DNA from: an uncultured Nitrososphaerales archaeon
Lineage (GTDB): Archaea; Thermoproteota; Nitrososphaeria; Nitrososphaerales; Gagatemarchaeaceae
DNA: 64,000 bases
Reading direction: 5' to 3'
Assembly (NCBI GenBank): GCA_963706445.1
Contig: OY970160.1
Coordinates: 576,001-640,000 of the forward strand
The translations under genes were made by a program, and so were the position numbers. The notes under the pieces are model-generated. The model had not been told where the DNA came from. It saw only the letters and a list, made by a program, of their open reading frames with translations, and made no database searches. The stretch's first letter is position 1, and each line of letters opens with the position of its first letter. Shown piece after piece: positions 1 through 64,000 of the stretch.

Positions 1-572
1 CATCTCGGGAATCTGATCAGGTAGTCGTAGGAGACGGCGCAGACGATGACGAGTAGCAGTATGCTCACCCCTGCACCTATCAGGGTCCAATCGAAGTTGT
101 AGGTCCCGGAAGCGCTAAGGACCAGGCTCGCTTCGAACCCTTCGGTGAGTGTGATGGCAAAGACCGGGAGGGCGTTCAGTGGGGAGAACGGGATGACGGC
201 CGGCCTTTCCCCGCCGTACTTCTCCATCTCTTTCTCCACGACCTCAGATTCCATCTTCTCCATCTTTGCCCTGAAGGACCTTTTGCCGAAGTAGTACCGC
301 TTGAACCCCTTTAGGAACCTGTACGAGAAATAGAGGATTACGCATCCCGTCAGGATGTCTATCAGAGCTTCGGGGAAGAGAAGGAAGATCTGCCTGATTC
401 CAAGGAATATCCCCACCGACGCACCCGCCCCTGCGAGTACCCCGAGGAGCACGTTGTTCTTCCCGAGCTGTTTGATCGTGGCTAACGAAAGGATAGCGAC
501 TTCGCTCCCCTCAACAAGCACTGCTTTGAAGGCCAGCAGGAAAGAGCCAATGATCACGACGTCGCTGGCCAT
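1..572 (-). CDS. COG4280/FTR1-like membrane protein, 3' end runs off the window
   Basis: Manual translation from ATG 572: MASDVVIIGSFLLAFKAVLVEGSEVAIL...ITLTEGFEASLVL. Two ExxE motifs in a hydrophobic two-fold repeat. Not in the ORF track. Confidence 0.7.
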   Translation of the reverse strand, partial: MASDVVIIGSFLLAFKAVLVEGSEVAILSLATIKQLGKNNVLLGVLAGAGASVGIFLGIRQIFLLFPEALIDILTGCVILYFSYRFLKGFKRYYFGKRSFRAKMEKMESEVVEKEMEKYGGERPAVIPFSPLNALPVFAITLTEGFEASLVLSASGTYNFDWTLIGAGVSILLLVIVCAVSYDYLIRFPR

Positions 573-667
573 AGTCGGAATCCCCGCCGTACCGTGGCGA
601 TTTATCCGTTCTCGGAAAACAAAGCATAAGATTGGCAGTCTGGGCGCGTTCTCCCGGTAGAGCCAAG

Positions 668-1630
668 ATGGAAGGGATAACCATCGGAGTGTTCGGGACT
701 GACCCCCAGATCAAAGCCACATTTGAGGCGGCAGTCGCAAAGAAGAGTGAAGCCGAGGGCCTGACAGTCTTCACACGGACCGAGGGAGGCAGGCGCTACT
801 CCTTCCTTGACACATCCGACTTTCCCGAAAGGATCCAAGGGTACTCGAGAATCGCATCTATCGTCGACCACGCCCTCTATTTCTTCCCCCCGTCCGGCAG
901 GCTCTCTGCTCCAGACGGAGAATTGGCCGTCCTTCTGGGGTCGTTCGGGGTTCCTGGGGCCCTCGAAATAACCAATCAGGCTTCGAGTCCTGAATCAGCT
1001 CTAGCAGCGCTGAAGGGAACGTTGGTGTCCCAATATCACCCCGAGACGAGGAAGACGGAGTCTGCGGCCATCGACCTATCGATGGCGTCACCGAGGAAGG
1101 ACTTCACGGCCGACAGGACCCTGATTTACGTCGACAGGGTCTTCACGGTCAAGGGCGTGGGAACCGTGGCCCTCGGGTTCGTGCTGGGGGGGAATGTGTC
1201 TGTGCACGACCAGCTCCGCCCCATCCCAGGTGCTTCGAGCATCAGGGCTGACGTAAAGGGGATCCAGGTCAACGATGTCGACTTCGAATCGGCCGGCCGG
1301 GGCATCAGGGTAGGACTCTCGCTTCGCGGCGTGGAGCCGAAGGACCTCGAGCGGAGCCACTGGCTTGACGACGGGTCGTTTGCCCTTTCAGATTCTCCAA
1401 AATTCGAAGTAGCGAAGTCCCCCTTCTACAAGCAGGAAATCGCGTCGAGGGACTTACACCTCCAACTCCCTGGCGAACTAGTCCCTGCCAAGATGATTCA
1501 GGAAGAGGGAAATCGGTTGGTCGCCCGCCTTCCTTGGGAGGTGCCAGTCTGGGAGGGCATGAAAGGGGCGGTGATTGACTTGAACGGAGGGAGCCTCAGG
1601 GTCGCTGCCACAGGAACCTGCAACCTTTAA
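668..1630 (+). CDS. SelB-like (aSelBL) EF-Tu domain II protein with degenerate G domain
   Basis: VDRVFTVKGVGTVALG and GIRVGLSLRGV are EF-Tu/SelB domain II signatures. No GxxxxGK P-loop. ATG 668 preferred over 632. Confidence 0.8.
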   Translation: MEGITIGVFGTDPQIKATFEAAVAKKSEAEGLTVFTRTEGGRRYSFLDTSDFPERIQGYSRIASIVDHALYFFPPSGRLSAPDGELAVLLGSFGVPGALEITNQASSPESALAALKGTLVSQYHPETRKTESAAIDLSMASPRKDFTADRTLIYVDRVFTVKGVGTVALGFVLGGNVSVHDQLRPIPGASSIRADVKGIQVNDVDFESAGRGIRVGLSLRGVEPKDLERSHWLDDGSFALSDSPKFEVAKSPFYKQEIASRDLHLQLPGELVPAKMIQEEGNRLVARLPWEVPVWEGMKGAVIDLNGGSLRVAATGTCNL

Positions 1631-1655
1631 TCCAGGCGGAAGCAGAATAGGTTCC

Positions 1656-2210
1656 TTGACAAGCACAGAGATTGCGACCTTCGGGAGCGGTTGTTTCTGG
1701 TGTTCCGAAGCAGTCTTCTCTGAACTTCAGGGCGTTATGAAGGTCGAGCCTGGTTACGCAGGGGGGAAGACGTCGAACCCGACCTACGAAGACGTCTGCG
1801 CCGACACCACAGGGCATGCCGAGGTTGCCCAGGTCACCTTCGATCCGTCGGTGATATCCTACAGAGAGTTGCTCGAGGTCCTCTTCTCGACCCACGACCC
1901 TACTACGCTCAATCGCCAGGGTGCCGACGAAGGAACACAGTACCGCTCGGTCATATTCTACGGGAACCAAGAACAGAAGAGACAGGCAGACGAGATTATC
2001 AAAGAGCTAACAACTGACAAGGTCTTCCGCAACCCAATCGTCACCGAGGTTACCCCGTTGCAAGTGTTTTATCCCGCAGAGGGTTACCACAGGGAGTACT
2101 ACAAGAGGAACCCGTCGAAGCCGTACTGCCAAGCGGTCATTGCCCCCAAGCTTTCGAAGTTTAGGGCTCACTGGAAGGCCAAGCTGAAGGCCCCAACACT
2201 GCCTCAGTAG
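1656..2210 (+). CDS. msrA: peptide-methionine (S)-S-oxide reductase
   Basis: GCFWC, GYAGG, TGHAE and FYPAEGYH motifs. Confidence 0.97.
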   Translation: MTSTEIATFGSGCFWCSEAVFSELQGVMKVEPGYAGGKTSNPTYEDVCADTTGHAEVAQVTFDPSVISYRELLEVLFSTHDPTTLNRQGADEGTQYRSVIFYGNQEQKRQADEIIKELTTDKVFRNPIVTEVTPLQVFYPAEGYHREYYKRNPSKPYCQAVIAPKLSKFRAHWKAKLKAPTLPQ

Positions 2211-2239
2211 GCCTGAAGAGAACCCAGGTAAGTCGAGAC

Positions 2240-2803
2240 TTGGCTGGCATTTACGGAATAACAGGCACCCCGGGGACCGGCAAGAAGTCGATCGCGCCTC
2301 TCTTGGCGCAGAACCTCGGCCTTCCTTGCATCTCTCTGAACGAGCTGGCGAAGTCAAAGGGGCTCGTGGGATCGCCCGATGAGGGAGATGTGGATACGGA
2401 AATGCTCCGTAAGGCCGTCAGGTCGAGCATACCCAAGGACGCAGTCGTCTTCGGCCACTTGCTCCCCCATGTGTTGAGCCCCGCTATGGTCGCCAAGGTC
2501 GCGGTCCTCAGGTGCGAACCAAGCAAACTGAAGGCGCGGCTGAACGGCCGTTTGTATGCCGAATCCAAGCTTGTGGAGAATCTAGAAGCGGAACTGATCG
2601 GCCTCATTTCCTCAGACACGCACGACGCCTTTGGAAGCGTAAAGACCTTCGATTTCGACACGAGTAACACACCCCCAATTAAATCGGTTCGCCTGATACT
2701 GGACATCGTCAGTGGAACAACAGTCCCGTCTGAGAGAATAGACTGGACGCGGGGCTACGACTCTGGAGCGAAGCTCAGGCTTCTGCTCTCGGCCAAGCCA
2801 TAG
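2240..2803 (+). CDS. AK6/Fap7-family adenylate kinase
   Basis: ITGTPGTGKK P-loop, VFGH, LRC...L.ARL and ENLEAE motifs. Confidence 0.85.
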   Translation: MAGIYGITGTPGTGKKSIAPLLAQNLGLPCISLNELAKSKGLVGSPDEGDVDTEMLRKAVRSSIPKDAVVFGHLLPHVLSPAMVAKVAVLRCEPSKLKARLNGRLYAESKLVENLEAELIGLISSDTHDAFGSVKTFDFDTSNTPPIKSVRLILDIVSGTTVPSERIDWTRGYDSGAKLRLLLSAKP

Positions 2804-2841
2804 TCTGCCTGAACGGTTAATAGCGCAAGTACGGTGCGGCC

Positions 2842-3810
2842 TTGTTTCACATGAGGGAACATCCAGGACTTAGGAAAGTCCGGGACGTCCACGCAAAGTC
2901 TTCTGAAGACATCGCTGCGATGATAGACGATATGGGCAATGGCGGGGGTTTCATGGCACGCAACCTCTACGATGTCGCCGAAACCCTGCGTGCGATGGTG
3001 GACCGGAGAGGCTGCACCAGGTTCCTTTCTTTCCCCGCCGCGCTGATGGCCACGGGGACGAGAGGGATTCTGATCGACATGGTTAGAGAAGGGATGGTCG
3101 ACGCGATAGTGACCACCTGCGGCACCCTCGACCACGATATCGCCCGTACCCGTGCCGACTACTACGAGGGGAGCTTCGAGTTGGACGACGCCAAGCTCAG
3201 GAAATCAGGGTACCACAGACTCGGCAACGTCCTCGTTCCACTTGACAACTATGGCCCATTGATAGAGAGTCAGATGCAGCCGATGCTCAGCCGGATCTAT
3301 GAAAAGGGAATCCGCTCTATCACGTCTGAGGAGCTGAGCACAAAGATAGGGCGGGACCTGGGTTCCGAGCGGTCTCTCCTCTACTGGGCACAAAAAATGA
3401 AGGTCCCAGTGTTCGTCCCAGGGTTGACCGACGGCGCCGTCGGGAGCCAGATCTGGCTCTTCGCCGAAAGCCACAGGGACTTCCGGATCGACCTGATAGG
3501 AGACGAAAGGCGGCTTTCGGATATCACCTCGGAGGCTGAGGAGACCGGCGCGCTAGTCTTGGGCGGCGGGATCTCGAAACATCATTTGATCTGGTGGAAT
3601 CTGTTCAGAGGAGGTTTGGACTGGGCCTGCTACATCACGACCGCCTCGGAGTTCGACGGCTCACTCAGCGGGGCCCGGGTCCAGGAGGCCGTGTCGTGGG
3701 GCAAGGTCAAGGAGAAGGCGAAGCAGGCGAGTCTCTACGCCGAGGTCTCCTCTGTCCTACCCTTCATCGTTTCCTACGTGCTCACAAGACGGAAGAGCAA
3801 GAAGAACTGA
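2842..3810 (+). CDS. dys: deoxyhypusine synthase
   Basis: GGGISKHH and DGSLSGA..EAVSWGK motifs. Confidence 0.96.
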   Translation: MFHMREHPGLRKVRDVHAKSSEDIAAMIDDMGNGGGFMARNLYDVAETLRAMVDRRGCTRFLSFPAALMATGTRGILIDMVREGMVDAIVTTCGTLDHDIARTRADYYEGSFELDDAKLRKSGYHRLGNVLVPLDNYGPLIESQMQPMLSRIYEKGIRSITSEELSTKIGRDLGSERSLLYWAQKMKVPVFVPGLTDGAVGSQIWLFAESHRDFRIDLIGDERRLSDITSEAEETGALVLGGGISKHHLIWWNLFRGGLDWACYITTASEFDGSLSGARVQEAVSWGKVKEKAKQASLYAEVSSVLPFIVSYVLTRRKSKKN

Positions 3811-3854
3811 AATCTCAATTCTTTTAAAGCGAATCTTGAGGCGCCTGCAATCGC

Positions 3855-6035
3855 TTGACCGTCTCAAGCCAGCTCTTGTTGCAGATTGCAGCGAACGCCC
3901 CGTCTTCTGCACCGAACCTGACTAGCGCGTACATAGCACTCGGTCTTTCGATACTGGCGCTGCTGTATGGGGCGGGCCTTTGGGGATACCTCAGGGGGCA
4001 GAACCGCGGCAATGCCAAGATGGTGGAGATCGCAGACGCAGTGAAACAAGGGGCTGGTGCCTTTCTCGGGAAGGAGTACAGGATTATTGCTCCCATTGCC
4101 GTTATCGTCGTTCTACTTATCTTCGGGTTGATAGATTATCCGAATGCCACCGGAGGAGCAACAGCCTTCGGATTCGCAATAGGCGCATTCCTTTCTGCTC
4201 TCGCCGGCTATGTTGGAATGGCCGTCACCGTGAGGACCAGCTCCCGGACGGCGGAGGCCGCGAAGTCTGGTTTGGGGAGCGCGCTCACGATGGCTTTCAG
4301 GGGTGGGGGTGTCATGGGGATGACCGTCGTAGGCCTCGACCTTCTCGGGCTTTCTATTTTCTATCTCCTCTTCTCAAGCACGATCGCAACCTCGCCTGCC
4401 ACGCTGGCGGGTCTCGGGTTCGGCGCTTCACTGATCGCGATGTTCATGAGGGTCTCCGGCGGGATCTACACGAAGGCCGCTGACGTCGGTGCGGACCTTG
4501 TGGGAAAGGTCGAGGCCGGGATACCTGAAGATGATCCGAGGAACCCAGCGGTCATCGCCGACAACGTCGGGGACAACGTCGGAGATTGTGCGGGCATGGG
4601 AGCAGACGTCTACGAGTCCTACGTGGTGACATCGATAGCCGTCATGATTCTCGGGGCCCTGATCCCTGGCGGGGTCGCATCAGGCCTTCTTGTTTACCCA
4701 CTCCTGCTCGGGGCTGCGGGGATCGCAGGTGCTGTGGTGGGGAGCTTCTACATCCGCAAGTCGATAAAGTCCAACCCCCTCCGGGCGTTGAACATCACCC
4801 TGATGATAGCAGCGGTGGTAGCAGTAATTCTTGACTTCGTCTTCGGGCAGTATCTATTCGGCGGTTCGACACTGAGTTACTACCTCTTTGCAAGCGCCAT
4901 CGTGGGGGTCATCGTTGTAGTGGTAATCGAGAACGTCGCCAATTATTTCACCTCCTATGCCTACGGCCCCGTGAAGGAGATAGCCCTAGCGAGCCAGACG
5001 GGAGCGGCTACCAACTTCCTCGCAGGATTTTCCACTGGTCTTACCAGCACTGCGCCTTCTGCCGTGGTCTTGGTGGTGGCGATAATCGCGTCCTATTCTT
5101 TGGGCTACTACGGGTCCGGCGGGGACGTCCTAACGGGGGTCTACAGCACTGCTGTGGCGACGATGTCTATGCTTTCCTTGACCGGGGTAATCATGTCAAT
5201 AGACTCCTTCGGGCCAATAACTGACAATGCCAACGGCATTGTGGAAATGGCGGGGCTGGAGAGCAGCGTCAGGGACGTGACAGACGAGCTCGACGCACTT
5301 GGCAATACTACGAAGGCGACCACCAAGGCTTTCGCAGTGACCTCGGCGGCTTTGGCCGCAGTCGCAATCTTCGAAGCATTCCAGCACGAGGCCTCCAGGA
5401 TCATTGCCGCCAATGCGTCTGTCGCCAGCAAGTACGCCTCATCGATGGTCGGGGGTCAGCTTCAATTCAGCCTGTCCGACCCGTATGTCGTCATAGGGCT
5501 GTTCATAGGGGGTCTGTTGCCGTTCTACTTCTCCAGCTTCCTGATTAAGGCCGTCGGCAAGGCTGCTTTCACTATAGTCAACGAAGTGCGGCGACAGTTC
5601 AAGGAAATCCCGGGAATAATGGAGGGGACTGCAAAACCCGACTACGCGAAGGCCGTCAGCATCAGCACTTCTGCAGCCATCAAGGAACTAGTCAAGCCCG
5701 GCGCCCTCGCGGTGGTCACGCCTTTGGCTGTAGGATTCATTCTTGGCCCCCTGGCACTAGGCGGCCTTCTGATAGGCACCGTAGTCTCCGGGGTATTCCT
5801 CGCATTCACAATGACCAACGGGGGCGCCGCCTGGGACAATGCGAAAAAGTACATTGAGACCGGCCAGCTCGGAGGGAAGGGATCGGACGCGCACAAGGCG
5901 GCGGTGATGGGGGACACGGTTGGCGATCCGTTCAAGGACACCGCAGGTCCGGCCATCAACTCTCTGATCAAGGTCGTGAACACGATTTCAATCGTTTTCA
6001 TCTCCGCGATCGTTCTGTACGCTCTCTCCGTCTAG
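3855..6035 (+). CDS. hppA: membrane-bound H+-translocating pyrophosphatase, K+-independent type
   Basis: DVGADLVGKVE and DNVGDNVGD motifs. GNTTKA carries Lys at the K+-dependence position. Confidence 0.96.
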   Translation: MTVSSQLLLQIAANAPSSAPNLTSAYIALGLSILALLYGAGLWGYLRGQNRGNAKMVEIADAVKQGAGAFLGKEYRIIAPIAVIVVLLIFGLIDYPNATGGATAFGFAIGAFLSALAGYVGMAVTVRTSSRTAEAAKSGLGSALTMAFRGGGVMGMTVVGLDLLGLSIFYLLFSSTIATSPATLAGLGFGASLIAMFMRVSGGIYTKAADVGADLVGKVEAGIPEDDPRNPAVIADNVGDNVGDCAGMGADVYESYVVTSIAVMILGALIPGGVASGLLVYPLLLGAAGIAGAVVGSFYIRKSIKSNPLRALNITLMIAAVVAVILDFVFGQYLFGGSTLSYYLFASAIVGVIVVVVIENVANYFTSYAYGPVKEIALASQTGAATNFLAGFSTGLTSTAPSAVVLVVAIIASYSLGYYGSGGDVLTGVYSTAVATMSMLSLTGVIMSIDSFGPITDNANGIVEMAGLESSVRDVTDELDALGNTTKATTKAFAVTSAALAAVAIFEAFQHEASRIIAANASVASKYASSMVGGQLQFSLSDPYVVIGLFIGGLLPFYFSSFLIKAVGKAAFTIVNEVRRQFKEIPGIMEGTAKPDYAKAVSISTSAAIKELVKPGALAVVTPLAVGFILGPLALGGLLIGTVVSGVFLAFTMTNGGAAWDNAKKYIETGQLGGKGSDAHKAAVMGDTVGDPFKDTAGPAINSLIKVVNTISIVFISAIVLYALSV

Positions 6036-6059
6036 ACTATTCTGTCAGAACTCAATCGA

Positions 6060-6173
6060 GGTGGGGATGGGACCACCGGTGATGCGATGCACGCACCACA
6101 TTCGGACCCATGTGAATACGCTCACTGACGGTAAAGTCTGCAGGCGTACGCGTAACCGCTCCGCCACCCCACC
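6060..6173 (+). ncRNA. candidate structured RNA (long stem capped by a three-way junction)
   Basis: GGTGGGG/CCCCACC closing stem plus about 20 more pairs, including G-U pairs that favour the + strand. No family recognised. Confidence 0.35.
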
Positions 6174-6265
6174 GCATGGCCGCCTTCTCTTGGACGTTAA
6201 TTATGCCTTATATTCGTCGGTCTGCGGATTCCGAGAAATCCTGGCGAAACCTCGCGCAGATTGTC

Positions 6266-6278
6266 AAAGCTTATAACC
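6266..6278 (+). promoter_or_regulatory. BRE/TATA of the cox operon
   Basis: AAAGCTTATAACC about 35 nt upstream of the coxB ATG. Confidence 0.55.
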
Positions 6279-6310
6279 GATATTAGGTCGGGAACTATCA
6301 GCGCCGCCTA

Positions 6311-7018
6311 ATGTATTCGGGCATTCTCACGCTCCCGCAGACGACAGCCACTTTTGATAATCTGCTGAACTGGTATCTGCTATTCGGGATAGGAGCGGCG
6401 GTCATCGTTATTTCGATGCTCGTCCTCTTCATGGTAAAGTATCGTAGCAAGGGGCAGCAGGGGCAGATGCCCGAGCACAAGGTCGAAGGCTGGAAGATCG
6501 TCCTTGTCACGGTCCTCATAAGCGTCTCCGTCCTGACGTTTGCAGAATACCAGACATTTTCGAGCTTCGGAAACATAGAGATCCCGACGAACGCCACCTG
6601 CATGGCAAACACCGGCCACCCTTGTGTCCAGATCCAGCTTCTCGCGTTCCAGTGGGGGTGGAACTTCACCTACCCCAACGGGAGTTTCATGCTCAACAAC
6701 CTGACTGTCCCGGCGGGCAGGGATATAGTGATCAACATCACGTCGAAGGACGTCTTCCATTCCTTCGGTCTCGACATGCTCGCAGAGAAGGAGGACGCTG
6801 TACCCGGCAGGGTGAACCAAATCTGGTTCACTGTCCCGACTCCTAGTGTCACAGCTACCCCCGAGGTGACCGTCCAGTGCAACGCCGCGGGGACATCATG
6901 CCTTTACATCAACGCCATCAAGTGCTTCGAGCTCTGCGGTGTGGGCCACGCCAGCATGTGGGCTAACTTCACCGTCGAGAGCCAAGCGACCTGGGATGCA
7001 TGGATGGGAGGCGCCTAG
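6311..7018 (+). CDS. coxB: heme-copper oxidase subunit II (CuA)
   Basis: Two TM helices, FQWGW, DVFHSF, and CFELCGVGHASM CuA ligands. Confidence 0.95.
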   Translation: MYSGILTLPQTTATFDNLLNWYLLFGIGAAVIVISMLVLFMVKYRSKGQQGQMPEHKVEGWKIVLVTVLISVSVLTFAEYQTFSSFGNIEIPTNATCMANTGHPCVQIQLLAFQWGWNFTYPNGSFMLNNLTVPAGRDIVINITSKDVFHSFGLDMLAEKEDAVPGRVNQIWFTVPTPSVTATPEVTVQCNAAGTSCLYINAIKCFELCGVGHASMWANFTVESQATWDAWMGGA

Positions 7019-9412
7019 TTGGGCACCACCGACTGGCTGAAGCGCTGGCTGTTCACGACCAACCACAAGGACGTTGGCATACTCTACTTCTTCACCTCCT
7101 GCTACTTTGGGATCATAGGCGCGATCCTCGCCCTGATGATGAGGGTCCAGCTCTCCGTCCCCAACAACAACTTCCTCAACGCGTTCTACTACGACCAGGC
7201 AGTGACTATGCACGGCCTCATCATGATCTTCTGGTTCCTCTCTCCCATCGCCCTCGGGTTGGCGAACTACTTCGTCCCCCTCCAGATCGGGGCGAAGGAC
7301 CTTGCGTTCCCGCGTCTCAACGCCATGAGCTACTGGCTCTACCTCGCGGGCGGAGTCCTCGCGGTAATGAGCTTCTTCGTCCCCGGAGGGACCGCCAGTG
7401 CGGGCTGGACCACGTATCAGCCATTGGCAGTCCTGACGCTCGGGAACGGACCGACCCTTGCCTACCTAGGGATGGTCGTTCTTGCCGCATCGGTGACTCT
7501 TGGTAGCATCAATTTCATGGTCTCCATAATCTGGCTCAGGGCCCCTGGAATGACGCTGTCGAAGATCCCCATGTTCACTTGGTTCATGCTCTTCACAATC
7601 ATAGCGATGCTTTTCGCGTTTCCGACACTGATAGCCGCGTTCGCCCTCGCCTCCACGGACCGCATCCTGGGGACGACATTCTTCACCTCCCCTGGGATTC
7701 AACCATCGATACTCTGGGACAACCTGTTCTGGTTCTTCGGCCACCCGGAGGTGTACATCGTCCTCCTGCCGGGCTTCGGCATCATAGCCAACATCCTCCC
7801 GCAGTTTACAGGTAGGCCCCTGGCGGCGAGGAACGCCATCCTCATCGCCACGGGGCTCATCGTCGTCCCCCTCAGCTTCGGGGTCTGGATGCACCACATG
7901 TTCCTCACGGGCATCCCAGTCTCCCTTCAGGGAGCTTTCAGCGTGGCCACCATCGCCATCTCCATACCCTTCGACGTCATCACACTCTCGTTTGTCGAGT
8001 CGCTGATCAGAGGGAGGGTGAAATTTGCGACCCCGATGCTCTTCGCCCTCGGGGCAGTAATTCTCTTCATCATCGGGGGGATTACCGGGGTCTTCCTCTC
8101 ATCCCCTGTCCTGGACAGGGTGTTCAGGGGTTCCTACTTCGTCGTTTCGCACTTCCACTACGTCATGGTGGGCGCGGCAATCTTCGGGATAATCGCCGGC
8201 ATCTACTACTGGCTCCCTAGGATGACGGGGCACATGTACAACGAGAGGCTCGGGAAGATCCACTTCGCAATCTCCTTCGTCGGGTTCAACATCCTCTACT
8301 TCCCGATGAATCTCCTCTACGACATGCCTAGGCGCATCTTCACCTATCCCAACGTCGCCGACTGGGGGACCCTGAACGCATTGGCCTCGGTCGGGGCCTT
8401 CGTCTTCGCACTGGCCCAGATACTACTGGCTTACAACGTGATCAACACCTGGTTCCGGGGGCCCATCGCGCCGAAGAATCCATGGGGGTCGCCCGACCTC
8501 GAATGGACGTCGCAGGCCGAGGGGATGTCTCCGGCAGTGAGCTCATCACCTACACCTCCCTCCGGCGGGTGGATAGGGCAGCTTTCCACAGCGTCTAATT
8601 CGCATGGTACGGGTTACGGGGGTTCCCGGGACGTACATCACGCCCACCTCAGCTCGAGGCCCTTGGAGCTCTCGATGGCTGCACTGGTCTTCCTCGCCGG
8701 AGCCGCGTTCTACCCTGACGTCGGGGGCATCGCGCTGATGGTCGTGGGCGCGTTTGTCGCGATCTACGCGTTCTGGGGGTGGGGGATGGACGATCTGCAC
8801 GACAAGTTCGTCGTGCCGCCAGAGGAAGTAGGGGACAGGTGGCCCTTTTCGGCTGTCCCCAAGCTGAAGTTGGGCATGTGGGTGTTCCTTTCGTCCGAGG
8901 TTGTATTGTTCGGGAGCTTCCTCGGGGCCTACATATTCATCCGGGCCGCTTCTGGGGTCTGGCCAATCGCCGGGAGCATCCACGAGATACCCCTGGGGAC
9001 CTTCAACACCCTGGTGCTCGTGACCAGTGGGCTCACCATGTTCATGGCCATCCAGGCCATCCGCAAGGGTGACCAGAGGAAGCTCCTGGGCTGGCTAGCG
9101 GTGACCTTCGTCCTCGGCTCCGTCTTCATGGGAGTCAAGATTGCAGAGTGGACCAACCTCGGCAACAGCGGCTTCGTCCTCGGCGCTTCCAACCCTGTTA
9201 CCTCTCTAGCTGCTAGCGCCTACTATGTCATCGTCGGGCTGCACGGGGCCCACGTAACGGCTGGGCTGATTATGATGATCTACCTGATGAAGAAAACAAC
9301 GGGCGGACACTACACCAAGGATTCCCACGAGGCCATAGAGAACTTCGCGCTTTACTGGGCCTTCGTCGACATCGTGTGGTGCTTCGTCTTCCCGCTCTTC
9401 TACCTCCTCTAG
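7019..9412 (+). CDS. coxA: fused heme-copper oxidase subunit I + III (A1 type)
   Basis: TNHKDVG, MHG, GHPEVY, WMHH and HFHY motifs. The C-terminus has subunit III motifs WVFLSSE, GLHGAHV and LYWAFVD. Confidence 0.95.
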   Translation: MGTTDWLKRWLFTTNHKDVGILYFFTSCYFGIIGAILALMMRVQLSVPNNNFLNAFYYDQAVTMHGLIMIFWFLSPIALGLANYFVPLQIGAKDLAFPRLNAMSYWLYLAGGVLAVMSFFVPGGTASAGWTTYQPLAVLTLGNGPTLAYLGMVVLAASVTLGSINFMVSIIWLRAPGMTLSKIPMFTWFMLFTIIAMLFAFPTLIAAFALASTDRILGTTFFTSPGIQPSILWDNLFWFFGHPEVYIVLLPGFGIIANILPQFTGRPLAARNAILIATGLIVVPLSFGVWMHHMFLTGIPVSLQGAFSVATIAISIPFDVITLSFVESLIRGRVKFATPMLFALGAVILFIIGGITGVFLSSPVLDRVFRGSYFVVSHFHYVMVGAAIFGIIAGIYYWLPRMTGHMYNERLGKIHFAISFVGFNILYFPMNLLYDMPRRIFTYPNVADWGTLNALASVGAFVFALAQILLAYNVINTWFRGPIAPKNPWGSPDLEWTSQAEGMSPAVSSSPTPPSGGWIGQLSTASNSHGTGYGGSRDVHHAHLSSRPLELSMAALVFLAGAAFYPDVGGIALMVVGAFVAIYAFWGWGMDDLHDKFVVPPEEVGDRWPFSAVPKLKLGMWVFLSSEVVLFGSFLGAYIFIRAASGVWPIAGSIHEIPLGTFNTLVLVTSGLTMFMAIQAIRKGDQRKLLGWLAVTFVLGSVFMGVKIAEWTNLGNSGFVLGASNPVTSLAASAYYVIVGLHGAHVTAGLIMMIYLMKKTTGGHYTKDSHEAIENFALYWAFVDIVWCFVFPLFYLL

Positions 9413-9421
9413 GAGTCAGGC

Positions 9422-9679
9422 ATGAGAACCATTGTCGCGCTCGGGGTCTGGGCATACATGGTCATCGCCGTGTTGACCGAGGTGCTTGCGTTCTACGAGA
9501 TTCCCGCCTATGCGACGATGGCGACGGTGGTATCTATCCTGGCGACCAGCCAGGCCTCCGCCATAGTCCTGTTCTACATGCAGCTCAAGGACGAGCCAGG
9601 CTCCCTCAGACTCTTCGCACTTATCCCCATCATGTTCTTGGCAGCGCTGCTCGTCGCCATGCTCGCGTCACTAGGTTGA
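9422..9679 (+). CDS. coxD: heme-copper oxidase subunit IV family protein
   Basis: Three TM helices with Q...VLFYMQLKDE, directly after subunit I/III. Confidence 0.75.
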   Translation: MRTIVALGVWAYMVIAVLTEVLAFYEIPAYATMATVVSILATSQASAIVLFYMQLKDEPGSLRLFALIPIMFLAALLVAMLASLG

Positions 9680-9684
9680 GTGAA

Positions 9685-10134
9685 ATGGACATCGAAGAAC
9701 CAACGGGTGCCCCCAAGGGGATTCTACTTGGCCTCGGGCTGATAGCGGTCCTGCTCGGAGCCGCGCTGGCTGGGCTCTTCATTTTCAGGCTCCAGCCGAC
9801 CCTAAGCGGTGGGACGGCGGCGGCGGGGTCGGTGATAATGCCCCTCGGTGTTGGGAGCAACACCCAGCTCAACTTCAGTCCTGACACGATCACCGTGGTG
9901 GTCGGGGCCAACAACACCGTGACTTTCACCAACAAAGACACAGCCACCCATACAGTCACCGCTGCTGACAACAGCTTCAACTCCGGAGACATCAAGCCTG
10001 GGCAGAGCTGGACCTATACGTTCAACACGCCAGGGACATACACCTACTATTGCATCTACCACCACGCATGGATGATGGGGACAGTGGTGGTCCTCTCAAG
10101 CTCAGGCGGCTCGTCTTCCGCGACCTCCACCTGA
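9685..10134 (+). CDS. membrane-anchored type-1 blue copper protein (plastocyanin/cupredoxin)
   Basis: N-terminal TM, HTVT and YYCIYHHAWM ligands. ATG 9685; the track ORF from 9376 is over-extended. Confidence 0.9.
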   Translation: MDIEEPTGAPKGILLGLGLIAVLLGAALAGLFIFRLQPTLSGGTAAAGSVIMPLGVGSNTQLNFSPDTITVVVGANNTVTFTNKDTATHTVTAADNSFNSGDIKPGQSWTYTFNTPGTYTYYCIYHHAWMMGTVVVLSSSGGSSSATST

Positions 10135-10175
10135 CTTAATTAACGGCGACATCGTTGGATGCGCAGGCGGTCTGA

Positions 10176-11162
10176 TTGGATGAGAAAGACGCAGGCAACG
10201 TTTTCCCGGGCAACTGGGACGTAGTCTCCGAGACGCTGCTGAAGACGTACGAGCTCTGGTTCCCCCAGAACTGGAGTCCGGTGGACCTCCCATGGGAGGA
10301 GTGTAACGCTAAGAACTTCTCCTCTGACGAGGCCGTGGCCCAGGCCTACTGGCTATCCAAGCTCGCGCTCTTCGAGAAGTCGGGGATAGGGGCCTTCGGT
10401 GCGGCTGCGGTCCAAGCAGCGACCCACGGCTTCGAAGATCCGACCAAAAAGTTCCTCTCGGCGGTGGCCTTCGACGAATGCCGCCACGACGAAGTCTGCA
10501 GGAGGGCATGCGCCCGCGTCTGCCCGAACTTTCCCTACCGGTTCAAGCCAAATTCAACCCTCGAGGAGAAGGCGCACCGCAACATCATGGCACTCTACGA
10601 CAACGGGGCAAGGTACTGGAGCGCCTTCAACCAGGCATGGGGGAAGTACCCGCTGGAGCTGATCTTTTCGAGCTTCTTCTTCGCGGAGATAGGGGCCCAG
10701 CTCATTTTCAAGGAGGTGGGAGAGCACTCGACCAACAAAGTTTACGTTGGGGCCTTCAAGAACATAACGAGAGACGAGTCCCGGCACCTGACTGGGACCC
10801 TGGCGATGCTGGAGCGGCTCGCCGAAAGAATGTCGAAGGAAGAGAAGTCGATGATATCGCGCCAGCTCAAGCACGGCTTCATCTATCTCTCGCCTCTTCT
10901 ATTCAAGCCCATGAACGACTTCTGGAAGCTCCCCGAGGACTTCTTCGAGTACGACCAGAAGCTAGAGGAGCTCGCGGCGAAGTCCGGACTTGGGGTGCCT
11001 AAGGTAGAGGAACGGTCCGAGGCCTGGATGAAGGCGATCTCTCGGCACCGCTCGAAGATAGAGGAGCTCGGGATTCCAGTCCCTGAAATCAAGGAGATAG
11101 GGCTAGCCGGCCTAGAAGTGAAGGTCAACAAGGGCGACGAGATAATCGCCACCCCGCTCTAG
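10176..11162 (+). CDS. ferritin-like di-iron carboxylate protein (R2lox/AurF-like)
   Basis: E...DECRH and E...DESRH pairs, plus N-terminal W.P.DLPW. Confidence 0.8.
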   Translation: MDEKDAGNVFPGNWDVVSETLLKTYELWFPQNWSPVDLPWEECNAKNFSSDEAVAQAYWLSKLALFEKSGIGAFGAAAVQAATHGFEDPTKKFLSAVAFDECRHDEVCRRACARVCPNFPYRFKPNSTLEEKAHRNIMALYDNGARYWSAFNQAWGKYPLELIFSSFFFAEIGAQLIFKEVGEHSTNKVYVGAFKNITRDESRHLTGTLAMLERLAERMSKEEKSMISRQLKHGFIYLSPLLFKPMNDFWKLPEDFFEYDQKLEELAAKSGLGVPKVEERSEAWMKAISRHRSKIEELGIPVPEIKEIGLAGLEVKVNKGDEIIATPL

Positions 11163-12331
11163 CGGCGCCACTTCTCGACCATCATCAAGACGGGGACAAT
11201 GAAAGCCACCGTCAGGGCTGCGCTCCAAAGCCACGCCTGAGAGTACCCGAACTGCTCCGCGACATACGAGAAGAAGAGCGGCGGAAAGAACTCCCCGGTA
11301 AGCTGTATGCTGTTGACCCACGCAATCGCCAGGCTCTCGTACTCCTTTCCTGCCTTGTTGAAGTCCCTCGCGCCGGCGAATGCGAAGGTGAACCCAAACC
11401 CAGAAACCAACCCCGCCAGAGTCGCGGCGGCTGCCGCAGCGTATATCGATCCCAAGCCGGCGATGGCCAGGGACGCCGCGCTCACCAGCATGGACGCAAT
11501 CATCAGCAGCCTGTGTCTTGAGACGGTGTCGTATACGCGGCCCCCCCATATTGAGGTGAAGATAGGAATGAAGGTGATTATCGAGGTGACAAGGGCTGCG
11601 ATCGTTCCTGGTACAGACAGGTTCTTTTCCAGATAAAACACCATGAATCCTGAAATCAGGGTGTTGCCAATGGAGAACCCCAGGACTCCGAGCCCAAGTA
11701 GCACAATCTGCTTGTCCAGGAGGACGGCGTAGAGTGACTTCTTCCCTATGACAAATTCCGCGCTGGCGTCGTCGCTTGGGACGAACAGCATCACGAGCAC
11801 TCCCGTGACGAGGTACAGGCCCCCGCTCAGAACTAGGCTCGGTCTCCAGCCGATCGCCGTTGCGATCACCACCCACCCGAATATCGCTATGATCCCTCCG
11901 ATGTCGAAGGCCGAGTTGAACAGCCCCACTCCCATCCCCGACTTCCCGCCCCGCAGGAGCCTAGTTACCATCACCACCCCGGGGGCGAATACGAACGCCA
12001 TCCCCGACCCGACCAGGAACCTCAACACCTCCAGCTCAGGTATGGTCGTGGCCACCGAAGTTCCGAGGACAGAGAACGACGTCAGGAATATTCCTGCGAC
12101 CACCACTTTCTTCGGCCCGTACTTGGCCGCGAGAATCCCGGCAGGGACCTGGACGAGTCCGATGCCAAGGTAGAACGCCGCGGTGACGTTCCCAAGCCCT
12201 GACACTCCTGCGCCGACTTCCTGACTTGAGAGATAGAAGATGGCGCCGAAGTTGAGCCAATTCACAGCGTAGATTATCCTGGCGATTATCAGGGAGCCGA
12301 GTGCCTTCGAATTCCTGCCAGATGCCTGCAA
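11159..12331 (-). CDS. MFS transporter
   Basis: About 12 TM helices and motif A (GILAAKYGPKK). Confidence 0.92.
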   Translation of the reverse strand: MQASGRNSKALGSLIIARIIYAVNWLNFGAIFYLSSQEVGAGVSGLGNVTAAFYLGIGLVQVPAGILAAKYGPKKVVVAGIFLTSFSVLGTSVATTIPELEVLRFLVGSGMAFVFAPGVVMVTRLLRGGKSGMGVGLFNSAFDIGGIIAIFGWVVIATAIGWRPSLVLSGGLYLVTGVLVMLFVPSDDASAEFVIGKKSLYAVLLDKQIVLLGLGVLGFSIGNTLISGFMVFYLEKNLSVPGTIAALVTSIITFIPIFTSIWGGRVYDTVSRHRLLMIASMLVSAASLAIAGLGSIYAAAAAATLAGLVSGFGFTFAFAGARDFNKAGKEYESLAIAWVNSIQLTGEFFPPLFFSYVAEQFGYSQAWLWSAALTVAFIVPVLMMVEKWRR

Positions 12332-12648
12332 CTGGCCGGGGGCCGAACCCCTTGTGCTTTAATTCAATCGATGGTTTGGTTTCAGTCCTCTTAGGAGCCG
12401 CTCGGCGAGAATCTCGTCTTTTTGATTGCAAATAGGCCGATGCCAAGGTGGTGCACTCCCGGGCCTCCGCACAAGCCCTCCCGCGATTCGCCAACACAGT
12501 CTTGCAATACGGTAGCGCCTGTCCATTGCTCCCGAATCCTGAAGAATCTGGGGGGCATCAGCCACGCCGCCTAGCCGTATGAATCCCCAATCGCCCTCAA
12601 ATCAGCAAAAGGCCCGAAAAAGCCTCATTTTGAGCCCCGTTACGAGGG

Positions 12649-12656
12649 TTTATATA
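12649..12656 (+). promoter_or_regulatory. consensus TATA box
   Basis: TTTATATA about 36 nt upstream of the small gene at 12692. Confidence 0.65.
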
Positions 12657-12691
12657 GCGAATCTGGCGAATTCGGGCCGAGGCATTTCGCA

Positions 12692-12844
12692 GTGGTAACA
12701 GGATACTGCGTCTACGAGAAGAAGAAGAACCGGGAGATAAAGAATCCCAAGCAAATCAAACTGAAGAACGGCAGGCCGGCAATCAAGGGCATCTGCGCCT
12801 CTTGCGGCAAGCAGATCTTCAGGATTGGCAAGCTGACAAAGTAG
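12692..12844 (+). CDS. DUF5679-like small basic zinc-ribbon protein (50 aa)
   Basis: Manual translation: MVTGYCVYEKKKNREIKNPKQIKLKNGRPAIKGICASCGKQIFRIGKLTK. Below the ORF-track cutoff. Confidence 0.85.
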   Translation: MVTGYCVYEKKKNREIKNPKQIKLKNGRPAIKGICASCGKQIFRIGKLTK

Positions 12845-12902
12845 ATTCTATTCTCCCGCTCCTTTTTATTTTAAAGGCAGGAACCCCGATGTCGATCCCG
12901 CG

Positions 12903-14303
12903 TTGCTGAAACTCTACAACAGTCTCGGAAGAAAGACGCAGACATTCGAGCCAATCGAGAAGGGAGAAGTGAAGATATACACGTGCGGACCGACGGTTTG
13001 GAACTACGCGCACATCGGGAACTTCCGGACGTTCGTCTTCGAAGATGTCCTCCGGCGCCACCTGAAGTTCAAAGGGTACGACGTGTACCAGGTGATGAAC
13101 ATCACAGACGTCGAAGACAAGATCATCAAGGGGATCAAGCAGATGGGCAAACCCCTGAAGGAACTCACGACCATGTACGAGGCAGCGTTCATGCAGGACA
13201 TGGCGACCCTGAACATCGAAAGGGCCGAGCTCTACCCGCGAGCCACCGACCACATCGGCGAGATGGTCGATCTCATCAAGGTCCTGCAGAAGAAGGGGTA
13301 CGCCTACACGGCCGCAGACGGCTCGATCTATTTCTCGCTGTCGAAGTTCAAGGGATACGGGGCGCTGTCGGGGGTAAGGTTGGATTCGCTCAAGCCTGCG
13401 GGGAGGGTGTCGAGCGACCACTACGAAGAGAAGCTGGAGGCGGCCGACTTCGCCCTCTGGAAGGCCTGGGACCCCGACGACGGGGAGGTCTTCTGGGACA
13501 CTGAACTCGGGAAGGGGAGGCCCGGCTGGAGCATCGAGTGCTCAGCGATGTCGATGAAGTACTTGGGGGAGACATTCGACATTCATACAGGAGGGTTGGA
13601 CAACAGGTTCCCGCATCACGAGAACGAGATCGCCCAGTCTGAAGCCGCCACGGGAAAGAAGTTCGTGAACTACTGGCTCCACTCGGAGTTCCTCAACGTC
13701 CACGGAGAAGAAATGCACAAGTCGTCGGGGAATATGGTCAATCTGAGGGAGCTGCTGGAACGGGGCTGGGAGCCCCTGACGATCAGGATGTTCCTCGTCT
13801 CTTCGAAATATAGAGACTCCATCGACCTGACCGACAACTCCCTGGAGCAGGCAAGGGCCCAGAGGGCCAGGCTGTCGGAGGCCATCGCGAGGCTGAAATC
13901 AGTCAGTGCGCCAAAGGGAAAGTCGCTCGCTCCGGCCCAGGAGTTCCTCGACGAATTCGAGGAAGCGATGGACGACGACCTCAACACCCCCAAGGCGCTG
14001 TCCGTGCTCTTCTCCTTCGTCAAGAGGTGCAATTCACTGGTGGACTCCGGGTCGATCAGCGCCGAGGAAGCGTCTAAGGCGAAGGCAGCCTTGGAGAGGG
14101 CGAACTCGGTCCTCGGAGTGATGGAGTTTGGGGATGAAACCCTCCCGCCGAACCTTGCCGAGCTGGTCGCAAGACGCGGCGAAGCTCGCAGGCGCAAGGA
14201 CTTTGCAGAGTCGGACAGGCTGAGGAAAGAGCTCCTCGCCTCAGGGATTCTGGTGGAGGACACTCCGGCGGGGACGCGCTGGAGGCGGGCTCCCCGAGGT
14301 TAA
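12903..14303 (+). CDS. cysS: cysteine--tRNA ligase
   Basis: CGPTV..YAHIGN, GRPGWSIECSAM, FPHHENE and EMHKS motifs. Confidence 0.98.
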   Translation: MLKLYNSLGRKTQTFEPIEKGEVKIYTCGPTVWNYAHIGNFRTFVFEDVLRRHLKFKGYDVYQVMNITDVEDKIIKGIKQMGKPLKELTTMYEAAFMQDMATLNIERAELYPRATDHIGEMVDLIKVLQKKGYAYTAADGSIYFSLSKFKGYGALSGVRLDSLKPAGRVSSDHYEEKLEAADFALWKAWDPDDGEVFWDTELGKGRPGWSIECSAMSMKYLGETFDIHTGGLDNRFPHHENEIAQSEAATGKKFVNYWLHSEFLNVHGEEMHKSSGNMVNLRELLERGWEPLTIRMFLVSSKYRDSIDLTDNSLEQARAQRARLSEAIARLKSVSAPKGKSLAPAQEFLDEFEEAMDDDLNTPKALSVLFSFVKRCNSLVDSGSISAEEASKAKAALERANSVLGVMEFGDETLPPNLAELVARRGEARRRKDFAESDRLRKELLASGILVEDTPAGTRWRRAPRG

Positions 14304-14375
14304 CTCGATGACTCCACTAGCTCAATTTCAGTAAATCTTCCCGATATTATCCGCCTTTCTCGGTCACAAAGGTCA

Positions 14376-16691
14376 ATGGGGATCACAGCCGAGTCCGCCA
14401 CAGCTCGGGCCGGCGGACTGAGGTCGTCAGCGCTCAGGAGGCCCCTTACCCTCCAATCAAGGGGGTGCAGAATCACCATCGATCCCGACGGCTCGGTCAG
14501 GTCGCTCTACTCCCTCGGGGAAAGGAGGGCCCTCTTCGGCTTCGAGCAGATCTGGTTGTACAAAGTCCAGGCGGGGGTCGTAGTCCAAGCACAGAGGCCC
14601 GACTGGGCCATCCGAATTTCGCCGCGAGGCATCCAGTTCTCCGGGAGGGCGTTCGAGGCCGTCGACGTCACCCAGGGAGTGGAGTTCCACCAGGGCGAGT
14701 CCATCGGATTCGTCCGACGACTCCGGCTGAAGAACTCAGGGCAGGGGCCCATGAAGCTGCGGGTCCTGGAGCTCGCCGACCCCACGGCTGCGCAGTTCGG
14801 AGCATCATCGGGTGCCTGGGGCTCGCTCGGAGTCAACGCGTTCAGCAGGGAGAGCCACGTGGCCATGGACGAGGTGTCAGACCCTCCGTCGGCAAGGGTG
14901 GTCGGCGCCAATCCGCCACCATCGAAGATCTACATGACGAACAGCAGGTCCCGGTCCCTGGACCTCGTCCAGGGGGGTGAACTCCCTGAGTCTACGGCGG
15001 GCATGTCGGGCCAGGTCGTCGTGGTGTCCACTCACGAGATCGAGCTCGCCCCCGGCGAATCGAAGGAAGTGGCCTTCGTCTCGCTTTACAACCAGGGGAA
15101 GCTGGAGAAGGTCCTCTCTGACTTCAGCCGCCTCCAGGGCGGGGAAAGGCCGAGCCAGACCCGCCTCCCTGTTCTCGCATGTTCTGATCCCACAATCACG
15201 GAAGCAGCGGCCTGGGCCCTTTCTTCGCTCGAGGGGGCGGCCTGTGCCGAAGACCCGCTTGACAGGTATGAATCGCTGAAGGCCCTCTCATACCTCCTAC
15301 CTTCGACTGCGAGGATCCAGATGAACGCGGCAAAGGAGGGGATAAGGAAGGACGGCTCCCTCCCCCACTCTCTTCGGGCGACCCTCCCCGGACTTCTTGA
15401 GACCGCCGTCTTCCTCCGTTCGGCGGCTTGGACTCTTGCCGTAGCCCAGGACAAGAAGCAGGCCCGGGCTTCCTACCCAGCCATCAAGAAGCTGGCTGGC
15501 TTTCTCCTCGCCTCCTCGAAGGACTTCTCGGTCCTGGCCGACCCCGGCCTCCCTCAGGGGTGGCGAAGACGCCTTGGGAGCGGATACCCGACGGGCGAGA
15601 TACCAGAACTCTCTCTTGCTGTCTCGGAAGCTCTAGATGCTGCCTCCCAGGTGTCCAGACTGATTGGAAGGTCCGACGAGGCGGGGCGCTACAAAGAGCG
15701 GTCAGAAATGATCTCGGACCACGTCAGGAAAAGGCTCCTCGATGAAAGGGGGTTCCTTTCCCTGTGCCGAGACTCCTCGGGGCGGCTTAGAGAGGACGAA
15801 ACCATCGACATGGCGATGGCGGCATACAGGCATGAGTTCCTTCCCTCCGCCGAGCAGGCGGCGGCCCACAGGCTCCTGGAGAAGGACTTCGACACTCCAT
15901 ATGGGCCTAGGTGCGTCCCGAACTCCAACCAGGTCTACTTCAACCGAGCCTACGGGAGCGGGCAGCTGGGAGGCGTCTGGACGCGAGCAGTGCTCGCGCA
16001 CGCTCTGGTCTGCTATCGAACTGGGTTGTCTGGGATAGGGAGCCTGGCCCTCCGAAAGGTCGCCAAATTGGTGGTCGACGACGCGCCGCGCCTGGGCGGT
16101 TCGCCGGGGGAGTTCCCGATGTGGGTCGACGTGGACGCTGGAGAGGCCCACTCCGACGGCGGAGACCCCGTGGCCGCGGCTCGGTTCATCGAGGTCCTCA
16201 TTGAAGGGGAGCTGGGGATCCCATCAGGCTCTGATCGGCGGGCCTTCTCCCCGTCGGCTTCGTCGGGGATTTCATGGCTGATGGCCGCCGATGTCTGGCT
16301 GGGAGAGCCTGCGTCTGTCTTCATGGGCAGGGCAGGCGGTGGACCGCACCTCTTCATCGGCGGGGGGAAGATAGACGCAAGGTCCGGCATAAGGTTCGCC
16401 AAAGCCGAGCTCCTCGACCTGCAGGCGAGGGGGGTCCATGGACTCCTCCTGCACACCCCGGGTCAGGTAATATGCCTGGGCAACAGCACGTCAGCCCAGG
16501 TCACAGTCGCAGTGACCTTCCCTCCAAGGGCCGCAGAGCTCACGAAGCGCCTTAGCACGTCGCTGGAAGCTTTCGACCCGGCGAAGGGCTCATGGACCAA
16601 GACTGGGAGCATCAGAGTCTTCCCCACCATGGAGTTCGAAGCGACAGTCGAGCCGAACGGGTGGAAAGTCTTCAGGGTCTCGACACCTTAA
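14376..16691 (+). CDS. glycoside-hydrolase-like protein (beta-sandwich + (alpha/alpha)6; GDE/amylo-alpha-1,6-glucosidase-like)
   Basis: GSLPH, F.TPYG.R, Y..G..GGVW and G.FP pattern. Catalytic residues not evident. Confidence 0.6.
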   Translation: MGITAESATARAGGLRSSALRRPLTLQSRGCRITIDPDGSVRSLYSLGERRALFGFEQIWLYKVQAGVVVQAQRPDWAIRISPRGIQFSGRAFEAVDVTQGVEFHQGESIGFVRRLRLKNSGQGPMKLRVLELADPTAAQFGASSGAWGSLGVNAFSRESHVAMDEVSDPPSARVVGANPPPSKIYMTNSRSRSLDLVQGGELPESTAGMSGQVVVVSTHEIELAPGESKEVAFVSLYNQGKLEKVLSDFSRLQGGERPSQTRLPVLACSDPTITEAAAWALSSLEGAACAEDPLDRYESLKALSYLLPSTARIQMNAAKEGIRKDGSLPHSLRATLPGLLETAVFLRSAAWTLAVAQDKKQARASYPAIKKLAGFLLASSKDFSVLADPGLPQGWRRRLGSGYPTGEIPELSLAVSEALDAASQVSRLIGRSDEAGRYKERSEMISDHVRKRLLDERGFLSLCRDSSGRLREDETIDMAMAAYRHEFLPSAEQAAAHRLLEKDFDTPYGPRCVPNSNQVYFNRAYGSGQLGGVWTRAVLAHALVCYRTGLSGIGSLALRKVAKLVVDDAPRLGGSPGEFPMWVDVDAGEAHSDGGDPVAAARFIEVLIEGELGIPSGSDRRAFSPSASSGISWLMAADVWLGEPASVFMGRAGGGPHLFIGGGKIDARSGIRFAKAELLDLQARGVHGLLLHTPGQVICLGNSTSAQVTVAVTFPPRAAELTKRLSTSLEAFDPAKGSWTKTGSIRVFPTMEFEATVEPNGWKVFRVSTP

Positions 16692-16719
16692 AAGCGCTGG
16701 CAGCGCTCGACGGCCCATC

Positions 16720-17718
16720 TTGGGGGGAGCATCTGTTACCGCCAACGGCGGCATCCAGGTGGAGATCGGGAAGATGCGATACGTCCTCGACCCCCACTCC
16801 CACGTCCGCTCAGACTACACGTTCGTCTCCCACGCACATCTGGACCACATGCACACCCCATCGAAGAAGGAGCGCATCATCGCTTCCCAGGCGACGGCGG
16901 AGCTTGCGAAGGCGAGAGGGTACGACCTCGGAGAGACGACCGAGGAGGTCGAAGGGGTCGAGCTCCTGGACTCCGGGCACATCCTCGGGTCGCGGGCGAT
17001 ACGGATCGAGGACGAGGTGTACTACACCGGAGACGCCTCGGGGAGGGCGCGGGGGTTCCTGGGAAGGTGCAAGACGCGCCAGGCGCGAATTCTCGTCATG
17101 GAGACGACCTACGGCACCCCGGAGTACGTCTTCCCTTCAACCGCCAAACTGGTCAAGGAGGTGAACGGCCTGATCGCGTCCGCCTACGACAGGGGGAGCC
17201 CCGTGGTCCTGATGGGGTACCCCCTTGGCAAGGCACAGCTCTTGTCATACTACTTCTCCAGCTGGGACCCGGTCTACTACCACGATAGCGTTGCAAAGAT
17301 GAACAGGATCCACATAGAACACGGGGTCCCCCTGAAGGTTGGCAAGCCCTTCGATCCTACAAAGGATCAGGATCGGCTCCCCAGGGGCCCCTGGGTCATG
17401 ATCAGCCCGATGGCGAGCGGCCGGAACAGGATGATGGCCCAACTGAAGAATGAGTACGGGGCACTGCTGGTGGCGTTCAGCGGCTGGGCGCTCGGGCCAG
17501 GGTACAGGCACACCATGGGGGCCGACTACTCCTTCCCCCTGAGCGACCACTGCGACTATCAGGAGCTCATTGAGCTGGTCAAAGGGGTCTCGCCGGAGAT
17601 GGTCTACACGGTCCACGGCTTTGCCGCCGAGTTCGCGAAGGACCTGCGCAAGATGGGATTCAGCGCCCGGCCCCTGGACGGGTACCAATCCTCTCTTTCT
17701 GATTACCTGAAAGTGTGA
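16720..17718 (+). CDS. MBL-fold/beta-CASP nuclease (ligase-associated exonuclease-like)
   Basis: SHAHLDH, SGHILGS, YTGD, ETTYG, LSDHCD and VHG motifs. Confidence 0.9.
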   Translation: MGGASVTANGGIQVEIGKMRYVLDPHSHVRSDYTFVSHAHLDHMHTPSKKERIIASQATAELAKARGYDLGETTEEVEGVELLDSGHILGSRAIRIEDEVYYTGDASGRARGFLGRCKTRQARILVMETTYGTPEYVFPSTAKLVKEVNGLIASAYDRGSPVVLMGYPLGKAQLLSYYFSSWDPVYYHDSVAKMNRIHIEHGVPLKVGKPFDPTKDQDRLPRGPWVMISPMASGRNRMMAQLKNEYGALLVAFSGWALGPGYRHTMGADYSFPLSDHCDYQELIELVKGVSPEMVYTVHGFAAEFAKDLRKMGFSARPLDGYQSSLSDYLKV

Positions 17719-17756
17719 CCCCGAATAAATAGGGCTCCCTGGGCCGCCCACTCCAA

Positions 17757-18272
17757 TTGACTGAGACAGGCCCGGAGCTCAAGGGTGCCAAGACATTCAG
17801 CTACTGGCGTCGTTTCATCAAGTTCAACCTGGTCGGCCTAAGTGGCGTCGCAGTGAACGAAGGGCTGCTGGTCTTGCTCGCTGCCGAGGGGGTCTACTAC
17901 CTATACGCCAGCACGATTGCCATCGAGGTCTCGATAGTATCGAACTTCGTCTTCAACGATTTTTGGACTTTCCGCGACCGAAGGCACGGCCACGTGGTCA
18001 CGAGATTCCTCAAGTTCAATGGGCTTATGATAATCGGTCTAGTGGCGAATCTTGCGATTCTGTACGGTGCCACTTCGCACCTCGGAATCAATTATGCCCT
18101 GTCGAACCTCGTGGGGATCGGAGCGGCCTTCCTGATTAGGTACTGGCTCAGTGTGAACTATGCCTGGATCAAGAAGGAGGAGGACTCCGTTGAACCGCCC
18201 CGGGACTCCTTGCATAGAGTGCGTATCCAGGAGCAGCTAGCCGACCCTGAGGTAGACCGGCCGTCCATCTAG
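17757..18272 (+). CDS. GtrA family membrane protein
   Basis: FIKFNLVGLSG, SNFVFNDFWTF and four TM helices. Confidence 0.9.
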   Translation: MTETGPELKGAKTFSYWRRFIKFNLVGLSGVAVNEGLLVLLAAEGVYYLYASTIAIEVSIVSNFVFNDFWTFRDRRHGHVVTRFLKFNGLMIIGLVANLAILYGATSHLGINYALSNLVGIGAAFLIRYWLSVNYAWIKKEEDSVEPPRDSLHRVRIQEQLADPEVDRPSI

Positions 18273-21200
18273 GTCTGATTCGGTCCATCCCTTTGGCAGG
18301 CCCTTTTCCCTGCTTAGGTCGACCTTCCTCACCCGGACCAGAAATCGGATTTCGTCCTTTTTGGGCTCGAGGAGGGCGAGGTCCTCGTCTTCTAGCCCCG
18401 ATATGGACGCAGATGCGAGGATAGCTGTCGGCTTGAATCCCTTCTCCTTTCTCAGTGCCTGCAACCGGCGAGCAACGTCCCTTACCAAGCCCTCGGCGAC
18501 CATACCGTCGTCCCTCTCCCTCCCGACCGCGACGAAGATGCCCGCTTTCTCGGCGACTGCGAACCCTTCATGGGGCTCCGTGACCAACTCAAAGGCTGAG
18601 AGCGGGACGTCATATGACCCCGCCTTGAGCGCCCTACCCCCACTGTATGCCTTCAATGCCTCGTCTCCGTGGAGGGACTTCAGCGATCCCATCACTTCCC
18701 TCGTCTTCTCCTTGAACAGCGCCCCCACCCTCGAGGGGTTGGGCTTCAGCAGGAATTCTGCGGGGAACTTCGAAGCCTTGGTCAGGACGTCGACCCCTTT
18801 GACGTTGCAAAGCAGGGCGACCGTCCTCCTCGATCCGCCAGCTACGGCGGCCCGCTTCTGGGGGACCAGGACCAGGATTCTATTCAACGGCCAGCGCCTT
18901 TTGAGCTTCGCCTTCGTCCTGGCCGAGTTGCACGCCTCCTCCACCTTGAGGGCGAAGTCGACGGTCTCCTCGGCCGCGGCTGATTTCGGAGACTTCTCCT
19001 TCATCCAACCTAACGCAAGCATTGGGGCCGCCCATGGCTTCCGAGCGAAGACCTCCTGGAAGAGGAACTCCGTGGCGAAGGGGCTGGTGGGGTGCATGAG
19101 CTCGTCCGCCGCCTTCAGACTGTGGCCCAGTACGGCGTAGATCGCCAGGCGTCTGGTCCTCCACCTGGCGTCATCATTCCATAGCTCGCTCCTCACCAGG
19201 CGCACATAGGTCTGGCTTAGATGGTTGATTACGAGCTCCTCGAGAGCCTTCGCTGCCTCGTTGTACTTCCCCCTAGCATAACTCTGCCTGACACCAGCCT
19301 CGGCACCTGCTAGCTTGGCGAGCATCCACCTCTCGACCACGGTGAGGGCCTTGCGCTTCTGGGCCCACGAGAGGGTGTGCCTTCCGGGGTCGTAGCCGTC
19401 TACTTCCCCGTTCTGTTGGAGATAGAGGTGCAGGTGGTATAGGGTGTTGAGGACCTGGTATGGCCTCCCGGCCATCTCCTTCAGGTCGAAGTTGACCGAA
19501 TCCTCGGGGGTCGCCTTCGAGAGAACATAGAACCTGGCGAGGTCGGCGGAGTTGTTCCTAAGAAGGTCGAGGCCTTGGACCACGTTCCCCAGCCGCTTGC
19601 TCATCTTCTGACCCTTGTCGTCGAGCACGTGCCCTTGGAAGAGGAATGCGCGGTAGGGGGCCTGGGGCTTCCCTGTCTTGATGACGTTAAGCAGCAGGAG
19701 GGTGTACGCCCACCCCCTGGTCTGGTCTATGGCTTCGGTGAGGAACTCGACTGGGACCAAGGCCCGCGCTTCCTCGTCAGTGAAGGACGCGTAGGGGGAG
19801 GCACCGCTGTTGTGCCATGTGTCCAGTACGAAGGGCTCCCTGTGCGCCTTCCCTCCGCACTTCGGACAGTTGAGGACCACCCTGTCTATCCATGGCCGGT
19901 GGAACTCGAAGTTCGGACCGTCCGGGAGCTCTGCGGCCCGGCTGACTATTTCCCTGCGCGAGAAAGCTCCGACCCGCTCCTTGCATGAATCGCAGACCCA
20001 AATCGGGAGCGGTGTCCCCCAGACCCTCTCTCTCGTCACGCACCAGGGAGGGGACTCGGCGAGCCCCGCAAGGAACCTATTCCTGGGGCCATCGAAGAAA
20101 TACTCTACCTTCTCGGCCGCTCTGACGACATCCTTCCTTATCCTGTCTACCCAGTAGAAGTATTCCCTTCTCGCTAGCCAAACCAGCCTGTCGTCCGAGC
20201 GCCAACACACGGGATAGTCGTGGACGATTCTCCCCGCATTGACAAGACTCCCCTTCTCTCTCAGCGCATCCACCACTGCGCCATCGGAGTCCCTGGCGAA
20301 CATCCCTGCGAATCTCCCTGCCTCCTCGGTGAATGTCACCCTGTCGTCGAAGGGGGCGAAGACGGGGAGCCCTCTCTTTGTTGCCACGGCGAAGTCCTCT
20401 TCCCCGTTAGCCGGGGACATGTGCACAAGGCCTGTCCCCGTCGTGACATCCACGAACTCTTCGGCGACCACCCGGTGGGCCTTGGACTGCATCTCGGGGG
20501 TCCTCTGGCCCGGGATCAGGTCGAGCAGCGGGTGCTCGTAGGTTAGGCCTTCTAGCTCCGCCCCCTTGACCTTCTTCTTCGTCTCGCCGAACTTTACCCC
20601 CAGCTCCATTTCGAGGGCCTCCTTCCTCCCGGTGCAGACCACCCAGACCTCGGACCCGGCTTCCACGTACTCGTAGTCAGAGTCCGGTTTGACGCCCACC
20701 AGCTCGTCGGTGACCACCGTGAAGGGCATGGTGGTCCAAACGACAAGATACGCCCCTTCGCCCATCCTCGCCTTGTAGTATAGGCTCGGGTCCTCCAGCT
20801 TCTCGTACCCGCCGAGCGCCACCTCTCCCGCGCTAAGGGCCGTCTGGCACTTCGGGCAGTAGGGGACCACCTTGTATCCCTCGCCCAGAAGTCCCCTCCG
20901 CCAGGCGGTCTCCAGGTACTTCCACTCCCTCTCGATGTACTCGTCCCTGTACGTCATGTATGCCCGCCTGTGGTCTATCATCAGCCCGAGGAGGTCGTCG
21001 GCCTCTTCCCAGTCACGCTTGTACTTCCAGATGAGCTTCTTGCACTCTTCGACCAGCTTGTCTACTCCGACCTTGTTGAGGTCCTCCCACTTGTTCCCCG
21101 AGAGCCCCAACTCCTTCTCCGCTTGCAGCTCCACCGGCAGGCCCTGTGTGTCCCAGCCCCCGCGAAAGACTATGTTCTCCCCTTCGAACGTCCTCGACCT

Positions 21201-21437
21201 GTACCAGAGGTCCTTCATCATCCGGCCGCGGACGTGCCCGACGTGGGGCTGGTTGTTCAGGGTCGGAGGGCCCTCGACATACCCCACGGGCTTGCTCTTC
21301 GAGACCCTTGCCGCGATCTTCACCTTGGTGGCAGGACGCGCATAGAACACCCTGACTTTGCTTTCGATCTTCTTCCAGTCGTACTCTTGGTTGAGGGTAT
21401 GATTCTTTCTAGTACGTCGGGCTAATTTTACGACCAC
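18237..21437 (-). CDS. ileS: isoleucine--tRNA ligase
   Basis: EGPP..N..PHVGH, GWDTQGLP, WTT.PFT, DQTRGW and KMSKR motifs. Confidence 0.97.
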   Translation of the reverse strand: MVVKLARRTRKNHTLNQEYDWKKIESKVRVFYARPATKVKIAARVSKSKPVGYVEGPPTLNNQPHVGHVRGRMMKDLWYRSRTFEGENIVFRGGWDTQGLPVELQAEKELGLSGNKWEDLNKVGVDKLVEECKKLIWKYKRDWEEADDLLGLMIDHRRAYMTYRDEYIEREWKYLETAWRRGLLGEGYKVVPYCPKCQTALSAGEVALGGYEKLEDPSLYYKARMGEGAYLVVWTTMPFTVVTDELVGVKPDSDYEYVEAGSEVWVVCTGRKEALEMELGVKFGETKKKVKGAELEGLTYEHPLLDLIPGQRTPEMQSKAHRVVAEEFVDVTTGTGLVHMSPANGEEDFAVATKRGLPVFAPFDDRVTFTEEAGRFAGMFARDSDGAVVDALREKGSLVNAGRIVHDYPVCWRSDDRLVWLARREYFYWVDRIRKDVVRAAEKVEYFFDGPRNRFLAGLAESPPWCVTRERVWGTPLPIWVCDSCKERVGAFSRREIVSRAAELPDGPNFEFHRPWIDRVVLNCPKCGGKAHREPFVLDTWHNSGASPYASFTDEEARALVPVEFLTEAIDQTRGWAYTLLLLNVIKTGKPQAPYRAFLFQGHVLDDKGQKMSKRLGNVVQGLDLLRNNSADLARFYVLSKATPEDSVNFDLKEMAGRPYQVLNTLYHLHLYLQQNGEVDGYDPGRHTLSWAQKRKALTVVERWMLAKLAGAEAGVRQSYARGKYNEAAKALEELVINHLSQTYVRLVRSELWNDDARWRTRRLAIYAVLGHSLKAADELMHPTSPFATEFLFQEVFARKPWAAPMLALGWMKEKSPKSAAAEETVDFALKVEEACNSARTKAKLKRRWPLNRILVLVPQKRAAVAGGSRRTVALLCNVKGVDVLTKASKFPAEFLLKPNPSRVGALFKEKTREVMGSLKSLHGDEALKAYSGGRALKAGSYDVPLSAFELVTEPHEGFAVAEKAGIFVAVGRERDDGMVAEGLVRDVARRLQALRKEKGFKPTAILASASISGLEDEDLALLEPKKDEIRFLVRVRKVDLSREKGLPKGWTESDLDGRPVYLRVG

Positions 21438-21470
21438 TCAAGCCACCCCACCGTCAGACGAGGGATTATT

Positions 21471-22157
21471 TCAACTTCCCGAAAGGAGCCTATCGGCGTG
21501 GGCCGAAGGGAGGCCAGCCGCCCTTATCTTCCCCGCGGCCTTCGCGTAGTCGTAATCGATACGGACGACCTCTACCTTCGCCCCCTCCACTGCAGGCTCG
21601 ACGAGCGCATAGGAAGCCCTCCTGTCTCCGTCTCTGGGTTGCCCCACCGAACCTGGGTTGATTACCACGCGCTCCCCCTCCCGCCAGACGTATGGGATGT
21701 GGGTGTGCCCGAGGCCGATGACATCGACCTTCTTCTTGTCGAGATAGTACCCGAACAGGTCCGAATGGGTCCTTGGGTCGACGTACTCCCAGAGCCTGTC
21801 GTCGGGGCTGCCGTGGGTAAAATAGGCCCTCGTCCCATGGAGGTCGAGGTTGAACTCCTCCGGAAGGCCACGAAGGTAATCCCTGCTATTAGCGGTCAGA
21901 TTCCTGGCCGTCCAGACGGCTGACATCGCCGCCCTGGGGTTGAACAACGAAGTGTCCCCGGTCAGGGCTGCGACGTCATGGTTGCCCACTATCGATTTCA
22001 CTCCTCGCTTTCGGACTAGTTCAATGACTTCGTTTGGATTTGCGCCGTAGTCGACGAGGTCTCCCAGGCAGTACACCTCCAAGCCCTGCGTCAAATCGAA
22101 GACTGCCTCTAGCGCTTCCAGGTTCGCGTGCACATCGGAGATGACTGCTAACTTCAT
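21471..22157 (-). CDS. YfcE-like metallophosphoesterase
   Basis: SDVHAN, LGD, GNHD, HGSP, GHTH and NPGSVGQPRDG motifs. Confidence 0.93.
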   Translation of the reverse strand: MKLAVISDVHANLEALEAVFDLTQGLEVYCLGDLVDYGANPNEVIELVRKRGVKSIVGNHDVAALTGDTSLFNPRAAMSAVWTARNLTANSRDYLRGLPEEFNLDLHGTRAYFTHGSPDDRLWEYVDPRTHSDLFGYYLDKKKVDVIGLGHTHIPYVWREGERVVINPGSVGQPRDGDRRASYALVEPAVEGAKVEVVRIDYDYAKAAGKIRAAGLPSAHADRLLSGS

Positions 22158-22304
22158 GGAGCCCACATCCAATCAGTAGAAGAAAAGGAATAGGGCAGCA
22201 ATGATAGCGGAGTCAAAGAAGAATGAATCTTAATGCGGTTGTGAAGAAGATTATACTACTCCCCACTTAGAGAATTTGAGACCCCGTGATATTCGAAGCT
22301 ATCC

Positions 22305-22955
22305 ATGTCTGCGTTCGCAGGTAAATGGGAAAAGCAAAACAGCCAGAGTTTCGGCACTCGGGTTAAGGATTCCGTAAAGAATCCCGGACCCCTGAAGCCG
22401 AGGCTCGACCTCGCCGTCCGACAAATCCAAGTCCAAGTCGCCAAACTCGACTCCACCACCAACAAACTAAGGGAGAGGGATAACTCGATCTTCGCAAAGG
22501 TCGTTACCTCTCTACAAAAGCACGACACACAGCACGCGTCTGTATTCGCCAACGAGCTTGCCGAGATCAGAAAGATGAACAAGATGGTCACGCAAGCGAA
22601 ACTGGCCCTAGAACAGATAGTGCTCAGACTCAACACGATCACGGAACTCGGTGACATCGTAGTCACCCTGACCCCGGCGATGGCAGTAATACGCAACGTC
22701 AAGGCCGGCTTGGTGGGCGTACTGCCTGAGGCGGAGAGCGAGATCGGTGAGATCTCTGGCTTGCTAAGTAGCATCCTGGTAGACGCCGGGACAGTCGGTG
22801 GATACTCGCTGAACTTCGAAGCGGCCAACGAGGACGCAGAGAAGATCCTTGCCGAGGCATCTGCAGTAGCAGAGACTCGTATGAAGGAGAAATTCCCCGA
22901 GATCCCCAGCACCCTGCCGTCCGCCGAATCTACATCCGAGGGTACCTCGTACTAA
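22305..22955 (+). CDS. cdvB: ESCRT-III/Snf7 protein (CdvB1/B2-like, no winged helix)
   Basis: ANELAEIRK...LALEQIVLRL.T..ELGD Snf7 core. Confidence 0.9.
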   Translation: MSAFAGKWEKQNSQSFGTRVKDSVKNPGPLKPRLDLAVRQIQVQVAKLDSTTNKLRERDNSIFAKVVTSLQKHDTQHASVFANELAEIRKMNKMVTQAKLALEQIVLRLNTITELGDIVVTLTPAMAVIRNVKAGLVGVLPEAESEIGEISGLLSSILVDAGTVGGYSLNFEAANEDAEKILAEASAVAETRMKEKFPEIPSTLPSAESTSEGTSY

Positions 22956-23015
22956 AGCGAGTACCCTCTCTCCTTTGTTTTCAGATTTCTGAGAAACTTT
23001 TGCGCAATCGTCCGG

Positions 23016-23663
23016 TCATGAAGGGAGCACCCGCGTTCTGATGGCGAGAGACCCGACTGAGCGGTAAATGCAAAGTATCCACGCAATTGCCGCAATGAAA
23101 GCCAAGGGAGATGGAAGGAAGATTAGCAGCAAGAAGCTGGCTATGCTCAGGACGACCCACTTTGTGTAGGTCTTGATTCTTCTGTCAGAGATGCGACGAT
23201 ACGTTACGGCAAGGACTACTATCGCATACAAGGTCACAGCTGCGAAGACGACAAAAGTGACAAAACTGGCGAAAGCCGCCTCAGCCGTGCTGAACCACCA
23301 CGGTGGAAGCGAAACTACCCCATACGCCGAAAAGAGAGCGGCGAAAGCTACGATTCCACCGCCCTTTTTCCAGGACAGGGTATCCCTGTGGAAGAAGTCT
23401 GCAGATAGTGCGACATTGATGTTGTTGGCGATCCATCCATAAAGCACGAGAAATGTGAAGCCCCAGATAACGCCCTCGACGACTACCGCGGTGACCGTTG
23501 ACGGGGTCTCGCCGAAGATGCTATCTAGATAGGTGGCCACAAAAAACGAACCTACGGACAATCCACCGATGGCCGTCCAGAGCGCCCGTGTCCGGGCTGG
23601 GTGGTCTACGAGAGCCCTCCTCAGGCTGAGAGCCCTGTATATGGTGTAGACGACGACACCCAA
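23016..23663 (-). CDS. 6-7 TM membrane protein, possible sensor
   Basis: Hydrophobic helices; follows the KaiC-like gene on the same strand. May start at CTG 23690. Confidence 0.65.
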   Translation of the reverse strand: MGVVVYTIYRALSLRRALVDHPARTRALWTAIGGLSVGSFFVATYLDSIFGETPSTVTAVVVEGVIWGFTFLVLYGWIANNINVALSADFFHRDTLSWKKGGGIVAFAALFSAYGVVSLPPWWFSTAEAAFASFVTFVVFAAVTLYAIVVLAVTYRRISDRRIKTYTKWVVLSIASFLLLIFLPSPLAFIAAIAWILCIYRSVGSLAIRTRVLPS

Positions 23664-23694
23664 GAGGACAACTTGGACGGCGTCTTGCAGCGCG

Positions 23695-24363
23695 TCACTT
23701 GGTGACGTTCGGCGTTACCTCCATCATCCCGTGGACGAACGAGAACCTGAACCACCCTTGCAAAGGGGGCTGACCTAACATTTGGCGCACTCGCATCACA
23801 GTCGTCACGGAGAGCCCTTCCTCGAACAGCTTCATCTCCAGAACCCCGTCGAAAAGGTGCACCATTGATGCGATGGTGGCTGGGGTGTGCATCTCCTCGT
23901 CTCCCAAGGCGAGTATCACGGCATCGTACCGCTTCACTTCTTCGACAAGCTGCGACCAGTAGCTGTACATCGATTCGGCTGGATTCAGTACGAGCAGCGG
24001 GGAAAGAATGTCCGTCACGACCCTGATCCGCCTTTCGGGGTTCCTCTGCAGGGCCTGCTTGATGTTATACGAGATCGAGGTGGTGTCCCGAAGGTCACAA
24101 TTCACAGCAGAACCAGAGCTCGCAATCCACTCTGGGACCCTGTCCGTGCTGATGCCGAAACCCTTCATGTCTCTGGTCACATCCGAGACTGGCCGGTGGG
24201 TGACGTAGAGGCAGTAGTCGCCTTGCGTGAGTCCGGACCTCATGAACCAGTACCCCAGCGCCTGCTTTCCGAGCCCCGACTGGCCTAGTACAAGTATGGA
24301 AGACCTATCGGGGTAACCATCGTTGATAATCTGGTCCAGGGTTGGGACCCCCGTCGATACCAA
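23695..24363 (-). CDS. RAD55/KaiC-family ATPase with degenerate Walker motifs
   Basis: STGVPTLD..I..GYP, GQSGLGKQ, VVTD and HLFDGVLEM. Confidence 0.85.
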   Translation of the reverse strand: MVSTGVPTLDQIINDGYPDRSSILVLGQSGLGKQALGYWFMRSGLTQGDYCLYVTHRPVSDVTRDMKGFGISTDRVPEWIASSGSAVNCDLRDTTSISYNIKQALQRNPERRIRVVTDILSPLLVLNPAESMYSYWSQLVEEVKRYDAVILALGDEEMHTPATIASMVHLFDGVLEMKLFEEGLSVTTVMRVRQMLGQPPLQGWFRFSFVHGMMEVTPNVTK

Positions 24364-24411
24364 ACGCTCCCGGTCAACTGCGATGCAAGATAAGCGTATT
24401 CGAGTCCGACT

Positions 24412-24996
24412 TTACAGGAGCGAGGACGCGGCGAGGACGACCATCAGGACAAGGAACACGATCGATAGGAGGAAGAACCACTGGGCCCCCCTCATCTCCC
24501 CGACCTTCCGATCCACTTTACGCGAGAGTGCATAGATCTCCTTTATCGATTCGGCATACCACCTCTCGGTAAGTTCGCCGACTCCGACATTCGCGAAGTA
24601 CCCTGTCCATTCCTCTTCTTTCATCGAAGCTATCTTGTCAGCGTATCCTGTGGGGCTAGGGGCCGCGTAGGAGCTCTTACCGCCCGGGCGTCTCCCCGGA
24701 ATGACGTGCACCCTCGGACCCATTGCCTGAAGCATGAAAGCAGTCGCTATGGCGACTGAAATCACGAAGCCAAGGAAGAGCAGGGACACCAGGTCGACGC
24801 CTCCCACCCGATAGTACAGCTTGTCTGCGAGGAAAGATGTGTAGAGGATCGTCGCCCCAACGGTGAGGAATGACATCGAACTGAATACACGTCCCACCTT
24901 GTCGTCAAGATTGTCTGTGGTGTGGATCACCCTCCCGAGCATCTCCTGCGCCATTGACAGGCGCTTCGAGAGTTCGTCCTCGTTCTTGGCATCCAA
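24412..24996 (-). CDS. PycTM/DUF5706-like (Pycsar effector family) membrane protein
   Basis: D.K before TM1, two TMs then PR, Y...IA loop, EIYALS....RK before the final TM. Recognised by eye. Confidence 0.65.
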   Translation of the reverse strand: MDAKNEDELSKRLSMAQEMLGRVIHTTDNLDDKVGRVFSSMSFLTVGATILYTSFLADKLYYRVGGVDLVSLLFLGFVISVAIATAFMLQAMGPRVHVIPGRRPGGKSSYAAPSPTGYADKIASMKEEEWTGYFANVGVGELTERWYAESIKEIYALSRKVDRKVGEMRGAQWFFLLSIVFLVLMVVLAASSLL

Positions 24997-25185
24997 CTAG
25001 GACAGACCCGTTCTGCGAAGTCGATTTAAGGCCTGTTGAGCTCCAGTTGCGGTTAGCGTTGAAGGCGGTCGAAGAGGAATATCAGGACCTGGCAAGGGGA
25101 TCTCGCGTCGATTCCCTCAAAATCTAGTTGGGACGCGCCGGCAATCGAGATACACTAATAATCTACGGAAGGCAGCCGTCGCAAC

Positions 25186-25932
25186 GTGACTAGCAGCTCG
25201 GAAGGGGAAACGAAGTTGAGCAGCGGCCTCCCCGGCCTCGACACCATGCTTGACGGGGGTTTCAACAAAGGGCGCGTAGTCCTCGTCCTCGGGGAGCCAG
25301 GGACTGGCAAGACGATAATCTGCTCACAATACCTCTACAACGGCGCTGCGGCACTGGGGGAGAACAGCATGTTCATCGGCATGAACGAGCCGAAGAGCCG
25401 TTTCATGCGTGAGATGCTCAACCTTGGGATGGACTTTGCAAAGCTCGAGGCAGATGGGAAGTTCAAGTACGTCGACGCCACAGAAGTCAGGAAGATCCCT
25501 CAGACTGCGCAGGTGGGCCGCATATCCGTCGGAGGGAGGGAGCTTGGTCTTGTCAACCTTCTTGAGACCATGCAGAGCGCGATAGCAAAGTTCGAGCCAG
25601 CAAGGATTGCGTTGGATTCGATGTCTGACCTTGTCTTCAGGTTCCCTTCCGTCGATGAGCGGAGGCCGGTGGTACTCGACATGATAGAGACCCTCCAATC
25701 GACGAGCGCCACCTCGCTGCTGACGAGCGAGCTCCTCTCGACCGGCGAGGAGAGGCTGCTCCAGCCCGAGGAGTACCTGGCCGAAGGAGTTTTGCTCATG
25801 AGGACCCTCCGCAAGGGAGTAAGGACCATCCAGATTCTCAAGATGCGGGGGTCGAAGGTCGATACCCATCCCAGACCGTACGTCATCACGGGGAAGGGGC
25901 TCGAAGTCCTGGCGACCGAGGAAGTGTACTAG
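25186..25932 (+). CDS. single-domain KaiC/RAD55 ATPase
   Basis: GEPGTGKT, IALDS, EEYLAEGV and ILKMRGS motifs. Confidence 0.92.
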   Translation: MTSSSEGETKLSSGLPGLDTMLDGGFNKGRVVLVLGEPGTGKTIICSQYLYNGAAALGENSMFIGMNEPKSRFMREMLNLGMDFAKLEADGKFKYVDATEVRKIPQTAQVGRISVGGRELGLVNLLETMQSAIAKFEPARIALDSMSDLVFRFPSVDERRPVVLDMIETLQSTSATSLLTSELLSTGEERLLQPEEYLAEGVLLMRTLRKGVRTIQILKMRGSKVDTHPRPYVITGKGLEVLATEEVY

Positions 25933-25953
25933 TCCCGGACGGATGCCCAAAGA

Positions 25954-27036
25954 TTGGACTTCTGTCTCATCCACCTGTCGGACTTCCACCTGCGGACCTC
26001 GACTCAACCTCAGACCGACAAGATCCTAAGCTCTCTCGCCGCCGACGCAAAGGAGAGGGTCGAGTCCCTCGACCTCCCCAGCCCTCACGTCGCTCTCTCG
26101 GGTGACCTAGCATACGGAGGAAGAGATGAGGAGTACGCCATCGTAGACGGCTTCGTGGCGACCCTCTCGGAGAGCCTTCACGCCAGAAGCCTCATGTTCT
26201 GTGGGGGGAACCACGATGTGAACTGGAGCACCCTCGCCCCTATCAGCACTGACCTCATGAACGAGATGGTGGAGAAAAGGGGGGGCGTCGCGTCGACCAA
26301 TGCTCACTTCGCCGTCGAATCCGACCGGGACGCAATGAAAGCAGGGATGGGCCCCTACTACTCCTTCTTGGAGAAGCATGGCGTGAAATCAGATCCGGAA
26401 CTGTTCTACGTCAGGTCGCTGACTGTGGCTAACCTCAGACTCAACCTCATCAGCCTGAACTCCGCGTATATGTTCAGCAGGAAGTACAACTACCACGGAT
26501 ACGTGGGCGCGCAACAGCTCGCTTCCGCCGAAAGAGCCGTATCAGGCCAGAGGGGGCCCTCATTCAACATCGCCTTGGTCCATCACCCCCTCGAGGCCAT
26601 CGTCCCTTCATCGCAGGAGGAGACAAAACGGCACCTGTTTTCCTTCTCAGATGTGATCCTGAACGGCCATGTCCACTCCCCCAGGGTCTCCATCGAGTAT
26701 ACTGCGAGGATGCTGGGGCGGGTGAGAGAAGGGCCGCCTCCGGTGATAAGCTGCGCCCGGTGTGTGTTCGACGAGGCGAACGACCCTACGGTGTCTTCGG
26801 GATACTCGATAATCGGGATCGACTTCGAGTACGAGAAGGTAGCCTCCCTCAAAGTGTGGGAGGTGGAATTTGACAAGCAAAAGAGGACGTGGTATTACGA
26901 CGAGAAGAAACAGACGTACCCCCTTGTCGTGAAAGTCTCCACCGGTTCGGGGGAGGAGCTCGACAGGGTAGGGCCGAAAGTAACTGATGCCGAGAGGGCC
27001 CTCCTCGGAAGGTGGAAGCACGAACAGGAATCATGA
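25954..27036 (+). CDS. calcineurin-like metallophosphoesterase (CpdA/Icc-like)
   Basis: HLSDFH, SGDL, GNHD, LNSA, HHP and GHVH motifs. Confidence 0.9.
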   Translation: MDFCLIHLSDFHLRTSTQPQTDKILSSLAADAKERVESLDLPSPHVALSGDLAYGGRDEEYAIVDGFVATLSESLHARSLMFCGGNHDVNWSTLAPISTDLMNEMVEKRGGVASTNAHFAVESDRDAMKAGMGPYYSFLEKHGVKSDPELFYVRSLTVANLRLNLISLNSAYMFSRKYNYHGYVGAQQLASAERAVSGQRGPSFNIALVHHPLEAIVPSSQEETKRHLFSFSDVILNGHVHSPRVSIEYTARMLGRVREGPPPVISCARCVFDEANDPTVSSGYSIIGIDFEYEKVASLKVWEVEFDKQKRTWYYDEKKQTYPLVVKVSTGSGEELDRVGPKVTDAERALLGRWKHEQES

Positions 27037-27195
27037 CAGGCACGCAGACTCCCGCGGAATGGAATAGGACTCACGTCTCGGTCCAAGCCGCCCGCGATTC
27101 TCAACGGGGGCATCCGGAAGAAAACTTTCACCACATTGTATCGCTTTTGTTGACTTAGCCCGTGATTATCGAGATGCCAATTTGAAGCACTGTAG

Positions 27196-28050
27196 TTGTC
27201 CTCACGCGTACCCCTGAGGTTCATCGGCCTAGGCGGAGGGGACGACATCAAACCGAAGATCGCTTCCACCATAAAGGAGATTGAGCTACACCGAAGGGAG
27301 CTCGAGAACCTCCGCGTCAAGCTCGAACAGAGACGGAAGTCATTGTTCGACACGACGGTCAAGGCCATGGTGGCCAAGGACCAGTCCAAGGCGACGATTT
27401 ACGCCAACGAATGGTCGGAGCTGAGGAAGGTGGGGAAGGTCGTTTATGCGAGCGAGCTCGCGCTCACCCAGGTGGTGCTGAGGCTGGAGAGCATCATCGA
27501 GGTCGGGGACGTGATGTCCCACATGAACAGTGCCTTCAAGGTCCTCCGCAAGGTGAACAAGTCCGTCCAGGGACTCGTCCCGTCCATAGACCAGGCGTCG
27601 GATGTGATCAACACCACTCTGTCCGAGACAATGGCTGAGATCGGACACGTGTCACCGTCGATATCTCTGAACATCGAGACCGAGAGCGGGGCCGAGCTTG
27701 TGGAGCAGGCGAGGAAGCTCGCCGAGGAGCGGGCCGAGGAGATGAAGCGCTCCCTCATCATCCCCCCACTCGAAATCCCGCGCGAAGCATTCGAGCCGAG
27801 GGTACCACTGCTCGCTACAGGGGATGACGATGAAGAGGCGGCCTTCCTGGGCACCATCTACAGGCCGAAGCCTACGGAAGAGGCAGAAGAACAGGTCCTG
27901 CAGTACGCCGCCATACACAATGGCAACGTGGACATATCTGACGCTTCTACCGTGCTCAAGATGCCTTCGGACGTCGTCGAGGGGGCGATGCTTGCCCTGA
28001 TGTCCCAGGGGAAGGTCAAGCTCAGCGAAATGGAGGCAAACAAGAAATGA
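27196..28050 (+). CDS. cdvB: ESCRT-III CdvB with C-terminal winged helix
   Basis: Snf7 core YANEWSELRK...LTQVVLRLE..EVGD plus a C-terminal wH. ATGA overlap with cdvC. Confidence 0.9.
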   Translation: MSSRVPLRFIGLGGGDDIKPKIASTIKEIELHRRELENLRVKLEQRRKSLFDTTVKAMVAKDQSKATIYANEWSELRKVGKVVYASELALTQVVLRLESIIEVGDVMSHMNSAFKVLRKVNKSVQGLVPSIDQASDVINTTLSETMAEIGHVSPSISLNIETESGAELVEQARKLAEERAEEMKRSLIIPPLEIPREAFEPRVPLLATGDDDEEAAFLGTIYRPKPTEEAEEQVLQYAAIHNGNVDISDASTVLKMPSDVVEGAMLALMSQGKVKLSEMEANKK

Positions 28051-29291
28051 GTGTCGTAGCCGCGAAGGAACTCGAAGACGACGCCAAGAAATACGCCTCC
28101 GAGGCGATCCGCCTCGACTCCCAGGGGGCCCACGGAATGGCTATCCAGATGTACCAGAAGGCGATCTCCACCCTTGTCAAACTTGTGCACCTCTACCCCG
28201 ACTACCGCCTGAACAAGCAGTACACAGAGCGGGCCATGGCTTACCAGGAGAGGGTCAGGGCCATACAAGTCGCCCACGGACTCCTCCCCCAGGACCGGAC
28301 TTCAGAGATGGGCGAATGGACCCCACCGACCACCGGTGGGAGGGGTTCCTCAAATGGGAACGGGGGGTCAGCGAACCAAAACTCCGCCAACGGGCCGCAG
28401 GTTGTACAACAGCTCAAGGCTTCTTTCAATGAGCTAGTCATCACCGAGAAGCCAGACGTGAAGTGGGACGACGTCATAGGCCTCGAAGACTGCAAGATGG
28501 CCATCCGCGAGTCGATCGTGTTCCCGTTCCTCAGGCCCGACCTCTTCAAGCTCGGGTGGCCAAGGGGGATTCTCCTCTACGGTCCGCCTGGGTGCGGGAA
28601 GACAATGGTTGCGGCCGCCACTGCCGCTGAGATCGACGGCTACTTCATCTCGGTCGACGCCGCTTCGATTATGAGCAAATGGCTGGGCGAGGGAGAGAAG
28701 AACGTCTCCAAGCTCTTCAGCAACGCCAGGAAGATGCTCAGCGATAACAAGCCGGTAATAGTGTTCGTCGACGAGATAGACTCCCTCCTCGGGACCCGCG
28801 GTCAGGAGGTGGGCGGAGAGGTCAGGGTGAGAGACCAGTTCCTCAAAGAGACCGACGGAATAAACGACAAGGGGAAAAACCTGCACTTGTATGTGATAGG
28901 GGCTACAAACAAGCCGTGGTCACTCGATCCCCCGTTTCTTAGACGCTTTAGTAAGAGGATTCTAGTTCCGATGCCTGATACTGATGCTCGCATGGCCCAG
29001 TTCAAGTTGTACACCGCTCCCCTGACACTCTCCGAAGATGTCGGTCTGGAGACATTGGCGAAGCTGAGTGACGGGTATTCGGGAAGTGACATCAAAGACA
29101 TATGCCAGGGGGTTCAGTTGCGGGTCGTCAGAGAATTGTTCAAGTCAGGCAAAGCGCTCGACAAGGAGACAACCACGAGACCTATCGCTGTAGCTGACTT
29201 TAAGGAGATCATGAGAACTAGGAAGCCTTCGGTCTCGCCCGACATGCTTAGGGCGTACGCCCAATGGTCGAATAGTTTCAGCGCACTCTAA
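28047..29291 (+). CDS. cdvC: Vps4-like AAA ATPase CdvC (MIT + AAA)
   Basis: N-terminal MIT domain, GPPGCGKT, FVDEID, GATNKPW and RRF.KRI motifs. Confidence 0.96.
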   Translation: MSVVAAKELEDDAKKYASEAIRLDSQGAHGMAIQMYQKAISTLVKLVHLYPDYRLNKQYTERAMAYQERVRAIQVAHGLLPQDRTSEMGEWTPPTTGGRGSSNGNGGSANQNSANGPQVVQQLKASFNELVITEKPDVKWDDVIGLEDCKMAIRESIVFPFLRPDLFKLGWPRGILLYGPPGCGKTMVAAATAAEIDGYFISVDAASIMSKWLGEGEKNVSKLFSNARKMLSDNKPVIVFVDEIDSLLGTRGQEVGGEVRVRDQFLKETDGINDKGKNLHLYVIGATNKPWSLDPPFLRRFSKRILVPMPDTDARMAQFKLYTAPLTLSEDVGLETLAKLSDGYSGSDIKDICQGVQLRVVRELFKSGKALDKETTTRPIAVADFKEIMRTRKPSVSPDMLRAYAQWSNSFSAL

Positions 29292-29346
29292 GTCAAGACA
29301 ATACCAAACGACGCATTCCCATAAAAGGCCGAAGGAGGCCACTTGA

Positions 29347-29895
29347 TTGCGATTCAGCGATGTTGTTGATGAACAGAAGGGCTTCGTTGCCGGTGAACTT
29401 GTCCTTCGTTTCAGGCTTCTGACTCGGTTTCTTCGTTCAGTGAAGGTCGTGGTCAAAAGGAGGCAGGTTCGCGCTTCGCTTGAATATCTTGAGGGCACGA
29501 TTACCGGAAACGAATTTCTGCAAGTTCTTGAAGTAGAACACATTCGTCATAAACGGAAGACTAGTCCCCTGAGAACTCTTGGCCCAAGATTCCCAATGAC
29601 TCGAACCCAGGCATTAGAGCTCTCTGCCGTCACATCTGCAAAAGCTAGGATTGAAGGAAATCAAAGAGCATTTCGCAGGCGAATGGAGAGGAGGGTCCTT
29701 TCGTTACCACAGGTATTCGGCGTAAGGGACATCGAAAATGTCATCGGCGTTTCAAAGCCTCGTGCTCAGGTGCTAGGAGTATTGATGGAACGCGAAGGTC
29801 TTGTCAAGAGCCATTTTGAAAGGGTCCCTTCACGCTTTCGCAAAAGAGTGTTTGAAAGGACCTTGACCTCCTACCCTCTCCACGGCCGAGGCTAA
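29347..29895 (+). pseudogene. internally deleted LAGLIDADG-like endonuclease with C-terminal HTH
   Basis: Lower GC. EQKGFVAG stops before the expected xxDGEG and is joined to RFL...VKRRQ...LEYL...ITGNEF. HTH-like tail. Confidence 0.5.
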
Positions 29896-29940
29896 TCCCG
29901 AGTCATTTGCTCAAACTCTTAACCACGCTCTTCTGACCCG

Positions 29941-31260
29941 ATGACGATGCGCCCCCAGCCCACTCCAGTCGAACTGAGAGGGATGGTAGGGAAGAAGGTG
30001 ACAATCTCCGGCTGGGTCCACGACGTGCGGGTCCTCGGCGGCATCAGCTTCGTCCTCCTCAGGAACTCGAAGGGGGTGGTCCAGGTCGCCGCGCCAAAGA
30101 AGGCCGTTTCTCCCGAACTCTTCTCCCTGATCGGCGGACTGCACCAGGAGGACGTGATTAAAGTGACCGGGGAGGCGAAGGAGAGCAAGGTCGCCCGGCT
30201 CGGATTCGAAATAATCCCTTCGACTGTGGTGGTGCTTGTCAAGGCTGACACCCCTCTGCCCCTGGACCCCCGAGGGGTGACCCCGGCGTCCCTTGACACA
30301 CGACTCGAGTGGAGGTCGCTCGAGCTCCGCAGGCCCGAGACCGCGGCGATATTCAAGATAGAGAACGCAGTTGTCCAGGGGTTCGAGAAGTTCCTCCAGG
30401 AATCGGGCTTCATCCGGGCCTTCACCCCGAGCATAATCGGGGGCGTCTCCGAGGGAGGCTCGGAGGTCTTCAAGATCGACTTCTACGGAAAGGAGGCCTT
30501 CCTCAGGCAGGATCCCCAACTCCACCGGCAGCTCACCATAGCCGGGGGGTTCGATAGAATCTACGACCTCGGCCCCAACTGGCGTGCCGAACTCTCACAC
30601 ACCCCGCGTCACATAAGCGAGCACAGGACAATCGCCCCCGAGATGGCCTTCCTCTCAGATGAGAGGGACGTCATGAGGTTGGAAGAGGATATGGTCGCCA
30701 GCGGGATTAGGCATGTTGTCAAGACGTGCCCTGATGAGCTGGGGTTGCTGAAGGCGGAGCTCGAGGTCCCCAAGACCCCATTCCCTGAGATCCAGTTTCC
30801 AGAGGTGTACTCTGTCCTGAAGGGAAAGGGGAAATTCCTCCCCAGGGGGGAGGACCTCGACGAAGAATCGAAGGACATCCTGGCGGCCTACGCCAAGGAG
30901 GAGTTCGGCACGGAGTACTTTTACGCAAACAGGTTCCCATCGAAGGCGAAGCCGTTCTACGTGATGAGGTATGACGACGAACCTGAGTTCGCTAGGTCGA
31001 CGGACTTCTTCCACGGGAGCCTCGAGCTCTCCTCCGGCGGCCAGCGCGAGCACAGGTACGACAAGATAATTGAACAAATCAAGGAGAAGGGGATGGACGC
31101 GAAGGCGCTGAGCTGGTTCACCGAGCCGTTCCGATACGGCGTCCCACCGCACGGAGGGTTCTCCTTCGGACTCGAGAGGTTCGTGGCGAGGCTTCTGGGT
31201 CTGGAGAACATCAAGGAGGCGGCCCTGTTCCCAAGGGACCCCGATCGCCTCCAGCCCTAG
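29941..31260 (+). CDS. aspS: archaeal aspartate--tRNA ligase (possibly non-discriminating)
   Basis: GWVHDVR OB fold, SEGG, Q.PQ, WRAE, ELSSGGQR, PPHGG..FGLER and LFPRD motifs. Confidence 0.95.
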   Translation: MTMRPQPTPVELRGMVGKKVTISGWVHDVRVLGGISFVLLRNSKGVVQVAAPKKAVSPELFSLIGGLHQEDVIKVTGEAKESKVARLGFEIIPSTVVVLVKADTPLPLDPRGVTPASLDTRLEWRSLELRRPETAAIFKIENAVVQGFEKFLQESGFIRAFTPSIIGGVSEGGSEVFKIDFYGKEAFLRQDPQLHRQLTIAGGFDRIYDLGPNWRAELSHTPRHISEHRTIAPEMAFLSDERDVMRLEEDMVASGIRHVVKTCPDELGLLKAELEVPKTPFPEIQFPEVYSVLKGKGKFLPRGEDLDEESKDILAAYAKEEFGTEYFYANRFPSKAKPFYVMRYDDEPEFARSTDFFHGSLELSSGGQREHRYDKIIEQIKEKGMDAKALSWFTEPFRYGVPPHGGFSFGLERFVARLLGLENIKEAALFPRDPDRLQP

Positions 31261-31292
31261 AGTGATCTAATCTCGCGAATGGCGCACGGAGA

Positions 31293-31829
31293 TTACGAGT
31301 AGAGCTTCGCTGCCGCCTCGCGCTCCGTCTCGACAAGGAGCTCGATTCCCCTTGCCTGTTTCACCGCGTCCCTGAGTTTGTCGAAATCCCCGATCCGCCT
31401 CTCACTTCTCTTCGCAGGGACTATGACCTTCGTCTTCTTCTCGCCGTCAGGGAGGAATACTGTGTTCACTGTAAGGACCTTCGCGGGGAAGAACACGTCC
31501 TCGAGGAACTTCCTGTCGCTCCCCCCTGCACTGACTAGCCATACCTTCCCCTTGAGCGCCTCTTCCAGGTCAGCCTGAAGGAGGGAACTTGACCTGAGGG
31601 CGTAGAAGTCCGCTTGCTCGAACTCGAGCACGTAGGAGCCTTTCGCTTCGAAGGCCCTTCTAAGGCACGCCCGCCCAAGCTCCGGTATCTTGTTTGCCAG
31701 GTGGGCTACGGCCTTCGACGCCTCGACGTCAGCGTTTGTTATCTCTCCCTTGAGCAGCCTTTCCTGGCAGTTCCCACATAGTATCCCCGTCCTCGCGTCG
31801 AAGTAGCAGATGGGGAGCTTCGGCTGCAT
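31293..31829 (-). CDS. NusA-like transcription elongation factor with N-terminal Zn finger
   Basis: LPIC.FD..TGILC..C and NTVFLPDG motifs. Confidence 0.8.
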   Translation of the reverse strand: MQPKLPICYFDARTGILCGNCQERLLKGEITNADVEASKAVAHLANKIPELGRACLRRAFEAKGSYVLEFEQADFYALRSSSLLQADLEEALKGKVWLVSAGGSDRKFLEDVFFPAKVLTVNTVFLPDGEKKTKVIVPAKRSERRIGDFDKLRDAVKQARGIELLVETEREAAAKLYS

Positions 31830-31977
31830 CTGATGGCGGCGGAGAATAACGCGAATAAAAAACGTTCGGCCGTCAAATCAGATATTCAGGGTGGGGTCAG
31901 CGTAACTCTTCGACCTTATGAAACTGCTGGACTACTCCCAGCCACCGCTGGCTCGGTGTCTTTCCCGATTGTTAGCC
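31828..31977 (-). promoter_or_regulatory. structured alba-nusA-like intergenic RNA candidate
   Basis: Hairpin, three-way junction and a stem pairing with the downstream start codon. Confidence 0.35.
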
Positions 31978-31990
31978 GTCTCCTGGGGTT

Positions 31991-32299
31991 CTATTTCCCG
32001 AGCTTGATCTCAATGGAGGAGACGTTGCTCATACCGCCGGTCAAAGTGCTCTTGACCTGCTCCGTATTGATGACGATGGACTGCACCTTGATGTCAGTGG
32101 CGAACCGCTTCGTAAGCACTTGGGCTACGTCGACGGCCCGCGAGATGGCCCTGCCTCTGGCCTTCACGGTAACGACGTCTGACCCGTTGTTGATCTGTGT
32201 CAGGATTGCTAAGACATAGTTCATAGTGGGCTTCTTTCCGACATAGATTGTGTTTGGTTCGCGTGGTTGCATTTCTTCATGCTCTGGTTCAGTGGTCAT
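31991..32299 (-). CDS. albA: DNA/RNA-binding protein Alba
   Basis: IYVGKKPTMNYVLA, KARGRAISRAVDVA and VSSIEI motifs. Confidence 0.97.
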   Translation of the reverse strand: MTTEPEHEEMQPREPNTIYVGKKPTMNYVLAILTQINNGSDVVTVKARGRAISRAVDVAQVLTKRFATDIKVQSIVINTEQVKSTLTGGMSNVSSIEIKLGK

Positions 32300-32506
32300 G
32301 AAATTCGAGCCCCTTTGCAGGTTATATTAGCATAACGGGCTCTTTGTCCAGTTTGGGTGTTGAATCGCGACGGGATAATACCTAGATGAATCCCTGGGAA
32401 ACTGTTACTTCCCGCACGACGAGACCCATAGGTTCGCAGCCCGTCTTTCCGAATCGGTTTCCAGTTAGGCGTTAACTTTAATCCCGATGTGATTTGCGCG
32501 CGTGTC

Positions 32507-33604
32507 GTGCGCCTCTTCGAGTATCAAGCCAAGGACCTCTTCAGGCAATACGGCCTCCCACTGCCCAAGTCAGTACTCGCGCGGGACGTCGACGGCATCC
32601 GCGGCGCCCTGGCTTCGCTTACACCACCGGTCGCGATCAAATCCCAAGTCCTTGCAGGCGGGAGGGGCAAGGCTGGAGGGATCGCCATAGTGAGCGACCC
32701 GACCCAGGCAGAGAGAGAAGCTGGGAGGATTTTCAACCTCGCGATAGGCGGTGAGAAGCCCAACGCGCTACTGGTGGAGGAAGCATACCCCCACGACTCG
32801 GAGATGTACCTCTCTGTGAGCCTCGACAGAGGGGACAGGTCTTTCGTCACCATCGCTGCCCAGACGGGGGGCATCTACGTCGAATCCATGTCTGGCAAGG
32901 TCATCCGCAGGGTCCCCCTTGAGGGGATCGACGAGAAGTTCGCCGCGGAAGTAGCATCTCTCCTCAAGCTCCCCGAAGGGCAGGCGGGGCAGTTCGTGAA
33001 GATTCTCCTCTCACTCGAGCTGCTTTCAAGGGAGAAGGAGTGCGAGCTCGCCGAGATCAACCCCCTGGCCGTGGGGAAGGACGGGACCCTAATGCCCCTC
33101 GATGCCAAGGTGATAATCGACGACAACGCACTTTTCAGGCACCCGGAGTTCGCCAAGCTCCACCCCGAGGATGAGTTCGAAGGGGAGGCGTCCCGCCAGG
33201 GCTTCGCCTTTGTGCGCCTTGGAGGTGACATTGCTGTGGTCGGGAACGGCGCCGGACTCGTGCTGTCAACGCTGGACCTCGTGGGGGACGCAGGGGGGAG
33301 CCCGGCCTGCTTCCTCGACCTTGGCGGGGGGGCCCAGCAGGAAAGGATCGAGGAGGCACTAAGATTGGTGAACCGGCTCCCGGGGGTCGATAGGATTCTA
33401 GTCAACATCTACGGTGGAATAACCAGGACCACAGACGTGGCCGCCGGCATCAAGACGATTCTGTCTGAGGGCCCAGTTAAGCCAATCTTCGCGAGGGTGA
33501 GCGGAGCGGAAGACGCTGAGGCGAGGAAGATGCTCGCTGACACGCCGGTCAAGATGTTCCAGACGGCACCTGAGGCGGTGCAGGCTGTGGTGACCGCAAG
33601 ATGA
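32507..33604 (+). CDS. sucC: succinate--CoA ligase beta subunit
   Basis: LFEYQAK, KSQVLAGGRGKAGG, EINPL, NGAGL and FLDLGGG motifs. Confidence 0.95.
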   Translation: MRLFEYQAKDLFRQYGLPLPKSVLARDVDGIRGALASLTPPVAIKSQVLAGGRGKAGGIAIVSDPTQAEREAGRIFNLAIGGEKPNALLVEEAYPHDSEMYLSVSLDRGDRSFVTIAAQTGGIYVESMSGKVIRRVPLEGIDEKFAAEVASLLKLPEGQAGQFVKILLSLELLSREKECELAEINPLAVGKDGTLMPLDAKVIIDDNALFRHPEFAKLHPEDEFEGEASRQGFAFVRLGGDIAVVGNGAGLVLSTLDLVGDAGGSPACFLDLGGGAQQERIEEALRLVNRLPGVDRILVNIYGGITRTTDVAAGIKTILSEGPVKPIFARVSGAEDAEARKMLADTPVKMFQTAPEAVQAVVTAR

Positions 33605-34473
33605 TTCTCCCGAAGCAGGGAGAGCCTGTAATCGTCCAGAACATGACCGGGAGGTACGGCCGGCTCCATACGAGGCTGATGCTCGACTACGGCACAAACG
33701 TAGCCGCCGGGTCTACGCCGGGGAAGGGGGGACAGTCGGTGGAAGGAGTACCCGTCTACAACGCTGTCCAGGAAGCAGTGAATAGGACCGGTGCCAAGGC
33801 CTCCGTCTGCTTCGTGCCGGCTGAGTTCACCCTGGCGGCCGGGAAGGAGGCACTCGACGCGGGGATCAAGCTGCTGGTCATTATCACCGAACACGTCCCC
33901 ATCCGGGACGAGCTCTCACTGGTCCAGTTGGCCGAGGCGAATGGGGCGTCCATCATCGGGCCGAACTGCCCCGGGATTATCGTCCCATCACGCAAAGTGA
34001 AGCTTGGAATCATGCCCGCGCCGTCATTCTCGCCGGGGAGCGTCGCCCTCTATTCTAGGAGCGGGACCCTCACGTATGAGATTGCGGGGCAGCTCACCGG
34101 GGCGGGCCTCGGGCAATCGTTGGCGGTGGGGATTGGAGGAGACCCCATCAACGGCACCACCCCCATCGAATGGATGGACTTCGTCCAGTCCATGGAGGAT
34201 ACGAAGGCCGTGGTCGTGGTGGGTGAAATAGGCGGGGACGCCGAAGAAAGGCTTGCCAGGCACATCGCCAAATCTCATTACACCAAGCCGATAGTTTCCT
34301 ACATCGCCGGGAGGCACGCGCCAAAGGAGAAGAAGATGGGGCACGCCGGGGCGATTATCTACGGGGATTTCGGGACGGCCGACTCCAAGATCAGGGCACT
34401 GACCGCATCCGGTGTGAAGGTGGCAATGACCCCCTCTGAGGTCCCTTCCCTCGTGAAGCAGGATCTAGGCTGA
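33601..34473 (+). CDS. sucD: succinate--CoA ligase alpha subunit
   Basis: GPNCPG, SRSGTLTYE, GIGGD and MGHAGA motifs. Confidence 0.97.
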   Translation: MILPKQGEPVIVQNMTGRYGRLHTRLMLDYGTNVAAGSTPGKGGQSVEGVPVYNAVQEAVNRTGAKASVCFVPAEFTLAAGKEALDAGIKLLVIITEHVPIRDELSLVQLAEANGASIIGPNCPGIIVPSRKVKLGIMPAPSFSPGSVALYSRSGTLTYEIAGQLTGAGLGQSLAVGIGGDPINGTTPIEWMDFVQSMEDTKAVVVVGEIGGDAEERLARHIAKSHYTKPIVSYIAGRHAPKEKKMGHAGAIIYGDFGTADSKIRALTASGVKVAMTPSEVPSLVKQDLG

Positions 34474-34824
34474 CCTTTCTTCGTTCTTCTTTACAGCAGC
34501 CCTGACCAGTCTCTTCACGAGCTCTGTCGGGATCGCCTTGTCCAGGGGGAGGTGGAGGGAGGATTTCGTCATCGTATACCCCTTCAGCTCAATCCAATGC
34601 TCCTCGAGCACGGGGGGGCGCACGAAAAAGCCGATGTGTGAGCTGAACAGGCCGAACCATGCCAGGCGCCCTTTGTACGAGTAATAGGGGAGATGATAGC
34701 TGATGCTCTCCGTTGCTGAGGGGACCACTTCTCTTACAGCGGCCCTGACCTGTCTCAGCTTCTGCTGTGCACCCTTGGGGGCTGCTGAGATGTATTCGTC
34801 GACTGACTTGGGTCCGCGATACAC
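34465..34824 (-). CDS. DUF1801/YdhG-like protein
   Basis: SVDEYI, ESISY..P.Y and L.LPLDK.IP..LV motifs. Confidence 0.85.
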   Translation of the reverse strand: MYRGPKSVDEYISAAPKGAQQKLRQVRAAVREVVPSATESISYHLPYYSYKGRLAWFGLFSSHIGFFVRPPVLEEHWIELKGYTMTKSSLHLPLDKAIPTELVKRLVRAAVKKNEERSA

Positions 34825-34907
34825 GGACAGCCAGGCCAGGGTGCTCCCATTAACCCTTCACTACTGAAAACTTATAGTCGTGAGTTCGAGGGCGACAGAA
34901 AGAAGCC

Positions 34908-35075
34908 ATGCCCATCGCAGACGCGGCCAAGAAGCAGATAGCCCAGAAGAGGAGGCTCTTCCTCCAGGTCTGCCTACGCTGCGGGGCAAGGAACCCGCTC
35001 AACGCCGAGAGGTGCCGCAAGTGCAAGTCTTCTGATCTGAGGCTGAAGAACCGCTCAGTGGGACTTAAGAAGTAA
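34908..35075 (+). CDS. rpl40e: 50S ribosomal protein L40e
   Basis: Manual translation: MPIADAAKKQIAQKRRLFLQVCLRCGARNPLNAERCRKCKSSDLRLKNRSVGLKK. Confidence 0.95.
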   Translation: MPIADAAKKQIAQKRRLFLQVCLRCGARNPLNAERCRKCKSSDLRLKNRSVGLKK

Positions 35076-35107
35076 AGGTCATTATCGGGCCTCCGAACGG
35101 CCTCGTG

Positions 35108-35208
35108 GGGCCCGTGGTCTAGCCTGGTTATGACGTCGCTCTCACACGGCGAATTGGGAGCCCTAGGCTCTCACGCTAGAATCCCCGGTTCAACTCCGGG
35201 CGGGCCCA
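35108..35208 (+). tRNA. tRNA-Val(CAC) with a 26-nt intron at 44/45 (35154-35179)
   Basis: Acceptor GGGCCCG/CGGGCCC, anticodon arm TCGCT-CTCACAC-GGCGA, T arm CCCGG-TTCAACT-CCGGG. Bulge-helix-bulge splice geometry. Confidence 0.93.
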
Positions 35209-35214
35209 CCTAAC

Positions 35215-35631
35215 CTAGCCTCGGAACTGCTCGTATGCGACCCGCGTCAACAGGTCCGCTTCGCTGTTCTGTTCTCTCGGTATCCATTCGAACTGGACCG
35301 AGCCGAACTCCTTGAGCAGGTCTCGGACTTCCTTCAACTTGCCGATATACATCCCACCCTTGATTTTCCACCCTGAGCTCATCTGGCCCACCAGCAGCTG
35401 AGAGTCTGACCTGACCAGGACGTCTCCTTCCATCCGGAGCTCTTTCAGCTTCGTCAGGGCCTTCTCGAGGGCAGTGTACTCCGCGTAGTTGCTTGTCACG
35501 TCCCTACCTGCGAGCCCGGAACCCTCGGCGATCCTCCTATCACCTTCATAGACCAAAAACCCATAGGTACCAGTACCCGGATTCCGGGGTTGGGCAAGAC
35601 CATCGATGTAGACTGTTACGGTCAACAGCAC
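35215..35631 (-). CDS. rnhA: ribonuclease HI
   Basis: YIDG...NPG, N.AEY.AL, SDSQL and WIPREQN..AD motifs. Confidence 0.93.
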   Translation of the reverse strand: MLLTVTVYIDGLAQPRNPGTGTYGFLVYEGDRRIAEGSGLAGRDVTSNYAEYTALEKALTKLKELRMEGDVLVRSDSQLLVGQMSSGWKIKGGMYIGKLKEVRDLLKEFGSVQFEWIPREQNSEADLLTRVAYEQFRG

Positions 35632-35635
35632 TCCT

Positions 35636-36064
35636 CTACATCTGGGGGGTCTGAAGCCTGCTTATCTGTGCTGAGACCTTGTCCACGTAGTCGTTCATCC
35701 GGGCCAGCATCGTCTTGCTCGTAATGTATCCTACCACCATGGCGCCGTCCTTGACCAATAGACGGCGTATTCCCTTCTCGGTCATGATCTGAGAGACGTC
35801 CGAAAGAGGAGCCCCGGCATCGATGCTCAGGAGGTTCAACGTCATTATCTCCCCCATGGTCACCTTCTGGGGGTCCCCCCCTTCCGAAACCACTTTGCAG
35901 ATAATGTCCCACTCCGTCACGATCCCCCTAGGGTCGTTGGGACTCCCGATTATGGCGAACCCGTGCTTGGAGTTCTTCATGGCCTTGGCCACCTCCAGGA
36001 CGGTCGCGTCGGCGGAAACCGAAAGGAAGTCCTTCTCCACTATGTCCCTGGCGTAGAGAACCAC
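35636..36064 (-). CDS. CBS-pair protein
   Basis: Two CBS repeats (GIVTEWDI, IRRLLV). Likely GTG start at 36064. Confidence 0.88.
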   Translation of the reverse strand: MVLYARDIVEKDFLSVSADATVLEVAKAMKNSKHGFAIIGSPNDPRGIVTEWDIICKVVSEGGDPQKVTMGEIMTLNLLSIDAGAPLSDVSQIMTEKGIRRLLVKDGAMVVGYITSKTMLARMNDYVDKVSAQISRLQTPQM

Positions 36065-36274
36065 GAGTGGATAGGTGCTCGTGCTTCTGATAATCCTTTC
36101 GTTGGGGCTTCCCTCCCTCCGATTCAAAGAATCATCAAGCGTAGACGGCAGCTTCGACTCCGGCGACTCGAATCGATCCGCTTGGGTGCCGTGCCCTTTG
36201 TTCTTGCCAATGAAAAACGGAGCGGCTGTCATTGACGACTAGCCGCCAGTCTGGAAGAAGGTCCTAGGCGGACC

Positions 36275-36601
36275 CTACATTCCTTGCTCTTCGCTCGCGC
36301 CTGTGGAGGCCTGGCCTTCGGTGCCCGTTGCCATGCCTTCAGGACCGCCAACGACCGTGCCGGTGGCGAACCTGTTGGCTACCTGAGTCACCTTGACCTT
36401 GCCCTGCCAGCCCTGCTTTGCGCCGGCCACGAAAATCACGAAACCGTCGATCTTCGCAATGCCGTCACCGCGCCTGCTGATCTCGGAAATAGTAACGTCG
36501 TACTCTTTTCCTACTTCAACCGGCTTTGGCTTGAAGGACCTGAAGCCGCCGCTTCCTCCGCTGCTGCTCCGCCCGTAGCCTCCTCCTCGTCCGAAACTCG
36601 T
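36275..36601 (-). CDS. TRAM-domain RNA-binding protein with Gly/Arg-rich N-tail; non-canonical ACG start
   Basis: Manual translation: (T/M)SFGRGGGYGRSSSGGSGGFRSFKPKPVEVGKEYDVTISEISRRGDGIAKIDGFVIFV... No in-frame ATG/GTG/TTG upstream. Confidence 0.88.
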   Translation of the reverse strand, partial: TSFGRGGGYGRSSSGGSGGFRSFKPKPVEVGKEYDVTISEISRRGDGIAKIDGFVIFVAGAKQGWQGKVKVTQVANRFATGTVVGGPEGMATGTEGQASTGASEEQGM

Positions 36602-36807
36602 CTTTTCACATCCTAGCAGTTCGGTACCGCTGAAACCTCGCCCCGCAGTTCGGGTTATTAAGCGTGGTGTCGATCAAAGAGGCCCAGACCAGATTTTTCC
36701 TTTTCATTTCCTGCGAAATGCTTTGGTCGTCTAAGCCACCCGATGATAGTGTTCAAATCCATTGGATTATTCCCTTGGCCGCCTAACCTCGCGACGGGGT
36801 AGACGGA

Positions 36808-37515
36808 TTGAAGAACACAGCGGTGTATGCTGCGTCTGTATCTGTGGTAGTCGTCCTGGCTCTTGCAGCCGTCCTTCTGGTCGGCTCGCTGAGTTCAAAT
36901 GGCGGTGGCTTCATGAACACTAGTCCGACGAGCATCAGGGCGACCAACTCCATCCAGGGTGAAAACCAGACCATATTCGCCACATACAACAGCTCGTTCA
37001 ACACAATGACATATTCGAGTTCCTCTGCGACTCCGACCTGGACGGTTTCGAGCAGCACCTCCACCGCAGCTTCGCAGTCTCAGTCCGATGGTGGGTCGTT
37101 CACCTACACTTCATCCGATCAGATGAAGGTCCTTTCGGTGGCCGCTGCGGTATCAGTCGAAGGGTCAGGGGACTCGATTGTGAGGTTCGTAGTCCAGTTC
37201 CAGAACGTCGGCTCGGCTCCCATCTATGTCACGTCAGGGGGCGGAAGCGGGTTGACCTTGAACCTGACATCAGGTGCCTCTCTTGTGAAGACAATGCCGA
37301 GTCCCAGGTGCGAAATAGCCGTGGCTCTGGGCCCGTTGAGCCCGGGCGCCAACGCTACGGAATCGATGCCCGGATGTTGGAGCGGATACTACTATCAACT
37401 GGTCCAAGCTGGGACCATCGGGGTCCATATGACCTTGGCATGGTCGAACGGGACTGTCGGAGGAGGGGGCGGTTCCCTTCAGATCAATGCAGAGATCAGC
37501 CTCGGTCTGGGCTGA
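36808..37515 (+). CDS. membrane-anchored surface protein with Ser/Thr-rich linker
   Basis: N-terminal TM, S/T-rich stalk and a beta-rich domain with a Cys pair. Confidence 0.7.
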   Translation: MKNTAVYAASVSVVVVLALAAVLLVGSLSSNGGGFMNTSPTSIRATNSIQGENQTIFATYNSSFNTMTYSSSSATPTWTVSSSTSTAASQSQSDGGSFTYTSSDQMKVLSVAAAVSVEGSGDSIVRFVVQFQNVGSAPIYVTSGGGSGLTLNLTSGASLVKTMPSPRCEIAVALGPLSPGANATESMPGCWSGYYYQLVQAGTIGVHMTLAWSNGTVGGGGGSLQINAEISLGLG

Positions 37516-37574
37516 CCAAAAACCGGGGAGCTCCATCGAAGGGTTCGCCCCTCGAGGAGCGCTTTGATGTGTCG

Positions 37575-39653
37575 CTATGGACTAAGCGAGTTTATCGATG
37601 TACCCCAGTTCGCATTGGTGTCTCTTGTACCACCGCAGGTGGGGTCCTTACCGAACGCAGTCAGGTCGCAATTGGGGTGTTGGATGTACTCTGTAGCGAA
37701 GAAGAACTTGCCCGTCCCGGGGTCGTAGACCACTTGACCGTAGTCTCCCCATCGAGGCCTAGTCGTCAGGTCCGCACCCGTGACCGAGTAGCCCTGGTAT
37801 TCTGTGAAGCCGTCCTGTGGGGACGCACCTAGGGCAGAGACATGGATGACGTTCGACGCTCCAAGCATAAGGTAGGCGCTGCTTGGGTAGAAGCCTCCGC
37901 TGTCAGCACCCGTCGGACCGCCGTTCCCCGAAAGGGTGAATGACATGAGAACGCTGCTAGGTGTCGCCGCGACCGACGGGAACTCCATGTCCTCGTGGGC
38001 GGCTGTGACGACGCCCTGGGCGGCGAAGCCGAAGTGGACTCCCGAGTTCATGTTGTTAGCCTCGATGTCCCAGTAGGTTGCTCCAAGGTGATATTCGAAT
38101 GTTGTCTTGCCGAATGTCTGGTTCACTACTGTGCTAACTGCGGTCCAGAGGTCTCCGTTCGAGTAGAACGCCTGAGTTGCACCGTCACCGTTGGAAGCTA
38201 TCCCTGACTCTGGACAGGAGATCACACCAGTCGCAAGCCCATAGGCAACGCAGTTGGATCCGAGTGGGATTAAGCCAACCTTCTGGGCACCAAGGCCGCA
38301 GAAGGTGCTTACGGTTGCGTAATTGCTTGCGAGGCACGGAGCTCCTTCGTCCTGATAGGTGACGTGGCCTGTGAGCAGCGACCCTCCGAATTCGATGCTA
38401 CTGCACTTGCTGCAGCCTACGCTGTTGAGGGCTGAAAGGCCCGTCCAGTCGAAGGTCGCAACCCGGTTGTCACCGAATCCTAGGAAGTCCAGCGAGGCCA
38501 CCATGAACCCAGTTCCGCCATTGCTGTTATCGTATTGCGATGGATCGGTTGTCTGGGCTGGGATGACCTGGTACCACGCGGATGGTGGCAACGGGCTCGG
38601 TTGGAATGCACCGTTTGCAGGTATCGCCAGATTGGCGTTGGTGCCCATGTTCTCGTAGGCCACATTGACCTTGACGTGTCCGTTTTCAAGGGCGTTCTTG
38701 TCGAAGGCATATTGTTGCACTCCGTTTAGGGCGCCGGTGAGCAGGCTGTACTCATCGTAGAACAGCTGTAACGCGTCCCTGGTTGTCGCTGTCTTCGCGT
38801 AGTCGTTCAGGAGGTATCCTGCACCTGGATCACTGTTGACCTTGTTGGGGTCGAGGAAGTAGACGTAGTACGCTCCCATCGGGTTGTTGGTGACGCTTAC
38901 CGCGATCCCTTCACGACATCCATCCAGAAGGCCGACGAAGCAGCCCGCAAATGGGCCGCCTGCTGCTTCCGGTGTGGTGGAGACGAATTGGGTGATGAAC
39001 CAGTGCCCGCCGTTGGCGTAGTCGTACTGGCACATGATGTCACCGCCGCTGCTCCAACCCTTGGCGGTTAGGCCCATGAGGCTGTCGAGGGGAATCACCC
39101 CTGACACCGGGCTAAGAGCCGAGTTGAACACCTGAACTTCACCCTGGTTCAACGGTTCTACCACGTAGCCATTGCCGGCACAGAGGCCCTGGTCCGGAGG
39201 CTCGACGGTGCCGTATAGCGCACCCAAGGACTGAGAATTCAGGAGGTTGTCGTAGGCGTTGACCGCGTTGCCATTGGTGCTTGCGGCCGACGTCAGGCTG
39301 ATTGAGTCACAGCCAGATACGCCAGACAAGCAGTTGACCTTTGGTGGAACGTTCGAAAGTGGGGACGGGTCCGCCCCTCGGTTTGGCTTTGAGTTCAGGT
39401 TTGGCATCGCCGCATGATGAAGGTTCGTCGAAGTGACCGCCGCGGTGCTGACCGAAGTCGAGGGCTCCACCAAGGTAGGGCCGCTCAGAAACGCGCTGGC
39501 CGAGCCGACGAAGGTGGGGGCCGACGGAGTGAAGTTGAACGTGACGTTTGCAGTAACATTGGACGCTGCCGAGACCAACGGGATTGAGATTCCGCTTAGC
39601 ACGAGTGTTGACATGATTGCGAGTGTTGCAAGAGTTGTTCTAGAAAATTTCAT
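37575..39653 (-). CDS. large secreted Cys-containing beta-rich protein
   Basis: Signal peptide, EPPDQGLCAGNGYVVE and RWGDY motifs. Confidence 0.75.
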   Translation of the reverse strand: MKFSRTTLATLAIMSTLVLSGISIPLVSAASNVTANVTFNFTPSAPTFVGSASAFLSGPTLVEPSTSVSTAAVTSTNLHHAAMPNLNSKPNRGADPSPLSNVPPKVNCLSGVSGCDSISLTSAASTNGNAVNAYDNLLNSQSLGALYGTVEPPDQGLCAGNGYVVEPLNQGEVQVFNSALSPVSGVIPLDSLMGLTAKGWSSGGDIMCQYDYANGGHWFITQFVSTTPEAAGGPFAGCFVGLLDGCREGIAVSVTNNPMGAYYVYFLDPNKVNSDPGAGYLLNDYAKTATTRDALQLFYDEYSLLTGALNGVQQYAFDKNALENGHVKVNVAYENMGTNANLAIPANGAFQPSPLPPSAWYQVIPAQTTDPSQYDNSNGGTGFMVASLDFLGFGDNRVATFDWTGLSALNSVGCSKCSSIEFGGSLLTGHVTYQDEGAPCLASNYATVSTFCGLGAQKVGLIPLGSNCVAYGLATGVISCPESGIASNGDGATQAFYSNGDLWTAVSTVVNQTFGKTTFEYHLGATYWDIEANNMNSGVHFGFAAQGVVTAAHEDMEFPSVAATPSSVLMSFTLSGNGGPTGADSGGFYPSSAYLMLGASNVIHVSALGASPQDGFTEYQGYSVTGADLTTRPRWGDYGQVVYDPGTGKFFFATEYIQHPNCDLTAFGKDPTCGGTRDTNANWGTSINSLSP

Positions 39654-39823
39654 CTTTTCAATCTGAATTAGTGGACGAGATTATTTAAGGAATCCTTGAT
39701 ATAACTAAACGATGTGATGGTCTAGATTATCTCGCGGGTTAATAAACTCCTAGTTTCGGTCGTGGGAAACCTGACCATGTATTGACCGGGAGCCTTGATA
39801 AGGGGCGATGGGGCAGGCCCTAC

Positions 39824-40018
39824 ATGCCCAAGGAAATCAAGTCGAAGGACGAGTTTCAGAAGCTGCTGGGAAGCGCAACTGAGATCAGAGTGTCCCGCCG
39901 CGGAGATGATGCAAAGATCAAGCTAAGGACCAAGGAGTACCTTTACACCTTGAATACTACAACGGCAGACGCAGATTCCATGATCAAGGGGACCAAGGTC
40001 CCCGTTGCAGAGTTCTAG
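39824..40018 (+). CDS. rpl38e: 50S ribosomal protein L38e
   Basis: MPKEIKSKDEF...KIKLRTKEYLYTL matches the eL38 pattern. ATG 39824. Confidence 0.8.
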   Translation: MPKEIKSKDEFQKLLGSATEIRVSRRGDDAKIKLRTKEYLYTLNTTTADADSMIKGTKVPVAEF

Positions 40019-40019
40019 A

Positions 40020-40883
40020 CTACAGCATCCGGGAGCCAATCACGATGATCCCTAGGAGCATTGGGATCGGAAGGCCTGGGAGGAGCCTCCTCTTCGAAAG
40101 TAGGTAGAGGGTAATTACCATGCCTATATCAATGGCCAGCACCGTGTATAGCGACTGCAGGACCCCGAATTGGTAGAGGGCAAGCGAAGGGAGGAGGGTA
40201 TAGAAGACGACGTCGCCGAGTCCCAGGGTGAACTCGCCTGCCTTTATCGACATTCCCACCAGAGCGACCCCAGGGGCGGTGCCAATGAGCGCCTTGAGCG
40301 GCCCTTTGAAAACGGCGTAGATGTCGTAGATGGAAAAGGCGATGGGGAGGGCAAGCGCGGTCCAGGGGGAAAGGGTCTCCGCGAAGAAGCTCCCAACCTC
40401 CGCTCCAACGAAAGCCAGAATGATGGTCGAGAGCCAGGGCTTGTTCTCGACGAATATCGTATACGCGATTAGTATCACTGCGAGGGAGGCGACACCGAAC
40501 GTCACGGGCAGCTCGAAGATTGGAGGAAGATAGTCTACCGCGAAAACGTCAGCAGTCACCAGCGTGAGTATGAAGGCGGAGAATGCGACCGAACCGAAGA
40601 CTACCAGTTTGAAGGAGGTCACCATCTTGCGTCGAAGCAACCATACGAGGCCAAGTGTCAGAGCGAAGGCGAAGCCGACGAGAATGATTGCGTTGAGGGC
40701 TGACCCCGGGGCAGAGGTCCCTGCGGGCGCGTAGCTCGGCCCCGTGCTCTCGACGATGCTGCTGTAGACGGGACTGTTCTCGTTGGTGATTAGGAGCCCG
40801 GCTAACTGGATAAAGAGAACGACCACGGCTGCCTTGAGCAGGTTTCCCGGGGTAACCTTCTTCTGGGGTAGCTCGTCGCTCAA
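40020..40883 (-). CDS. presenilin-family (GxGD) intramembrane aspartyl protease
   Basis: YDIYAVF, LGLGD and LPGLP motifs. TTG 40883 overlaps the upstream stop. Confidence 0.9.
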   Translation of the reverse strand: MSDELPQKKVTPGNLLKAAVVVLFIQLAGLLITNENSPVYSSIVESTGPSYAPAGTSAPGSALNAIILVGFAFALTLGLVWLLRRKMVTSFKLVVFGSVAFSAFILTLVTADVFAVDYLPPIFELPVTFGVASLAVILIAYTIFVENKPWLSTIILAFVGAEVGSFFAETLSPWTALALPIAFSIYDIYAVFKGPLKALIGTAPGVALVGMSIKAGEFTLGLGDVVFYTLLPSLALYQFGVLQSLYTVLAIDIGMVITLYLLSKRRLLPGLPIPMLLGIIVIGSRML

Positions 40884-42136
40884 ACCGTGAATTCTTGCCC
40901 AGGCATCGCGGCCGTTGCCTCGGCGCCGAATCCGGTGTGTAGCTCCTCCGCGAGTGCAATGCACGATTCTTCCTCCCCGTGCACGGTCAGGAACTTGGGA
41001 CTGCCGCCTATCCCTTTCAAGTCGCTGAGGAGTGATGACCTCCCACTGTGTGACGAAAAGTCGAAGCGCCTAACTTCGGCTTTCACCTTTGTCGGCTTCC
41101 CCCTATAGATGGTAAGCCCCTTGTCGATCAAAGTCCTGCCCGGAGTGCCAGGCACCTGGAAGCTCACGATCGAAATCCCATTCTTTTCTCCCATCGAAAG
41201 GTGTTCGTTGTAGAATATCGACGCCCCGCCAACGAGCATTCCTGCTGGTGAAATAATGACTCCCGGCTCCCTGATCAGCCGCCTTCGCTGGGTCCAGCTT
41301 GTGACTTCCTCCATGGTCTCGAGGGTCCTTCGGAGTGCCGCTGGGTCCTTTAGGTACTCCTGGTACCTCAGGAGAATCCCATTCACCTTGAGCGCCATTC
41401 CGTCCATGGCTATGGGGTGCCTGAATCCGGACTTTACTAGAGTCATGGCGATCTCCTGGGCCCTGCCCACCGAGAAAGCAGGGACAAGTAGAATCCCACC
41501 ACGCTCCACCACTTCGTTGGCGAACGCAGCCAACTCGGTTTCAGCCTTCGCCCTTCCAGGATGGTCGGCCGTCGCATAGGTGCTCTCGGTTATCACCATG
41601 TCCGCCTCCCCTAGGTTCTTCCAAGAGCCTGCCAGCAAGTTCGACTCTTCTCCGTTGATGTCCCCGGTGTAGATGAGGCGCTTGTTTCCTGCTTCGACTG
41701 CGATTACGGCCGAGCCTGGGATGTGGCCGGCGTCGAAGAACTCTATCTTGAAGTCTCCGACCTGGAACGGCTCCATGTACCCATGGTTTACGGTGTTGGA
41801 GTTCATCGCCATCAGATCTAGAAACTCGAACGGAAGGTATTGACCTGAGATCTTGATGAAATCCTGAATTAGAATGTTGGAGAGTTCGGAGGTCACCGGA
41901 GTGGCATGAAGCCTCATGTTGCCGCTCAGGAAGTTCAGGGGAGCGGCCCCCGAGTGGTCGAGGTGGGCGTGGCTGAGGACCACGGCCTTGATGTCTCTGG
42001 GCGCCACGTGCATGGGGAACCCTGGCACCTTCGTAGTCATAGCGCCGTAGTCGAGCAGGATCTTGCTGTCTTTGTGCGTTACCAAAAACGCGGAGCGGCC
42101 GACCTGCCTGGCGGCCCCCAGAACCTTCACTTCCAT
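40880..42136 (-). CDS. beta-CASP ribonuclease (aCPSF2-like)
   Basis: GAARQVGRS, SHAHLDHSG, AGHIPGS, ESTY, PAFSVGRAQE, FSSH and VHGE motifs. Confidence 0.93.
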   Translation of the reverse strand: MEVKVLGAARQVGRSAFLVTHKDSKILLDYGAMTTKVPGFPMHVAPRDIKAVVLSHAHLDHSGAAPLNFLSGNMRLHATPVTSELSNILIQDFIKISGQYLPFEFLDLMAMNSNTVNHGYMEPFQVGDFKIEFFDAGHIPGSAVIAVEAGNKRLIYTGDINGEESNLLAGSWKNLGEADMVITESTYATADHPGRAKAETELAAFANEVVERGGILLVPAFSVGRAQEIAMTLVKSGFRHPIAMDGMALKVNGILLRYQEYLKDPAALRRTLETMEEVTSWTQRRRLIREPGVIISPAGMLVGGASIFYNEHLSMGEKNGISIVSFQVPGTPGRTLIDKGLTIYRGKPTKVKAEVRRFDFSSHSGRSSLLSDLKGIGGSPKFLTVHGEEESCIALAEELHTGFGAEATAAMPGQEFTV

Positions 42137-42251
42137 TTAATCGTAAACTCTAAAATTACACGGAGATTTCAATGTCTTTAAGCCTTTCTGATGAAACGAG
42201 CAAATCTTTTGTCGGCGACAGTTCTCAATCCATAAATATCTCATTGCCTTT

Positions 42252-45200
42252 TTGGTTTCATTTGTTTGCCACGGAGGTGCTAGGCTGAGCCTTTCCCTGT
42301 CAAGGATACTTTCCACCTTCATCCTTCTGTTGCTTGCAACACAGTTCGCCGTCGCCCTGCCCATATCTGCCCAACCTGCGGTGACTGGTTCTGGCCCCGT
42401 TCCGTTCCAAGGGTTCAGGCCCTCCGGCGCGGCCCCCCAGGATCAGACGATACTGGGTACGATCGCGCTCCCGCTTACAAACCTCGGAGCCCTTGACACC
42501 TTCATCACCCAGGTCTCCGACCCCTCGTCTCCTGCATACAGGCACTTCCTCACTCCCCAGGAAGCGCAAGAGTTTCTCCCGACGGCGGCCTACGCTTCCC
42601 TGCTTTCACGCATTGGCGGCACCGGTCTTCAGGTGCTGATGACGGCCCTCGATTCGTTGGTCGTCGTCTCGGGGACAGTTTCGCAATTTGAGGAGGCCTT
42701 CGGCGGCACCGTGGACTCCTATACCAATGGCACCTACTCCTACTACGCGTCCTCTGGAGCCCAGGCCTTTGACGGGGCGTATGTTTACGCTTCCAACGCG
42801 ACGTTCTTGTTCGAAAGACCAGCCCTATCCTCCATCGAAACCACAGGCTCGAACGTCACCTTCACTCAGGGATCCTTCTCGGCAAGCAAGCTGCAAACCG
42901 TCTACAATGCCACCACCCTTTACGCGGATGGAGATACGGGAAGCGGACAGACCGTGGGCCTCCTGGACTTCTATGGTTCTCCAACAATCGCAAACGATCT
43001 CGGCCTCTTTGACCGCACCTTCGGCTTCCAGGACCCGCACCTGGAGGTAATTCCCCTGGGACCCTACGACCCCAACCTTGGAGCAAACGTCGGCTGGAGC
43101 TCCGAGATCTCCCTGGACGTTGAAGTGTCGCACGCCATGGCCCCAGGCGCGGCCATCGACCTCTACGTAGCCAACGGGGCCCTTCCTTTGGCAGCAGCCC
43201 TGGCCAAGATCGTGCAAGATGACAGGGTGACAACTCTCTCCCAGAGTTTCGGGACACCGGAATGGTATTACTCGCTCTCCTCGGATTTGGGGGGGCCCTC
43301 GTTCTTCGCGATGAACGCCCTGATTCCTGACCAATACTACGCCCTAGGCTCGGCCGAGGGCATCACCTTCTTGTCCTCGTCGGGGGACGGAGGAGGAAAC
43401 GGATTCAGTTCAGGCCCCGAGGGAGACCTGCAGTATCCATCGAGTTCGCCCTTTGTCACTTCGGTCGGCGGTACCCAGACCTATTTCAGCCAGACACCTT
43501 CCGGTGGGATAAGCTTCCGCCAGACAGCCTGGTCCAACATCGGCTACGTCCCCAACGAAGTCAACCAGGGGGGCGGGGAAGGAGGGGTGAGCATACTCGA
43601 GCCCAAACCGTGGTACCAGTCGCAACAGGCAACTCCTCCATCCTTCCCTGGAGGTAGGGAGAACCCCGACCTCGCGTTGCAGGCTGGGGTGGACCCGGGT
43701 ACGCTGATAGTCGACTCGGGCAAAGTGGTGGGGATCGGGGGGACTTCGGAGGCTTCTCCTCTGCTCGCCGGTCTTCTGACGCTCACCGCGCAATCCTTGA
43801 AGGGCAGCCTCGGACTTATCAACCCGGTCATCTACAAGATAGGCAACGACCAGGCCGAGTACTCCAAGGCCTTCAGCCCCATCACCTTCGGCTATACGAT
43901 TCCATGGAGAGCATCCCCGGGGTACAATCTGGCGACCGGGTGGGGCGCCCCCAACATCGGCGAGCTAACGGGATTCTTCAAATCGTCGAGCAACGGTCTC
44001 GAGATACGAGGAGAGATCTCAAACTCCTCCGGCAAAGGCCAGGTGGAGTACACCCTCGGTCAGAACCTGACCCTGAACGCAAAAGTGTCCCAGGGCGGAA
44101 TGGTCGTCACGACGGGGACGTTCACAATGAACATTCAGACCCTCGGAGGTACGTTCAGCCCCACGAAGATGGCATTTGACCCGGCGTCTGGGAACTGGAC
44201 CGGAGGAATCACCCTGGGAACTGAGTCTGGACTGGCCTACGTGAACATGTTCGGCATGTCCGGGAGCGGAGATTCAGGCCAGGCCATGGGAGTCATTTTC
44301 GCAGGTTACCTGGGATCGATAGAGGTACCCGGGTCCCCGTACGTTATTTCCACGGACCCGTGGTCCTGGAACTCTTCGGCACCCCTGAAACTCACCATCG
44401 CCGCCACAGACCTAGAAGGGCGCCCGGCACCCCCGGGGAACCTCACCCTATCGGTTGAGGCCTACTCGTTCACCTCAAACGAGTACAAGAACTCCAGTTC
44501 GGCTACCTTCATGGGAACCGGGTCGGGGACCTACGTGGGATCTCTGACGAAGCCTGTTCCTTCAGGCCCAATGACCCTCATCGCCGGTGGGGACCTCTAC
44601 AGCTACGCGCCCGCGGTCTTCGGCATATACCTACAGTCAAGCTACATCTATCCTGAGGTCGCCGCCGAACCCGGCTCCGCAGCCCCTGGCCAGTACCTGA
44701 CAATAATCGCCAACCCTATTCCTCCCGTGAACGTCTACTTTGAGACTTCCCTGGAGACGGGGAGGCTCTTCGCACAGGACGTGCTGGTCGGCTCCAACGT
44801 TTCGGCAACCCTGGTCAGTCCGTCGGGAGAGGCGGTATCCATTGCCGACCTGCACTACCAACCATGCGCCCAGGCCCTGAGGGTTTGCAACGGTGGGTCG
44901 GACGCCATCTACGGCCAGCTTAGTGTCCCCGAAGGATCGCAACCAGGCCTGTACACCGTCCAGCTTCACGCTAGCTACATGTCCTTTACGGCCGGAGGCA
45001 ACCTGACGGGCAACTTCTACGGCCAGGTGTGGGTATCGGGGCCCGAGATAACGCCCTCCATCTCGATATCCTCAGGCTATGTACACGTCTCTCCAGACTA
45101 CGCCATCGGTCAAACCAGCGGCCAGGACGGTGAACTTTTCCAGGGCGAGCCCGCCCACATCGTGGCGAGCATAGCATACTCCAACGGGACCCAGGCGAAA

Positions 45201-46244
45201 TTCGGCGAGTATTCCGCCATCGTATATCCGGCCTCGCTTGCGGGCCAGTACACTACTCTGATGCACGATGAATATGCGGCAGGTCAGCTAGTCCAGCTCG
45301 AATACGACCCCGGGATCGGGAAATGGGTTGGCAACGTCACACTCCCGAGTTCAGCAGACCAGGGCAGTCTTGCGGGGCTCGCAATAAATTCCTTCGACTA
45401 CTCCGGGCCCTACGACGCCTTTGTCACTGGGCTTGCCTGGGACGGCACACCGACCACCTCCGCCCTTGGCGCCCAGCAACCGTTCTTCGTTTCAGACTAC
45501 CAGTATTACTCCGGAAGCGGCCCTTGGCCATCGACGGGCTCCCAAATTGCCTTCGACAATTCCGCCGTGCCGACCGGAGTCCCTTTGAGCGGCGATTATT
45601 TCATAGGCACAAACACGATCGCCGGTGGAAATGTCGTCATCACAGACTCTATCTTCAGGGGCAACCTGACCATAATGGACTCGAACGTCACCCTGGTGGG
45701 GGTGAACGGCGGGGACTTCAATGCGAGCGGAAGTGGGCTGACTTTCAAGGATTCCAGCGTAGGCTCCGTGACGCTCGTTCATTCCAACATCACCCTGGTC
45801 GATTCCTCTTTCGGTTCAATCAACCCGTCCCTCCCCACGGTCTCAGTCAGCGGGCTGACCGAGCCGATAGGTGGATTGGCCAACTACACGGTGACGATTT
45901 CTGGCGCCGACTTGGCGTCTCCATACCTGTCCGCATGGATCGACGGAAGTAAGATCAGCCTGACGTCCCCGGTCATCACTGGGAACCCGGGCGTCCCTGC
46001 CCATGTGGCGGTCGATGGAAGCATCGACGCGTCCACATTGAACGATGGGGTCCACACGCTCACAGTGACAGTCTCGCAGTCTGACGGGCTCTCTTCGACC
46101 CTCGTTTCCTCGTTCAGCACGAACGCCCATGTGGCGTCGGTGGCGAGCCAGGCGACGGAGCTGTTCTATTTGGTCTACATCCTCCTACTTGTTTCCTTGA
46201 TTGGCCTTGTCGCAGGAGTCCTCGCCGCGAAACGCGGCCATTAG
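42252..46244 (+). CDS. membrane-anchored S53 (sedolisin/kumamolisin) protease with long C-terminal extension
   Basis: Pro-domain, EISLD, SSGDGG, GGTS, TGWG.P and a C-terminal TM. Possible true start CTG 42285. Confidence 0.9.
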   Translation: MVSFVCHGGARLSLSLSRILSTFILLLLATQFAVALPISAQPAVTGSGPVPFQGFRPSGAAPQDQTILGTIALPLTNLGALDTFITQVSDPSSPAYRHFLTPQEAQEFLPTAAYASLLSRIGGTGLQVLMTALDSLVVVSGTVSQFEEAFGGTVDSYTNGTYSYYASSGAQAFDGAYVYASNATFLFERPALSSIETTGSNVTFTQGSFSASKLQTVYNATTLYADGDTGSGQTVGLLDFYGSPTIANDLGLFDRTFGFQDPHLEVIPLGPYDPNLGANVGWSSEISLDVEVSHAMAPGAAIDLYVANGALPLAAALAKIVQDDRVTTLSQSFGTPEWYYSLSSDLGGPSFFAMNALIPDQYYALGSAEGITFLSSSGDGGGNGFSSGPEGDLQYPSSSPFVTSVGGTQTYFSQTPSGGISFRQTAWSNIGYVPNEVNQGGGEGGVSILEPKPWYQSQQATPPSFPGGRENPDLALQAGVDPGTLIVDSGKVVGIGGTSEASPLLAGLLTLTAQSLKGSLGLINPVIYKIGNDQAEYSKAFSPITFGYTIPWRASPGYNLATGWGAPNIGELTGFFKSSSNGLEIRGEISNSSGKGQVEYTLGQNLTLNAKVSQGGMVVTTGTFTMNIQTLGGTFSPTKMAFDPASGNWTGGITLGTESGLAYVNMFGMSGSGDSGQAMGVIFAGYLGSIEVPGSPYVISTDPWSWNSSAPLKLTIAATDLEGRPAPPGNLTLSVEAYSFTSNEYKNSSSATFMGTGSGTYVGSLTKPVPSGPMTLIAGGDLYSYAPAVFGIYLQSSYIYPEVAAEPGSAAPGQYLTIIANPIPPVNVYFETSLETGRLFAQDVLVGSNVSATLVSPSGEAVSIADLHYQPCAQALRVCNGGSDAIYGQLSVPEGSQPGLYTVQLHASYMSFTAGGNLTGNFYGQVWVSGPEITPSISISSGYVHVSPDYAIGQTSGQDGELFQGEPAHIVASIAYSNGTQAKFGEYSAIVYPASLAGQYTTLMHDEYAAGQLVQLEYDPGIGKWVGNVTLPSSADQGSLAGLAINSFDYSGPYDAFVTGLAWDGTPTTSALGAQQPFFVSDYQYYSGSGPWPSTGSQIAFDNSAVPTGVPLSGDYFIGTNTIAGGNVVITDSIFRGNLTIMDSNVTLVGVNGGDFNASGSGLTFKDSSVGSVTLVHSNITLVDSSFGSINPSLPTVSVSGLTEPIGGLANYTVTISGADLASPYLSAWIDGSKISLTSPVITGNPGVPAHVAVDGSIDASTLNDGVHTLTVTVSQSDGLSSTLVSSFSTNAHVASVASQATELFYLVYILLLVSLIGLVAGVLAAKRGH

Positions 46245-46310
46245 CGGGAGGCTCTCCGCTTCCCCAGTGCCGCATGTTTAAGACCGCAACCACGCTGGGG
46301 TGAATGCAAA

Positions 46311-47006
46311 ATGAAGGTCATCCCAGCCGGGGCGAGGCTTGACGGTACCTCCTTGATCGCCGGTTTCCATGGAATAGGGGCCACGGGGTATTGGACTGTG
46401 AAGTTCCTCATAACAGAACTGAAGGCCCAGCGGAAATGCTTCATCGACTACGAGTATGCGCCCTCCGTTGCATCACAGATCGACGGCAGGATAGCCACCC
46501 CCTACGAAGTCTTCGTCGCCGGAGAGCTGTCCCTCCTCAAAGCCGAAGTTTCCCCGATCAGGGAAAAGGAGAACGAATTCTATAGGCAACTGGCGGACTG
46601 GGTTATGGTCTCCGGGGTCAGGGAGGTCGTCTTGGTCGGGGGCCTCGACGATGCCCTGAGGAACGACGAGAACCGGTACAAGGTGGCCATGACAAGCGCC
46701 TTCGCGTCCCGCGGGGGCCTCCCTTCGGAACCGCTATTCGAGGAGGACCGGATGATAGTGGGTCCAGTTGCGTCCTTGCTGAACACATTCGAAATGAATT
46801 CCTTCCCCGCTCTGGCCGTCCTGGCCTATTCCAACACGGAAAGGGTCGACCCCAGGGCAGCGGCCTCGGCGGTGGAGTTCCTCTCGAAGAGGTACGGCTT
46901 CACGGCCAACACAGGTCCCTTGATAAAGGGTGCCGAGGTCATCGAGAGTGAGATGAAGATGATCGAGGAGAAGGAGAAGCGCCCCACCGGTTCCGTCTAC
47001 TCCTAG
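46311..47006 (+). CDS. PAC2-family proteasome assembly chaperone
   Basis: AGFHGIGATG, VGGLD, IVGP.A and DPRAAA motifs. Confidence 0.9.
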   Translation: MKVIPAGARLDGTSLIAGFHGIGATGYWTVKFLITELKAQRKCFIDYEYAPSVASQIDGRIATPYEVFVAGELSLLKAEVSPIREKENEFYRQLADWVMVSGVREVVLVGGLDDALRNDENRYKVAMTSAFASRGGLPSEPLFEEDRMIVGPVASLLNTFEMNSFPALAVLAYSNTERVDPRAAASAVEFLSKRYGFTANTGPLIKGAEVIESEMKMIEEKEKRPTGSVYS

Positions 47007-48435
47007 GCATATCCTTCGAAGGCGTTCCTCCTTCGACAAGGACACGATCGTACCCCATCGCCTTGAGCCTCCTCTTCCCTTCTTCGAGGCCCACTGTAGG
47101 GACCATAGACCCAATTTCCGTCTGGCTGAAGGGGTATTGGAACTCGAGTTCAGCAGGATAAGGCCCGATGATAGGGTGGAGCCGATAATAGTCTGCTCGT
47201 TCCTTCTTGTTCAGCCGGGACCCCCGCTCCATCGTCCCAGGGAGCAGGACAGCGGTCCCCTTCGATTTGGTAGCTGCTTCTGAAAGACGGGCGGCTGCCG
47301 TTGTAATTTCGGGCCTAGCCATGTCCCCTGCGCTCCGGACGAAGAGCCCCCTGTCCTTCATCGTCGGGGTGCCGAACGAAAGCTCGGGTCCAAGCCGCAC
47401 CAGCTCCAGGAATGCCTCCCTGAGCCTGGGGTGGGCCATCGACCTCTCTTCTACGAGGTCCCACAGCCTCCCTTCGGAGATCGCCTCCTTGCAGGCCTCA
47501 AGTTCTTCGTGCAGGATGAAGAGATTGTGGATGGAAAGGCGCTTAGTGCGTTCGTCATGCTCAAGCTCGAGGAGCTCTTTCACCGAAGTCCTACTGCAGA
47601 TCGGGCAGCTGCAGGGGAGGTATTTCATCGATTTCAGGGTGAGGACCCCGCTCCCGCTCATGTACCTCCCAGTCCGGGCGAATATCACGTAGCTGGCAGA
47701 GTCGAATGTATCGCATCCGAGGGCAACCACCAGGGCCATGGTGAGGGGGTGGCCAGCCCCGAAAAGGTGAAGTGGCATCGAATAAGGGATTGCACCCTTG
47801 GCCGAGCCTATCATCTTTACCAGTTCCGAAAACATATAGTTCTCCATCACCTGGACCGGGCTTCCAAGCGCCAGGAACTGGAAACCGGCGCCGACCAATG
47901 CCTTCGCCGACTTCCTGACAAGGTCACCGTAGAGACCGCCTTGGATTGGCCCGACCCAGCAGGTCTTCTCATCTCCGTACTCGGATAGGGTCGCCTTGGC
48001 ATTCTCCAGGCTGTATACCACCGTCTCCATTGCTACCTTCCTGGTCTGGGGGTACCCCGTGGGCCTGTCGAGCGTCACCGCGAGGTCCGAACCGATGCCT
48101 GCCTGGAAGGAAGCCACTTCCTTGTAGCCTATCTCCAGGTCCCCGTAGACTAGTACCTGATACCCTCCTGAGTCGGTGATGAACACCCCATCATAATCGA
48201 GCATCGAATGGATTCCCTTCTCTAGGGCCTCTTGCTTGCGCCTGGAGTGAATGATGTACGAGTTGGTCATCAATCCCCCGAAGCCCATGGCCTTCAACTC
48301 GGAGACAGGGACCTGTTGGTTGACAGGGTGGATGACGGGGAACATGTAGGGGGTCTCGAGGGTTCTTCCCCCGACCTTCAGGGTGCCCACTCGTCCGAGG
48401 AGGTCGGATTCTTTGACCTCGAAGGAGAAGTCCAT
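46939..48435 (-). CDS. tgtA: archaeosine tRNA-guanine(15) transglycosylase, lacking the PUA domain
   Basis: TDSGGYQ, PIQGG, HLFGAGHP, DTFDSASY and CSCPIC motifs. Confidence 0.95.
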   Translation of the reverse strand: MDFSFEVKESDLLGRVGTLKVGGRTLETPYMFPVIHPVNQQVPVSELKAMGFGGLMTNSYIIHSRRKQEALEKGIHSMLDYDGVFITDSGGYQVLVYGDLEIGYKEVASFQAGIGSDLAVTLDRPTGYPQTRKVAMETVVYSLENAKATLSEYGDEKTCWVGPIQGGLYGDLVRKSAKALVGAGFQFLALGSPVQVMENYMFSELVKMIGSAKGAIPYSMPLHLFGAGHPLTMALVVALGCDTFDSASYVIFARTGRYMSGSGVLTLKSMKYLPCSCPICSRTSVKELLELEHDERTKRLSIHNLFILHEELEACKEAISEGRLWDLVEERSMAHPRLREAFLELVRLGPELSFGTPTMKDRGLFVRSAGDMARPEITTAAARLSEAATKSKGTAVLLPGTMERGSRLNKKERADYYRLHPIIGPYPAELEFQYPFSQTEIGSMVPTVGLEEGKRRLKAMGYDRVLVEGGTPSKDMPRSRRNRWGASPSPRSSSSHSR

Positions 48436-48482
48436 CTGCGCGCCGGTCAAGGGTTCGGCGCTATAAGGTCTGGGAGATTCTA

Positions 48483-48764
48483 TTGCCGCCGGGAGATGAT
48501 GAGCCTCGACTTTGGAGCGGCCACGATAGTCCCGTGGACACTACGCACTTCAAATTCGAGTTAGAAACCCTCAGGGGCCATCTCGCTCCGGAATCAGTCG
48601 TAGTCGCAGACAACTCTGACCTAGAAGTTTTTTCTGATTTTGCGGAGTCGCTGGGTTCAACCCTGACTCGAAGAAAGAAGTCGAGCCTCGCGGGATTCCG
48701 GGTCAGGGGTCCGACGTTGCCCTTCACGGAGGCCGCAAAAACCGATAGTTTGGGAATAGACTAA
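48483..48764 (+). pseudogene. C-terminal remnant of a class I SAM methyltransferase (Methyltransf_24-like)
   Basis: HDS....HFKFELE....HL....VVVADN is present; no N-terminal SAM-binding motif. Confidence 0.45.
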
Positions 48765-48801
48765 TTTAGCCCCCCTTGCAAACTCTCATGGGAGACTGGC
48801 A

Positions 48802-49542
48802 ATGAGCAGGGTGGCGGACGTTAAGACCCGAATTTCCTCGGTGGAACTGTTAGCTACTTTGAAGAAGAGCTACAGCTACAGGGAACTGTCGGCCGTGCTC
48901 GGGCTCTCGGCGCCTATCCTAAGCAGATATGTCCGCGGCCACGTATTGCCCAGCGCAACCCGGTCTGAGAAGTTCATCGCCACATTCAGGGAGAAGCTCC
49001 TGAGGCAGATGATCATGGACTCGGTCAGGGTCACCCAAGACGGTTCCTATGACATCAGTGCCGTGGTGTCGAACGTCGGGCTGCTTAGGCAGATCGCGAA
49101 GGTTGTGTACAGTGAGTTCAGTCTAGTCCCAGTAGACAGGGTCGTGACCATGGAGGTCGACGGAGTCCCGCTGGCGGCCGAGGTCGCGGGTGAGTTCAAT
49201 GTCAATCTGGCTGTGGTAAGAGCGGAGAGAGACCTCGGAGTAGAGGAATTCGTGGAGCAGAAGGCTGTCTATTCGCCGTCATCCGTGAAGTATCTCTATC
49301 TCCCGAAATCGGCCATCAGGAAGGGGGAACGGCTGCTCATCGTTGACGACATGGTAAGGTCAGGGACAACCATAGAAGCACTCACGCGGATAGCCGAGAA
49401 GGCGCGTGCCAAGATAGTGGGTGTGTTTGCGATAGCCTCCGTCGACCAGTCGATGCCCAAGCTAAAGAGCAGGCTCGGGTTGACCTGCCCCATCGAGTCT
49501 CTCGTGACCCTCGAGCAGAAGCAGAGGCGCTACAACTACTAG
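48802..49542 (+). CDS. HTH + phosphoribosyltransferase (PurR-like regulator)
   Basis: N-terminal HTH (YRELSAVLGLSAPILSRYVRG) and the PRPP motif LIVDDMVRSGTT. Confidence 0.88.
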   Translation: MSRVADVKTRISSVELLATLKKSYSYRELSAVLGLSAPILSRYVRGHVLPSATRSEKFIATFREKLLRQMIMDSVRVTQDGSYDISAVVSNVGLLRQIAKVVYSEFSLVPVDRVVTMEVDGVPLAAEVAGEFNVNLAVVRAERDLGVEEFVEQKAVYSPSSVKYLYLPKSAIRKGERLLIVDDMVRSGTTIEALTRIAEKARAKIVGVFAIASVDQSMPKLKSRLGLTCPIESLVTLEQKQRRYNY

Positions 49543-49551
49543 GTCGAGAGA

Positions 49552-50412
49552 TTGCCTGAAATCAAGATAGACGCCGAGTTCGTCTCCAGGGTCATCCCTC
49601 CTCGGAGGAGGGACTCCCACAAGAGGATGAACGGAACTGTCTGCGTCGTCGGGGGGAGCAGGCTCTACCACGGAGCGCCTTTCCTCTGCGCCGAGGGGGC
49701 CATGCGGTCCGGGGTCGACCTCGTCTTCATCGCCGTCCCCGCATCGATCGCGACCCCAATCCGAGCACTCTCTCCCGATTTCATCGTGGTCCCCCTTCCT
49801 GATTCGAAGCTCACCCGGGGGAACGTATCGAAGCTGATGGCATGGGTGCCTGAGGTAGACACCTTCGCCGTCGGTCCGGGGTTAGGGCCTCAGAAACCGG
49901 AGTCGGTGGCCCAGGCGCTTAACCAGATGAAGGGAGAGGGCAGGTCCCTTGTGGTCGACGCGGACGCATTACGGCCGCAGATACTCCCATCCCTTAGAAA
50001 GACCAGTTCGGTCGTGACTCCCCACGCCAGGGAGTTCGAGCGCCTCTTTGGCGAGAAATTGCCTGACGATCTTAGTGGCAGAGTCAGCATCGTTTCAGAA
50101 AAGGCGAAGGAAGCTGGGGTGATAGTTTTGTTGAAAGGGCCCACCGACATCATCTCTGACGGGTCTAGCGTCGGGCTCAACGACATCCACTCGCCAGCGA
50201 TGACAGTCGGCGGTACGGGGGACGTCCTGACGGGGATAACGGCAGGGCTCCTCGCCAAGAAGGTGGCCCCCTTTGAGGCTGCTTGTGCTGCAGCGTATGT
50301 TAACGGCTCCGCCGGCGTGGAGGCGGCGAAGCAGTTTGGAATGCACATCACGGCTTCAGACGTTGCAAGCAACATCGCAATCGTCATGAAGAGGTTCGAC
50401 GCCCTGAACTAG
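49552..50412 (+). CDS. nnrD: ADP-dependent NAD(P)H-hydrate dehydratase
   Basis: HK..NG.V.VVGGS..YHGAP, GPGLG, DADAL, TPH..EF and GGTGDVL motifs. Confidence 0.94.
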   Translation: MPEIKIDAEFVSRVIPPRRRDSHKRMNGTVCVVGGSRLYHGAPFLCAEGAMRSGVDLVFIAVPASIATPIRALSPDFIVVPLPDSKLTRGNVSKLMAWVPEVDTFAVGPGLGPQKPESVAQALNQMKGEGRSLVVDADALRPQILPSLRKTSSVVTPHAREFERLFGEKLPDDLSGRVSIVSEKAKEAGVIVLLKGPTDIISDGSSVGLNDIHSPAMTVGGTGDVLTGITAGLLAKKVAPFEAACAAAYVNGSAGVEAAKQFGMHITASDVASNIAIVMKRFDALN

Positions 50413-50432
50413 CAATCTGAGTCTGCCGGAGT

Positions 50433-50657
50433 ATGCTCAGGCAACCTCCCGTCCTGGAGTTCAACGCCAAGGACATCGAGGTCGAGTACAGGATACTGGT
50501 GAAGGCACCCCCAGTACCCATCTCCAGCCTGGAGCCGAAGGCCAAGAAGAAGATCGACGAGAAGAAAGGGAAAGCCAATGAGAAGACCGGAGAGGCAGAG
50601 GAAGGCGACGGCAAGTCGAACTACAAGCCTCCTTATTCGGAAAAGGGAGCAACATAA
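50433..50657 (+). CDS. small hypothetical protein
   Basis: Host-like codon usage, co-oriented within the gene run. Confidence 0.55.
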   Translation: MLRQPPVLEFNAKDIEVEYRILVKAPPVPISSLEPKAKKKIDEKKGKANEKTGEAEEGDGKSNYKPPYSEKGAT

Positions 50658-50723
50658 CTAGAAACTCTCGGTATCGACAGCCCGCCAAAGCGATAAGAAC
50701 GCCAGCGTGGGCATTACAAAGGG

Positions 50724-51410
50724 TTGGACCATAGAAGGCCAGGCCTCCAGAACAAGTGGGCTTACATCGTGAACTCCCTCCAGCAGATCCTCCCCTCCTA
50801 CGAGCTCGCTTCCAGCAGGATTTCACTCTTCGAGGACCGAAGGATGCGGGAGGAGGCAGTTGCTTTCGCTTCCAGGCCGGGAGGGCTCGTCCTCGATTTC
50901 GGCTCAGGACCAGGAACAATGTCTCGCGTTGTGGACAAGGCCCGGGGTAATCCCATTCTTCTAGACGCTTCCAAGATAATGCTGAAAGCCTCGGGCTTTC
51001 CCAACGCAGTCCAGGCGGTTTTCGAGTATCTGCCTTTCAGGGTCGGGGTATTCGACTCTGCCGTATCTGGATTTGCAGTAAGGGATGCTCACGACCTGCC
51101 GTTGGCCCTAGCCCAACTGAGCAGGGTGCTCAAGCCCGGGGCGCGCTTTGCCATTGCTGACCTTGGTAAGCCCGATGACGCACTTCGAGACGTTGCCGTA
51201 GCATTCTATATGAGGACCGTCCCCGCCATAATAGGACTCGCCACTGCAGGGAGGGTCGGCCTCCGATACGGCTCACTCTATGACACCTATCTGCTCGTCC
51301 TGCATAATTCCCAACTCGCAGATCTTTTGGCCAGGGTCATTGGTCCGACGGAGGTCCACGAGACCCAACTCGGAGGCGCTATCGTCGTAAAGTGCACCAA
51401 GAGGAGCTAA
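50724..51410 (+). CDS. UbiE/MenG-like methyltransferase
   Basis: VLDFGSGPG, LPFR...FD, F.VRD and RVLKPG motifs. Confidence 0.85.
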   Translation: MDHRRPGLQNKWAYIVNSLQQILPSYELASSRISLFEDRRMREEAVAFASRPGGLVLDFGSGPGTMSRVVDKARGNPILLDASKIMLKASGFPNAVQAVFEYLPFRVGVFDSAVSGFAVRDAHDLPLALAQLSRVLKPGARFAIADLGKPDDALRDVAVAFYMRTVPAIIGLATAGRVGLRYGSLYDTYLLVLHNSQLADLLARVIGPTEVHETQLGGAIVVKCTKRS

Positions 51411-51495
51411 GGCGTTTACAATCTAGGTTTCATGACTGTGGGGACGTTTCCGTTCCATCAGTTGTGCCCCGGATCCTTGCCCGTGAAAGAGCACA

Positions 51496-52452
51496 TCAAA
51501 CCCTGCTGGCGAGCTCTTCGAGCATCTCGTCCGCTCTTGAGGTCGGGACTCTGCACCCTGCAGCCCTCTGGTGGCCCCCGCCGCTCCCTCCGAGCTTGGC
51601 GGCGATACTTGCAATCGCCCTCCCCAGGTGGACTCTGCAATCAGAGGTCGACCGTAGGCTGACCTCGTAGTACCCCTTCTGCTTCTCCTTCAAGGCTACC
51701 CCTACGCGGACGTCGAAGGCCCCCAGGAGGAGCTTCGAAACGATACTGGTGGAGTACCCCGACATGAACATGAAGGCCAGGTGTCCCTTCTTCTTCCCAC
51801 CGGCCCTCACTTCCTTCTCCAGGGACTCCTCCTTCCCAAGCTGCCTGACTGCCGCCTCTGCGATTCCCTCTATCTCGTGAGGCCGTTTCAATCTCGACAG
51901 CTCTTGGACGATCATCTCCGGGAAGCCGTCTTCCTCAGACCTGTCGCCCAGAGCGAGCGAAAGCATTGTCGCTTCAAGAAGCACGGAGTGCCTTTCCGTC
52001 TTTTCCATCATCTTCTTTGCCAGTGGGGAGTTGTCCATGTAATCCGTGACCGCGCCGTAGAGGGCGTTCAGCATGGCTGCCTCGGGGAGGACGTCCTTGA
52101 AGGTCTTGTACGTCAGTATGCTTGCACATTCACTCGTTTCGTGGACGACCTCTATGCCGAGCTTCCTGAGCTTTCTCTTGGCCGGCTCAGACATGTAATG
52201 GTGGTCGATGTACGTTACTCTAGCGTTCTTCGACAGCCTCTCCATCTCCTTCAGGAAGTCGGGGAAGTCAGCGGTGTCCGCCCCCAGGTCGCTGAGGACT
52301 ACCCTCTCGGCATCACTGGGGATGCTCCTCAGGTTGTCGACGAGATTGTCATAATCGGATAGGATGATCTTCCCCCCGGTCGCGGCTACCGAAAGGGAAC
52401 CTGACCCTAGGCCGTCAATGTCTTTTCTGTGCGAAAGGCAGTAAGCCCTCAT
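51496..52452 (-). CDS. DHH/DHHA1 phosphoesterase
   Basis: H..DIDG, SD, IDHH, SLRS and GGGH..AAG motifs. Confidence 0.9.
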   Translation of the reverse strand: MRAYCLSHRKDIDGLGSGSLSVAATGGKIILSDYDNLVDNLRSIPSDAERVVLSDLGADTADFPDFLKEMERLSKNARVTYIDHHYMSEPAKRKLRKLGIEVVHETSECASILTYKTFKDVLPEAAMLNALYGAVTDYMDNSPLAKKMMEKTERHSVLLEATMLSLALGDRSEEDGFPEMIVQELSRLKRPHEIEGIAEAAVRQLGKEESLEKEVRAGGKKKGHLAFMFMSGYSTSIVSKLLLGAFDVRVGVALKEKQKGYYEVSLRSTSDCRVHLGRAIASIAAKLGGSGGGHQRAAGCRVPTSRADEMLEELASRV

Positions 52453-52569
52453 TGGGCCATTGTTCCGAATCCTGCCCATTTAACGGATTTTGAGAGTGGC
52501 CAGGACTCCGACCGGTCATCTGCCCACGATGGATTTATCGTTAGGCAGATTGCACCTACTGGAAGCGCA

Positions 52570-53071
52570 TTGTCTAGAGAGGAGAGAAGGTTGGCCGCGA
52601 TCATGTTCACCGACATGGTCGGGTACACCGCTCTCACCCAGACTGACGAGTCAAGGGCAATGCAGGTCCTTGAGAGACAGAATGGGATTGTGAGACCGAT
52701 CATCTTGAAGCATCAAGGCAATGAAGTGAAGTCGATTGGGGACTCTTTCCTCGTCGAGTTTGAAAGTGCCCTTGAAGCGCTTCGCTGCGCCGCGGAGATA
52801 CAGAGTCGCCTCCACGACTACAACGTATCAGCGGGCAATGAATGGAAGATTCGAATTAGAATAGGCATCCACCTCGGAGATGTGATCCACCGGGACAAAG
52901 ACGTCTTTGGCGACGCAGTGAACATCTCTTCTAGGATTGAGCCCTTTGCAGGCCCAGAGGGTGTGTGTATCTCGAGGCAGGTGTTCGATCAAGTCTGACC
53001 CGATGCTTGCAAAGCTTAGGGAAGACCCTCGCTTCTCCGAGTTTTGCAGGAAGGTTGGGCTTCCCACGTAG
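52570..53071 (+). pseudogene. class III adenylate cyclase-TPR gene collapsed by internal deletion
   Basis: AIMFTDMVGYT, KSIGD and GDAVNISSRI, with a stop at 52998. Out-of-frame tail SDPMLAKLREDPRFSEFCRKVGLPT*. Confidence 0.8.
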
Positions 53072-53085
53072 CGAATGATCCAAGA

Positions 53086-53553
53086 TCAGCTGACCTGTCC
53101 GCTTCCAAGGGTTGTCCCTTGCTGGGCGAGCACGCTTCTTCTCCAAATGAAGTACGATAGAGGCGCCCGAATTGCCGCCCAGATAGAGGGAAGCACCAGG
53201 ACATAGAGCAGTAGTTGGAACCCTAGTCCGAGGCTGGACCCATTGACTTCTACTGCCAAGTTCCCCCCATTGGTGGCCAGCCAGATGTACACTACGCTCA
53301 GCAGGGCTGCTCCAGAAATGAAGGGAACGGCAATCGCTTTCCCCTGGTAGAAAGCCGCACTGACGTCCAGTATGATGAACATGGCCCCGAATTCATAGAC
53401 GAATGTCGGGACCGTGAGGGCGCTCTGAGGAGCTATGGATACCAGAAGGGTCCCGAGATAGTAAGGAATGACTATCCAGAAGATGACGTTTACCACGAGC
53501 GCCCAGACTGCGCTTCTGATCCTCTTCTTCATCGGGACATGGGGCGCGTACAT
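53086..53553 (-). CDS. 4-TM membrane protein
   Basis: Hydrophobic helices; abuts the upstream gene. Confidence 0.7.
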   Translation of the reverse strand: MYAPHVPMKKRIRSAVWALVVNVIFWIVIPYYLGTLLVSIAPQSALTVPTFVYEFGAMFIILDVSAAFYQGKAIAVPFISGAALLSVVYIWLATNGGNLAVEVNGSSLGLGFQLLLYVLVLPSIWAAIRAPLSYFIWRRSVLAQQGTTLGSGQVS

Positions 53554-54036
53554 CTAGCTGACTCCCGCGTCTACGAACCCGCTGAAGTCTGTGCCGATGT
53601 CTAGGCTGACAAAGGGAGACATCGAAATGTCCACGGTCCCGTTGATCCGATGGTCGCCAAAGCTCTCGTATACTGGTAAGTTTGAAACGAACATTGTGAA
53701 TTGGAGCACATCAGTCTGACCGGCAGGTACGCTGACCCCCGAGGTCTGACAGACGACGACGGAGTTCGGGTATGTGCACCCCATCGTGACGTTGAGGGTG
53801 AATAGACCGGCGTTGGCGACGGTTATGTTGATCGAAATAATCTCCCCTGACCCTTGCGGGACAGCCGTGCCAGTGACGGGGCGGGAACCACCAGAGAGCT
53901 CTGCACGAAGGGCTGTGTAATCTTCGTAGGCCGAATATATGACTGTCCCGACGACGAGTATGACTACAAGCGCGATGGCGATTGTAACTCCCCTCAGAGA
54001 CCAGATTCCTCTGGGTGTCTTGGGCTTCACCTGCAC
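53554..54036 (-). CDS. membrane-anchored Ig-like hypothetical protein
   Basis: N-terminal TM followed by a beta-rich domain. Confidence 0.7.
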   Translation of the reverse strand: MQVKPKTPRGIWSLRGVTIAIALVVILVVGTVIYSAYEDYTALRAELSGGSRPVTGTAVPQGSGEIISINITVANAGLFTLNVTMGCTYPNSVVVCQTSGVSVPAGQTDVLQFTMFVSNLPVYESFGDHRINGTVDISMSPFVSLDIGTDFSGFVDAGVS

Positions 54037-54068
54037 GTTTGCGGAAGGGCGATAATCAGTTAATTAAT

Positions 54069-54980
54069 TCATGGGTCGGGTCCGATCCTGACGATCGTCT
54101 TCCCCTTCGCCTGGTCGAACCAGGCTCTCCCCATGGCCCCAGTGTTGTAGGATGCGCCGAGCCTCCCCTTCAGGTCGACAGTGATTATCCCGGCCGTGTT
54201 CCGTCCCCTGGTTCTGGAGATGTACCCAATCGCACGGCTGGCTGCGGCCTTTGCATCGTGGTCTTTCATCAGCTCGCATGCTCGCATTGAGAGGGCGACC
54301 CTGATTATCTCCTCCCCCATCCCCGTCGCGCAGGCGGCCCCTGATTTCCTGTCAGCGAATATCCCAGCGCCGAGCACCGCCGAGTCTCCCACCCTTCCCG
54401 GGAGTTTCATCCATCTTCCTCCTGTGCTCACAGCCGCGGCAGGGATTCCGTCCGACCCCAGTGCGACCGCTCCGACCGTGTCTCCAGTCCTGAACCTGCG
54501 CACTAGCCTGAGCTGCCCTGCGAACTTCGGGTCTTTCTTCATCTGAGCGAACCGCTTCCTTGAGGCTTCAGATGCGACCGGCCTTTCGAGGTCGAGTCCC
54601 GCGAGTCTGACGTAGTCTCTGCACCTATCCCCCACGATGAGCACATGGTCCGTGTTTTCCATTATCCATCTGGCGAGTGACACTGCCTGGTAGGTGCATG
54701 TGACCGCCCCGACCCCCGCGCCAGCCAATCCATCCCCTGACATTATGGCCGCGTCAAGTTCCACGCTACCCTCTACCGTTAGGCACGCCCCTCTGCCGCA
54801 GTTGAACAGCCCCGATTCCTCCATATAGGATACGGCGGCGACAGCCCCGTCGATCGCTGAGCCGCTCTTCATTGTTGCCAGCGCGGCCCCTACCGCCTCG
54901 ACCAGCCCGAAGGAGCGCCTATCGTTCTTTCCGTATCTGCCACTCCCTGCTCCTCCGTGGACGATGATTGATGGTTTCAG
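54069..54980 (-). CDS. iaaA: isoaspartyl peptidase/L-asparaginase (Ntn hydrolase); CTG start
   Basis: IIVHGGAG lies upstream of the track start. DTVGAVA, STGG, GRVGDS and ATG.GE motifs. Confidence 0.92.
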   Translation of the reverse strand: MKPSIIVHGGAGSGRYGKNDRRSFGLVEAVGAALATMKSGSAIDGAVAAVSYMEESGLFNCGRGACLTVEGSVELDAAIMSGDGLAGAGVGAVTCTYQAVSLARWIMENTDHVLIVGDRCRDYVRLAGLDLERPVASEASRKRFAQMKKDPKFAGQLRLVRRFRTGDTVGAVALGSDGIPAAAVSTGGRWMKLPGRVGDSAVLGAGIFADRKSGAACATGMGEEIIRVALSMRACELMKDHDAKAAASRAIGYISRTRGRNTAGIITVDLKGRLGASYNTGAMGRAWFDQAKGKTIVRIGPDP

Positions 54981-55020
54981 AAGATTCTCTCCCGCTCCAA
55001 ATTGTTCAAACCTATGAAAA

Positions 55021-55056
55021 CTTTAATATTACAATTTGTATGACGACCTGTAAGAC
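55021..55056 (+). promoter_or_regulatory. TATA box and operator of the vapBC pair
   Basis: TTTAATA followed by the palindrome TACAA-T-TTGTA (55030-55040) and the direct repeat TGTAwGAC. Confidence 0.5.
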
Positions 55057-55275
55057 ATGCCGACTCTAAGCGTACGAATCACCGAGGAAGAGAGAAAGAA
55101 GCTGCTCCAATATGGACCTCTTTCGAATACCGTCAGAAGGGCGCTGGAACAGTATCTAAAAGACGAGGAGAGAAGAAGATTCTTACAGGAGCTCAAGGAG
55201 TTCCAGGCAGCCCACCCGGTCAAGGTCGACCCCGACGAAATAGTCAGGATAATCCGAGAAGGGCGAGAGCACTGA
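55057..55275 (+). CDS. vapB: RHH-type antitoxin
   Basis: TLSVRI beta strand and VRRALEQYL; C-terminal IVRIIREGRE; upstream of a PIN gene. Confidence 0.8.
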   Translation: MPTLSVRITEEERKKLLQYGPLSNTVRRALEQYLKDEERRRFLQELKEFQAAHPVKVDPDEIVRIIREGREH

Positions 55276-55697
55276 TCGTCGCAGACAGCAGCCATATTGT
55301 TGAGGGCCTGCTTCAAGGACAGGAGCAGTTCCAGTCGGAGAGGTTCCTTGCCCCAGACCTAGTGGTCCTCGAGGTGGCCAACACATTGTTCGTCCAACAC
55401 AATGTCCTGCATAACATTTCAGACGGTCTCCCATACCTTGACCGGCTCTTCAGAGCAATTGAATCGGGCTCCCTTACACTCGTGCCGGTCACCGAGGAAC
55501 TTGCCTTAGCTGCCTACGAAATAGCTGCTGGCAACGCCGCGGCGGTGTACGATTGCATCTTCGTCGCATTGGCCCTCCAAAGAGAAATGCAACTGAAGAC
55601 ACGCGATAGAAAGCAAGCTCAGATTCTTGAGCTCGAGAGGCGAAGGCGCTTTGCTTCTAGACACCCTGAAGACAGGACTGGGGGGGCGAATGATTAG
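55272..55697 (+). CDS. vapC: PIN-domain toxin; CTG start overlapping the antitoxin stop
   Basis: IVADSS...APDLVVLEVAN...VYDCIFVALA...TRD motifs. Confidence 0.88.
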   Translation: MIVADSSHIVEGLLQGQEQFQSERFLAPDLVVLEVANTLFVQHNVLHNISDGLPYLDRLFRAIESGSLTLVPVTEELALAAYEIAAGNAAAVYDCIFVALALQREMQLKTRDRKQAQILELERRRRFASRHPEDRTGGAND

Positions 55698-56088
55698 CGT
55701 CCCCAAGGGGTTGCTCCGCCTGGCGGCCCTTAAGATGCTCTCCGAATCGTCACTCTCGGGGGCAGACCTCGCAGCGCAGATTAGACGAGCCACTTTAGGC
55801 GAATGGAATCCAGGTCCGGGCTCAATCTACCTGATCCTCGGGGAACTACTGAAGAAGGGACTCATCACCGAGCTTCCGAAGAGGGAGGGGAACATGAGGA
55901 GATACATCGTCTCGGCCAAGGGGAAGCAGGAGCTCACAAAACTCACCAAGGCGACCGAGTCGGACGTTGCCAGGCAGCTGAGGCTACTCGCCGTCTACTC
56001 TGCACTTGCAGGCAGGAACGAGTTGAAAGCCAGAGTCCTCGCCCTCGCGGACGGCCTTGTCCAAAAACCTCAACCTGACAATGCCTAA
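55690..56088 (+). CDS. PadR-family transcriptional regulator
   Basis: PKGLLR...L, W.PGPGSIY..L..L...G and Y..S.KG motifs. Confidence 0.9.
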   Translation: MISVPKGLLRLAALKMLSESSLSGADLAAQIRRATLGEWNPGPGSIYLILGELLKKGLITELPKREGNMRRYIVSAKGKQELTKLTKATESDVARQLRLLAVYSALAGRNELKARVLALADGLVQKPQPDNA

Positions 56089-56115
56089 GCCTGAATCAGC
56101 CCTCGGCCGGAACGA

Positions 56116-56483
56116 ATGCCTGATAGGCCCAACACAGTAGAAGAAACAGGCATAGAGCACATAGCTGAGGGCGCAAGGCACGGCTCCCCAGGCCGTGTCT
56201 TCACGTTGTGGTTCGCAGCCAACCTTACGGTCGCTGACTACGTCATCGGGGTCCTCTCTGTTCAAACCTTTGGCCTGACCGGTCTGCAGGCCATCCCTGT
56301 CCCTCCTGGCGGCGAACGTCCTCGGAGGCGTGCTGCTTGGGCTGTCGGCTGCCATGGGTCCCTGCGCTTAACCTTGGTTTCCCCTTCAGTTCCCTGGCAA
56401 GTTACTTCGGCGAGGCGGACTTCAGCTACTTCATCTCTTTCATGATTGCTTGCGTCCTGACATTCCTGTTTCGCCGGTCGTAG
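56116..56483 (+). pseudogene. purine-cytosine permease (NCS1) remnant
   Basis: VEETGIEHI...RHG...FTLWFAAN; +1 frameshift near 56302; then jumps to the C-terminal ADFSYFISF...RRS*. Confidence 0.8.
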
Positions 56484-56559
56484 CGACCTGGCCTGCGCCG
56501 GAGGCATCTCGAGTGCGCAAAGGTCAGACTTTTATCTTGATTCAACGAGCGTCCGTTTT

Positions 56560-56826
56560 GTGTCCCTGGAGACCAAGTTCAAAGTCAACATCTATCCTTC
56601 CGCGAAGCCGAAAAGGGTCCCGAAAGCGGTGTCGGAACAGCTCAAGGGTGCTGCGAGCGCCAAGGCCATCTCAAGGATGAAGAAGGAAAGCGTCGACTGC
56701 CCGGTCGTCAAGAAGGAGGTCGCTTTTCTAGTCTGCTTCGCCTGTCCGTCGTTCCTCAGGAGAGTCTCCGGAGTGGTGGACTGCGCCGGGGGACAAGGTC
56801 CTCCCGATGACTGGCTGATTGGCTAG
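56560..56826 (+). CDS. small Cys-rich archaeal hypothetical protein
   Basis: DCPV...FLVCFACPSFLRRVSGVVDC; likely metal-binding. Confidence 0.75.
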   Translation: MSLETKFKVNIYPSAKPKRVPKAVSEQLKGAASAKAISRMKKESVDCPVVKKEVAFLVCFACPSFLRRVSGVVDCAGGQGPPDDWLIG

Positions 56827-57131
56827 CCTTTCAGCAATCCTACAGCGAGTCCAAGGATGAAGGTAAGCGAAGAATAGGGAAGGTATCCCGCCACTCTTTG
56901 GGCGTCAGCCGTGAGGGCCGGCCCCGACTTGTACAGGGAGAGCAACGGCTGAATCACCTGATTGGGACTGATTATCCCGGCCGCGATGAGGATGACAGCG
57001 ACTATCGCCAGAGCTATCCCTATTTTGATGGCGCTCCTGATTATCACCCCGATGATGAAGCCGAGGACGAGGGGGAGGATGGCCGCCACTAGGAAGGTGG
57101 TCGAAAGATCGGGGGGGAGGAAATTGACCAT
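56823..57131 (-). CDS. FUN14-like small membrane protein
   Basis: GFIIG..I...IKI and C-terminal F.LGLAVGLLKG. Confidence 0.6.
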   Translation of the reverse strand: MVNFLPPDLSTTFLVAAILPLVLGFIIGVIIRSAIKIGIALAIVAVILIAAGIISPNQVIQPLLSLYKSGPALTADAQRVAGYLPYSSLTFILGLAVGLLKG

Positions 57132-57163
57132 ACGCCTGTTCTGTTTGCTGGTCTTAAGAAGGT

Positions 57164-58399
57164 ATGTCCTATACCTCGGCCAGAAATCCATTGATTTCGG
57201 GTGTTACATCCAGTCGTAGGGCTCTCATCGCGTCCATGTTTACCTCGTTCGCTGCTATCCTTTTCAGCGCTTATTTTCACTCCGGGGGTTTCAACGCGCC
57301 CTACACAGACATCCTGTCGTTCTTCCAGAGGGATTGGGTCGCGGCGGGGCAGATTCCCTATACGCCCGGTGCTTTCCTAGAGTACCCTCCAGTCTCGGGT
57401 ATGATCCTCTATGCTTCTCGTGTATTGGGAGGGTTCATCGCGGGTAGTGCTGGTGGCATATACGCAGGTTATTATGACTCATTCAGTCTGCTAAGCCTTT
57501 TCGCGGCCGTTGGCATCGCTTGGTCTACCTGGAGGCTGGCGGGCGGCCTCGGCGTGCGTCTGAACCCCCTGTACTTCCTACTGCCGAGCATGCTCATCTA
57601 CGGAGTTTACAATTTCGACCTGTTCAACGCCCTTTTCGTAGTTCTTTGCCTTCAATTCTTCGTAGAGAAACGCAGAGGTTGGTCTGCCGCTTTCATGGGG
57701 TTCGCAATTGCTACGAAGGTCGTGGCCGGAGTCCTGCTTCCCGTCTTCCTATTCGAGCTGGTCGATTGGAAGGATAGGATGAACTACCTCATAGTCTCGC
57801 TTCTCGTGGCTGCCTCCACTCTTGTCCCAATCGCGATCTTCAATTTCGGATACTTCAGCCAGTTCCTTTCATACTATTCGGGCTGGGGGCTTGAGGACGC
57901 CTGGTACATCTGGATATTCGGGAGCCCGTTTTCCCAACCTGCCAGGATATTCGGCATTATCTTGCTAGCGGTGCTCCTCGCCAGGGTTTACACCTTGAAG
58001 ATGCCATTAATCCAGAAGAGCTTTCTGGCGCTATCAGCCTATCTTCTTTCGTCGACGATATTCGCGCCCCAGTTCACGGTGATGCTCGTCCCAATCGTCG
58101 CCGTGCTAGCCCTTAACTCCCCTTGGCTCTACAGCATGGAGGTTTTCAACTCACTCATCATCTTGACTTGGTTCACTGTCCCCAACCCCACCCAAGCGTG
58201 GACCGTGCCCCAGGCCGCAGCGCTGGTCAGGTCGGCGTCCCTGGCGCTGCTAGCCTTGTCGGTCGCTGCGGGGTCGGGGCACTCGTTCCTTGGCTGGCTA
58301 AGAGTACGGTTGGGATCTCAAAAGACCCTCGACGGCTTTCTTGGGGAGGGGGGCCCAAAGGTGGCTGCGGGTTCCAAGCCGAGACTGGAATCACAATGA
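57164..58399 (+). CDS. GT-C glycosyltransferase (GT87/DUF2029-like)
   Basis: YTDI, PY....LEYPP, NFD, G.A...K and PQF motifs; multi-TM. Confidence 0.85.
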   Translation: MSYTSARNPLISGVTSSRRALIASMFTSFAAILFSAYFHSGGFNAPYTDILSFFQRDWVAAGQIPYTPGAFLEYPPVSGMILYASRVLGGFIAGSAGGIYAGYYDSFSLLSLFAAVGIAWSTWRLAGGLGVRLNPLYFLLPSMLIYGVYNFDLFNALFVVLCLQFFVEKRRGWSAAFMGFAIATKVVAGVLLPVFLFELVDWKDRMNYLIVSLLVAASTLVPIAIFNFGYFSQFLSYYSGWGLEDAWYIWIFGSPFSQPARIFGIILLAVLLARVYTLKMPLIQKSFLALSAYLLSSTIFAPQFTVMLVPIVAVLALNSPWLYSMEVFNSLIILTWFTVPNPTQAWTVPQAAALVRSASLALLALSVAAGSGHSFLGWLRVRLGSQKTLDGFLGEGGPKVAAGSKPRLESQ

Positions 58400-58476
58400 C
58401 AATGCCAAATGCGCCAAGCCCATTTCGACATCATGCGGGCCAAGGCCCTCGAAATCGAACGTCTTTGCGCTTTGCG

Positions 58477-60468
58477 CTAGTGGCCAATCAGAACTCGAAG
58501 CCAGTCTGGGAGGAACCCCTTCTCAGGGAAGTAGATGAAGAAGAAGACGAAGGTCATGACGACATATACCACCATGAGCCACCTAGGGAACCAGGACCTC
58601 GTCACCCAGTAGGATGCTCCCACCGCGATGGCTGGCACGGCCGGGAGGAAATAGAAGGGGTAGGTGACTCTGCCTGCAAGCAACAGAAACAGGTAAGGCA
58701 CATAGGACCATGCGAACAGGATGAGCGCAAACGACGCCAACCTCAGGTCTCCGGGAAGGGTGGAGGAAGCGTTGAACTGTTCTGGGGCCACGAATTGGTC
58801 CATGACCTGCTGCTTTCTCTTGAACTGGGAGTAAAGCGCGTAGGCGACTAGCGGTATCCACACATAGATCGTCCACGTTTCGAGGAAGTTGGTGACCCCG
58901 TAGTAGGCAAGGGCGACATACGAATAGGACCCTCCCTGGCAGACGCCGTTGACCGAGTTGGGACAGACGCTGACCGATGTCGCATAGTATGCAACAGGAC
59001 TGTAGTAGACGACCCAGTCGGTGGGAAGTATGGGGGGCCCGCCGGGGTCGTTGGCAAACTTGCACCAGTAGCCAGTCGTGGGCGAACAGGCGAGCTTGTC
59101 CGCGATAAGAGAGGAGCCGTAGCAGAAGATGTAGCCCATTTGCTGGACGAAGCTGCTCCCGTTCATCGGGCAGGATTGGGTCCCAGGGAGGGAGGGAGAG
59201 ACAAGGACGGAGTCGTAGGCCTCGAGTCCCGCAACGAAGACAAGCCCTACGACGAGCGCCACCTTCAGGATGGCGAAGGAACGGTGTCGCAGCCTGCCTT
59301 CGTCGAACAGTAGGATGTATGTCAAGAGCGCCAGTGCCAAGAATACGGCTGTCTCCTTGGCCAGGCCAGCCAGTCCCATGAGGACCCCTGATATCACGTA
59401 CTTGTCGAACTTCCAGAACCTCAGCCCTGCGAAATACGCGAAGAAAGCTGCAAGAGCGAAGAAGATCTCCGGGATGTCCAGCAGGGCGGCGCTCGCCTGG
59501 GAGAAGAACATCACGTCAAGGGCCAGCAGGATGGCAGACAGATACGCCAACCTCTTGCTCCCAGAAACCTTCCAGGCTATGCCGAAGAGTATAGGGATGC
59601 TGAAGGTGCCTAGGAGGGCAGGCATGAACCTCCAACCTACTGCGCTGAACTCCCCGAAGATAGCCATCCCTGCCGCCAGCAGGCCTGGGACAAGCCAGGG
59701 GTGCTCGAGATGGCAGTCGGTCGGGGCGTTGTTACCCGTGGAGCACTGCTGTCCGTTGTAGATGGCCATGCCCTCGGGAACGTAGAATATCTCGTCCATG
59801 ATACATCCATATTCGGCGGGCGAGCTCGTCTTGTAGCAGTTGAGAGACTGATACGAAACGCTCAGGCTAGTAACGTTGCTGCCGACCGTCCAGGTCCCCG
59901 TCACCGAATCCTCCGGCGAGAGGGGGGACTGATAGGTGGGGGGTGGTGCGAAGCCTACCCCTGTAAGGCGGGATGACGCAACCACTTCGGGGTTCACTAT
60001 TGCGTCGGAGCCGGATGCCGTGACTGTGACGTTTAGATGTCCCTGTGAAAATGAGGAGGTAACAGTCAACAGAGGGTTGCCCGAGCTGTCCTTGTCCACA
60101 GACACCAGCTGTACCCCTACAGCCCCAGAAACTGGGACCCTGTTGTCGCTGGCAGGAGGACTTCCGATCAGGTAGGTGTGAGCCAGCAGTACGATCAGGG
60201 TTATCCCCACCACGAAGAGGATGGCCCTTCGGTGCTGTGGGAACGCCTTCCAGGAATACATGACAACGCCAAGAAGCGACGCGACGGTGAACCCCCCAAG
60301 GGCGAAAGCGAGAATCTCGGCCGGCAGAATGATGGCACCGCTTCCAATCGCAGCATGGAGGTAGATCAGAAGAAGAAGGAGAGCGAGAGAGGCGAACGTT
60401 CCAGTAACAAGCCATCGGAGCAGGCCCCGTCCCCGTGAGGAGCTCGACGAAGGCCCAGCAACCTCCAT
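58477..60468 (-). CDS. PMT/GT39-like dolichyl-phosphate-sugar protein glycosyltransferase
   Basis: MDEIFY, EHP, GWRF, LLD and Y.FYFLP motifs; multi-TM. Confidence 0.85.
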   Translation of the reverse strand: MEVAGPSSSSSRGRGLLRWLVTGTFASLALLLLLIYLHAAIGSGAIILPAEILAFALGGFTVASLLGVVMYSWKAFPQHRRAILFVVGITLIVLLAHTYLIGSPPASDNRVPVSGAVGVQLVSVDKDSSGNPLLTVTSSFSQGHLNVTVTASGSDAIVNPEVVASSRLTGVGFAPPPTYQSPLSPEDSVTGTWTVGSNVTSLSVSYQSLNCYKTSSPAEYGCIMDEIFYVPEGMAIYNGQQCSTGNNAPTDCHLEHPWLVPGLLAAGMAIFGEFSAVGWRFMPALLGTFSIPILFGIAWKVSGSKRLAYLSAILLALDVMFFSQASAALLDIPEIFFALAAFFAYFAGLRFWKFDKYVISGVLMGLAGLAKETAVFLALALLTYILLFDEGRLRHRSFAILKVALVVGLVFVAGLEAYDSVLVSPSLPGTQSCPMNGSSFVQQMGYIFCYGSSLIADKLACSPTTGYWCKFANDPGGPPILPTDWVVYYSPVAYYATSVSVCPNSVNGVCQGGSYSYVALAYYGVTNFLETWTIYVWIPLVAYALYSQFKRKQQVMDQFVAPEQFNASSTLPGDLRLASFALILFAWSYVPYLFLLLAGRVTYPFYFLPAVPAIAVGASYWVTRSWFPRWLMVVYVVMTFVFFFIYFPEKGFLPDWLRVLIGH

Positions 60469-60599
60469 GGTCAGGCTTTTCAGGGCATACTAAAAAAGGT
60501 CATCAGGCGTTCCTCTTCCATGTTCACAAGAGATCTAGTGAATCGTCCCGGAATCCTAGACCGTACCACTGGTGGGGCAGCCCGGAAGATTTGATAACG

Positions 60600-60977
60600 T
60601 CAGTAAGCCCCAGATGGCCTAAAGAGGCCAAGGCCTCGGACGAACCCAAAGGCCTGTTGGAGGGAAGCTTTCTCGACGATGGTTACTTCTTCAACTGGTA
60701 TCTTCCTGTCCCAGAACTGCTCCAGGATCGCGCGTTTCACAACTATCCATCCTATTTCTCCGAGGAGACTTGTCAGCGCCTTCTCAAGTTTAGAAGGGTC
60801 CATGCTCGCCTGCTCAAGAGACAAGCCATACCTGTTCGACATGTGGTATAGCACAGTTCTCTTTCCGTCTTCATTGAAGATGGCTGTCAGAGCGGAGTCT
60901 AGCTTCGTGACTACCTCAGAAATGTCCTGTCTTTGCAAAGATCCGGACTGACCGGAGGGGCCACGAAATAGGTTCAC
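60600..60977 (-). CDS. DUF3227-like small helical output-domain protein
   Basis: L..IF.E.G...VLYH....YGL......DP..LEKAL..LLG pattern. Confidence 0.6.
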   Translation of the reverse strand: MNLFRGPSGQSGSLQRQDISEVVTKLDSALTAIFNEDGKRTVLYHMSNRYGLSLEQASMDPSKLEKALTSLLGEIGWIVVKRAILEQFWDRKIPVEEVTIVEKASLQQAFGFVRGLGLFRPSGAY

Positions 60978-61064
60978 AGTACAAGCTTCTGACCTCCCTA
61001 ATTAGTAATTGTGGATTCGAGATTAGTATGCGGGATTCTATTCGGGGCTAGAAGGAGGTCTCGG

Positions 61065-61256
61065 CTAGTTTTCTCGCTTCTTTCGCTTGAATTCCACATC
61101 CGTTCTCCTTCGCAGATAATCCTGGACCGCCACGTTCAGCAGCTCCTGCAGGGTGATGTCTTCGTCTATGGCCCTCTTCTTGGCACGCTTCCAAAGCTCC
61201 TCGTCAACCTTAAGCGACGTCACTATGAACGGCTTTGCCATGGCCCGTGCTGTCAT
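61065..61256 (-). CDS. ribbon-helix-helix DNA-binding protein
   Basis: VTSLKVDEELW...AI..DITLQELLN.AV.DYL. Start ATG 61256 or 61241. Confidence 0.82.
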   Translation of the reverse strand: MTARAMAKPFIVTSLKVDEELWKRAKKRAIDEDITLQELLNVAVQDYLRRRTDVEFKRKKREN

Positions 61257-61347
61257 GATAGTAGTATTTAGATGATGTAGTATTCGTAGACAAATAGATC
61301 CAGAATCAGTAATGCATATATAGAACGGACAGGCCAGTTCGCTCAAG

Positions 61348-61692
61348 ATGTCAATAACAGAGTCCTACGTCTCGGTCCAGATCGAGAACGCGGGGTCGAA
61401 GAAGACTCCGGCTCGAAGGTCTGAACTCGAGATCAAGATGGACGTGCTGCAAGTAGTGTCGCAGGGCATCGACAGGCCAACCCAGATCATGTACAAGGCA
61501 AATCTGTCCTGGATGGCGCTGCAGGAGAACCTGAAGTCTCTGGTCGCCAGGGCCTTCCTCAAGGAAGAGACCCTTGGGCCTAGACGCAGGTACGAGCTCA
61601 CGCAGAGTGGGTACGAAATACTGTGCACCTTCCGGACTGTCCTTGAATCAATGGGGGCCGCCCCCGTAGTGCAGAAGCAAATCTCGTTCTGA
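61348..61692 (+). CDS. winged-helix regulator (HTH_45-like)
   Basis: RRSELEI..DVL...PTQIMYKANLSW...YELT..G pattern. Confidence 0.88.
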   Translation: MSITESYVSVQIENAGSKKTPARRSELEIKMDVLQVVSQGIDRPTQIMYKANLSWMALQENLKSLVARAFLKEETLGPRRRYELTQSGYEILCTFRTVLESMGAAPVVQKQISF

Positions 61693-61820
61693 GCAAAGCC
61701 ATCAAAAAAGTTCACGGGCTCAGAGGACCTTCTGCACCATTTTTGAATTTGCACGAATCGACTTTCATCCGATTCCAACCTCCAAGGCTTAAGTAGAGTT
61801 TCTTGAGAGCCGCGTTTCGG

Positions 61821-62603
61821 ATGACGACGGACCGGGACAAGGACGTAATGGTCTACCGGTTTGACCCCAAGAAGAAGTTCTTTCTGGCATCCCTACATCT
61901 TGAGAATAAACCTGGTGCCCTCGGGAACCTCGCAAACCTCCTGGGCATCCGGGGGATCAACATCCTGGAAGGATTCTTCGGGGGGATGACATACAACGAG
62001 AGAGCTACGGTCAGCTTCTTCCTGGAGAGCAGCAACCCGCAGATGGATGAAAGATGGCTCAAGGACTTCCTTGAATCGTCTGTGTATGTTTCCGATGTGG
62101 AGGTAAAGGCTGGTGTGGAGGGCTTCCTGACCGATTCAATAAACTTCCCAATCACATGGAACAATGGAGACAGAGCGGTCCTCATGCGGGTCGAGGGGCT
62201 CAGGGTCATGCTCGACGCGGTCAAGCTCGCAGACCCCAAAACGGGGGAAGCTGACATCTATCAGCAGGGGCTGAGCTACGGCAAGGCGGCCTGGCACAAT
62301 CTAATGGATATCCACCATCCGAAGACCAGAGAAGGTCTCGTGGAGATGTTGAAGATCTACAGCGCCACGGGCTGGTGTAGGGCTGAGCTCTCCGAACTCA
62401 ACGTGCCACGCTTGCAGGCCCGAGTAAAGATGACCGACGCCTTCGAAAGCTCGGGTCTTTCGACTGGAAAAGCTGAATGCTATTTCACCGGCGGCCATCT
62501 AGCCGGAGCCTTCTCGGCTTACTTTGGGGCCGACGTAAGGGCCCTCGAGACGAAGTGCACGTCCAAGGGAGACTCGCACTGCGAATTCGAAATCTCTTCG
62601 TAG
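61821..62603 (+). CDS. ACT + V4R domain protein
   Basis: ENKPGAL..L...GINI (ACT) and C.F..G.LAG...ETKC.SKGD.HCEF (V4R). Confidence 0.88.
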   Translation: MTTDRDKDVMVYRFDPKKKFFLASLHLENKPGALGNLANLLGIRGINILEGFFGGMTYNERATVSFFLESSNPQMDERWLKDFLESSVYVSDVEVKAGVEGFLTDSINFPITWNNGDRAVLMRVEGLRVMLDAVKLADPKTGEADIYQQGLSYGKAAWHNLMDIHHPKTREGLVEMLKIYSATGWCRAELSELNVPRLQARVKMTDAFESSGLSTGKAECYFTGGHLAGAFSAYFGADVRALETKCTSKGDSHCEFEISS

Positions 62604-62604
62604 C

Positions 62605-63999
62605 CTAGGTGTTCTTCTGGACGACGAACTGGCTCCCCTGGAAACTAACTATGTTGGAGTAGAGGCTCTTCACTATGTTGACCTCCCTTTCAGAATGGGC
62701 TCCGGCGGTCATGAGGAAGACAGCGGTGACATGGTGGGTGTTGAGCATCTCGTTAGCCTGCTTGAGGAACTTGTAGGTGACCTCCAGCCCCGACGAGAGG
62801 ATCAGGTCCGACACGCTGTCGAAGACGACCCCGAACTTCAGGTCGGGATTCGAGGTTATGGCCTTGTCGAGGACGTTGAGGAGGACAGACTGGTCGGCTG
62901 AAGGGACGAGCACCTCGTCAGGTCTTTCGCCCGGCTTGGGATAGGAAACCTTCCTGGTCATGGTGAAGAATCTTACGTTGGCCATCCCAGTAAGCGCGGA
63001 GTAGATCGGGCTCCCGGCCGCCGTGAAGGCGAACACCACCCTCTCGGTGGACCCAAGCTCGTTGGCGAAGTCCTTGATGGGCCCCTCGAACATAGAAGAG
63101 GAATCGACTTCCAGGAGGAATACGCGCCCCACCACCGCTTCCGTCTTGAGCCCTATCCTCGCAGAGAAAGTCGTCCCAGGGGGTGCGATGCCCGTCGCCG
63201 CGATTCCCGGTTGGAAGAAGGCCGAGAGGAGGGTCGCCCGCCTGAAGGTGGCCGCAGTCGCTGAGAAGGCAGCAGCGGCGAACAGATACCCCACGGCGCT
63301 CGCGTCGATCCCCTGGTTCAGCAGGTAGCCGTTGAAGATGAGCAGGTCGACTCCGATCCCGACCCAGGCGATGGGGAGTATGGTGAACGCCCTCCTTACT
63401 TGGCTGTCTCCAGTCCTGCGCCTGGCGACTATGAGGAGTCCTGAAGGATAGGCTAGGAATATGAGGAGGATCCCGAGGAGCATGTCCAGGTACTGCGGGT
63501 CGAACTGAGTCGCCACCTCGGTGGAACCGACGAGGGTGTGAAGGATCTGCGCCTGGAATGCGGTATGCACCGCCAGCAGGTACCCTTCGGCTATGATGAT
63601 GTAGGTCGCGTAGACTATCAGCATTGTCGCTCCCAGCTGATGCTTCCCTACCTCACGCAGGATGTCACTCATCTTCCTCCCGTTCGGCCGGTAGTATATC
63701 GCAACGGCGACGAGAGTGAGCAGGAAGACATCCGCAAGCACGAAGGTCGTGTTCGAGATTGTATACACCGTCAGAAACGCGTTGGTTAGTGAGGACAGGC
63801 AGGACAAGGACACGCAGCCGGAAGGGACGGGGACGAAGGTCCTGGCGAACTCTAGCGACACGACGCCCATGTAGAAGAGGTGGACCATGACCAGCAGGTT
63901 CCTCACCTGCGGATACTCAGTCGTCTTCTGCCTGTATACGTAGACCGCCGAGGTCCCCGTGATAAGGAGGGTGATCAGGTGTATTGCTGGAATCAGCAG
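62605..63999 (-). CDS. multi-TM sensor fused to an inactive KaiC-like (DUF835-type) domain; 5' end off the window
   Basis: Frame is open to the window edge. TM region then VVFDSVSDLIL..G...YKFL, with no Walker A. Confidence 0.75.
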   Translation of the reverse strand: MLIPAIHLITLLITGTSAVYVYRQKTTEYPQVRNLLVMVHLFYMGVVSLEFARTFVPVPSGCVSLSCLSSLTNAFLTVYTISNTTFVLADVFLLTLVAVAIYYRPNGRKMSDILREVGKHQLGATMLIVYATYIIIAEGYLLAVHTAFQAQILHTLVGSTEVATQFDPQYLDMLLGILLIFLAYPSGLLIVARRRTGDSQVRRAFTILPIAWVGIGVDLLIFNGYLLNQGIDASAVGYLFAAAAFSATAATFRRATLLSAFFQPGIAATGIAPPGTTFSARIGLKTEAVVGRVFLLEVDSSSMFEGPIKDFANELGSTERVVFAFTAAGSPIYSALTGMANVRFFTMTRKVSYPKPGERPDEVLVPSADQSVLLNVLDKAITSNPDLKFGVVFDSVSDLILSSGLEVTYKFLKQANEMLNTHHVTAVFLMTAGAHSEREVNIVKSLYSNIVSFQGSQFVVQKNT

Positions 64000-64000
64000 G

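Follow-up and report, generated by a model that had tools for sequence, protein, structure and literature searches.

Within the 64,000-nucleotide stretch of archaeal DNA that we analyzed (the window), the accessory functional unit is best explained as three genes, not five: those for an intact KaiC-like ATPase, a metallophosphoesterase (MPE) and a PycTM-like membrane protein (Table 1). We tentatively read the trio as an NTPase-controlled phosphodiesterase with a nucleotide-gated pore, a variant of known conflict systems, and give this reading somewhat less than an even chance. By its predicted function, this soil-archaeon trio looks like a new form, in archaea, of the systems that use nucleotide signals in defence or stress.

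Table 1. Features of the locus, in window coordinates.
Feature	Position	Strand	Basis or description
CdvB/ESCRT-III paralogue, left flank	22305-22955	+	homology in syntenic contigs
6-TM protein	23016-23663	-	215 aa; 5-7 hydrophobic segments
Deviant-P-loop KaiC-like protein	23695-24363	-	Pfam PF06745, E 8e-18; P-loop GQSGLGKQ
Variable 2.73-kb segment, exactly the PycTM-like, KaiC and MPE genes	24398-27127	.	local alignments
PycTM-like membrane protein	24412-24996	-	194 aa; PF18967 (pJV1-spdB3 3TM)
Divergent spacer between PycTM-like gene and KaiC	24997-25185	.	189 nt; sequence reading
Intact KaiC-like ATPase, first gene of core pair	25186-25932	+	Pfam PF06745, E 3.8e-50
Metallophosphoesterase (MPE), second gene of core pair	25954-27036	+	Pfam Metallophos, E 8e-7
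Snf7/CdvB and Vps4/CdvC genes, right flank	27196-29291	+	Pfam domains

An ORF and sequence check recovered all five ORFs of the first-pass annotation at their coordinates, motifs included; the spacer given there as ~190 nt measures 189 nt, and the gap between the KaiC and MPE genes is 21 nt. The arrangement is not a chance one because each protein has many conserved homologues. The annotated ORFs and motifs are real, yet they do not form a single five-gene module. TATA-like boxes lie ~30 nt upstream of each divergent start in the spacer, TTAAAT near 25027-25032 for the PycTM-like gene and ACTAATAAT near 25152-25160 for KaiC, and represent putative promoters. The left-flank CdvB paralogue is 94 to 97% identical in syntenic contigs and 32% identical to the right-flank Snf7 gene; the right-flank genes carry Snf7 (E 1.9e-6), AAA, MIT and Vps4_C domains.

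The intact KaiC is a single-domain protein with Walker A GEPGTGKT, E68 and Walker B D144, and its profile matches PDB KaiC chains with an E value of 8e-60. Its adjacency to the MPE gene is obligate: in every genome or contig having either gene the two are co-directional neighbours, with gaps of 21 to 30 nt. Among RNA-library contigs 100% identical to the window, all from a single study and its peat metatranscriptomes, three in number, one covers the KaiC-MPE junction (25853-26004) and others fall within the MPE and PycTM genes.

The MPE has the full set of dinuclear-metal motifs (D10/H12, D51, N86-H87, H210/211 and GHVH at 238-241), and the phosphodiesterase-type motifs noted in the first-pass annotation are present. 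The label CpdA-like given there proved a weak description. By sequence, Rv0805 and GpdQ are matched marginally (E 2.5e-4 to 2.5e-3, first 88 residues only), whereas the NCBIfam models DS8_antiphage and DS9_1 gave E values of 2e-27 (model positions 1-277) and 9e-17, and PADLOC PDC-S60 one of 1.7e-21. The predicted structure (pLDDT 81) has an additional insert, which is helical, and its C-terminal part is beta-rich. Its top Foldseek match was YydB in the YydD-YydB model (9a6c_B; E 3.7e-17, TM 0.70 on the query, 347 alignment columns, 17% sequence identity), followed by Rv0805, GpdQ and SMPDL3A/B. Bacterial relatives of the MPE are fused to NACHT and HEAT, WD40 and Roc GTPase, EAD10 and kinase, or TIR domains. 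These matches place the MPE in a clade of effectors of the DS-8/DS-9/YydB type and make it CpdA-like only distantly.

The PycTM-like protein scored 21.7 bits against Pfam PycTM (E 2.7e-4), below the 27.2-bit cut-off, and matched the PADLOC PycTM model over its full length (E 2.3e-7). PF18967 is matched by 60 of 64 relatives in its clade (best E 6e-8), and a profile search recovered 562 cluster representatives, which have D-x-K-x-G-R and other invariant residues in common. The predicted structure is all-helical, with three long helices; a fold search with it returned no solved relative. The protein reads as a remote PF18967 member, an assignment that holds at clade level.

The gene identities, the adjacencies of KaiC to MPE and of PycTM to the pair, the patchy distribution and the variable contexts are matters of observation, whereas a physical KaiC-MPE interaction, a substrate, a direction of control, gating of the pore and a biological role are what we infer. 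The KaiC-like hexameric ATPase would be an NTP-dependent sensor or switch controlling the MPE co-transcribed with it, the two forming a split, KaiC-based counterpart of the DS-8 NACHT-metallophosphatase fusion and of the YydD-YydB ATPase-MPE pair. The substrate of the MPE would be a nucleotide signal, the likeliest being a cyclic mononucleotide from one of the genome's class III cyclase-TPR proteins, and the PycTM-family 3TM protein would be a membrane pore answering that signal. In keeping with such a source, relatives have class III cyclase-TPR genes immediately next to the PycTM-like gene. In the wiring that we prefer, the phosphodiesterase would hold the ligand low and the pore closed at rest. 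Sensing of a trigger by KaiC would stop or redirect the MPE, and the pore would open and arrest the cell, in abortive infection or a stress response. The deviant KaiC and the 6-TM protein would be a separate membrane-sensor unit, often beside the pore gene, that may feed into the pore.

The distribution of the module is patchy and its contexts are variable. Of 55 genomes, 7 have it; the relatives nearest in IleRS (75 to 76% identity) do not, carriers are 62 to 71% identical in IleRS versus 84 to 89% in KaiC, and the flanking genes differ from carrier to carrier. An empty site exists at the same cdv locus of contig G017:C81, which reads CdvB-6TM-deviant KaiC-CdvB. Its alignment to the window stops at 24397 and restarts at 27128; the trio is absent there, and the intervening 2.7 kb is therefore a variable segment. 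A repeat search found no flanking repeats at its borders.

A serious rival, which we consider somewhat unlikely, is physiological cNMP or stress signalling. Cyclase-TPR proteins would make cNMP, the KaiC-regulated MPE would be the matching class III-type phosphodiesterase, USP proteins would bind nucleotide, and the PycTM-like protein would be a ligand-gated channel in stress adaptation. In many relatives KaiC-MPE forms the distal end of an operon (co-directional c2-c2-Rieske-USP-ferritin-like-KaiC-MPE, gaps of 0 to 80 nt), a context that resembles stress physiology, and in one genome (L008) a cyclase heads the KaiC-MPE cluster. Genes for cyclase-TPR proteins belong to the core of the genus and have expanded there (47 of 55 genomes, 1 to 19 per genome), and the MPE fold is close to those of Rv0805 and GpdQ. 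Two further observations favor this rival and count against the conflict-system reading. Purifying selection on KaiC is very strong (mean column identity of 91% and invariant motifs across 18 orthologues), which is unusually high conservation for an immune sensor, and known defence genes are absent nearby, the locus lying among housekeeping genes (IleRS, cdv) with no defence island around it. However, a housekeeping role is hard to square with an occurrence in only 7 of 55 genomes, with locations that differ and with the empty site, and the nearest sequence families of the MPE are validated or candidate defence proteins. PycTM-family proteins are known to date solely as suicide effectors. In addition, the ferritin-like/USP/c2 cluster of this genome lies 400 kb away and does not include KaiC-MPE.

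The adjacency of the PycTM-like gene to KaiC-MPE is recurrent. In most informative contigs it adjoins the pair or lies at most ~5 kb away, although many of these adjacencies are inherited and not independent, as most comparison contigs represent related peat or soil populations. Its orientation relative to the pair varies, being divergent in the window, L007, L119, L128, L130 and L166 and convergent in L008, L009, L161 and L162; three contigs with the PycTM-like gene (L118, L135 and L156) show no KaiC-MPE within 3 to 6 kb. Two PycTM-like subgroups with ~35% mutual identity both adjoin KaiC-MPE pairs that are 84 to 90% identical. In the genus, all five genomes with a PycTM-like gene also carry the MPE, and two have KaiC-MPE without the PycTM-like gene, a pattern that fits a pore needing its phosphodiesterase.

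These data also bear on the unlikely scenario of two or three independent systems in a variable hot spot, with adjacency reflecting island-like clustering and not joint function. KaiC-MPE would be a self-sufficient, DS-8-like two-gene system, the deviant KaiC and 6-TM protein would be unrelated to it, and the PycTM-like protein would be an effector of Pycsar type, supplied by a cyclase-TPR protein in cis or in trans. The first-pass annotation had proposed a cyclase-less circuit; this is true only locally, as seven full class III cyclase-TPR genes are present in the genome, and in seven contigs a cyclase gene directly follows the PycTM-like gene. The two genomes with KaiC-MPE alone are in keeping with independence, as are insertions of 3 to 5 kb between PycTM and KaiC-MPE in several contigs and a cdvB-to-cdvB interval ranging from 74 bp to >7 kb. 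In contrast, the genes stay adjacent in both PycTM subgroups despite their deep divergence, in either orientation and at several chromosomal sites, and every genome found to carry a PycTM-like gene also has the MPE. The adjoining cyclases are not a dedicated clade but fall into at least five paralogue groups, and their abundance makes some chance adjacency to the PycTM-like gene expected.

The deviant KaiC and the 6-TM protein form a separate, multi-copy two-gene unit. As first annotated, one KaiC of the locus is intact and the other deviant: the latter lacks the catalytic Glu after its P-loop, and GxxGxGK[E/Q] occurs in 42 of 42 copies of its family examined, three of them in this genome. The 6-TM gene is always immediately downstream, in relatives and paralogues alike; its product matched no Pfam family, and in the ESM Atlas its matches were hypothetical membrane proteins of archaea, along with a weak lead to HisKA_7TM. 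A 12-nt stretch, CAAGATAAGCGT (24386-24397), located 22 to 34 nt upstream of the deviant KaiC start, is conserved with G017 and may be the gene's own promoter.

The proposal that all five genes work as a single circuit lacking a cyclase, with a membrane effector gated by the KaiC pair together with the phosphodiesterase, is very unlikely in our view. Gene order is identical in at least 10 related peat or soil contigs (L111-L118, L127, L149), the gaps in the minus unit are short (48 nt from PycTM-like to deviant KaiC, 31 nt from there to 6TM), and the PycTM-like gene adjoins deviant-KaiC/6TM pairs of four paralogue classes and arrangements, though there are only three such pairs per genome. However, the pair also occurs alone, in many copies, at the same locus and at unrelated loci; the trio occurs without it in three genomes (G016, G003 and G036); the deviant KaiC retains its own conserved upstream stretch; and the genome has cyclases. 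Autophosphorylation is a property of KaiC-family proteins, the KaiC domain here very closely resembles the CI domain of cyanobacterial KaiC (E ~1e-50), and its gene is tightly coupled to that of the MPE, but a phospho-cycle without nucleotide messenger, in which the MPE is a protein phosphatase resetting KaiC, is highly improbable given phosphodiesterase-type motifs (GNHD and GHxH, not the PPP signature), structural neighbours that are phosphodiesterases, and relatives that are effector domains fused to unrelated NTPases.

The conflict-system reading can be set against several known systems. Archaeal KaiC-like ATPases have reportedly been called a "signal transduction hub" (by Makarova, Galperin and Koonin in 2017); the locus shares with them single-domain KaiC-like ATPases beside variable partner genes, and the deviant KaiC and 6TM pair matches the sensor-plus-KaiC theme. 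Class III cNMP phosphodiesterases (CpdA/Icc, Rv0805) and GpdQ share with the MPE both the set of metal-binding motifs and the fold (Foldseek E 7e-12 to 3e-10), but sequence similarity is marginal and the MPE adds its helical insert and beta-rich C terminus. Bacillus subtilis YydB (PDB 9a6c, an integrative model), the best fold match, is modelled bound to its partner YydD, which, however, is not KaiC-like and was not matched by the KaiC profile. As in Pycsar and Pucsar (PycC cyclase and PycTM), the membrane protein is in, or bordering, PF18967. At ~190 aa, with three helices or TM segments and a cytosolic part that is helical, it resembles the 3TM pJV1-spdB3 family, whose pores are hexameric. 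Unlike in those systems, a dedicated adjacent cyclase is absent in the window, the partner genes are KaiC and MPE, and the cyclases beside relatives are 640-aa cyclase-TPR proteins of several paralogue groups.

DS-8 and DS-9, DefensePredictor systems of Escherichia coli, have a metallophosphatase domain homologous to the MPE and require catalytic residues for phage defence (PMC13092281). In DS-8, metallophosphatase and P-loop NTPase are coupled and both activities are required against phage (PMC13092281), which is easier to reconcile with an effector than with a safeguard and counts against our preferred wiring. DS-8 has its NTPase, of NACHT type, within a single protein, whereas the NTPase here is a separate KaiC/RecA-class ATPase; DS-9 pairs its MPE with a HAD phosphatase, absent here; and both are bacterial and lack a membrane protein, in contrast to this archaeal locus with its PycTM-like protein. 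The first-pass annotation knew of no described system of this composition, but a thematic precedent exists in NTPase-centred conflict systems that combine a calcineurin-type phosphodiesterase effector with a SLATT 2TM protein (Kaur et al. 2020, PMC7159879). Those use GTPases, STAND or MoxR-vWA NTPases with SLATT, whereas the locus of this unicellular archaeon has a KaiC-like ATPase with a PF18967 3TM protein and no EAD adaptors. The bacterial MPE relatives carry the NACHT, Roc, EAD and TIR architectures typical of such systems, and the three-part logic is shared: an NTPase for regulation, a nucleotide phosphodiesterase of the calcineurin superfamily and a pore-forming membrane protein predicted to respond to nucleotides (PMC7159879).

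The firm result of this entirely computational analysis is a tight pair of a KaiC-like ATPase and an effector-type phosphodiesterase, usually accompanied by a PycTM-family membrane protein, which behaves as an accessory, relocatable module. The source genome is a single contig of 1.82 Mb, and peat and soil MAGs of the Nitrososphaerales are its near relatives. The five ORFs of the first-pass annotation were all recovered with the same coordinates and strands and with both P-loops as described (see table). They are flanked on the left by IleRS, a YfcE-type phosphodiesterase and a CdvB paralogue, and on the right by Snf7/CdvB and Vps4/CdvC. The intact KaiC gene and the metallophosphoesterase (MPE) gene are separated by 21 nt, and a divergent spacer of 189 nt lies between the former and the PycTM-like gene.

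Features of the locus and related genes elsewhere in the source genome (G000, contig C1)
Feature	Length	Position	Strand	Remarks
CdvB paralogue		22305-22955		Left flank
Multi-TM (6TM) protein	215 aa	23016-23663	-	No Pfam family
Deviant KaiC-family protein	222 aa	23695-24363	-	P-loop GQSGLGKQ; KaiC domain, E 8e-18
PycTM-like protein	194 aa	24412-24996	-	Pfam PF18967, 21.7 bits (below the 27.2-bit cut-off); PADLOC PycTM, E 2.3e-7
Intact KaiC	248 aa	25186-25932	+	P-loop GEPGTGKT; Pfam PF06745, E 3.8e-50
MPE	360 aa	25954-27036	+	DS-8-type metallophosphatase match; metal ligands complete
Snf7/CdvB and Vps4/CdvC		27196-29291		Right flank
Truncated class III cyclase ORF	189 aa	52429-52998	+	Only cyclase in the window
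Further deviant KaiC/6TM pairs (three pairs in all)		G000:C1:807386-808967 (L175); 734130-735534 (L176)		
Seven cyclase-TPR paralogues	~640 aa	G000:C1 74-76k, 407-409k, 757-759k, 777-779k, 794-796k, 1333-1335k, 1499-1501k		

The five genes had been proposed to form a single unit, which is not how they behave in relatives: the trio of PycTM-like gene, intact KaiC and MPE occurs without the deviant KaiC/6TM pair, and the pair without the trio. Three genomes of the genus set (G016, G003 and G036) have the trio genes adjacent without a deviant KaiC or a 6TM gene. Their KaiC, MPE and PycTM-like proteins are 84-89%, 72-81% and 33-37% identical to those of the window, respectively, but the contexts differ (thermopsin, ABC transporter, DUF72/MFS), and the PycTM-like gene is either divergent or convergent. 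Conversely, the syntenic locus of another relative (G017, contig C81) contains the CdvB paralogue (95% identity), the 6TM gene, the deviant KaiC (88%) and Snf7 (74%), with 177 bp between the latter two. Homology with the window ends at 24397 and restarts at 27128, showing that 24398-27127 is a variable segment containing exactly the trio. A repeat search found no direct or inverted terminal repeats at the borders of this 2.73-kb segment, and so pointed to no particular mobility mechanism. A 12-nt stretch located 22-34 nt upstream of the deviant KaiC gene is conserved across the junction and may represent that gene's own leaderless-type promoter.

The content of the interval between the cdvB paralogue and cdvB-cdvC varies across the lineage, which makes it a hot spot: it goes from a 74-bp unmatched spacer in the G017 locus up to accessory genes occupying over 7 kb in two other contigs (L116 and L149). 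A role in cell division, which the cdvB-flanked position might evoke, was rejected because three genomes have the trio elsewhere.

We scanned metagenome contigs with a PycTM profile, which yielded 56 loci, mostly from peat, and mapped the relevant proteins on them. The PycTM-like loci of relatives make up one fluid region. In its fullest form, whose gene families were identified by Pfam, the genes for MPE, KaiC, a ferritin-like protein, USP, a Rieske protein and two c2 proteins, in this order, all point leftward; PycTM, deviant KaiC and 6TM genes then point rightward, and face a leftward CdvB paralogue followed by YfcE and IleRS. The five-gene order indeed recurs in peat and soil relatives, with or without an insert of 3-5 kb, but the five genes are not an obligate set. 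KaiC-MPE and a PycTM-like gene are found on one contig in 19 fetched loci in addition to the window, and are directly adjacent in 12 of these and in the window. Both PycTM subgroups, which share ~35% identity, occur with KaiC-MPE. On its 3′ side, the PycTM-like gene nearly always has a neighbour of one of four kinds: a deviant KaiC/6TM pair in the same direction, a convergent pair belonging to another paralogue class, a convergent MPE-KaiC, or a gene for a class III nucleotide cyclase with TPR repeats (cyclase-TPR). The last arrangement is present on seven contigs, and in G003 a cyclase heads a cluster ending in KaiC-MPE.

The c2 cluster is conserved. Besides two small Cys-rich proteins that belong to no family, it encodes a Rieske ferredoxin, a USP and a ferritin-like protein of PF12902 (L141:2406-5149 on the minus strand, L025, L116, L149 and L153), and it runs co-directionally into KaiC-MPE in many relatives. 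The source genome has a ferritin-like/USP/c2 cluster devoid of KaiC-MPE at C1:1004935-1007307, 400 kb from its KaiC-MPE pair. In the relative G013 (L014/L021:2969-3634, minus strand), a DUF998 multi-TM gene convergent on KaiC-MPE replaces the PycTM-like gene; its product may be an alternative membrane partner, or be unrelated.

Seven of the 55 genus genomes encode an MPE; that of G067 is a distant form of 561 aa and has no KaiC. Five genomes have the PycTM-like gene, with MPE in every case, and the two genomes with KaiC-MPE but no PycTM-like gene are both incomplete MAGs. The carriers are not the closest relatives of the window: their IleRS, used as a marker of relatedness, is 62-71% identical to that of the window, as opposed to 75-76% for non-carriers, while carrier KaiC is 84-89% identical. 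RNA contigs identical at 100% to the PycTM-like gene, to MPE and across the KaiC/MPE junction were present in three peat metatranscriptome runs of one study, which is no more than a hint of expression, as DNA carry-over is possible in such runs. The RNA libraries gave no contigs over the deviant KaiC and 6TM genes, which is uninformative.

The KaiC of the trio has all the hallmarks of its family, i.e., a RecA-like domain, the Walker A motif GxxGxGK[T/S], the catalytic Glu and the Walker B Asp, and its profile retrieved PDB KaiC chains (E 8e-60). Among 18 orthologues, the mean column identity reaches 91%, with Walker A, E68 and the Walker B residue D144 invariant. The features of the KaiABC clock are absent, both KaiC proteins of the window being single-domain and Pfam scans detecting no KaiB-like neighbour. 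To our knowledge, the roles of archaeal KaiC-like ATPases are largely conjectural.

In MPE, every ligand of the dinuclear metal site is present and conserved. The protein matches the N-terminal metallophosphatase of DS-8 at the domain level only (NCBIfam NF053861, E 2e-27; 95 bits for a full-length cut-off of 790 bits), DS-9A (E 9e-17), the PADLOC candidate PDC-S60 (E 1.7e-21) and a CBASS effector model labelled endonuclease (E 3.7e-10). A confident structural model (pLDDT 81) gave Bacillus subtilis YydB, in an integrative YydD-YydB model, as the best Foldseek match (E 3.7e-17, TM 0.70), followed by Rv0805 (E 7e-12), GpdQ, SMPDL3A/B and acid sphingomyelinase. The earlier label “CpdA-like” is apt for the fold and for the motifs of class III cNMP phosphodiesterases (D-x-H, GD, GNH[E/D], H and GHxH), but the best family matches are DS-8, DS-9 and PDC-S60, and sequence similarity to Rv0805 and GpdQ is marginal. 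In bacteria, relatives of the MPE domain (~25% identity) belong to large proteins that also contain NACHT+HEAT, WD40+Roc, EAD10+protein kinase or TIR domains, which are architectures of NTP-dependent conflict systems. Archaeal relatives outside the genus, in Bathyarchaeota and Thermoplasmata, are 34-37% identical and lack a KaiC neighbour; the KaiC-MPE pairing is thus lineage-specific as far as seen. These proteins are longer (527-561 aa; L018:901-2586 on the minus strand, L026:7983-9623 and L027:7992-9575), with an additional C-terminal domain of ~200 residues that has no Pfam match.

Although below the Pfam threshold by itself, the PycTM-like protein is picked up by three PADLOC PycTM models, of which the best covers its full length. 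Its clade comprises 127 proteins in a set of 5.8 billion; PF18967 was matched by 60 of 64 members (best E 6e-8) and is precomputed for 119 of the 120 listed, the exception being a truncated protein. By sequence, the window protein therefore appears to be a remote member of PF18967 at the level of its clade, in line with the proposed kinship with PycTM. The clade profile gathered 562 cluster representatives, 280 of them at E ≤ 1e-10, that have in common a D-x-K-x-G-R motif and further invariant residues. The model is all-helical, with long helices bearing hydrophobic segments. It is consistent with membership of the 3TM pJV1-spdB3 family, whose proteins assemble into hexameric pores. Neither Foldseek with the model nor the profile against PDB sequences gave a meaningful match, in PDB sets that apparently do not include the published PucTM structure, and a PF18967 search of five bacterial genomes found none. 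In a few distant members of the PycTM family, such as the 497-aa P0184 and a relative with 37% identity, a HAD-type hydrolase is part of the same protein; with DS-9, which combines MPE and HAD, these fusions complete a triangle of associations between PycTM, HAD and MPE.

The first-pass annotation called the circuit cyclase-less, which is true only locally. No cyclase was found within ~25 kb of the module, but seven cyclase-TPR genes are located elsewhere in the genome, and in some relatives one adjoins the PycTM-like gene. Of the 55 genus genomes, 47 have cyclase-TPR genes, at 1-19 copies each; so large a repertoire for cNMP signalling is unusual in an archaeon. A single dedicated cyclase clade serving PycTM was rejected, as the tree spreads the adjoining cyclases over at least five paralogue groups. 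The truncated ORF of the window encodes only the first ~140 residues of the cyclase domain and has a TGA where full-length paralogues go on. It is orthologous to a full-length cyclase-TPR located 5 kb from the PycTM-like gene in a relative's contig (L136), and is likely a remnant.

The deviant KaiC had been considered degenerate. However, in all 42 copies examined GxxGxGK is followed by E or Q, never by T or S, arguing at the sequence level for a conserved deviant-P-loop subfamily and against a decaying gene. The 6TM gene is always directly 3′ of it, in relatives and paralogues alike; its product yielded no more than a weak HisKA_7TM lead. Such pairs occur at two to four per genome in 8 of 55 genus genomes, beside unrelated genes, and probably represent membrane-sensor plus pseudo-ATPase signalling pairs.

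Our tentative reading is that KaiC would switch the MPE phosphodiesterase, which would act on a nucleotide signal gating the PycTM-like pore, with the cyclases provided in trans in this genome and in cis in certain relatives. We favour it because, among described systems, NTPase-centred conflict systems and DS-8 come closest in logic. The pore gene was never found in a genome without MPE, and MPE was found without the pore gene, which mildly favours a role of MPE as a safeguard for the pore; the genomes are few and incomplete, and this role conflicts with the effector role in DS-8. A more specific version, which we consider doubtful, makes the immune-type phosphodiesterase controlled by KaiC the antidote to a cyclic-nucleotide-gated suicide pore, i.e., a toxin/antidote-like, KaiC-timed abortive-infection module of cyclase-rich soil Nitrososphaerales. 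Were this true, the DS-8-like metallophosphatase defence systems would gain their first KaiC-based member, and the archaea their first Pycsar-like effector that is coupled to a degrading enzyme and not to a dedicated cyclase. A physiological role in cNMP signalling or stress is somewhat unlikely; it agrees with the Rieske/USP/ferritin-like operon context of KaiC-MPE, with cyclases being core in the genus and with the extreme conservation of KaiC, and would imply that ordinary cNMP physiology can make use of a Pycsar-type pore. That independent systems merely share a hot spot is improbable, and the five-gene cyclase-less circuit as first written, at odds with the separate occurrence of trio and pair, is very unlikely.

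With a KaiC-switched phosphodiesterase, archaeal KaiC-like ATPases would have a definite partner and a definite output, and the range of Pycsar-family pores would come to include the Nitrososphaerales. We know of almost nothing on antiviral or cNMP signalling in that order. A small, separable two-protein version would be tractable for finding the substrate and for studying how an NTPase switches the enzyme. Our literature search, whose coverage did not include the principal KaiC survey, turned up no account of a KaiC-like ATPase that pairs with this MPE family or with a PycTM-family protein, and nothing usable on KaiC with phosphoesterase and defence or on YydB/YydD.

The validation of metallophosphatases as anti-phage effectors is recent. 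In DS-8, the metallophosphatase is fused to NACHT, and in DS-9 it is combined with a HAD phosphatase; defence by both requires the metallophosphatase catalytic residues, with the substrate unknown (PMC13092281). MPE has a DS-8-type domain with its catalytic residues, but no fused NTPase, this function falling to the separate KaiC-like gene. Unlike DS-9, the module has no HAD gene by Pfam scan, HAD occurring only in the fusions to distant PycTM-family proteins. Compared with Pycsar, it has a putative, remote PF18967 member that scores below threshold, and no adjoining dedicated PycC/PucC cyclase in the window. With class III cNMP phosphodiesterases, MPE shares the motif set and the Rv0805-like fold; its sequence relatedness to them is marginal, and it may share their hydrolysis of 3′,5′-cNMP. 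The effector encountered most often in NTPase-centred conflict systems is a nucleotide phosphodiesterase of the calcineurin superfamily, sometimes with a predicted nucleotide-responsive SLATT pore (PMC7159879). The likeness to the systems of Kaur 2020, a regulatory NTPase, a phosphodiesterase and a predicted pore TM protein in one recurring neighbourhood, is an architectural analogy, as the NTPase and TM protein are not homologous; the module has no STAND, GTPase, MoxR-vWA core or EAD, which are found only in the bacterial relatives of MPE.

Follow-up and report, generated by a model that had tools for sequence, protein, structure and literature searches.

Introduction

In archaea, homing endonucleases have been described in rRNA introns and inteins, and free-standing homing endonuclease genes (HEGs) that, as they spread, carry along a substitute segment for an essential neighbour are documented for T-even phages and fungal mitochondria. 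The free-standing phage enzymes cut at a distance of hundreds of base pairs from the gene that encodes them, and the interval is co-converted (PMC2988022). In fungal mitochondria, a LAGLIDADG (or GIY-YIG) ORF located after a conserved gene, termed an mORF, brings with it a foreign, largely synonymous C-terminal part; hybrid genes created in this way include atp6 of Allomyces macrogynus and atp6, atp9, cox2 and nad3 of Glomus, and the displaced native C-terminus may persist downstream of the mORF as a duplicate (PMC3630166). A different fate is seen in WhiA/DUF199, domesticated LAGLIDADG derivatives that have lost catalysis and retained DNA binding (PMC3384342).

Here we analyse a window of 64,000 nucleotides from an uncultured Nitrososphaerales archaeon (GCA_963706445.1, contig OY970160.1; this genome is G000 below), in which a sequence-only reading had proposed that a LAGLIDADG-like relic next to the cell-division gene cdvC marks a past intron-less homing event. 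All coordinates are positions in the window. As in phage intron-less homing (PMC2988022), the gene occupies a spacer between conserved genes and is part of neither an intron nor an intein, it is present in some related genomes and absent from others, and it is associated with an apparent one-sided replacement of flanking DNA over several hundred base pairs. The phage enzymes, in contrast, are GIY-YIG or HNH proteins rather than LAGLIDADG proteins, and whereas phages home during co-infection, an archaeal chromosome would require cell-to-cell DNA exchange, with cleavage here being something we infer. The likeness to the mORFs lies in an HEG-linked cdvC 3' tract that is conserved in protein and different at synonymous sites, and in a 33-nt native-type cdvC end in one relative; the differences are the setting (an archaeal chromosome, not an organelle genome), the lack of a native duplicate in the window, and the arrangement of the HEG, which is a separate gene preceded by a promoter-like box that the intact copies also have, whereas in-frame fusion to the host gene is frequent among mORFs. 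The searchable literature yielded no comparable archaeal chromosomal case of a free-standing HEG with replacement of a neighbouring gene.

The gene downstream of cdvC is a dead LAGLIDADG endonuclease gene

In the window cdvC (28047..29291, + strand) encodes a Vps4-like AAA ATPase of 414 residues with Pfam matches to MIT, AAA, AAA_lid_3 and Vps4_C. It is directly preceded by cdvB (27196-28050; Pfam match Snf7), and the gene order cdvB-cdvC-aspS is kept throughout the genus. The next ORF (29347..29895, + strand) has 182 codons and opens with a TTG start with AAGGAGG 8 nt upstream; it had been described as AT-richer, which agrees with its GC3 of 0.47 against a genome median of 0.77. The letters EQKGFVAGELVL...VKRRQ...LEYL, which had been read as a LAGLIDADG protein whose catalytic DGEG core is deleted, are present in its translation. 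The proposed LAGLIDADG similarity was confirmed by relatives: the ORF was 65-73% identical to full-length cdvC neighbours that carry 'SGFFDGEGAI' (65% to the G052 protein; for the C-terminal part in common, about 73%). By hmmsearch the family HMM matched the ORF with an E-value of 6.7e-20, over profile positions 76-226 only (1-75 are missing), and an HMM built without the cdvC-linked subfamily still gave 1.1e-4 at Z = 1e6. Pfam returned no match for the relic ORF and, for an intact paralogue, LAGLIDADG_3 only (E 0.17); homology was therefore established through relatives, profiles and fold. The intact cdvC neighbours and their paralogues resemble I-CreI and I-MsoI in both profile and predicted fold. 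The family profile matched I-CreI (4e-5), single-chain I-CreI (9.4e-10) and I-MsoI (5e-8), and an AlphaFold model of the G052 protein (pLDDT 83) matched I-Vdi141I, I-CreI, I-CvuI and I-MsoI with a Foldseek probability of 1.0, with a target TM of about 0.6 against I-Vdi141I and I-CreI.

The in-frame endonuclease homology of the ORF covers 29419-29892 only, and corresponds to the last LAGLIDADG-domain helices plus a C-terminal helical and winged-helix-like extension. The original N-terminus survives as a 20-codon stub, MLLMNRRASLPVNLSFVSGF (29360..29422, + strand; ATG at 29360, stop TGA at 29420-29422), which carries the first half of the LAGLIDADG helix; translation together with DNA alignment identified its counterpart as 'MQTKRANPPAAVNISFISGFFDGEG' in contig L109, where the N-terminus is intact. 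This remnant, '..VNLSFVSGF', reads in the +1 frame with respect to the ORF's downstream part, and at the deletion junction (29419..29422) ...SGF is joined to (L)TRFLRSV, with ~65 codons gone and the frame shifted; in G052, 67 residues separate SGF from RFLRSV. The deletion starts exactly where FDGEG is expected, and the catalytic FDGEG, beta1-beta4 and helix 2 are gone, as the sequence-only reading had supposed for the catalytic core. Its identification of 'GFVAG' as the LAGLIDADG remnant was mistaken, the first ~24 codons of the ORF being an out-of-frame read of the old N-terminus. A protein-alignment pairing of the ORF-frame 'GFVAGE' with 'GFFDGEG' was ruled out by the DNA alignment and translation, which place the N-terminus in the +1 frame. 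The metal-binding Asp/Glu and the Gly that end the LAGLIDADG helix are absent in the window copy and present in G052, L109, L110, L112 and the damaged G002. ORF 29347-29895 is thus the relic of a free-standing I-CreI-type HEG, dead and no longer a functional member of its family.

Like the homodimeric I-CreI, I-MsoI, I-CvuI and the archaeal I-Vdi141I, each chain of the family has one motif, which includes an acidic residue (GFFDGEG or GYFDGDG), and because there is a single LAGLIDADG motif per chain the endonuclease should, by analogy with I-CreI, act as a homodimer. Unlike that group, whose members are intron-encoded and about 150-170 residues long, the cdvC family is free-standing and has an extra ~90-residue helical and winged-helix-like C-terminal extension, and the window copy lacks the core altogether. 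Many copies retain the catalytic motif and fold, and selection for nuclease function is likely. All of the ~27 family members in the genus have a GC3 0.03-0.28 (mostly 0.1-0.25) below that of their neighbours. A HEG protein tree of seven copies did not resolve their branching.

Upstream of the relic, an element at 29304..29328 (+ strand; CCAAAC ... CATAAAAGG) aligned to CCAAA-N(10-13)-TATA-like boxes upstream of the G052, L109, L110 and L112 copies, suggesting that it is the promoter of the endonuclease gene. The right-hand border of the insertion is formed by a promoter-like box (AAACTCTTAACC) and aspS itself (29913..31260, + strand), of ordinary composition; in insertion-free relatives the AAACTCTTAACC box directly follows the cdvC stop.

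Copies at one site range from intact to lost

Every copy of the subfamily that we examined (G000, G052, G002, G060, G017, L109, L110 and L112) sits between cdvC and aspS. The HEG always occupies the stretch from the cdvC stop to the aspS promoter, outside any intron or intein. Among related Thaumarchaeota MAGs and metagenome contigs, homologues directly downstream of cdvC are intact in G052 and in two contigs, L110 and L112, and full-length copies in the same place are damaged by one in-frame stop in G002 and by a C-terminal frameshift in L109. The copy of G052, which is MAG REEA66, lies at L017:728-1462 on the minus strand. Further stages are the internal deletion in G000, a 78-codon fragment in G060, a few dozen nucleotides in G017, and empty sites. 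The presence, absence and decay of the HEG are polymorphic at one site, and the decay of the endonuclease that had been proposed for the window is seen both in its own frame-shifting deletion and in the stop, frameshift, fragment and empty states of relatives. The HEG-bearing metagenome contigs have about 75-78% nucleotide identity to G000, no closer than the genus representatives.

The spacer of relatives is shared with a 141-codon gene, for which there is an Mrr/PD-(D/E)xK-like lead from features only (score 0.93; the family is found in 11% of cluster members), and a Pfam search with this gene gave no match. In sister species the P-loop of cdvC carries a LAGLIDADG-containing intein.

Codon usage changes abruptly near the 3' end of cdvC

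The GC3 of cdvC is 0.76-0.91 over most of the gene, with a lower value in the linker (0.64-0.73, about 28278-28475), and falls to 0.52-0.70 between about 28870 and the stop. The sequence-only reading had counted by hand 19 of 33 codons ending in A/T at 28890-28988 versus 3 of 33 at 28440-28538; the count was correct, and both segments are in the cdvC frame. A GC3 of 14/33 or less occurs in only 0.4% of all 33-codon windows of the genome, and the GC3 difference of the final 139 codons from the 146 before them (0.196) ranks third among the 635 genes of at least 300 codons. After correction for amino-acid content the last 139 codons had z = -4.1 (lowest 3% of windows) and codons 282-314 had z = -4.8 (lowest 0.25%). 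The drop exceeds chance. Its maximum-likelihood change point in G000 is codon 282 (window nucleotide 28890), with a GC3 of 0.79 before and 0.62 after, and we propose the AT3-rich, synonymously divergent stretch from codon 282 to the stop (28890..29291, + strand) as a co-conversion tract.

The shift had been tied to the neighbouring ORF, and in sliding GC3 profiles a step at codon 280-284 was found in 7/8 HEG-bearing loci, while 19 of the 20 HEG-free cdvC alleles compared (those without any insertion trace) had no such step and remained rich in GC. The exception among the latter, G006 (29-nt spacer), has a 3' GC3 drop starting at codon 307. Two further genomes, G059 and G048, have a step at codon 294 without an HEG, and both are nested among carriers; in the G059 spacer there may be a remnant of the adjacent 141-codon gene. 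Up to codon 280 carriers and non-carriers have equal mean AT3, and the profiles part at codon 281: carriers average 0.36-0.44 over codons 281-310, and from there to the stop remain higher (0.19-0.46 vs 0.12-0.27 in non-carriers). When codons were ranked by the carriers' excess of A/T at the third position, five of the top ten (284, 287, 288, 294 and 299) were within 284-299, and GAT at codon 294 was present in 6/8 carriers vs 0/20 non-carriers; the states in G000 are ATA284, ACA287 and GAT294. This cluster of HEG-linked synonymous states (28896..28943, + strand; IGATNKPWSLDPPFLR) coincides with the AAA sensor-1 and arginine-finger region, and codons 284-299 are a candidate recognition or immunity site. 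Nucleotide variation is close to nil in the block (GEVRVRDQFLKETDG...) that precedes codon 281.

The effect on flank composition is one-sided: aspS is unaffected, with a GC3 of 0.83 (codons 1-60), 0.80 (61-140) and 0.82 (rest). On the cdvC side, the 3' GC3 tracks that of the adjacent HEG (0.63/0.47 in G000, 0.73/0.59 in G052 and 0.82/0.78 in G002). The flank effect is specific to the cdvC-linked subfamily, because at the paralogous tsr3-linked HEGs we found no GC3 dip in carriers on either side, that is, in the 5' end of tsr3 or in the divergent upstream gene. The HEG-linked cdvC tract conserves its protein while its synonymous sites differ. A conversion tract shared among carriers was sought by nucleotide and identical-codon identity, and no shared recent tract was demonstrable, synonymous changes having reached saturation among all available relatives (identical-codon fractions 0.4-0.6).

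Part of cdvC has recombined in a relic-bearing relative

Separate trees of the 5' and 3' parts of cdvC, suggested earlier as a check, were in significant conflict for the relic carrier G017 and not for the window itself. In G017 the 3' part has G001 as its sister (100/99) and the 5' part has G019 (100/100), with AU p-values of 0.00096 and 0.0086 in tests picked after the trees were viewed; the results show that the cdvC 3' part has recombined in this relic-bearing relative. For G000 the conflict was not significant (AU p = 0.22), and the placement of its 3' part may be compositional attraction. The 3' part of L109 cdvC is sister to G052 (96/94) and the 5' part is not, which makes a different phylogenetic origin of the two parts marginally supported. 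In G001, a 33-nt duplicate of the displaced native-type cdvC end lies 17 nt past the functional AT-rich end, and the HEG itself is gone there. A search of 29896-29940 in the window for a duplicate of the native cdvC end found none.

Discussion

We consider intron-less homing with one-sided co-conversion at cdvC, followed by decay of the endonuclease, the probable history of this locus. A free-standing HEG would have colonised the short cdvC-aspS spacer in one half of a genus of non-ammonia-oxidising Thaumarchaeota, and its enzyme would cut HEG-free cdvC near codons 282-295, in the most conserved AAA motif and ~400 bp upstream of the enzyme's gene. Repair of the break from an HEG-bearing chromosome would copy everything from the cut to the HEG, and therefore the HEG would always travel with its own cdvC 3' end, which is AT-richer, synonymously different, identical in protein and presumably not cut. 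The position of the putative cut, near codon 282, is read off the composition boundary; by analogy with phage intron-less homing the enzyme would cleave cdvC there, and the recoded allele may be resistant. G000 would be at the decay stage, the ~65-codon deletion having taken the catalytic FDGEG and the DNA-binding sheet and having left the 20-codon N-terminal stub and the open C-terminal part.

The same pattern could have arisen passively, if ordinary homologous recombination moved the HEG and the cdvC 3' end as a cassette from AT-richer donors without any cleavage of cdvC. The boundary at codon ~281 would then be the nearest high-identity block in which crossovers resolve, and the block upstream of codon 281 is indeed almost invariant in nucleotides; possible donors exist in the genus, where the lowest cdvC GC3 among species is 0.65-0.70, and recombination is demonstrated while cleavage is what we infer. 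We nevertheless regard passive transfer as unlikely, as strictly one flank is affected although crossovers could equally well occur in aspS, the carriers have synonymous states next to the boundary in common despite saturation elsewhere, and the many copies with an intact catalytic motif and fold point to selection on the nuclease. A still less probable account, which we would give little weight, is that HEG-linked DNA drifts to AT in place, making the tract an old resident and not a foreign allele. Such drift could follow from a donor-only role in conversion, or from reduced recombination around the insertion polymorphism, either of which would let the tract escape GC-biased conversion or selection. 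It would fit the fact that every family member is richer in AT than its host and that the GC3 of the cdvC 3' end follows that of the adjacent HEG, and the sharpness of the step despite saturated synonymous sites between carriers favours a continuing process over a single old import. Plain suppression of recombination, however, should affect both flanks, the flanks of the tsr3-linked paralogues have not drifted, and the 3' part of cdvC in G017 (marginally also in L109) differs in phylogenetic origin from the 5' part. Drift in place would not conflict with homing, which could itself cause the donor-only behaviour, and is partly a refinement of the homing account rather than an alternative to it.

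A separate matter is whether the relic still has a role, its C-terminal ~150 residues (the helical linker and winged-helix-like module) being kept as a DNA-binding protein, for example as a regulator at the cdvC-aspS junction, with the nuclease half dispensable. WhiA/DUF199 would be a parallel in fate, catalysis being lost and DNA-binding parts kept, with no sequence relation claimed; unlike WhiA, which keeps the LAGLIDADG fold, the relic has had the fold deleted and would retain the appended C-terminal module only. The retained part has a dN/dS of at most 0.13 among G000, G052 and G002, the terminal branch of G000 is the shortest of the HEG tree (0.14 vs 0.19-0.54), and 182 codons are open behind a strong AAGGAGG-N8-TTG; G002 independently splits off the same C-terminal part (a stop, then ATG), and G060 keeps only a 78-codon open frame for the winged-helix-like end, 73% identical. 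Since dS is saturated, the low dN/dS mostly reflects time spent as a whole gene; the deletion may simply be recent, and the same part has decayed to a few dozen nucleotides in G017 and is wholly lost in many relatives. Domestication is accordingly a minority possibility in our judgement, if somewhat less remote than passive transfer.

The I-CreI-type core with its added DNA-binding extension is of possible interest for meganuclease engineering. Taken jointly, the observations could mean that endonuclease-driven homing between chromosomes is active today at cdvC in soil and sediment Thaumarchaeota, that donor-only DNA (the HEG and the tract as far as the cut) escapes the GC-biased conversion holding these genomes at a GC3 of about 0.8-0.9, that a sharp AT step ending at a conserved motif is a general footprint of where free-standing homing endonucleases cleave, and that the winged-helix-like module surviving in dead copies has been taken over as a DNA-binding protein; that this combination holds as a whole seems to us doubtful. 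At the level of the locus, cdvC is a mosaic in this genus, which matters for its use as a phylogenetic marker, and the site offers a nucleotide-sharp candidate cut site and a natural gradation of intact, dead and lost copies beside an essential cell-division ATPase.

Identity of the gene between cdvC and aspS

A Pfam search with the open reading frame at 29347-29895 gave no match, and its identity was settled by homologues in relatives of the same genus (Thaumarchaeota MAGs such as REEA66 and REEA69). In REEA66 (G052) a 244-codon open frame directly 3' of cdvC reads '..ISGFFDGEGAIHV..' and is then collinear with the window ORF; its protein is entered at NCBI as a LAGLIDADG family homing endonuclease. 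The copy in a second relative, G002, is full length but has one in-frame TAA. Metagenomes held 28 homologues, mostly full length and 55-100% identical to the G052 protein (a count that includes this protein and the window product), and all three that we looked up were at the cdvC-aspS position. An AlphaFold model of the G052 protein (pLDDT 83) matched I-Vdi141I, I-CreI, I-CvuI, and I-MsoI (probability 1.0), the family profile matched I-CreI (4e-5) and single-chain I-CreI (9.4e-10), and a single paralogue directly matched I-MsoI (3.6e-7) and I-CreI (0.004). Against an HMM of paralogues only, the G052 protein scored 1.1e-15 and the window ORF 1.1e-4 (Z = 1e6), the latter match being confined to the part beyond the beta core. 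By the family HMM, the window ORF is the sole significant member of this homing endonuclease gene (HEG) family in its genome, G000. Outside the window, a 156-codon frame (G000:C1:130079-130546, +) weakly matched the N-terminal half of the family HMM (E 0.011, profile positions 10-97); it lies ~4 kb away from the tsr3 locus, which is HEG-free.

DNA alignment with intact copies placed the true N-terminus of the relic in the +1 frame and found a promoter-like element common to relic and intact copies (CCAAAC at 29304, CATAAAAGG at 29320). The ATG at 29360 starts MLLMNRRASLPVNLSFVSGF, followed by TGA at 29420-29422; the matching, intact N-terminus on metagenome contig L109 is MQTKRANPPAAVNISFISGFFDGEG. 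After this stub the relic resumes at (L)TRFLRSVKVVVKRRQ.., a stretch that stands 67 residues further on in G052, so the lesion is a frame-shifting deletion of ~65 codons starting exactly in the LAGLIDADG motif. Lost with it are the catalytic acid, four beta strands, and helix 2. The sequence-only reading, that the catalytic core had been deleted, was right; it erred in taking 'GFVAG' for a remnant of the motif, as these residues belong to an out-of-frame leader of the present ORF, which has a TTG start behind AAGGAGG. This strong Shine-Dalgarno-like sequence (29332-29349; 8 nt before the TTG) has no counterpart before the intact HEG copies, and is either fortuitous or a start that the truncated protein has newly come to use.

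Third-position composition of cdvC

In the window cdvC (28047-29291, +; Pfam MIT, AAA, AAA_lid_3, and Vps4_C) is directly preceded by a Snf7-type cdvB. Its G+C share at third codon positions (GC3) is mostly 0.76-0.91, dips to 0.64-0.73 in the linker, and is 0.52-0.70 from ~28870 to the stop; overall GC is 0.47-0.53 across 28800-29900 versus 0.58-0.64 on either side. Recounting confirmed exactly the earlier hand count of codons ending in A/T (19 of 33 at 28890-28988 versus 3 of 33 at 28440-28538). Set against 1000 genes called crudely from the same 1.82-Mb genome, cdvC ranked third of 635 long genes for the GC3 contrast between its last 139 codons and the 146 before them, and 33-codon windows with GC3 of 14/33 or less made up 0.4% of all windows. 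With amino-acid content corrected for, the 3' third had z = -4.1; codons 282-314, at z = -4.8, fell in the lowest 0.25% of windows. The shift is therefore genuine and unusual, yet not unique within the genome. Only two genes of this set, both outside the window (G000:C1:556041-557225, -, and G000:C1:1654667-1656121, +), have larger 3'-end drops in GC3 (0.41 and 0.26).

The shift is tied to the HEG. A two-segment likelihood scan (reference cdvC codons, codon 282 being window nt 28890) put the GC3 change point at codon 280 on metagenome contig L110, 281 on L112, 282 in G000, 283 in G060, and 284 in G052, G002, and L109. The step lies at codon 294 in G059 and G048, which have lost the HEG and are both nested among carriers; the exceptions are G006, where GC3 drops from codon 307 without any insertion trace, and G017, where the step is weak. 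Mean A+T share at third positions (AT3) is indistinguishable between eight carriers and 20 non-carriers up to codon 280, reaches 0.36-0.44 in carriers over codons 281-310, and is still higher in carriers on to the stop (0.19-0.46 versus 0.12-0.27). The ten codons with the greatest A/T third-position excess in carriers include 284, 287, 288, 294, and 299, all close to the boundary itself, and codon 294 is GAT in six of eight carriers and in none of 20 non-carriers. GC3 of the cdvC 3' part nears that of the adjoining HEG; the composition of aspS, on the opposite flank, is unaffected.

Recombination within cdvC

In trees of cdvC split at codon 275 or 280, the 5' part of G017, which holds a relic, grouped with its species sisters (support 100/99 to 100/100) and the 3' part with G001 (100/99). 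Alternative placements were rejected by AU tests picked after the trees had been seen (p = 0.0017 and 0.011; 0.00096 and 0.0086 with a larger set), and identity to the sister falls from ~0.87 to ~0.70 past codons 270-300. The 3' part of L109 was sister to that of G052 (96/94) and the 5' part was not, with marginal AU values (p = 0.039 and 0.085). For G000 the conflict between 5' and 3' trees was not significant (p = 0.22); judging by the saturation of synonymous sites throughout the relatives compared, this genome is without a close relative. In G001 the final 33 nt of cdvC occur twice (L026:2727-2825): the functional end is AT-rich (..QWSNNFSAL), and 17 nt past it lies a 33-nt copy of the other, 'native' end type (..QWSERFKAL), followed by the aspS box. 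A displaced 3' end is likewise the signature of fungal mitochondrial mORF hybrids (PMC3630166).

The cdvC-aspS spacer and related elements

The usual gene order in the genus is cdvB-cdvC-aspS, and in most genomes of one half of the genus a TATA-like box of aspS lies 7-29 nt past the cdvC stop. In the other half, the spacer holds the HEG alone in G000, L110, and L112, the HEG and a 141-codon gene in G052 and G002, the 141-codon gene alone in six of 30 loci compared and also in G051, a 78-codon HEG fragment in G060, and a remnant of a few dozen nt, from the final codons of the HEG, in G017; it is empty, with a possible trace of the 3' end of the 141-codon gene, in G059 and G018. Such a series of states, from invasion through decay to loss, is what a homing element would be expected to leave. 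The gene of ~120-141 codons (e.g., L015:284-706, -; L017:292-690, -; L105:3196-3567, +) occupies the spacer of many relatives, whether the HEG is there or not, and is absent from the window. It had no Pfam match; a feature search led to Mrr / PD-(D/E)xK restriction-endonuclease-like clusters (score 0.93), and it is possibly another mobile gene or nuclease gene using this hot spot. In G016 (L040 / L107, G016:C1:1400012-1404063) the cdvC match ends at residue 397 within an open frame of 802 codons and aspS falls into two parts at residue 178, which may reflect fusion, frameshifts, or an assembly error.

The paralogous family ('VAGYFDGDG..') occurs in 18 of 55 genomes of the genus, with up to six copies each, and its free-standing genes sit at two or more other fixed sites. 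One is immediately upstream of a gene that by sequence is putatively tsr3-like (L042-L053 and L075-L096; ~13 genomes), where stop-bearing and fragmentary copies are included; the other is represented by L056, L061, L064, and L065. All paralogous genes have GC3 0.03-0.28 (mostly 0.1-0.25) below that of their neighbours. In sister species cdvC itself is extended to ~770-830 codons by 361 residues inserted into its Walker A loop (GPPG|CFDEQT...VWSGN|CGKT), as at L105:795-3104 in G051 and also in G049, G055, G054, G045, G044, G021, and G023. The insertion resembles an intein at its ends, contains LAGLIDADG-like blocks ('LWLAEGY', 'YARGDGTH'), and matched Pfam only weakly (LAGLIDADG_3, 0.025; Intein_splicing, 0.032); our literature search found no paper on a CdvC/Vps4 intein.

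Proposed homing into cdvC and the present state of the relic

Judged from these sequence comparisons, intron-less homing is the best-supported reading of the cdvC-HEG locus. The enzyme would cut HEG-free cdvC near the composition boundary, and repair from a HEG-bearing chromosome would copy the interval together with the HEG; free-standing endonucleases of phages have cleavage sites hundreds of bp from their gene, and the interval is co-converted (PMC2988022). The rivals are passive recombination whose crossovers fall only in the invariant block that precedes codon 281, and purely local drift. Even in lineages mutually saturated at synonymous sites the GC3 step has stayed sharp, which suggests a continuing process, either repeated re-introduction or donor-only DNA escaping GC-biased conversion. 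The paralogous HEGs beside tsr3 leave no footprint in their flanks, so the flank effect does not hold for the HEG family in general.

The protein family is a recognisable one, with automatic annotation already in place for one member; we found no description in the literature of an archaeal chromosomal free-standing LAGLIDADG gene travelling with the recoded end of an essential neighbour, here cdvC. The nuclease of the window copy is dead. The C-terminal ~155 codons of the relic are open and 65-73% identical to intact copies, with dN/dS of 0.13 or less and the shortest terminal branch in the HEG tree, and the same C-terminal module has been set apart by other routes in G002 and G060. The explanation is either a recent deletion or a continuing use for the winged-helix-like module.
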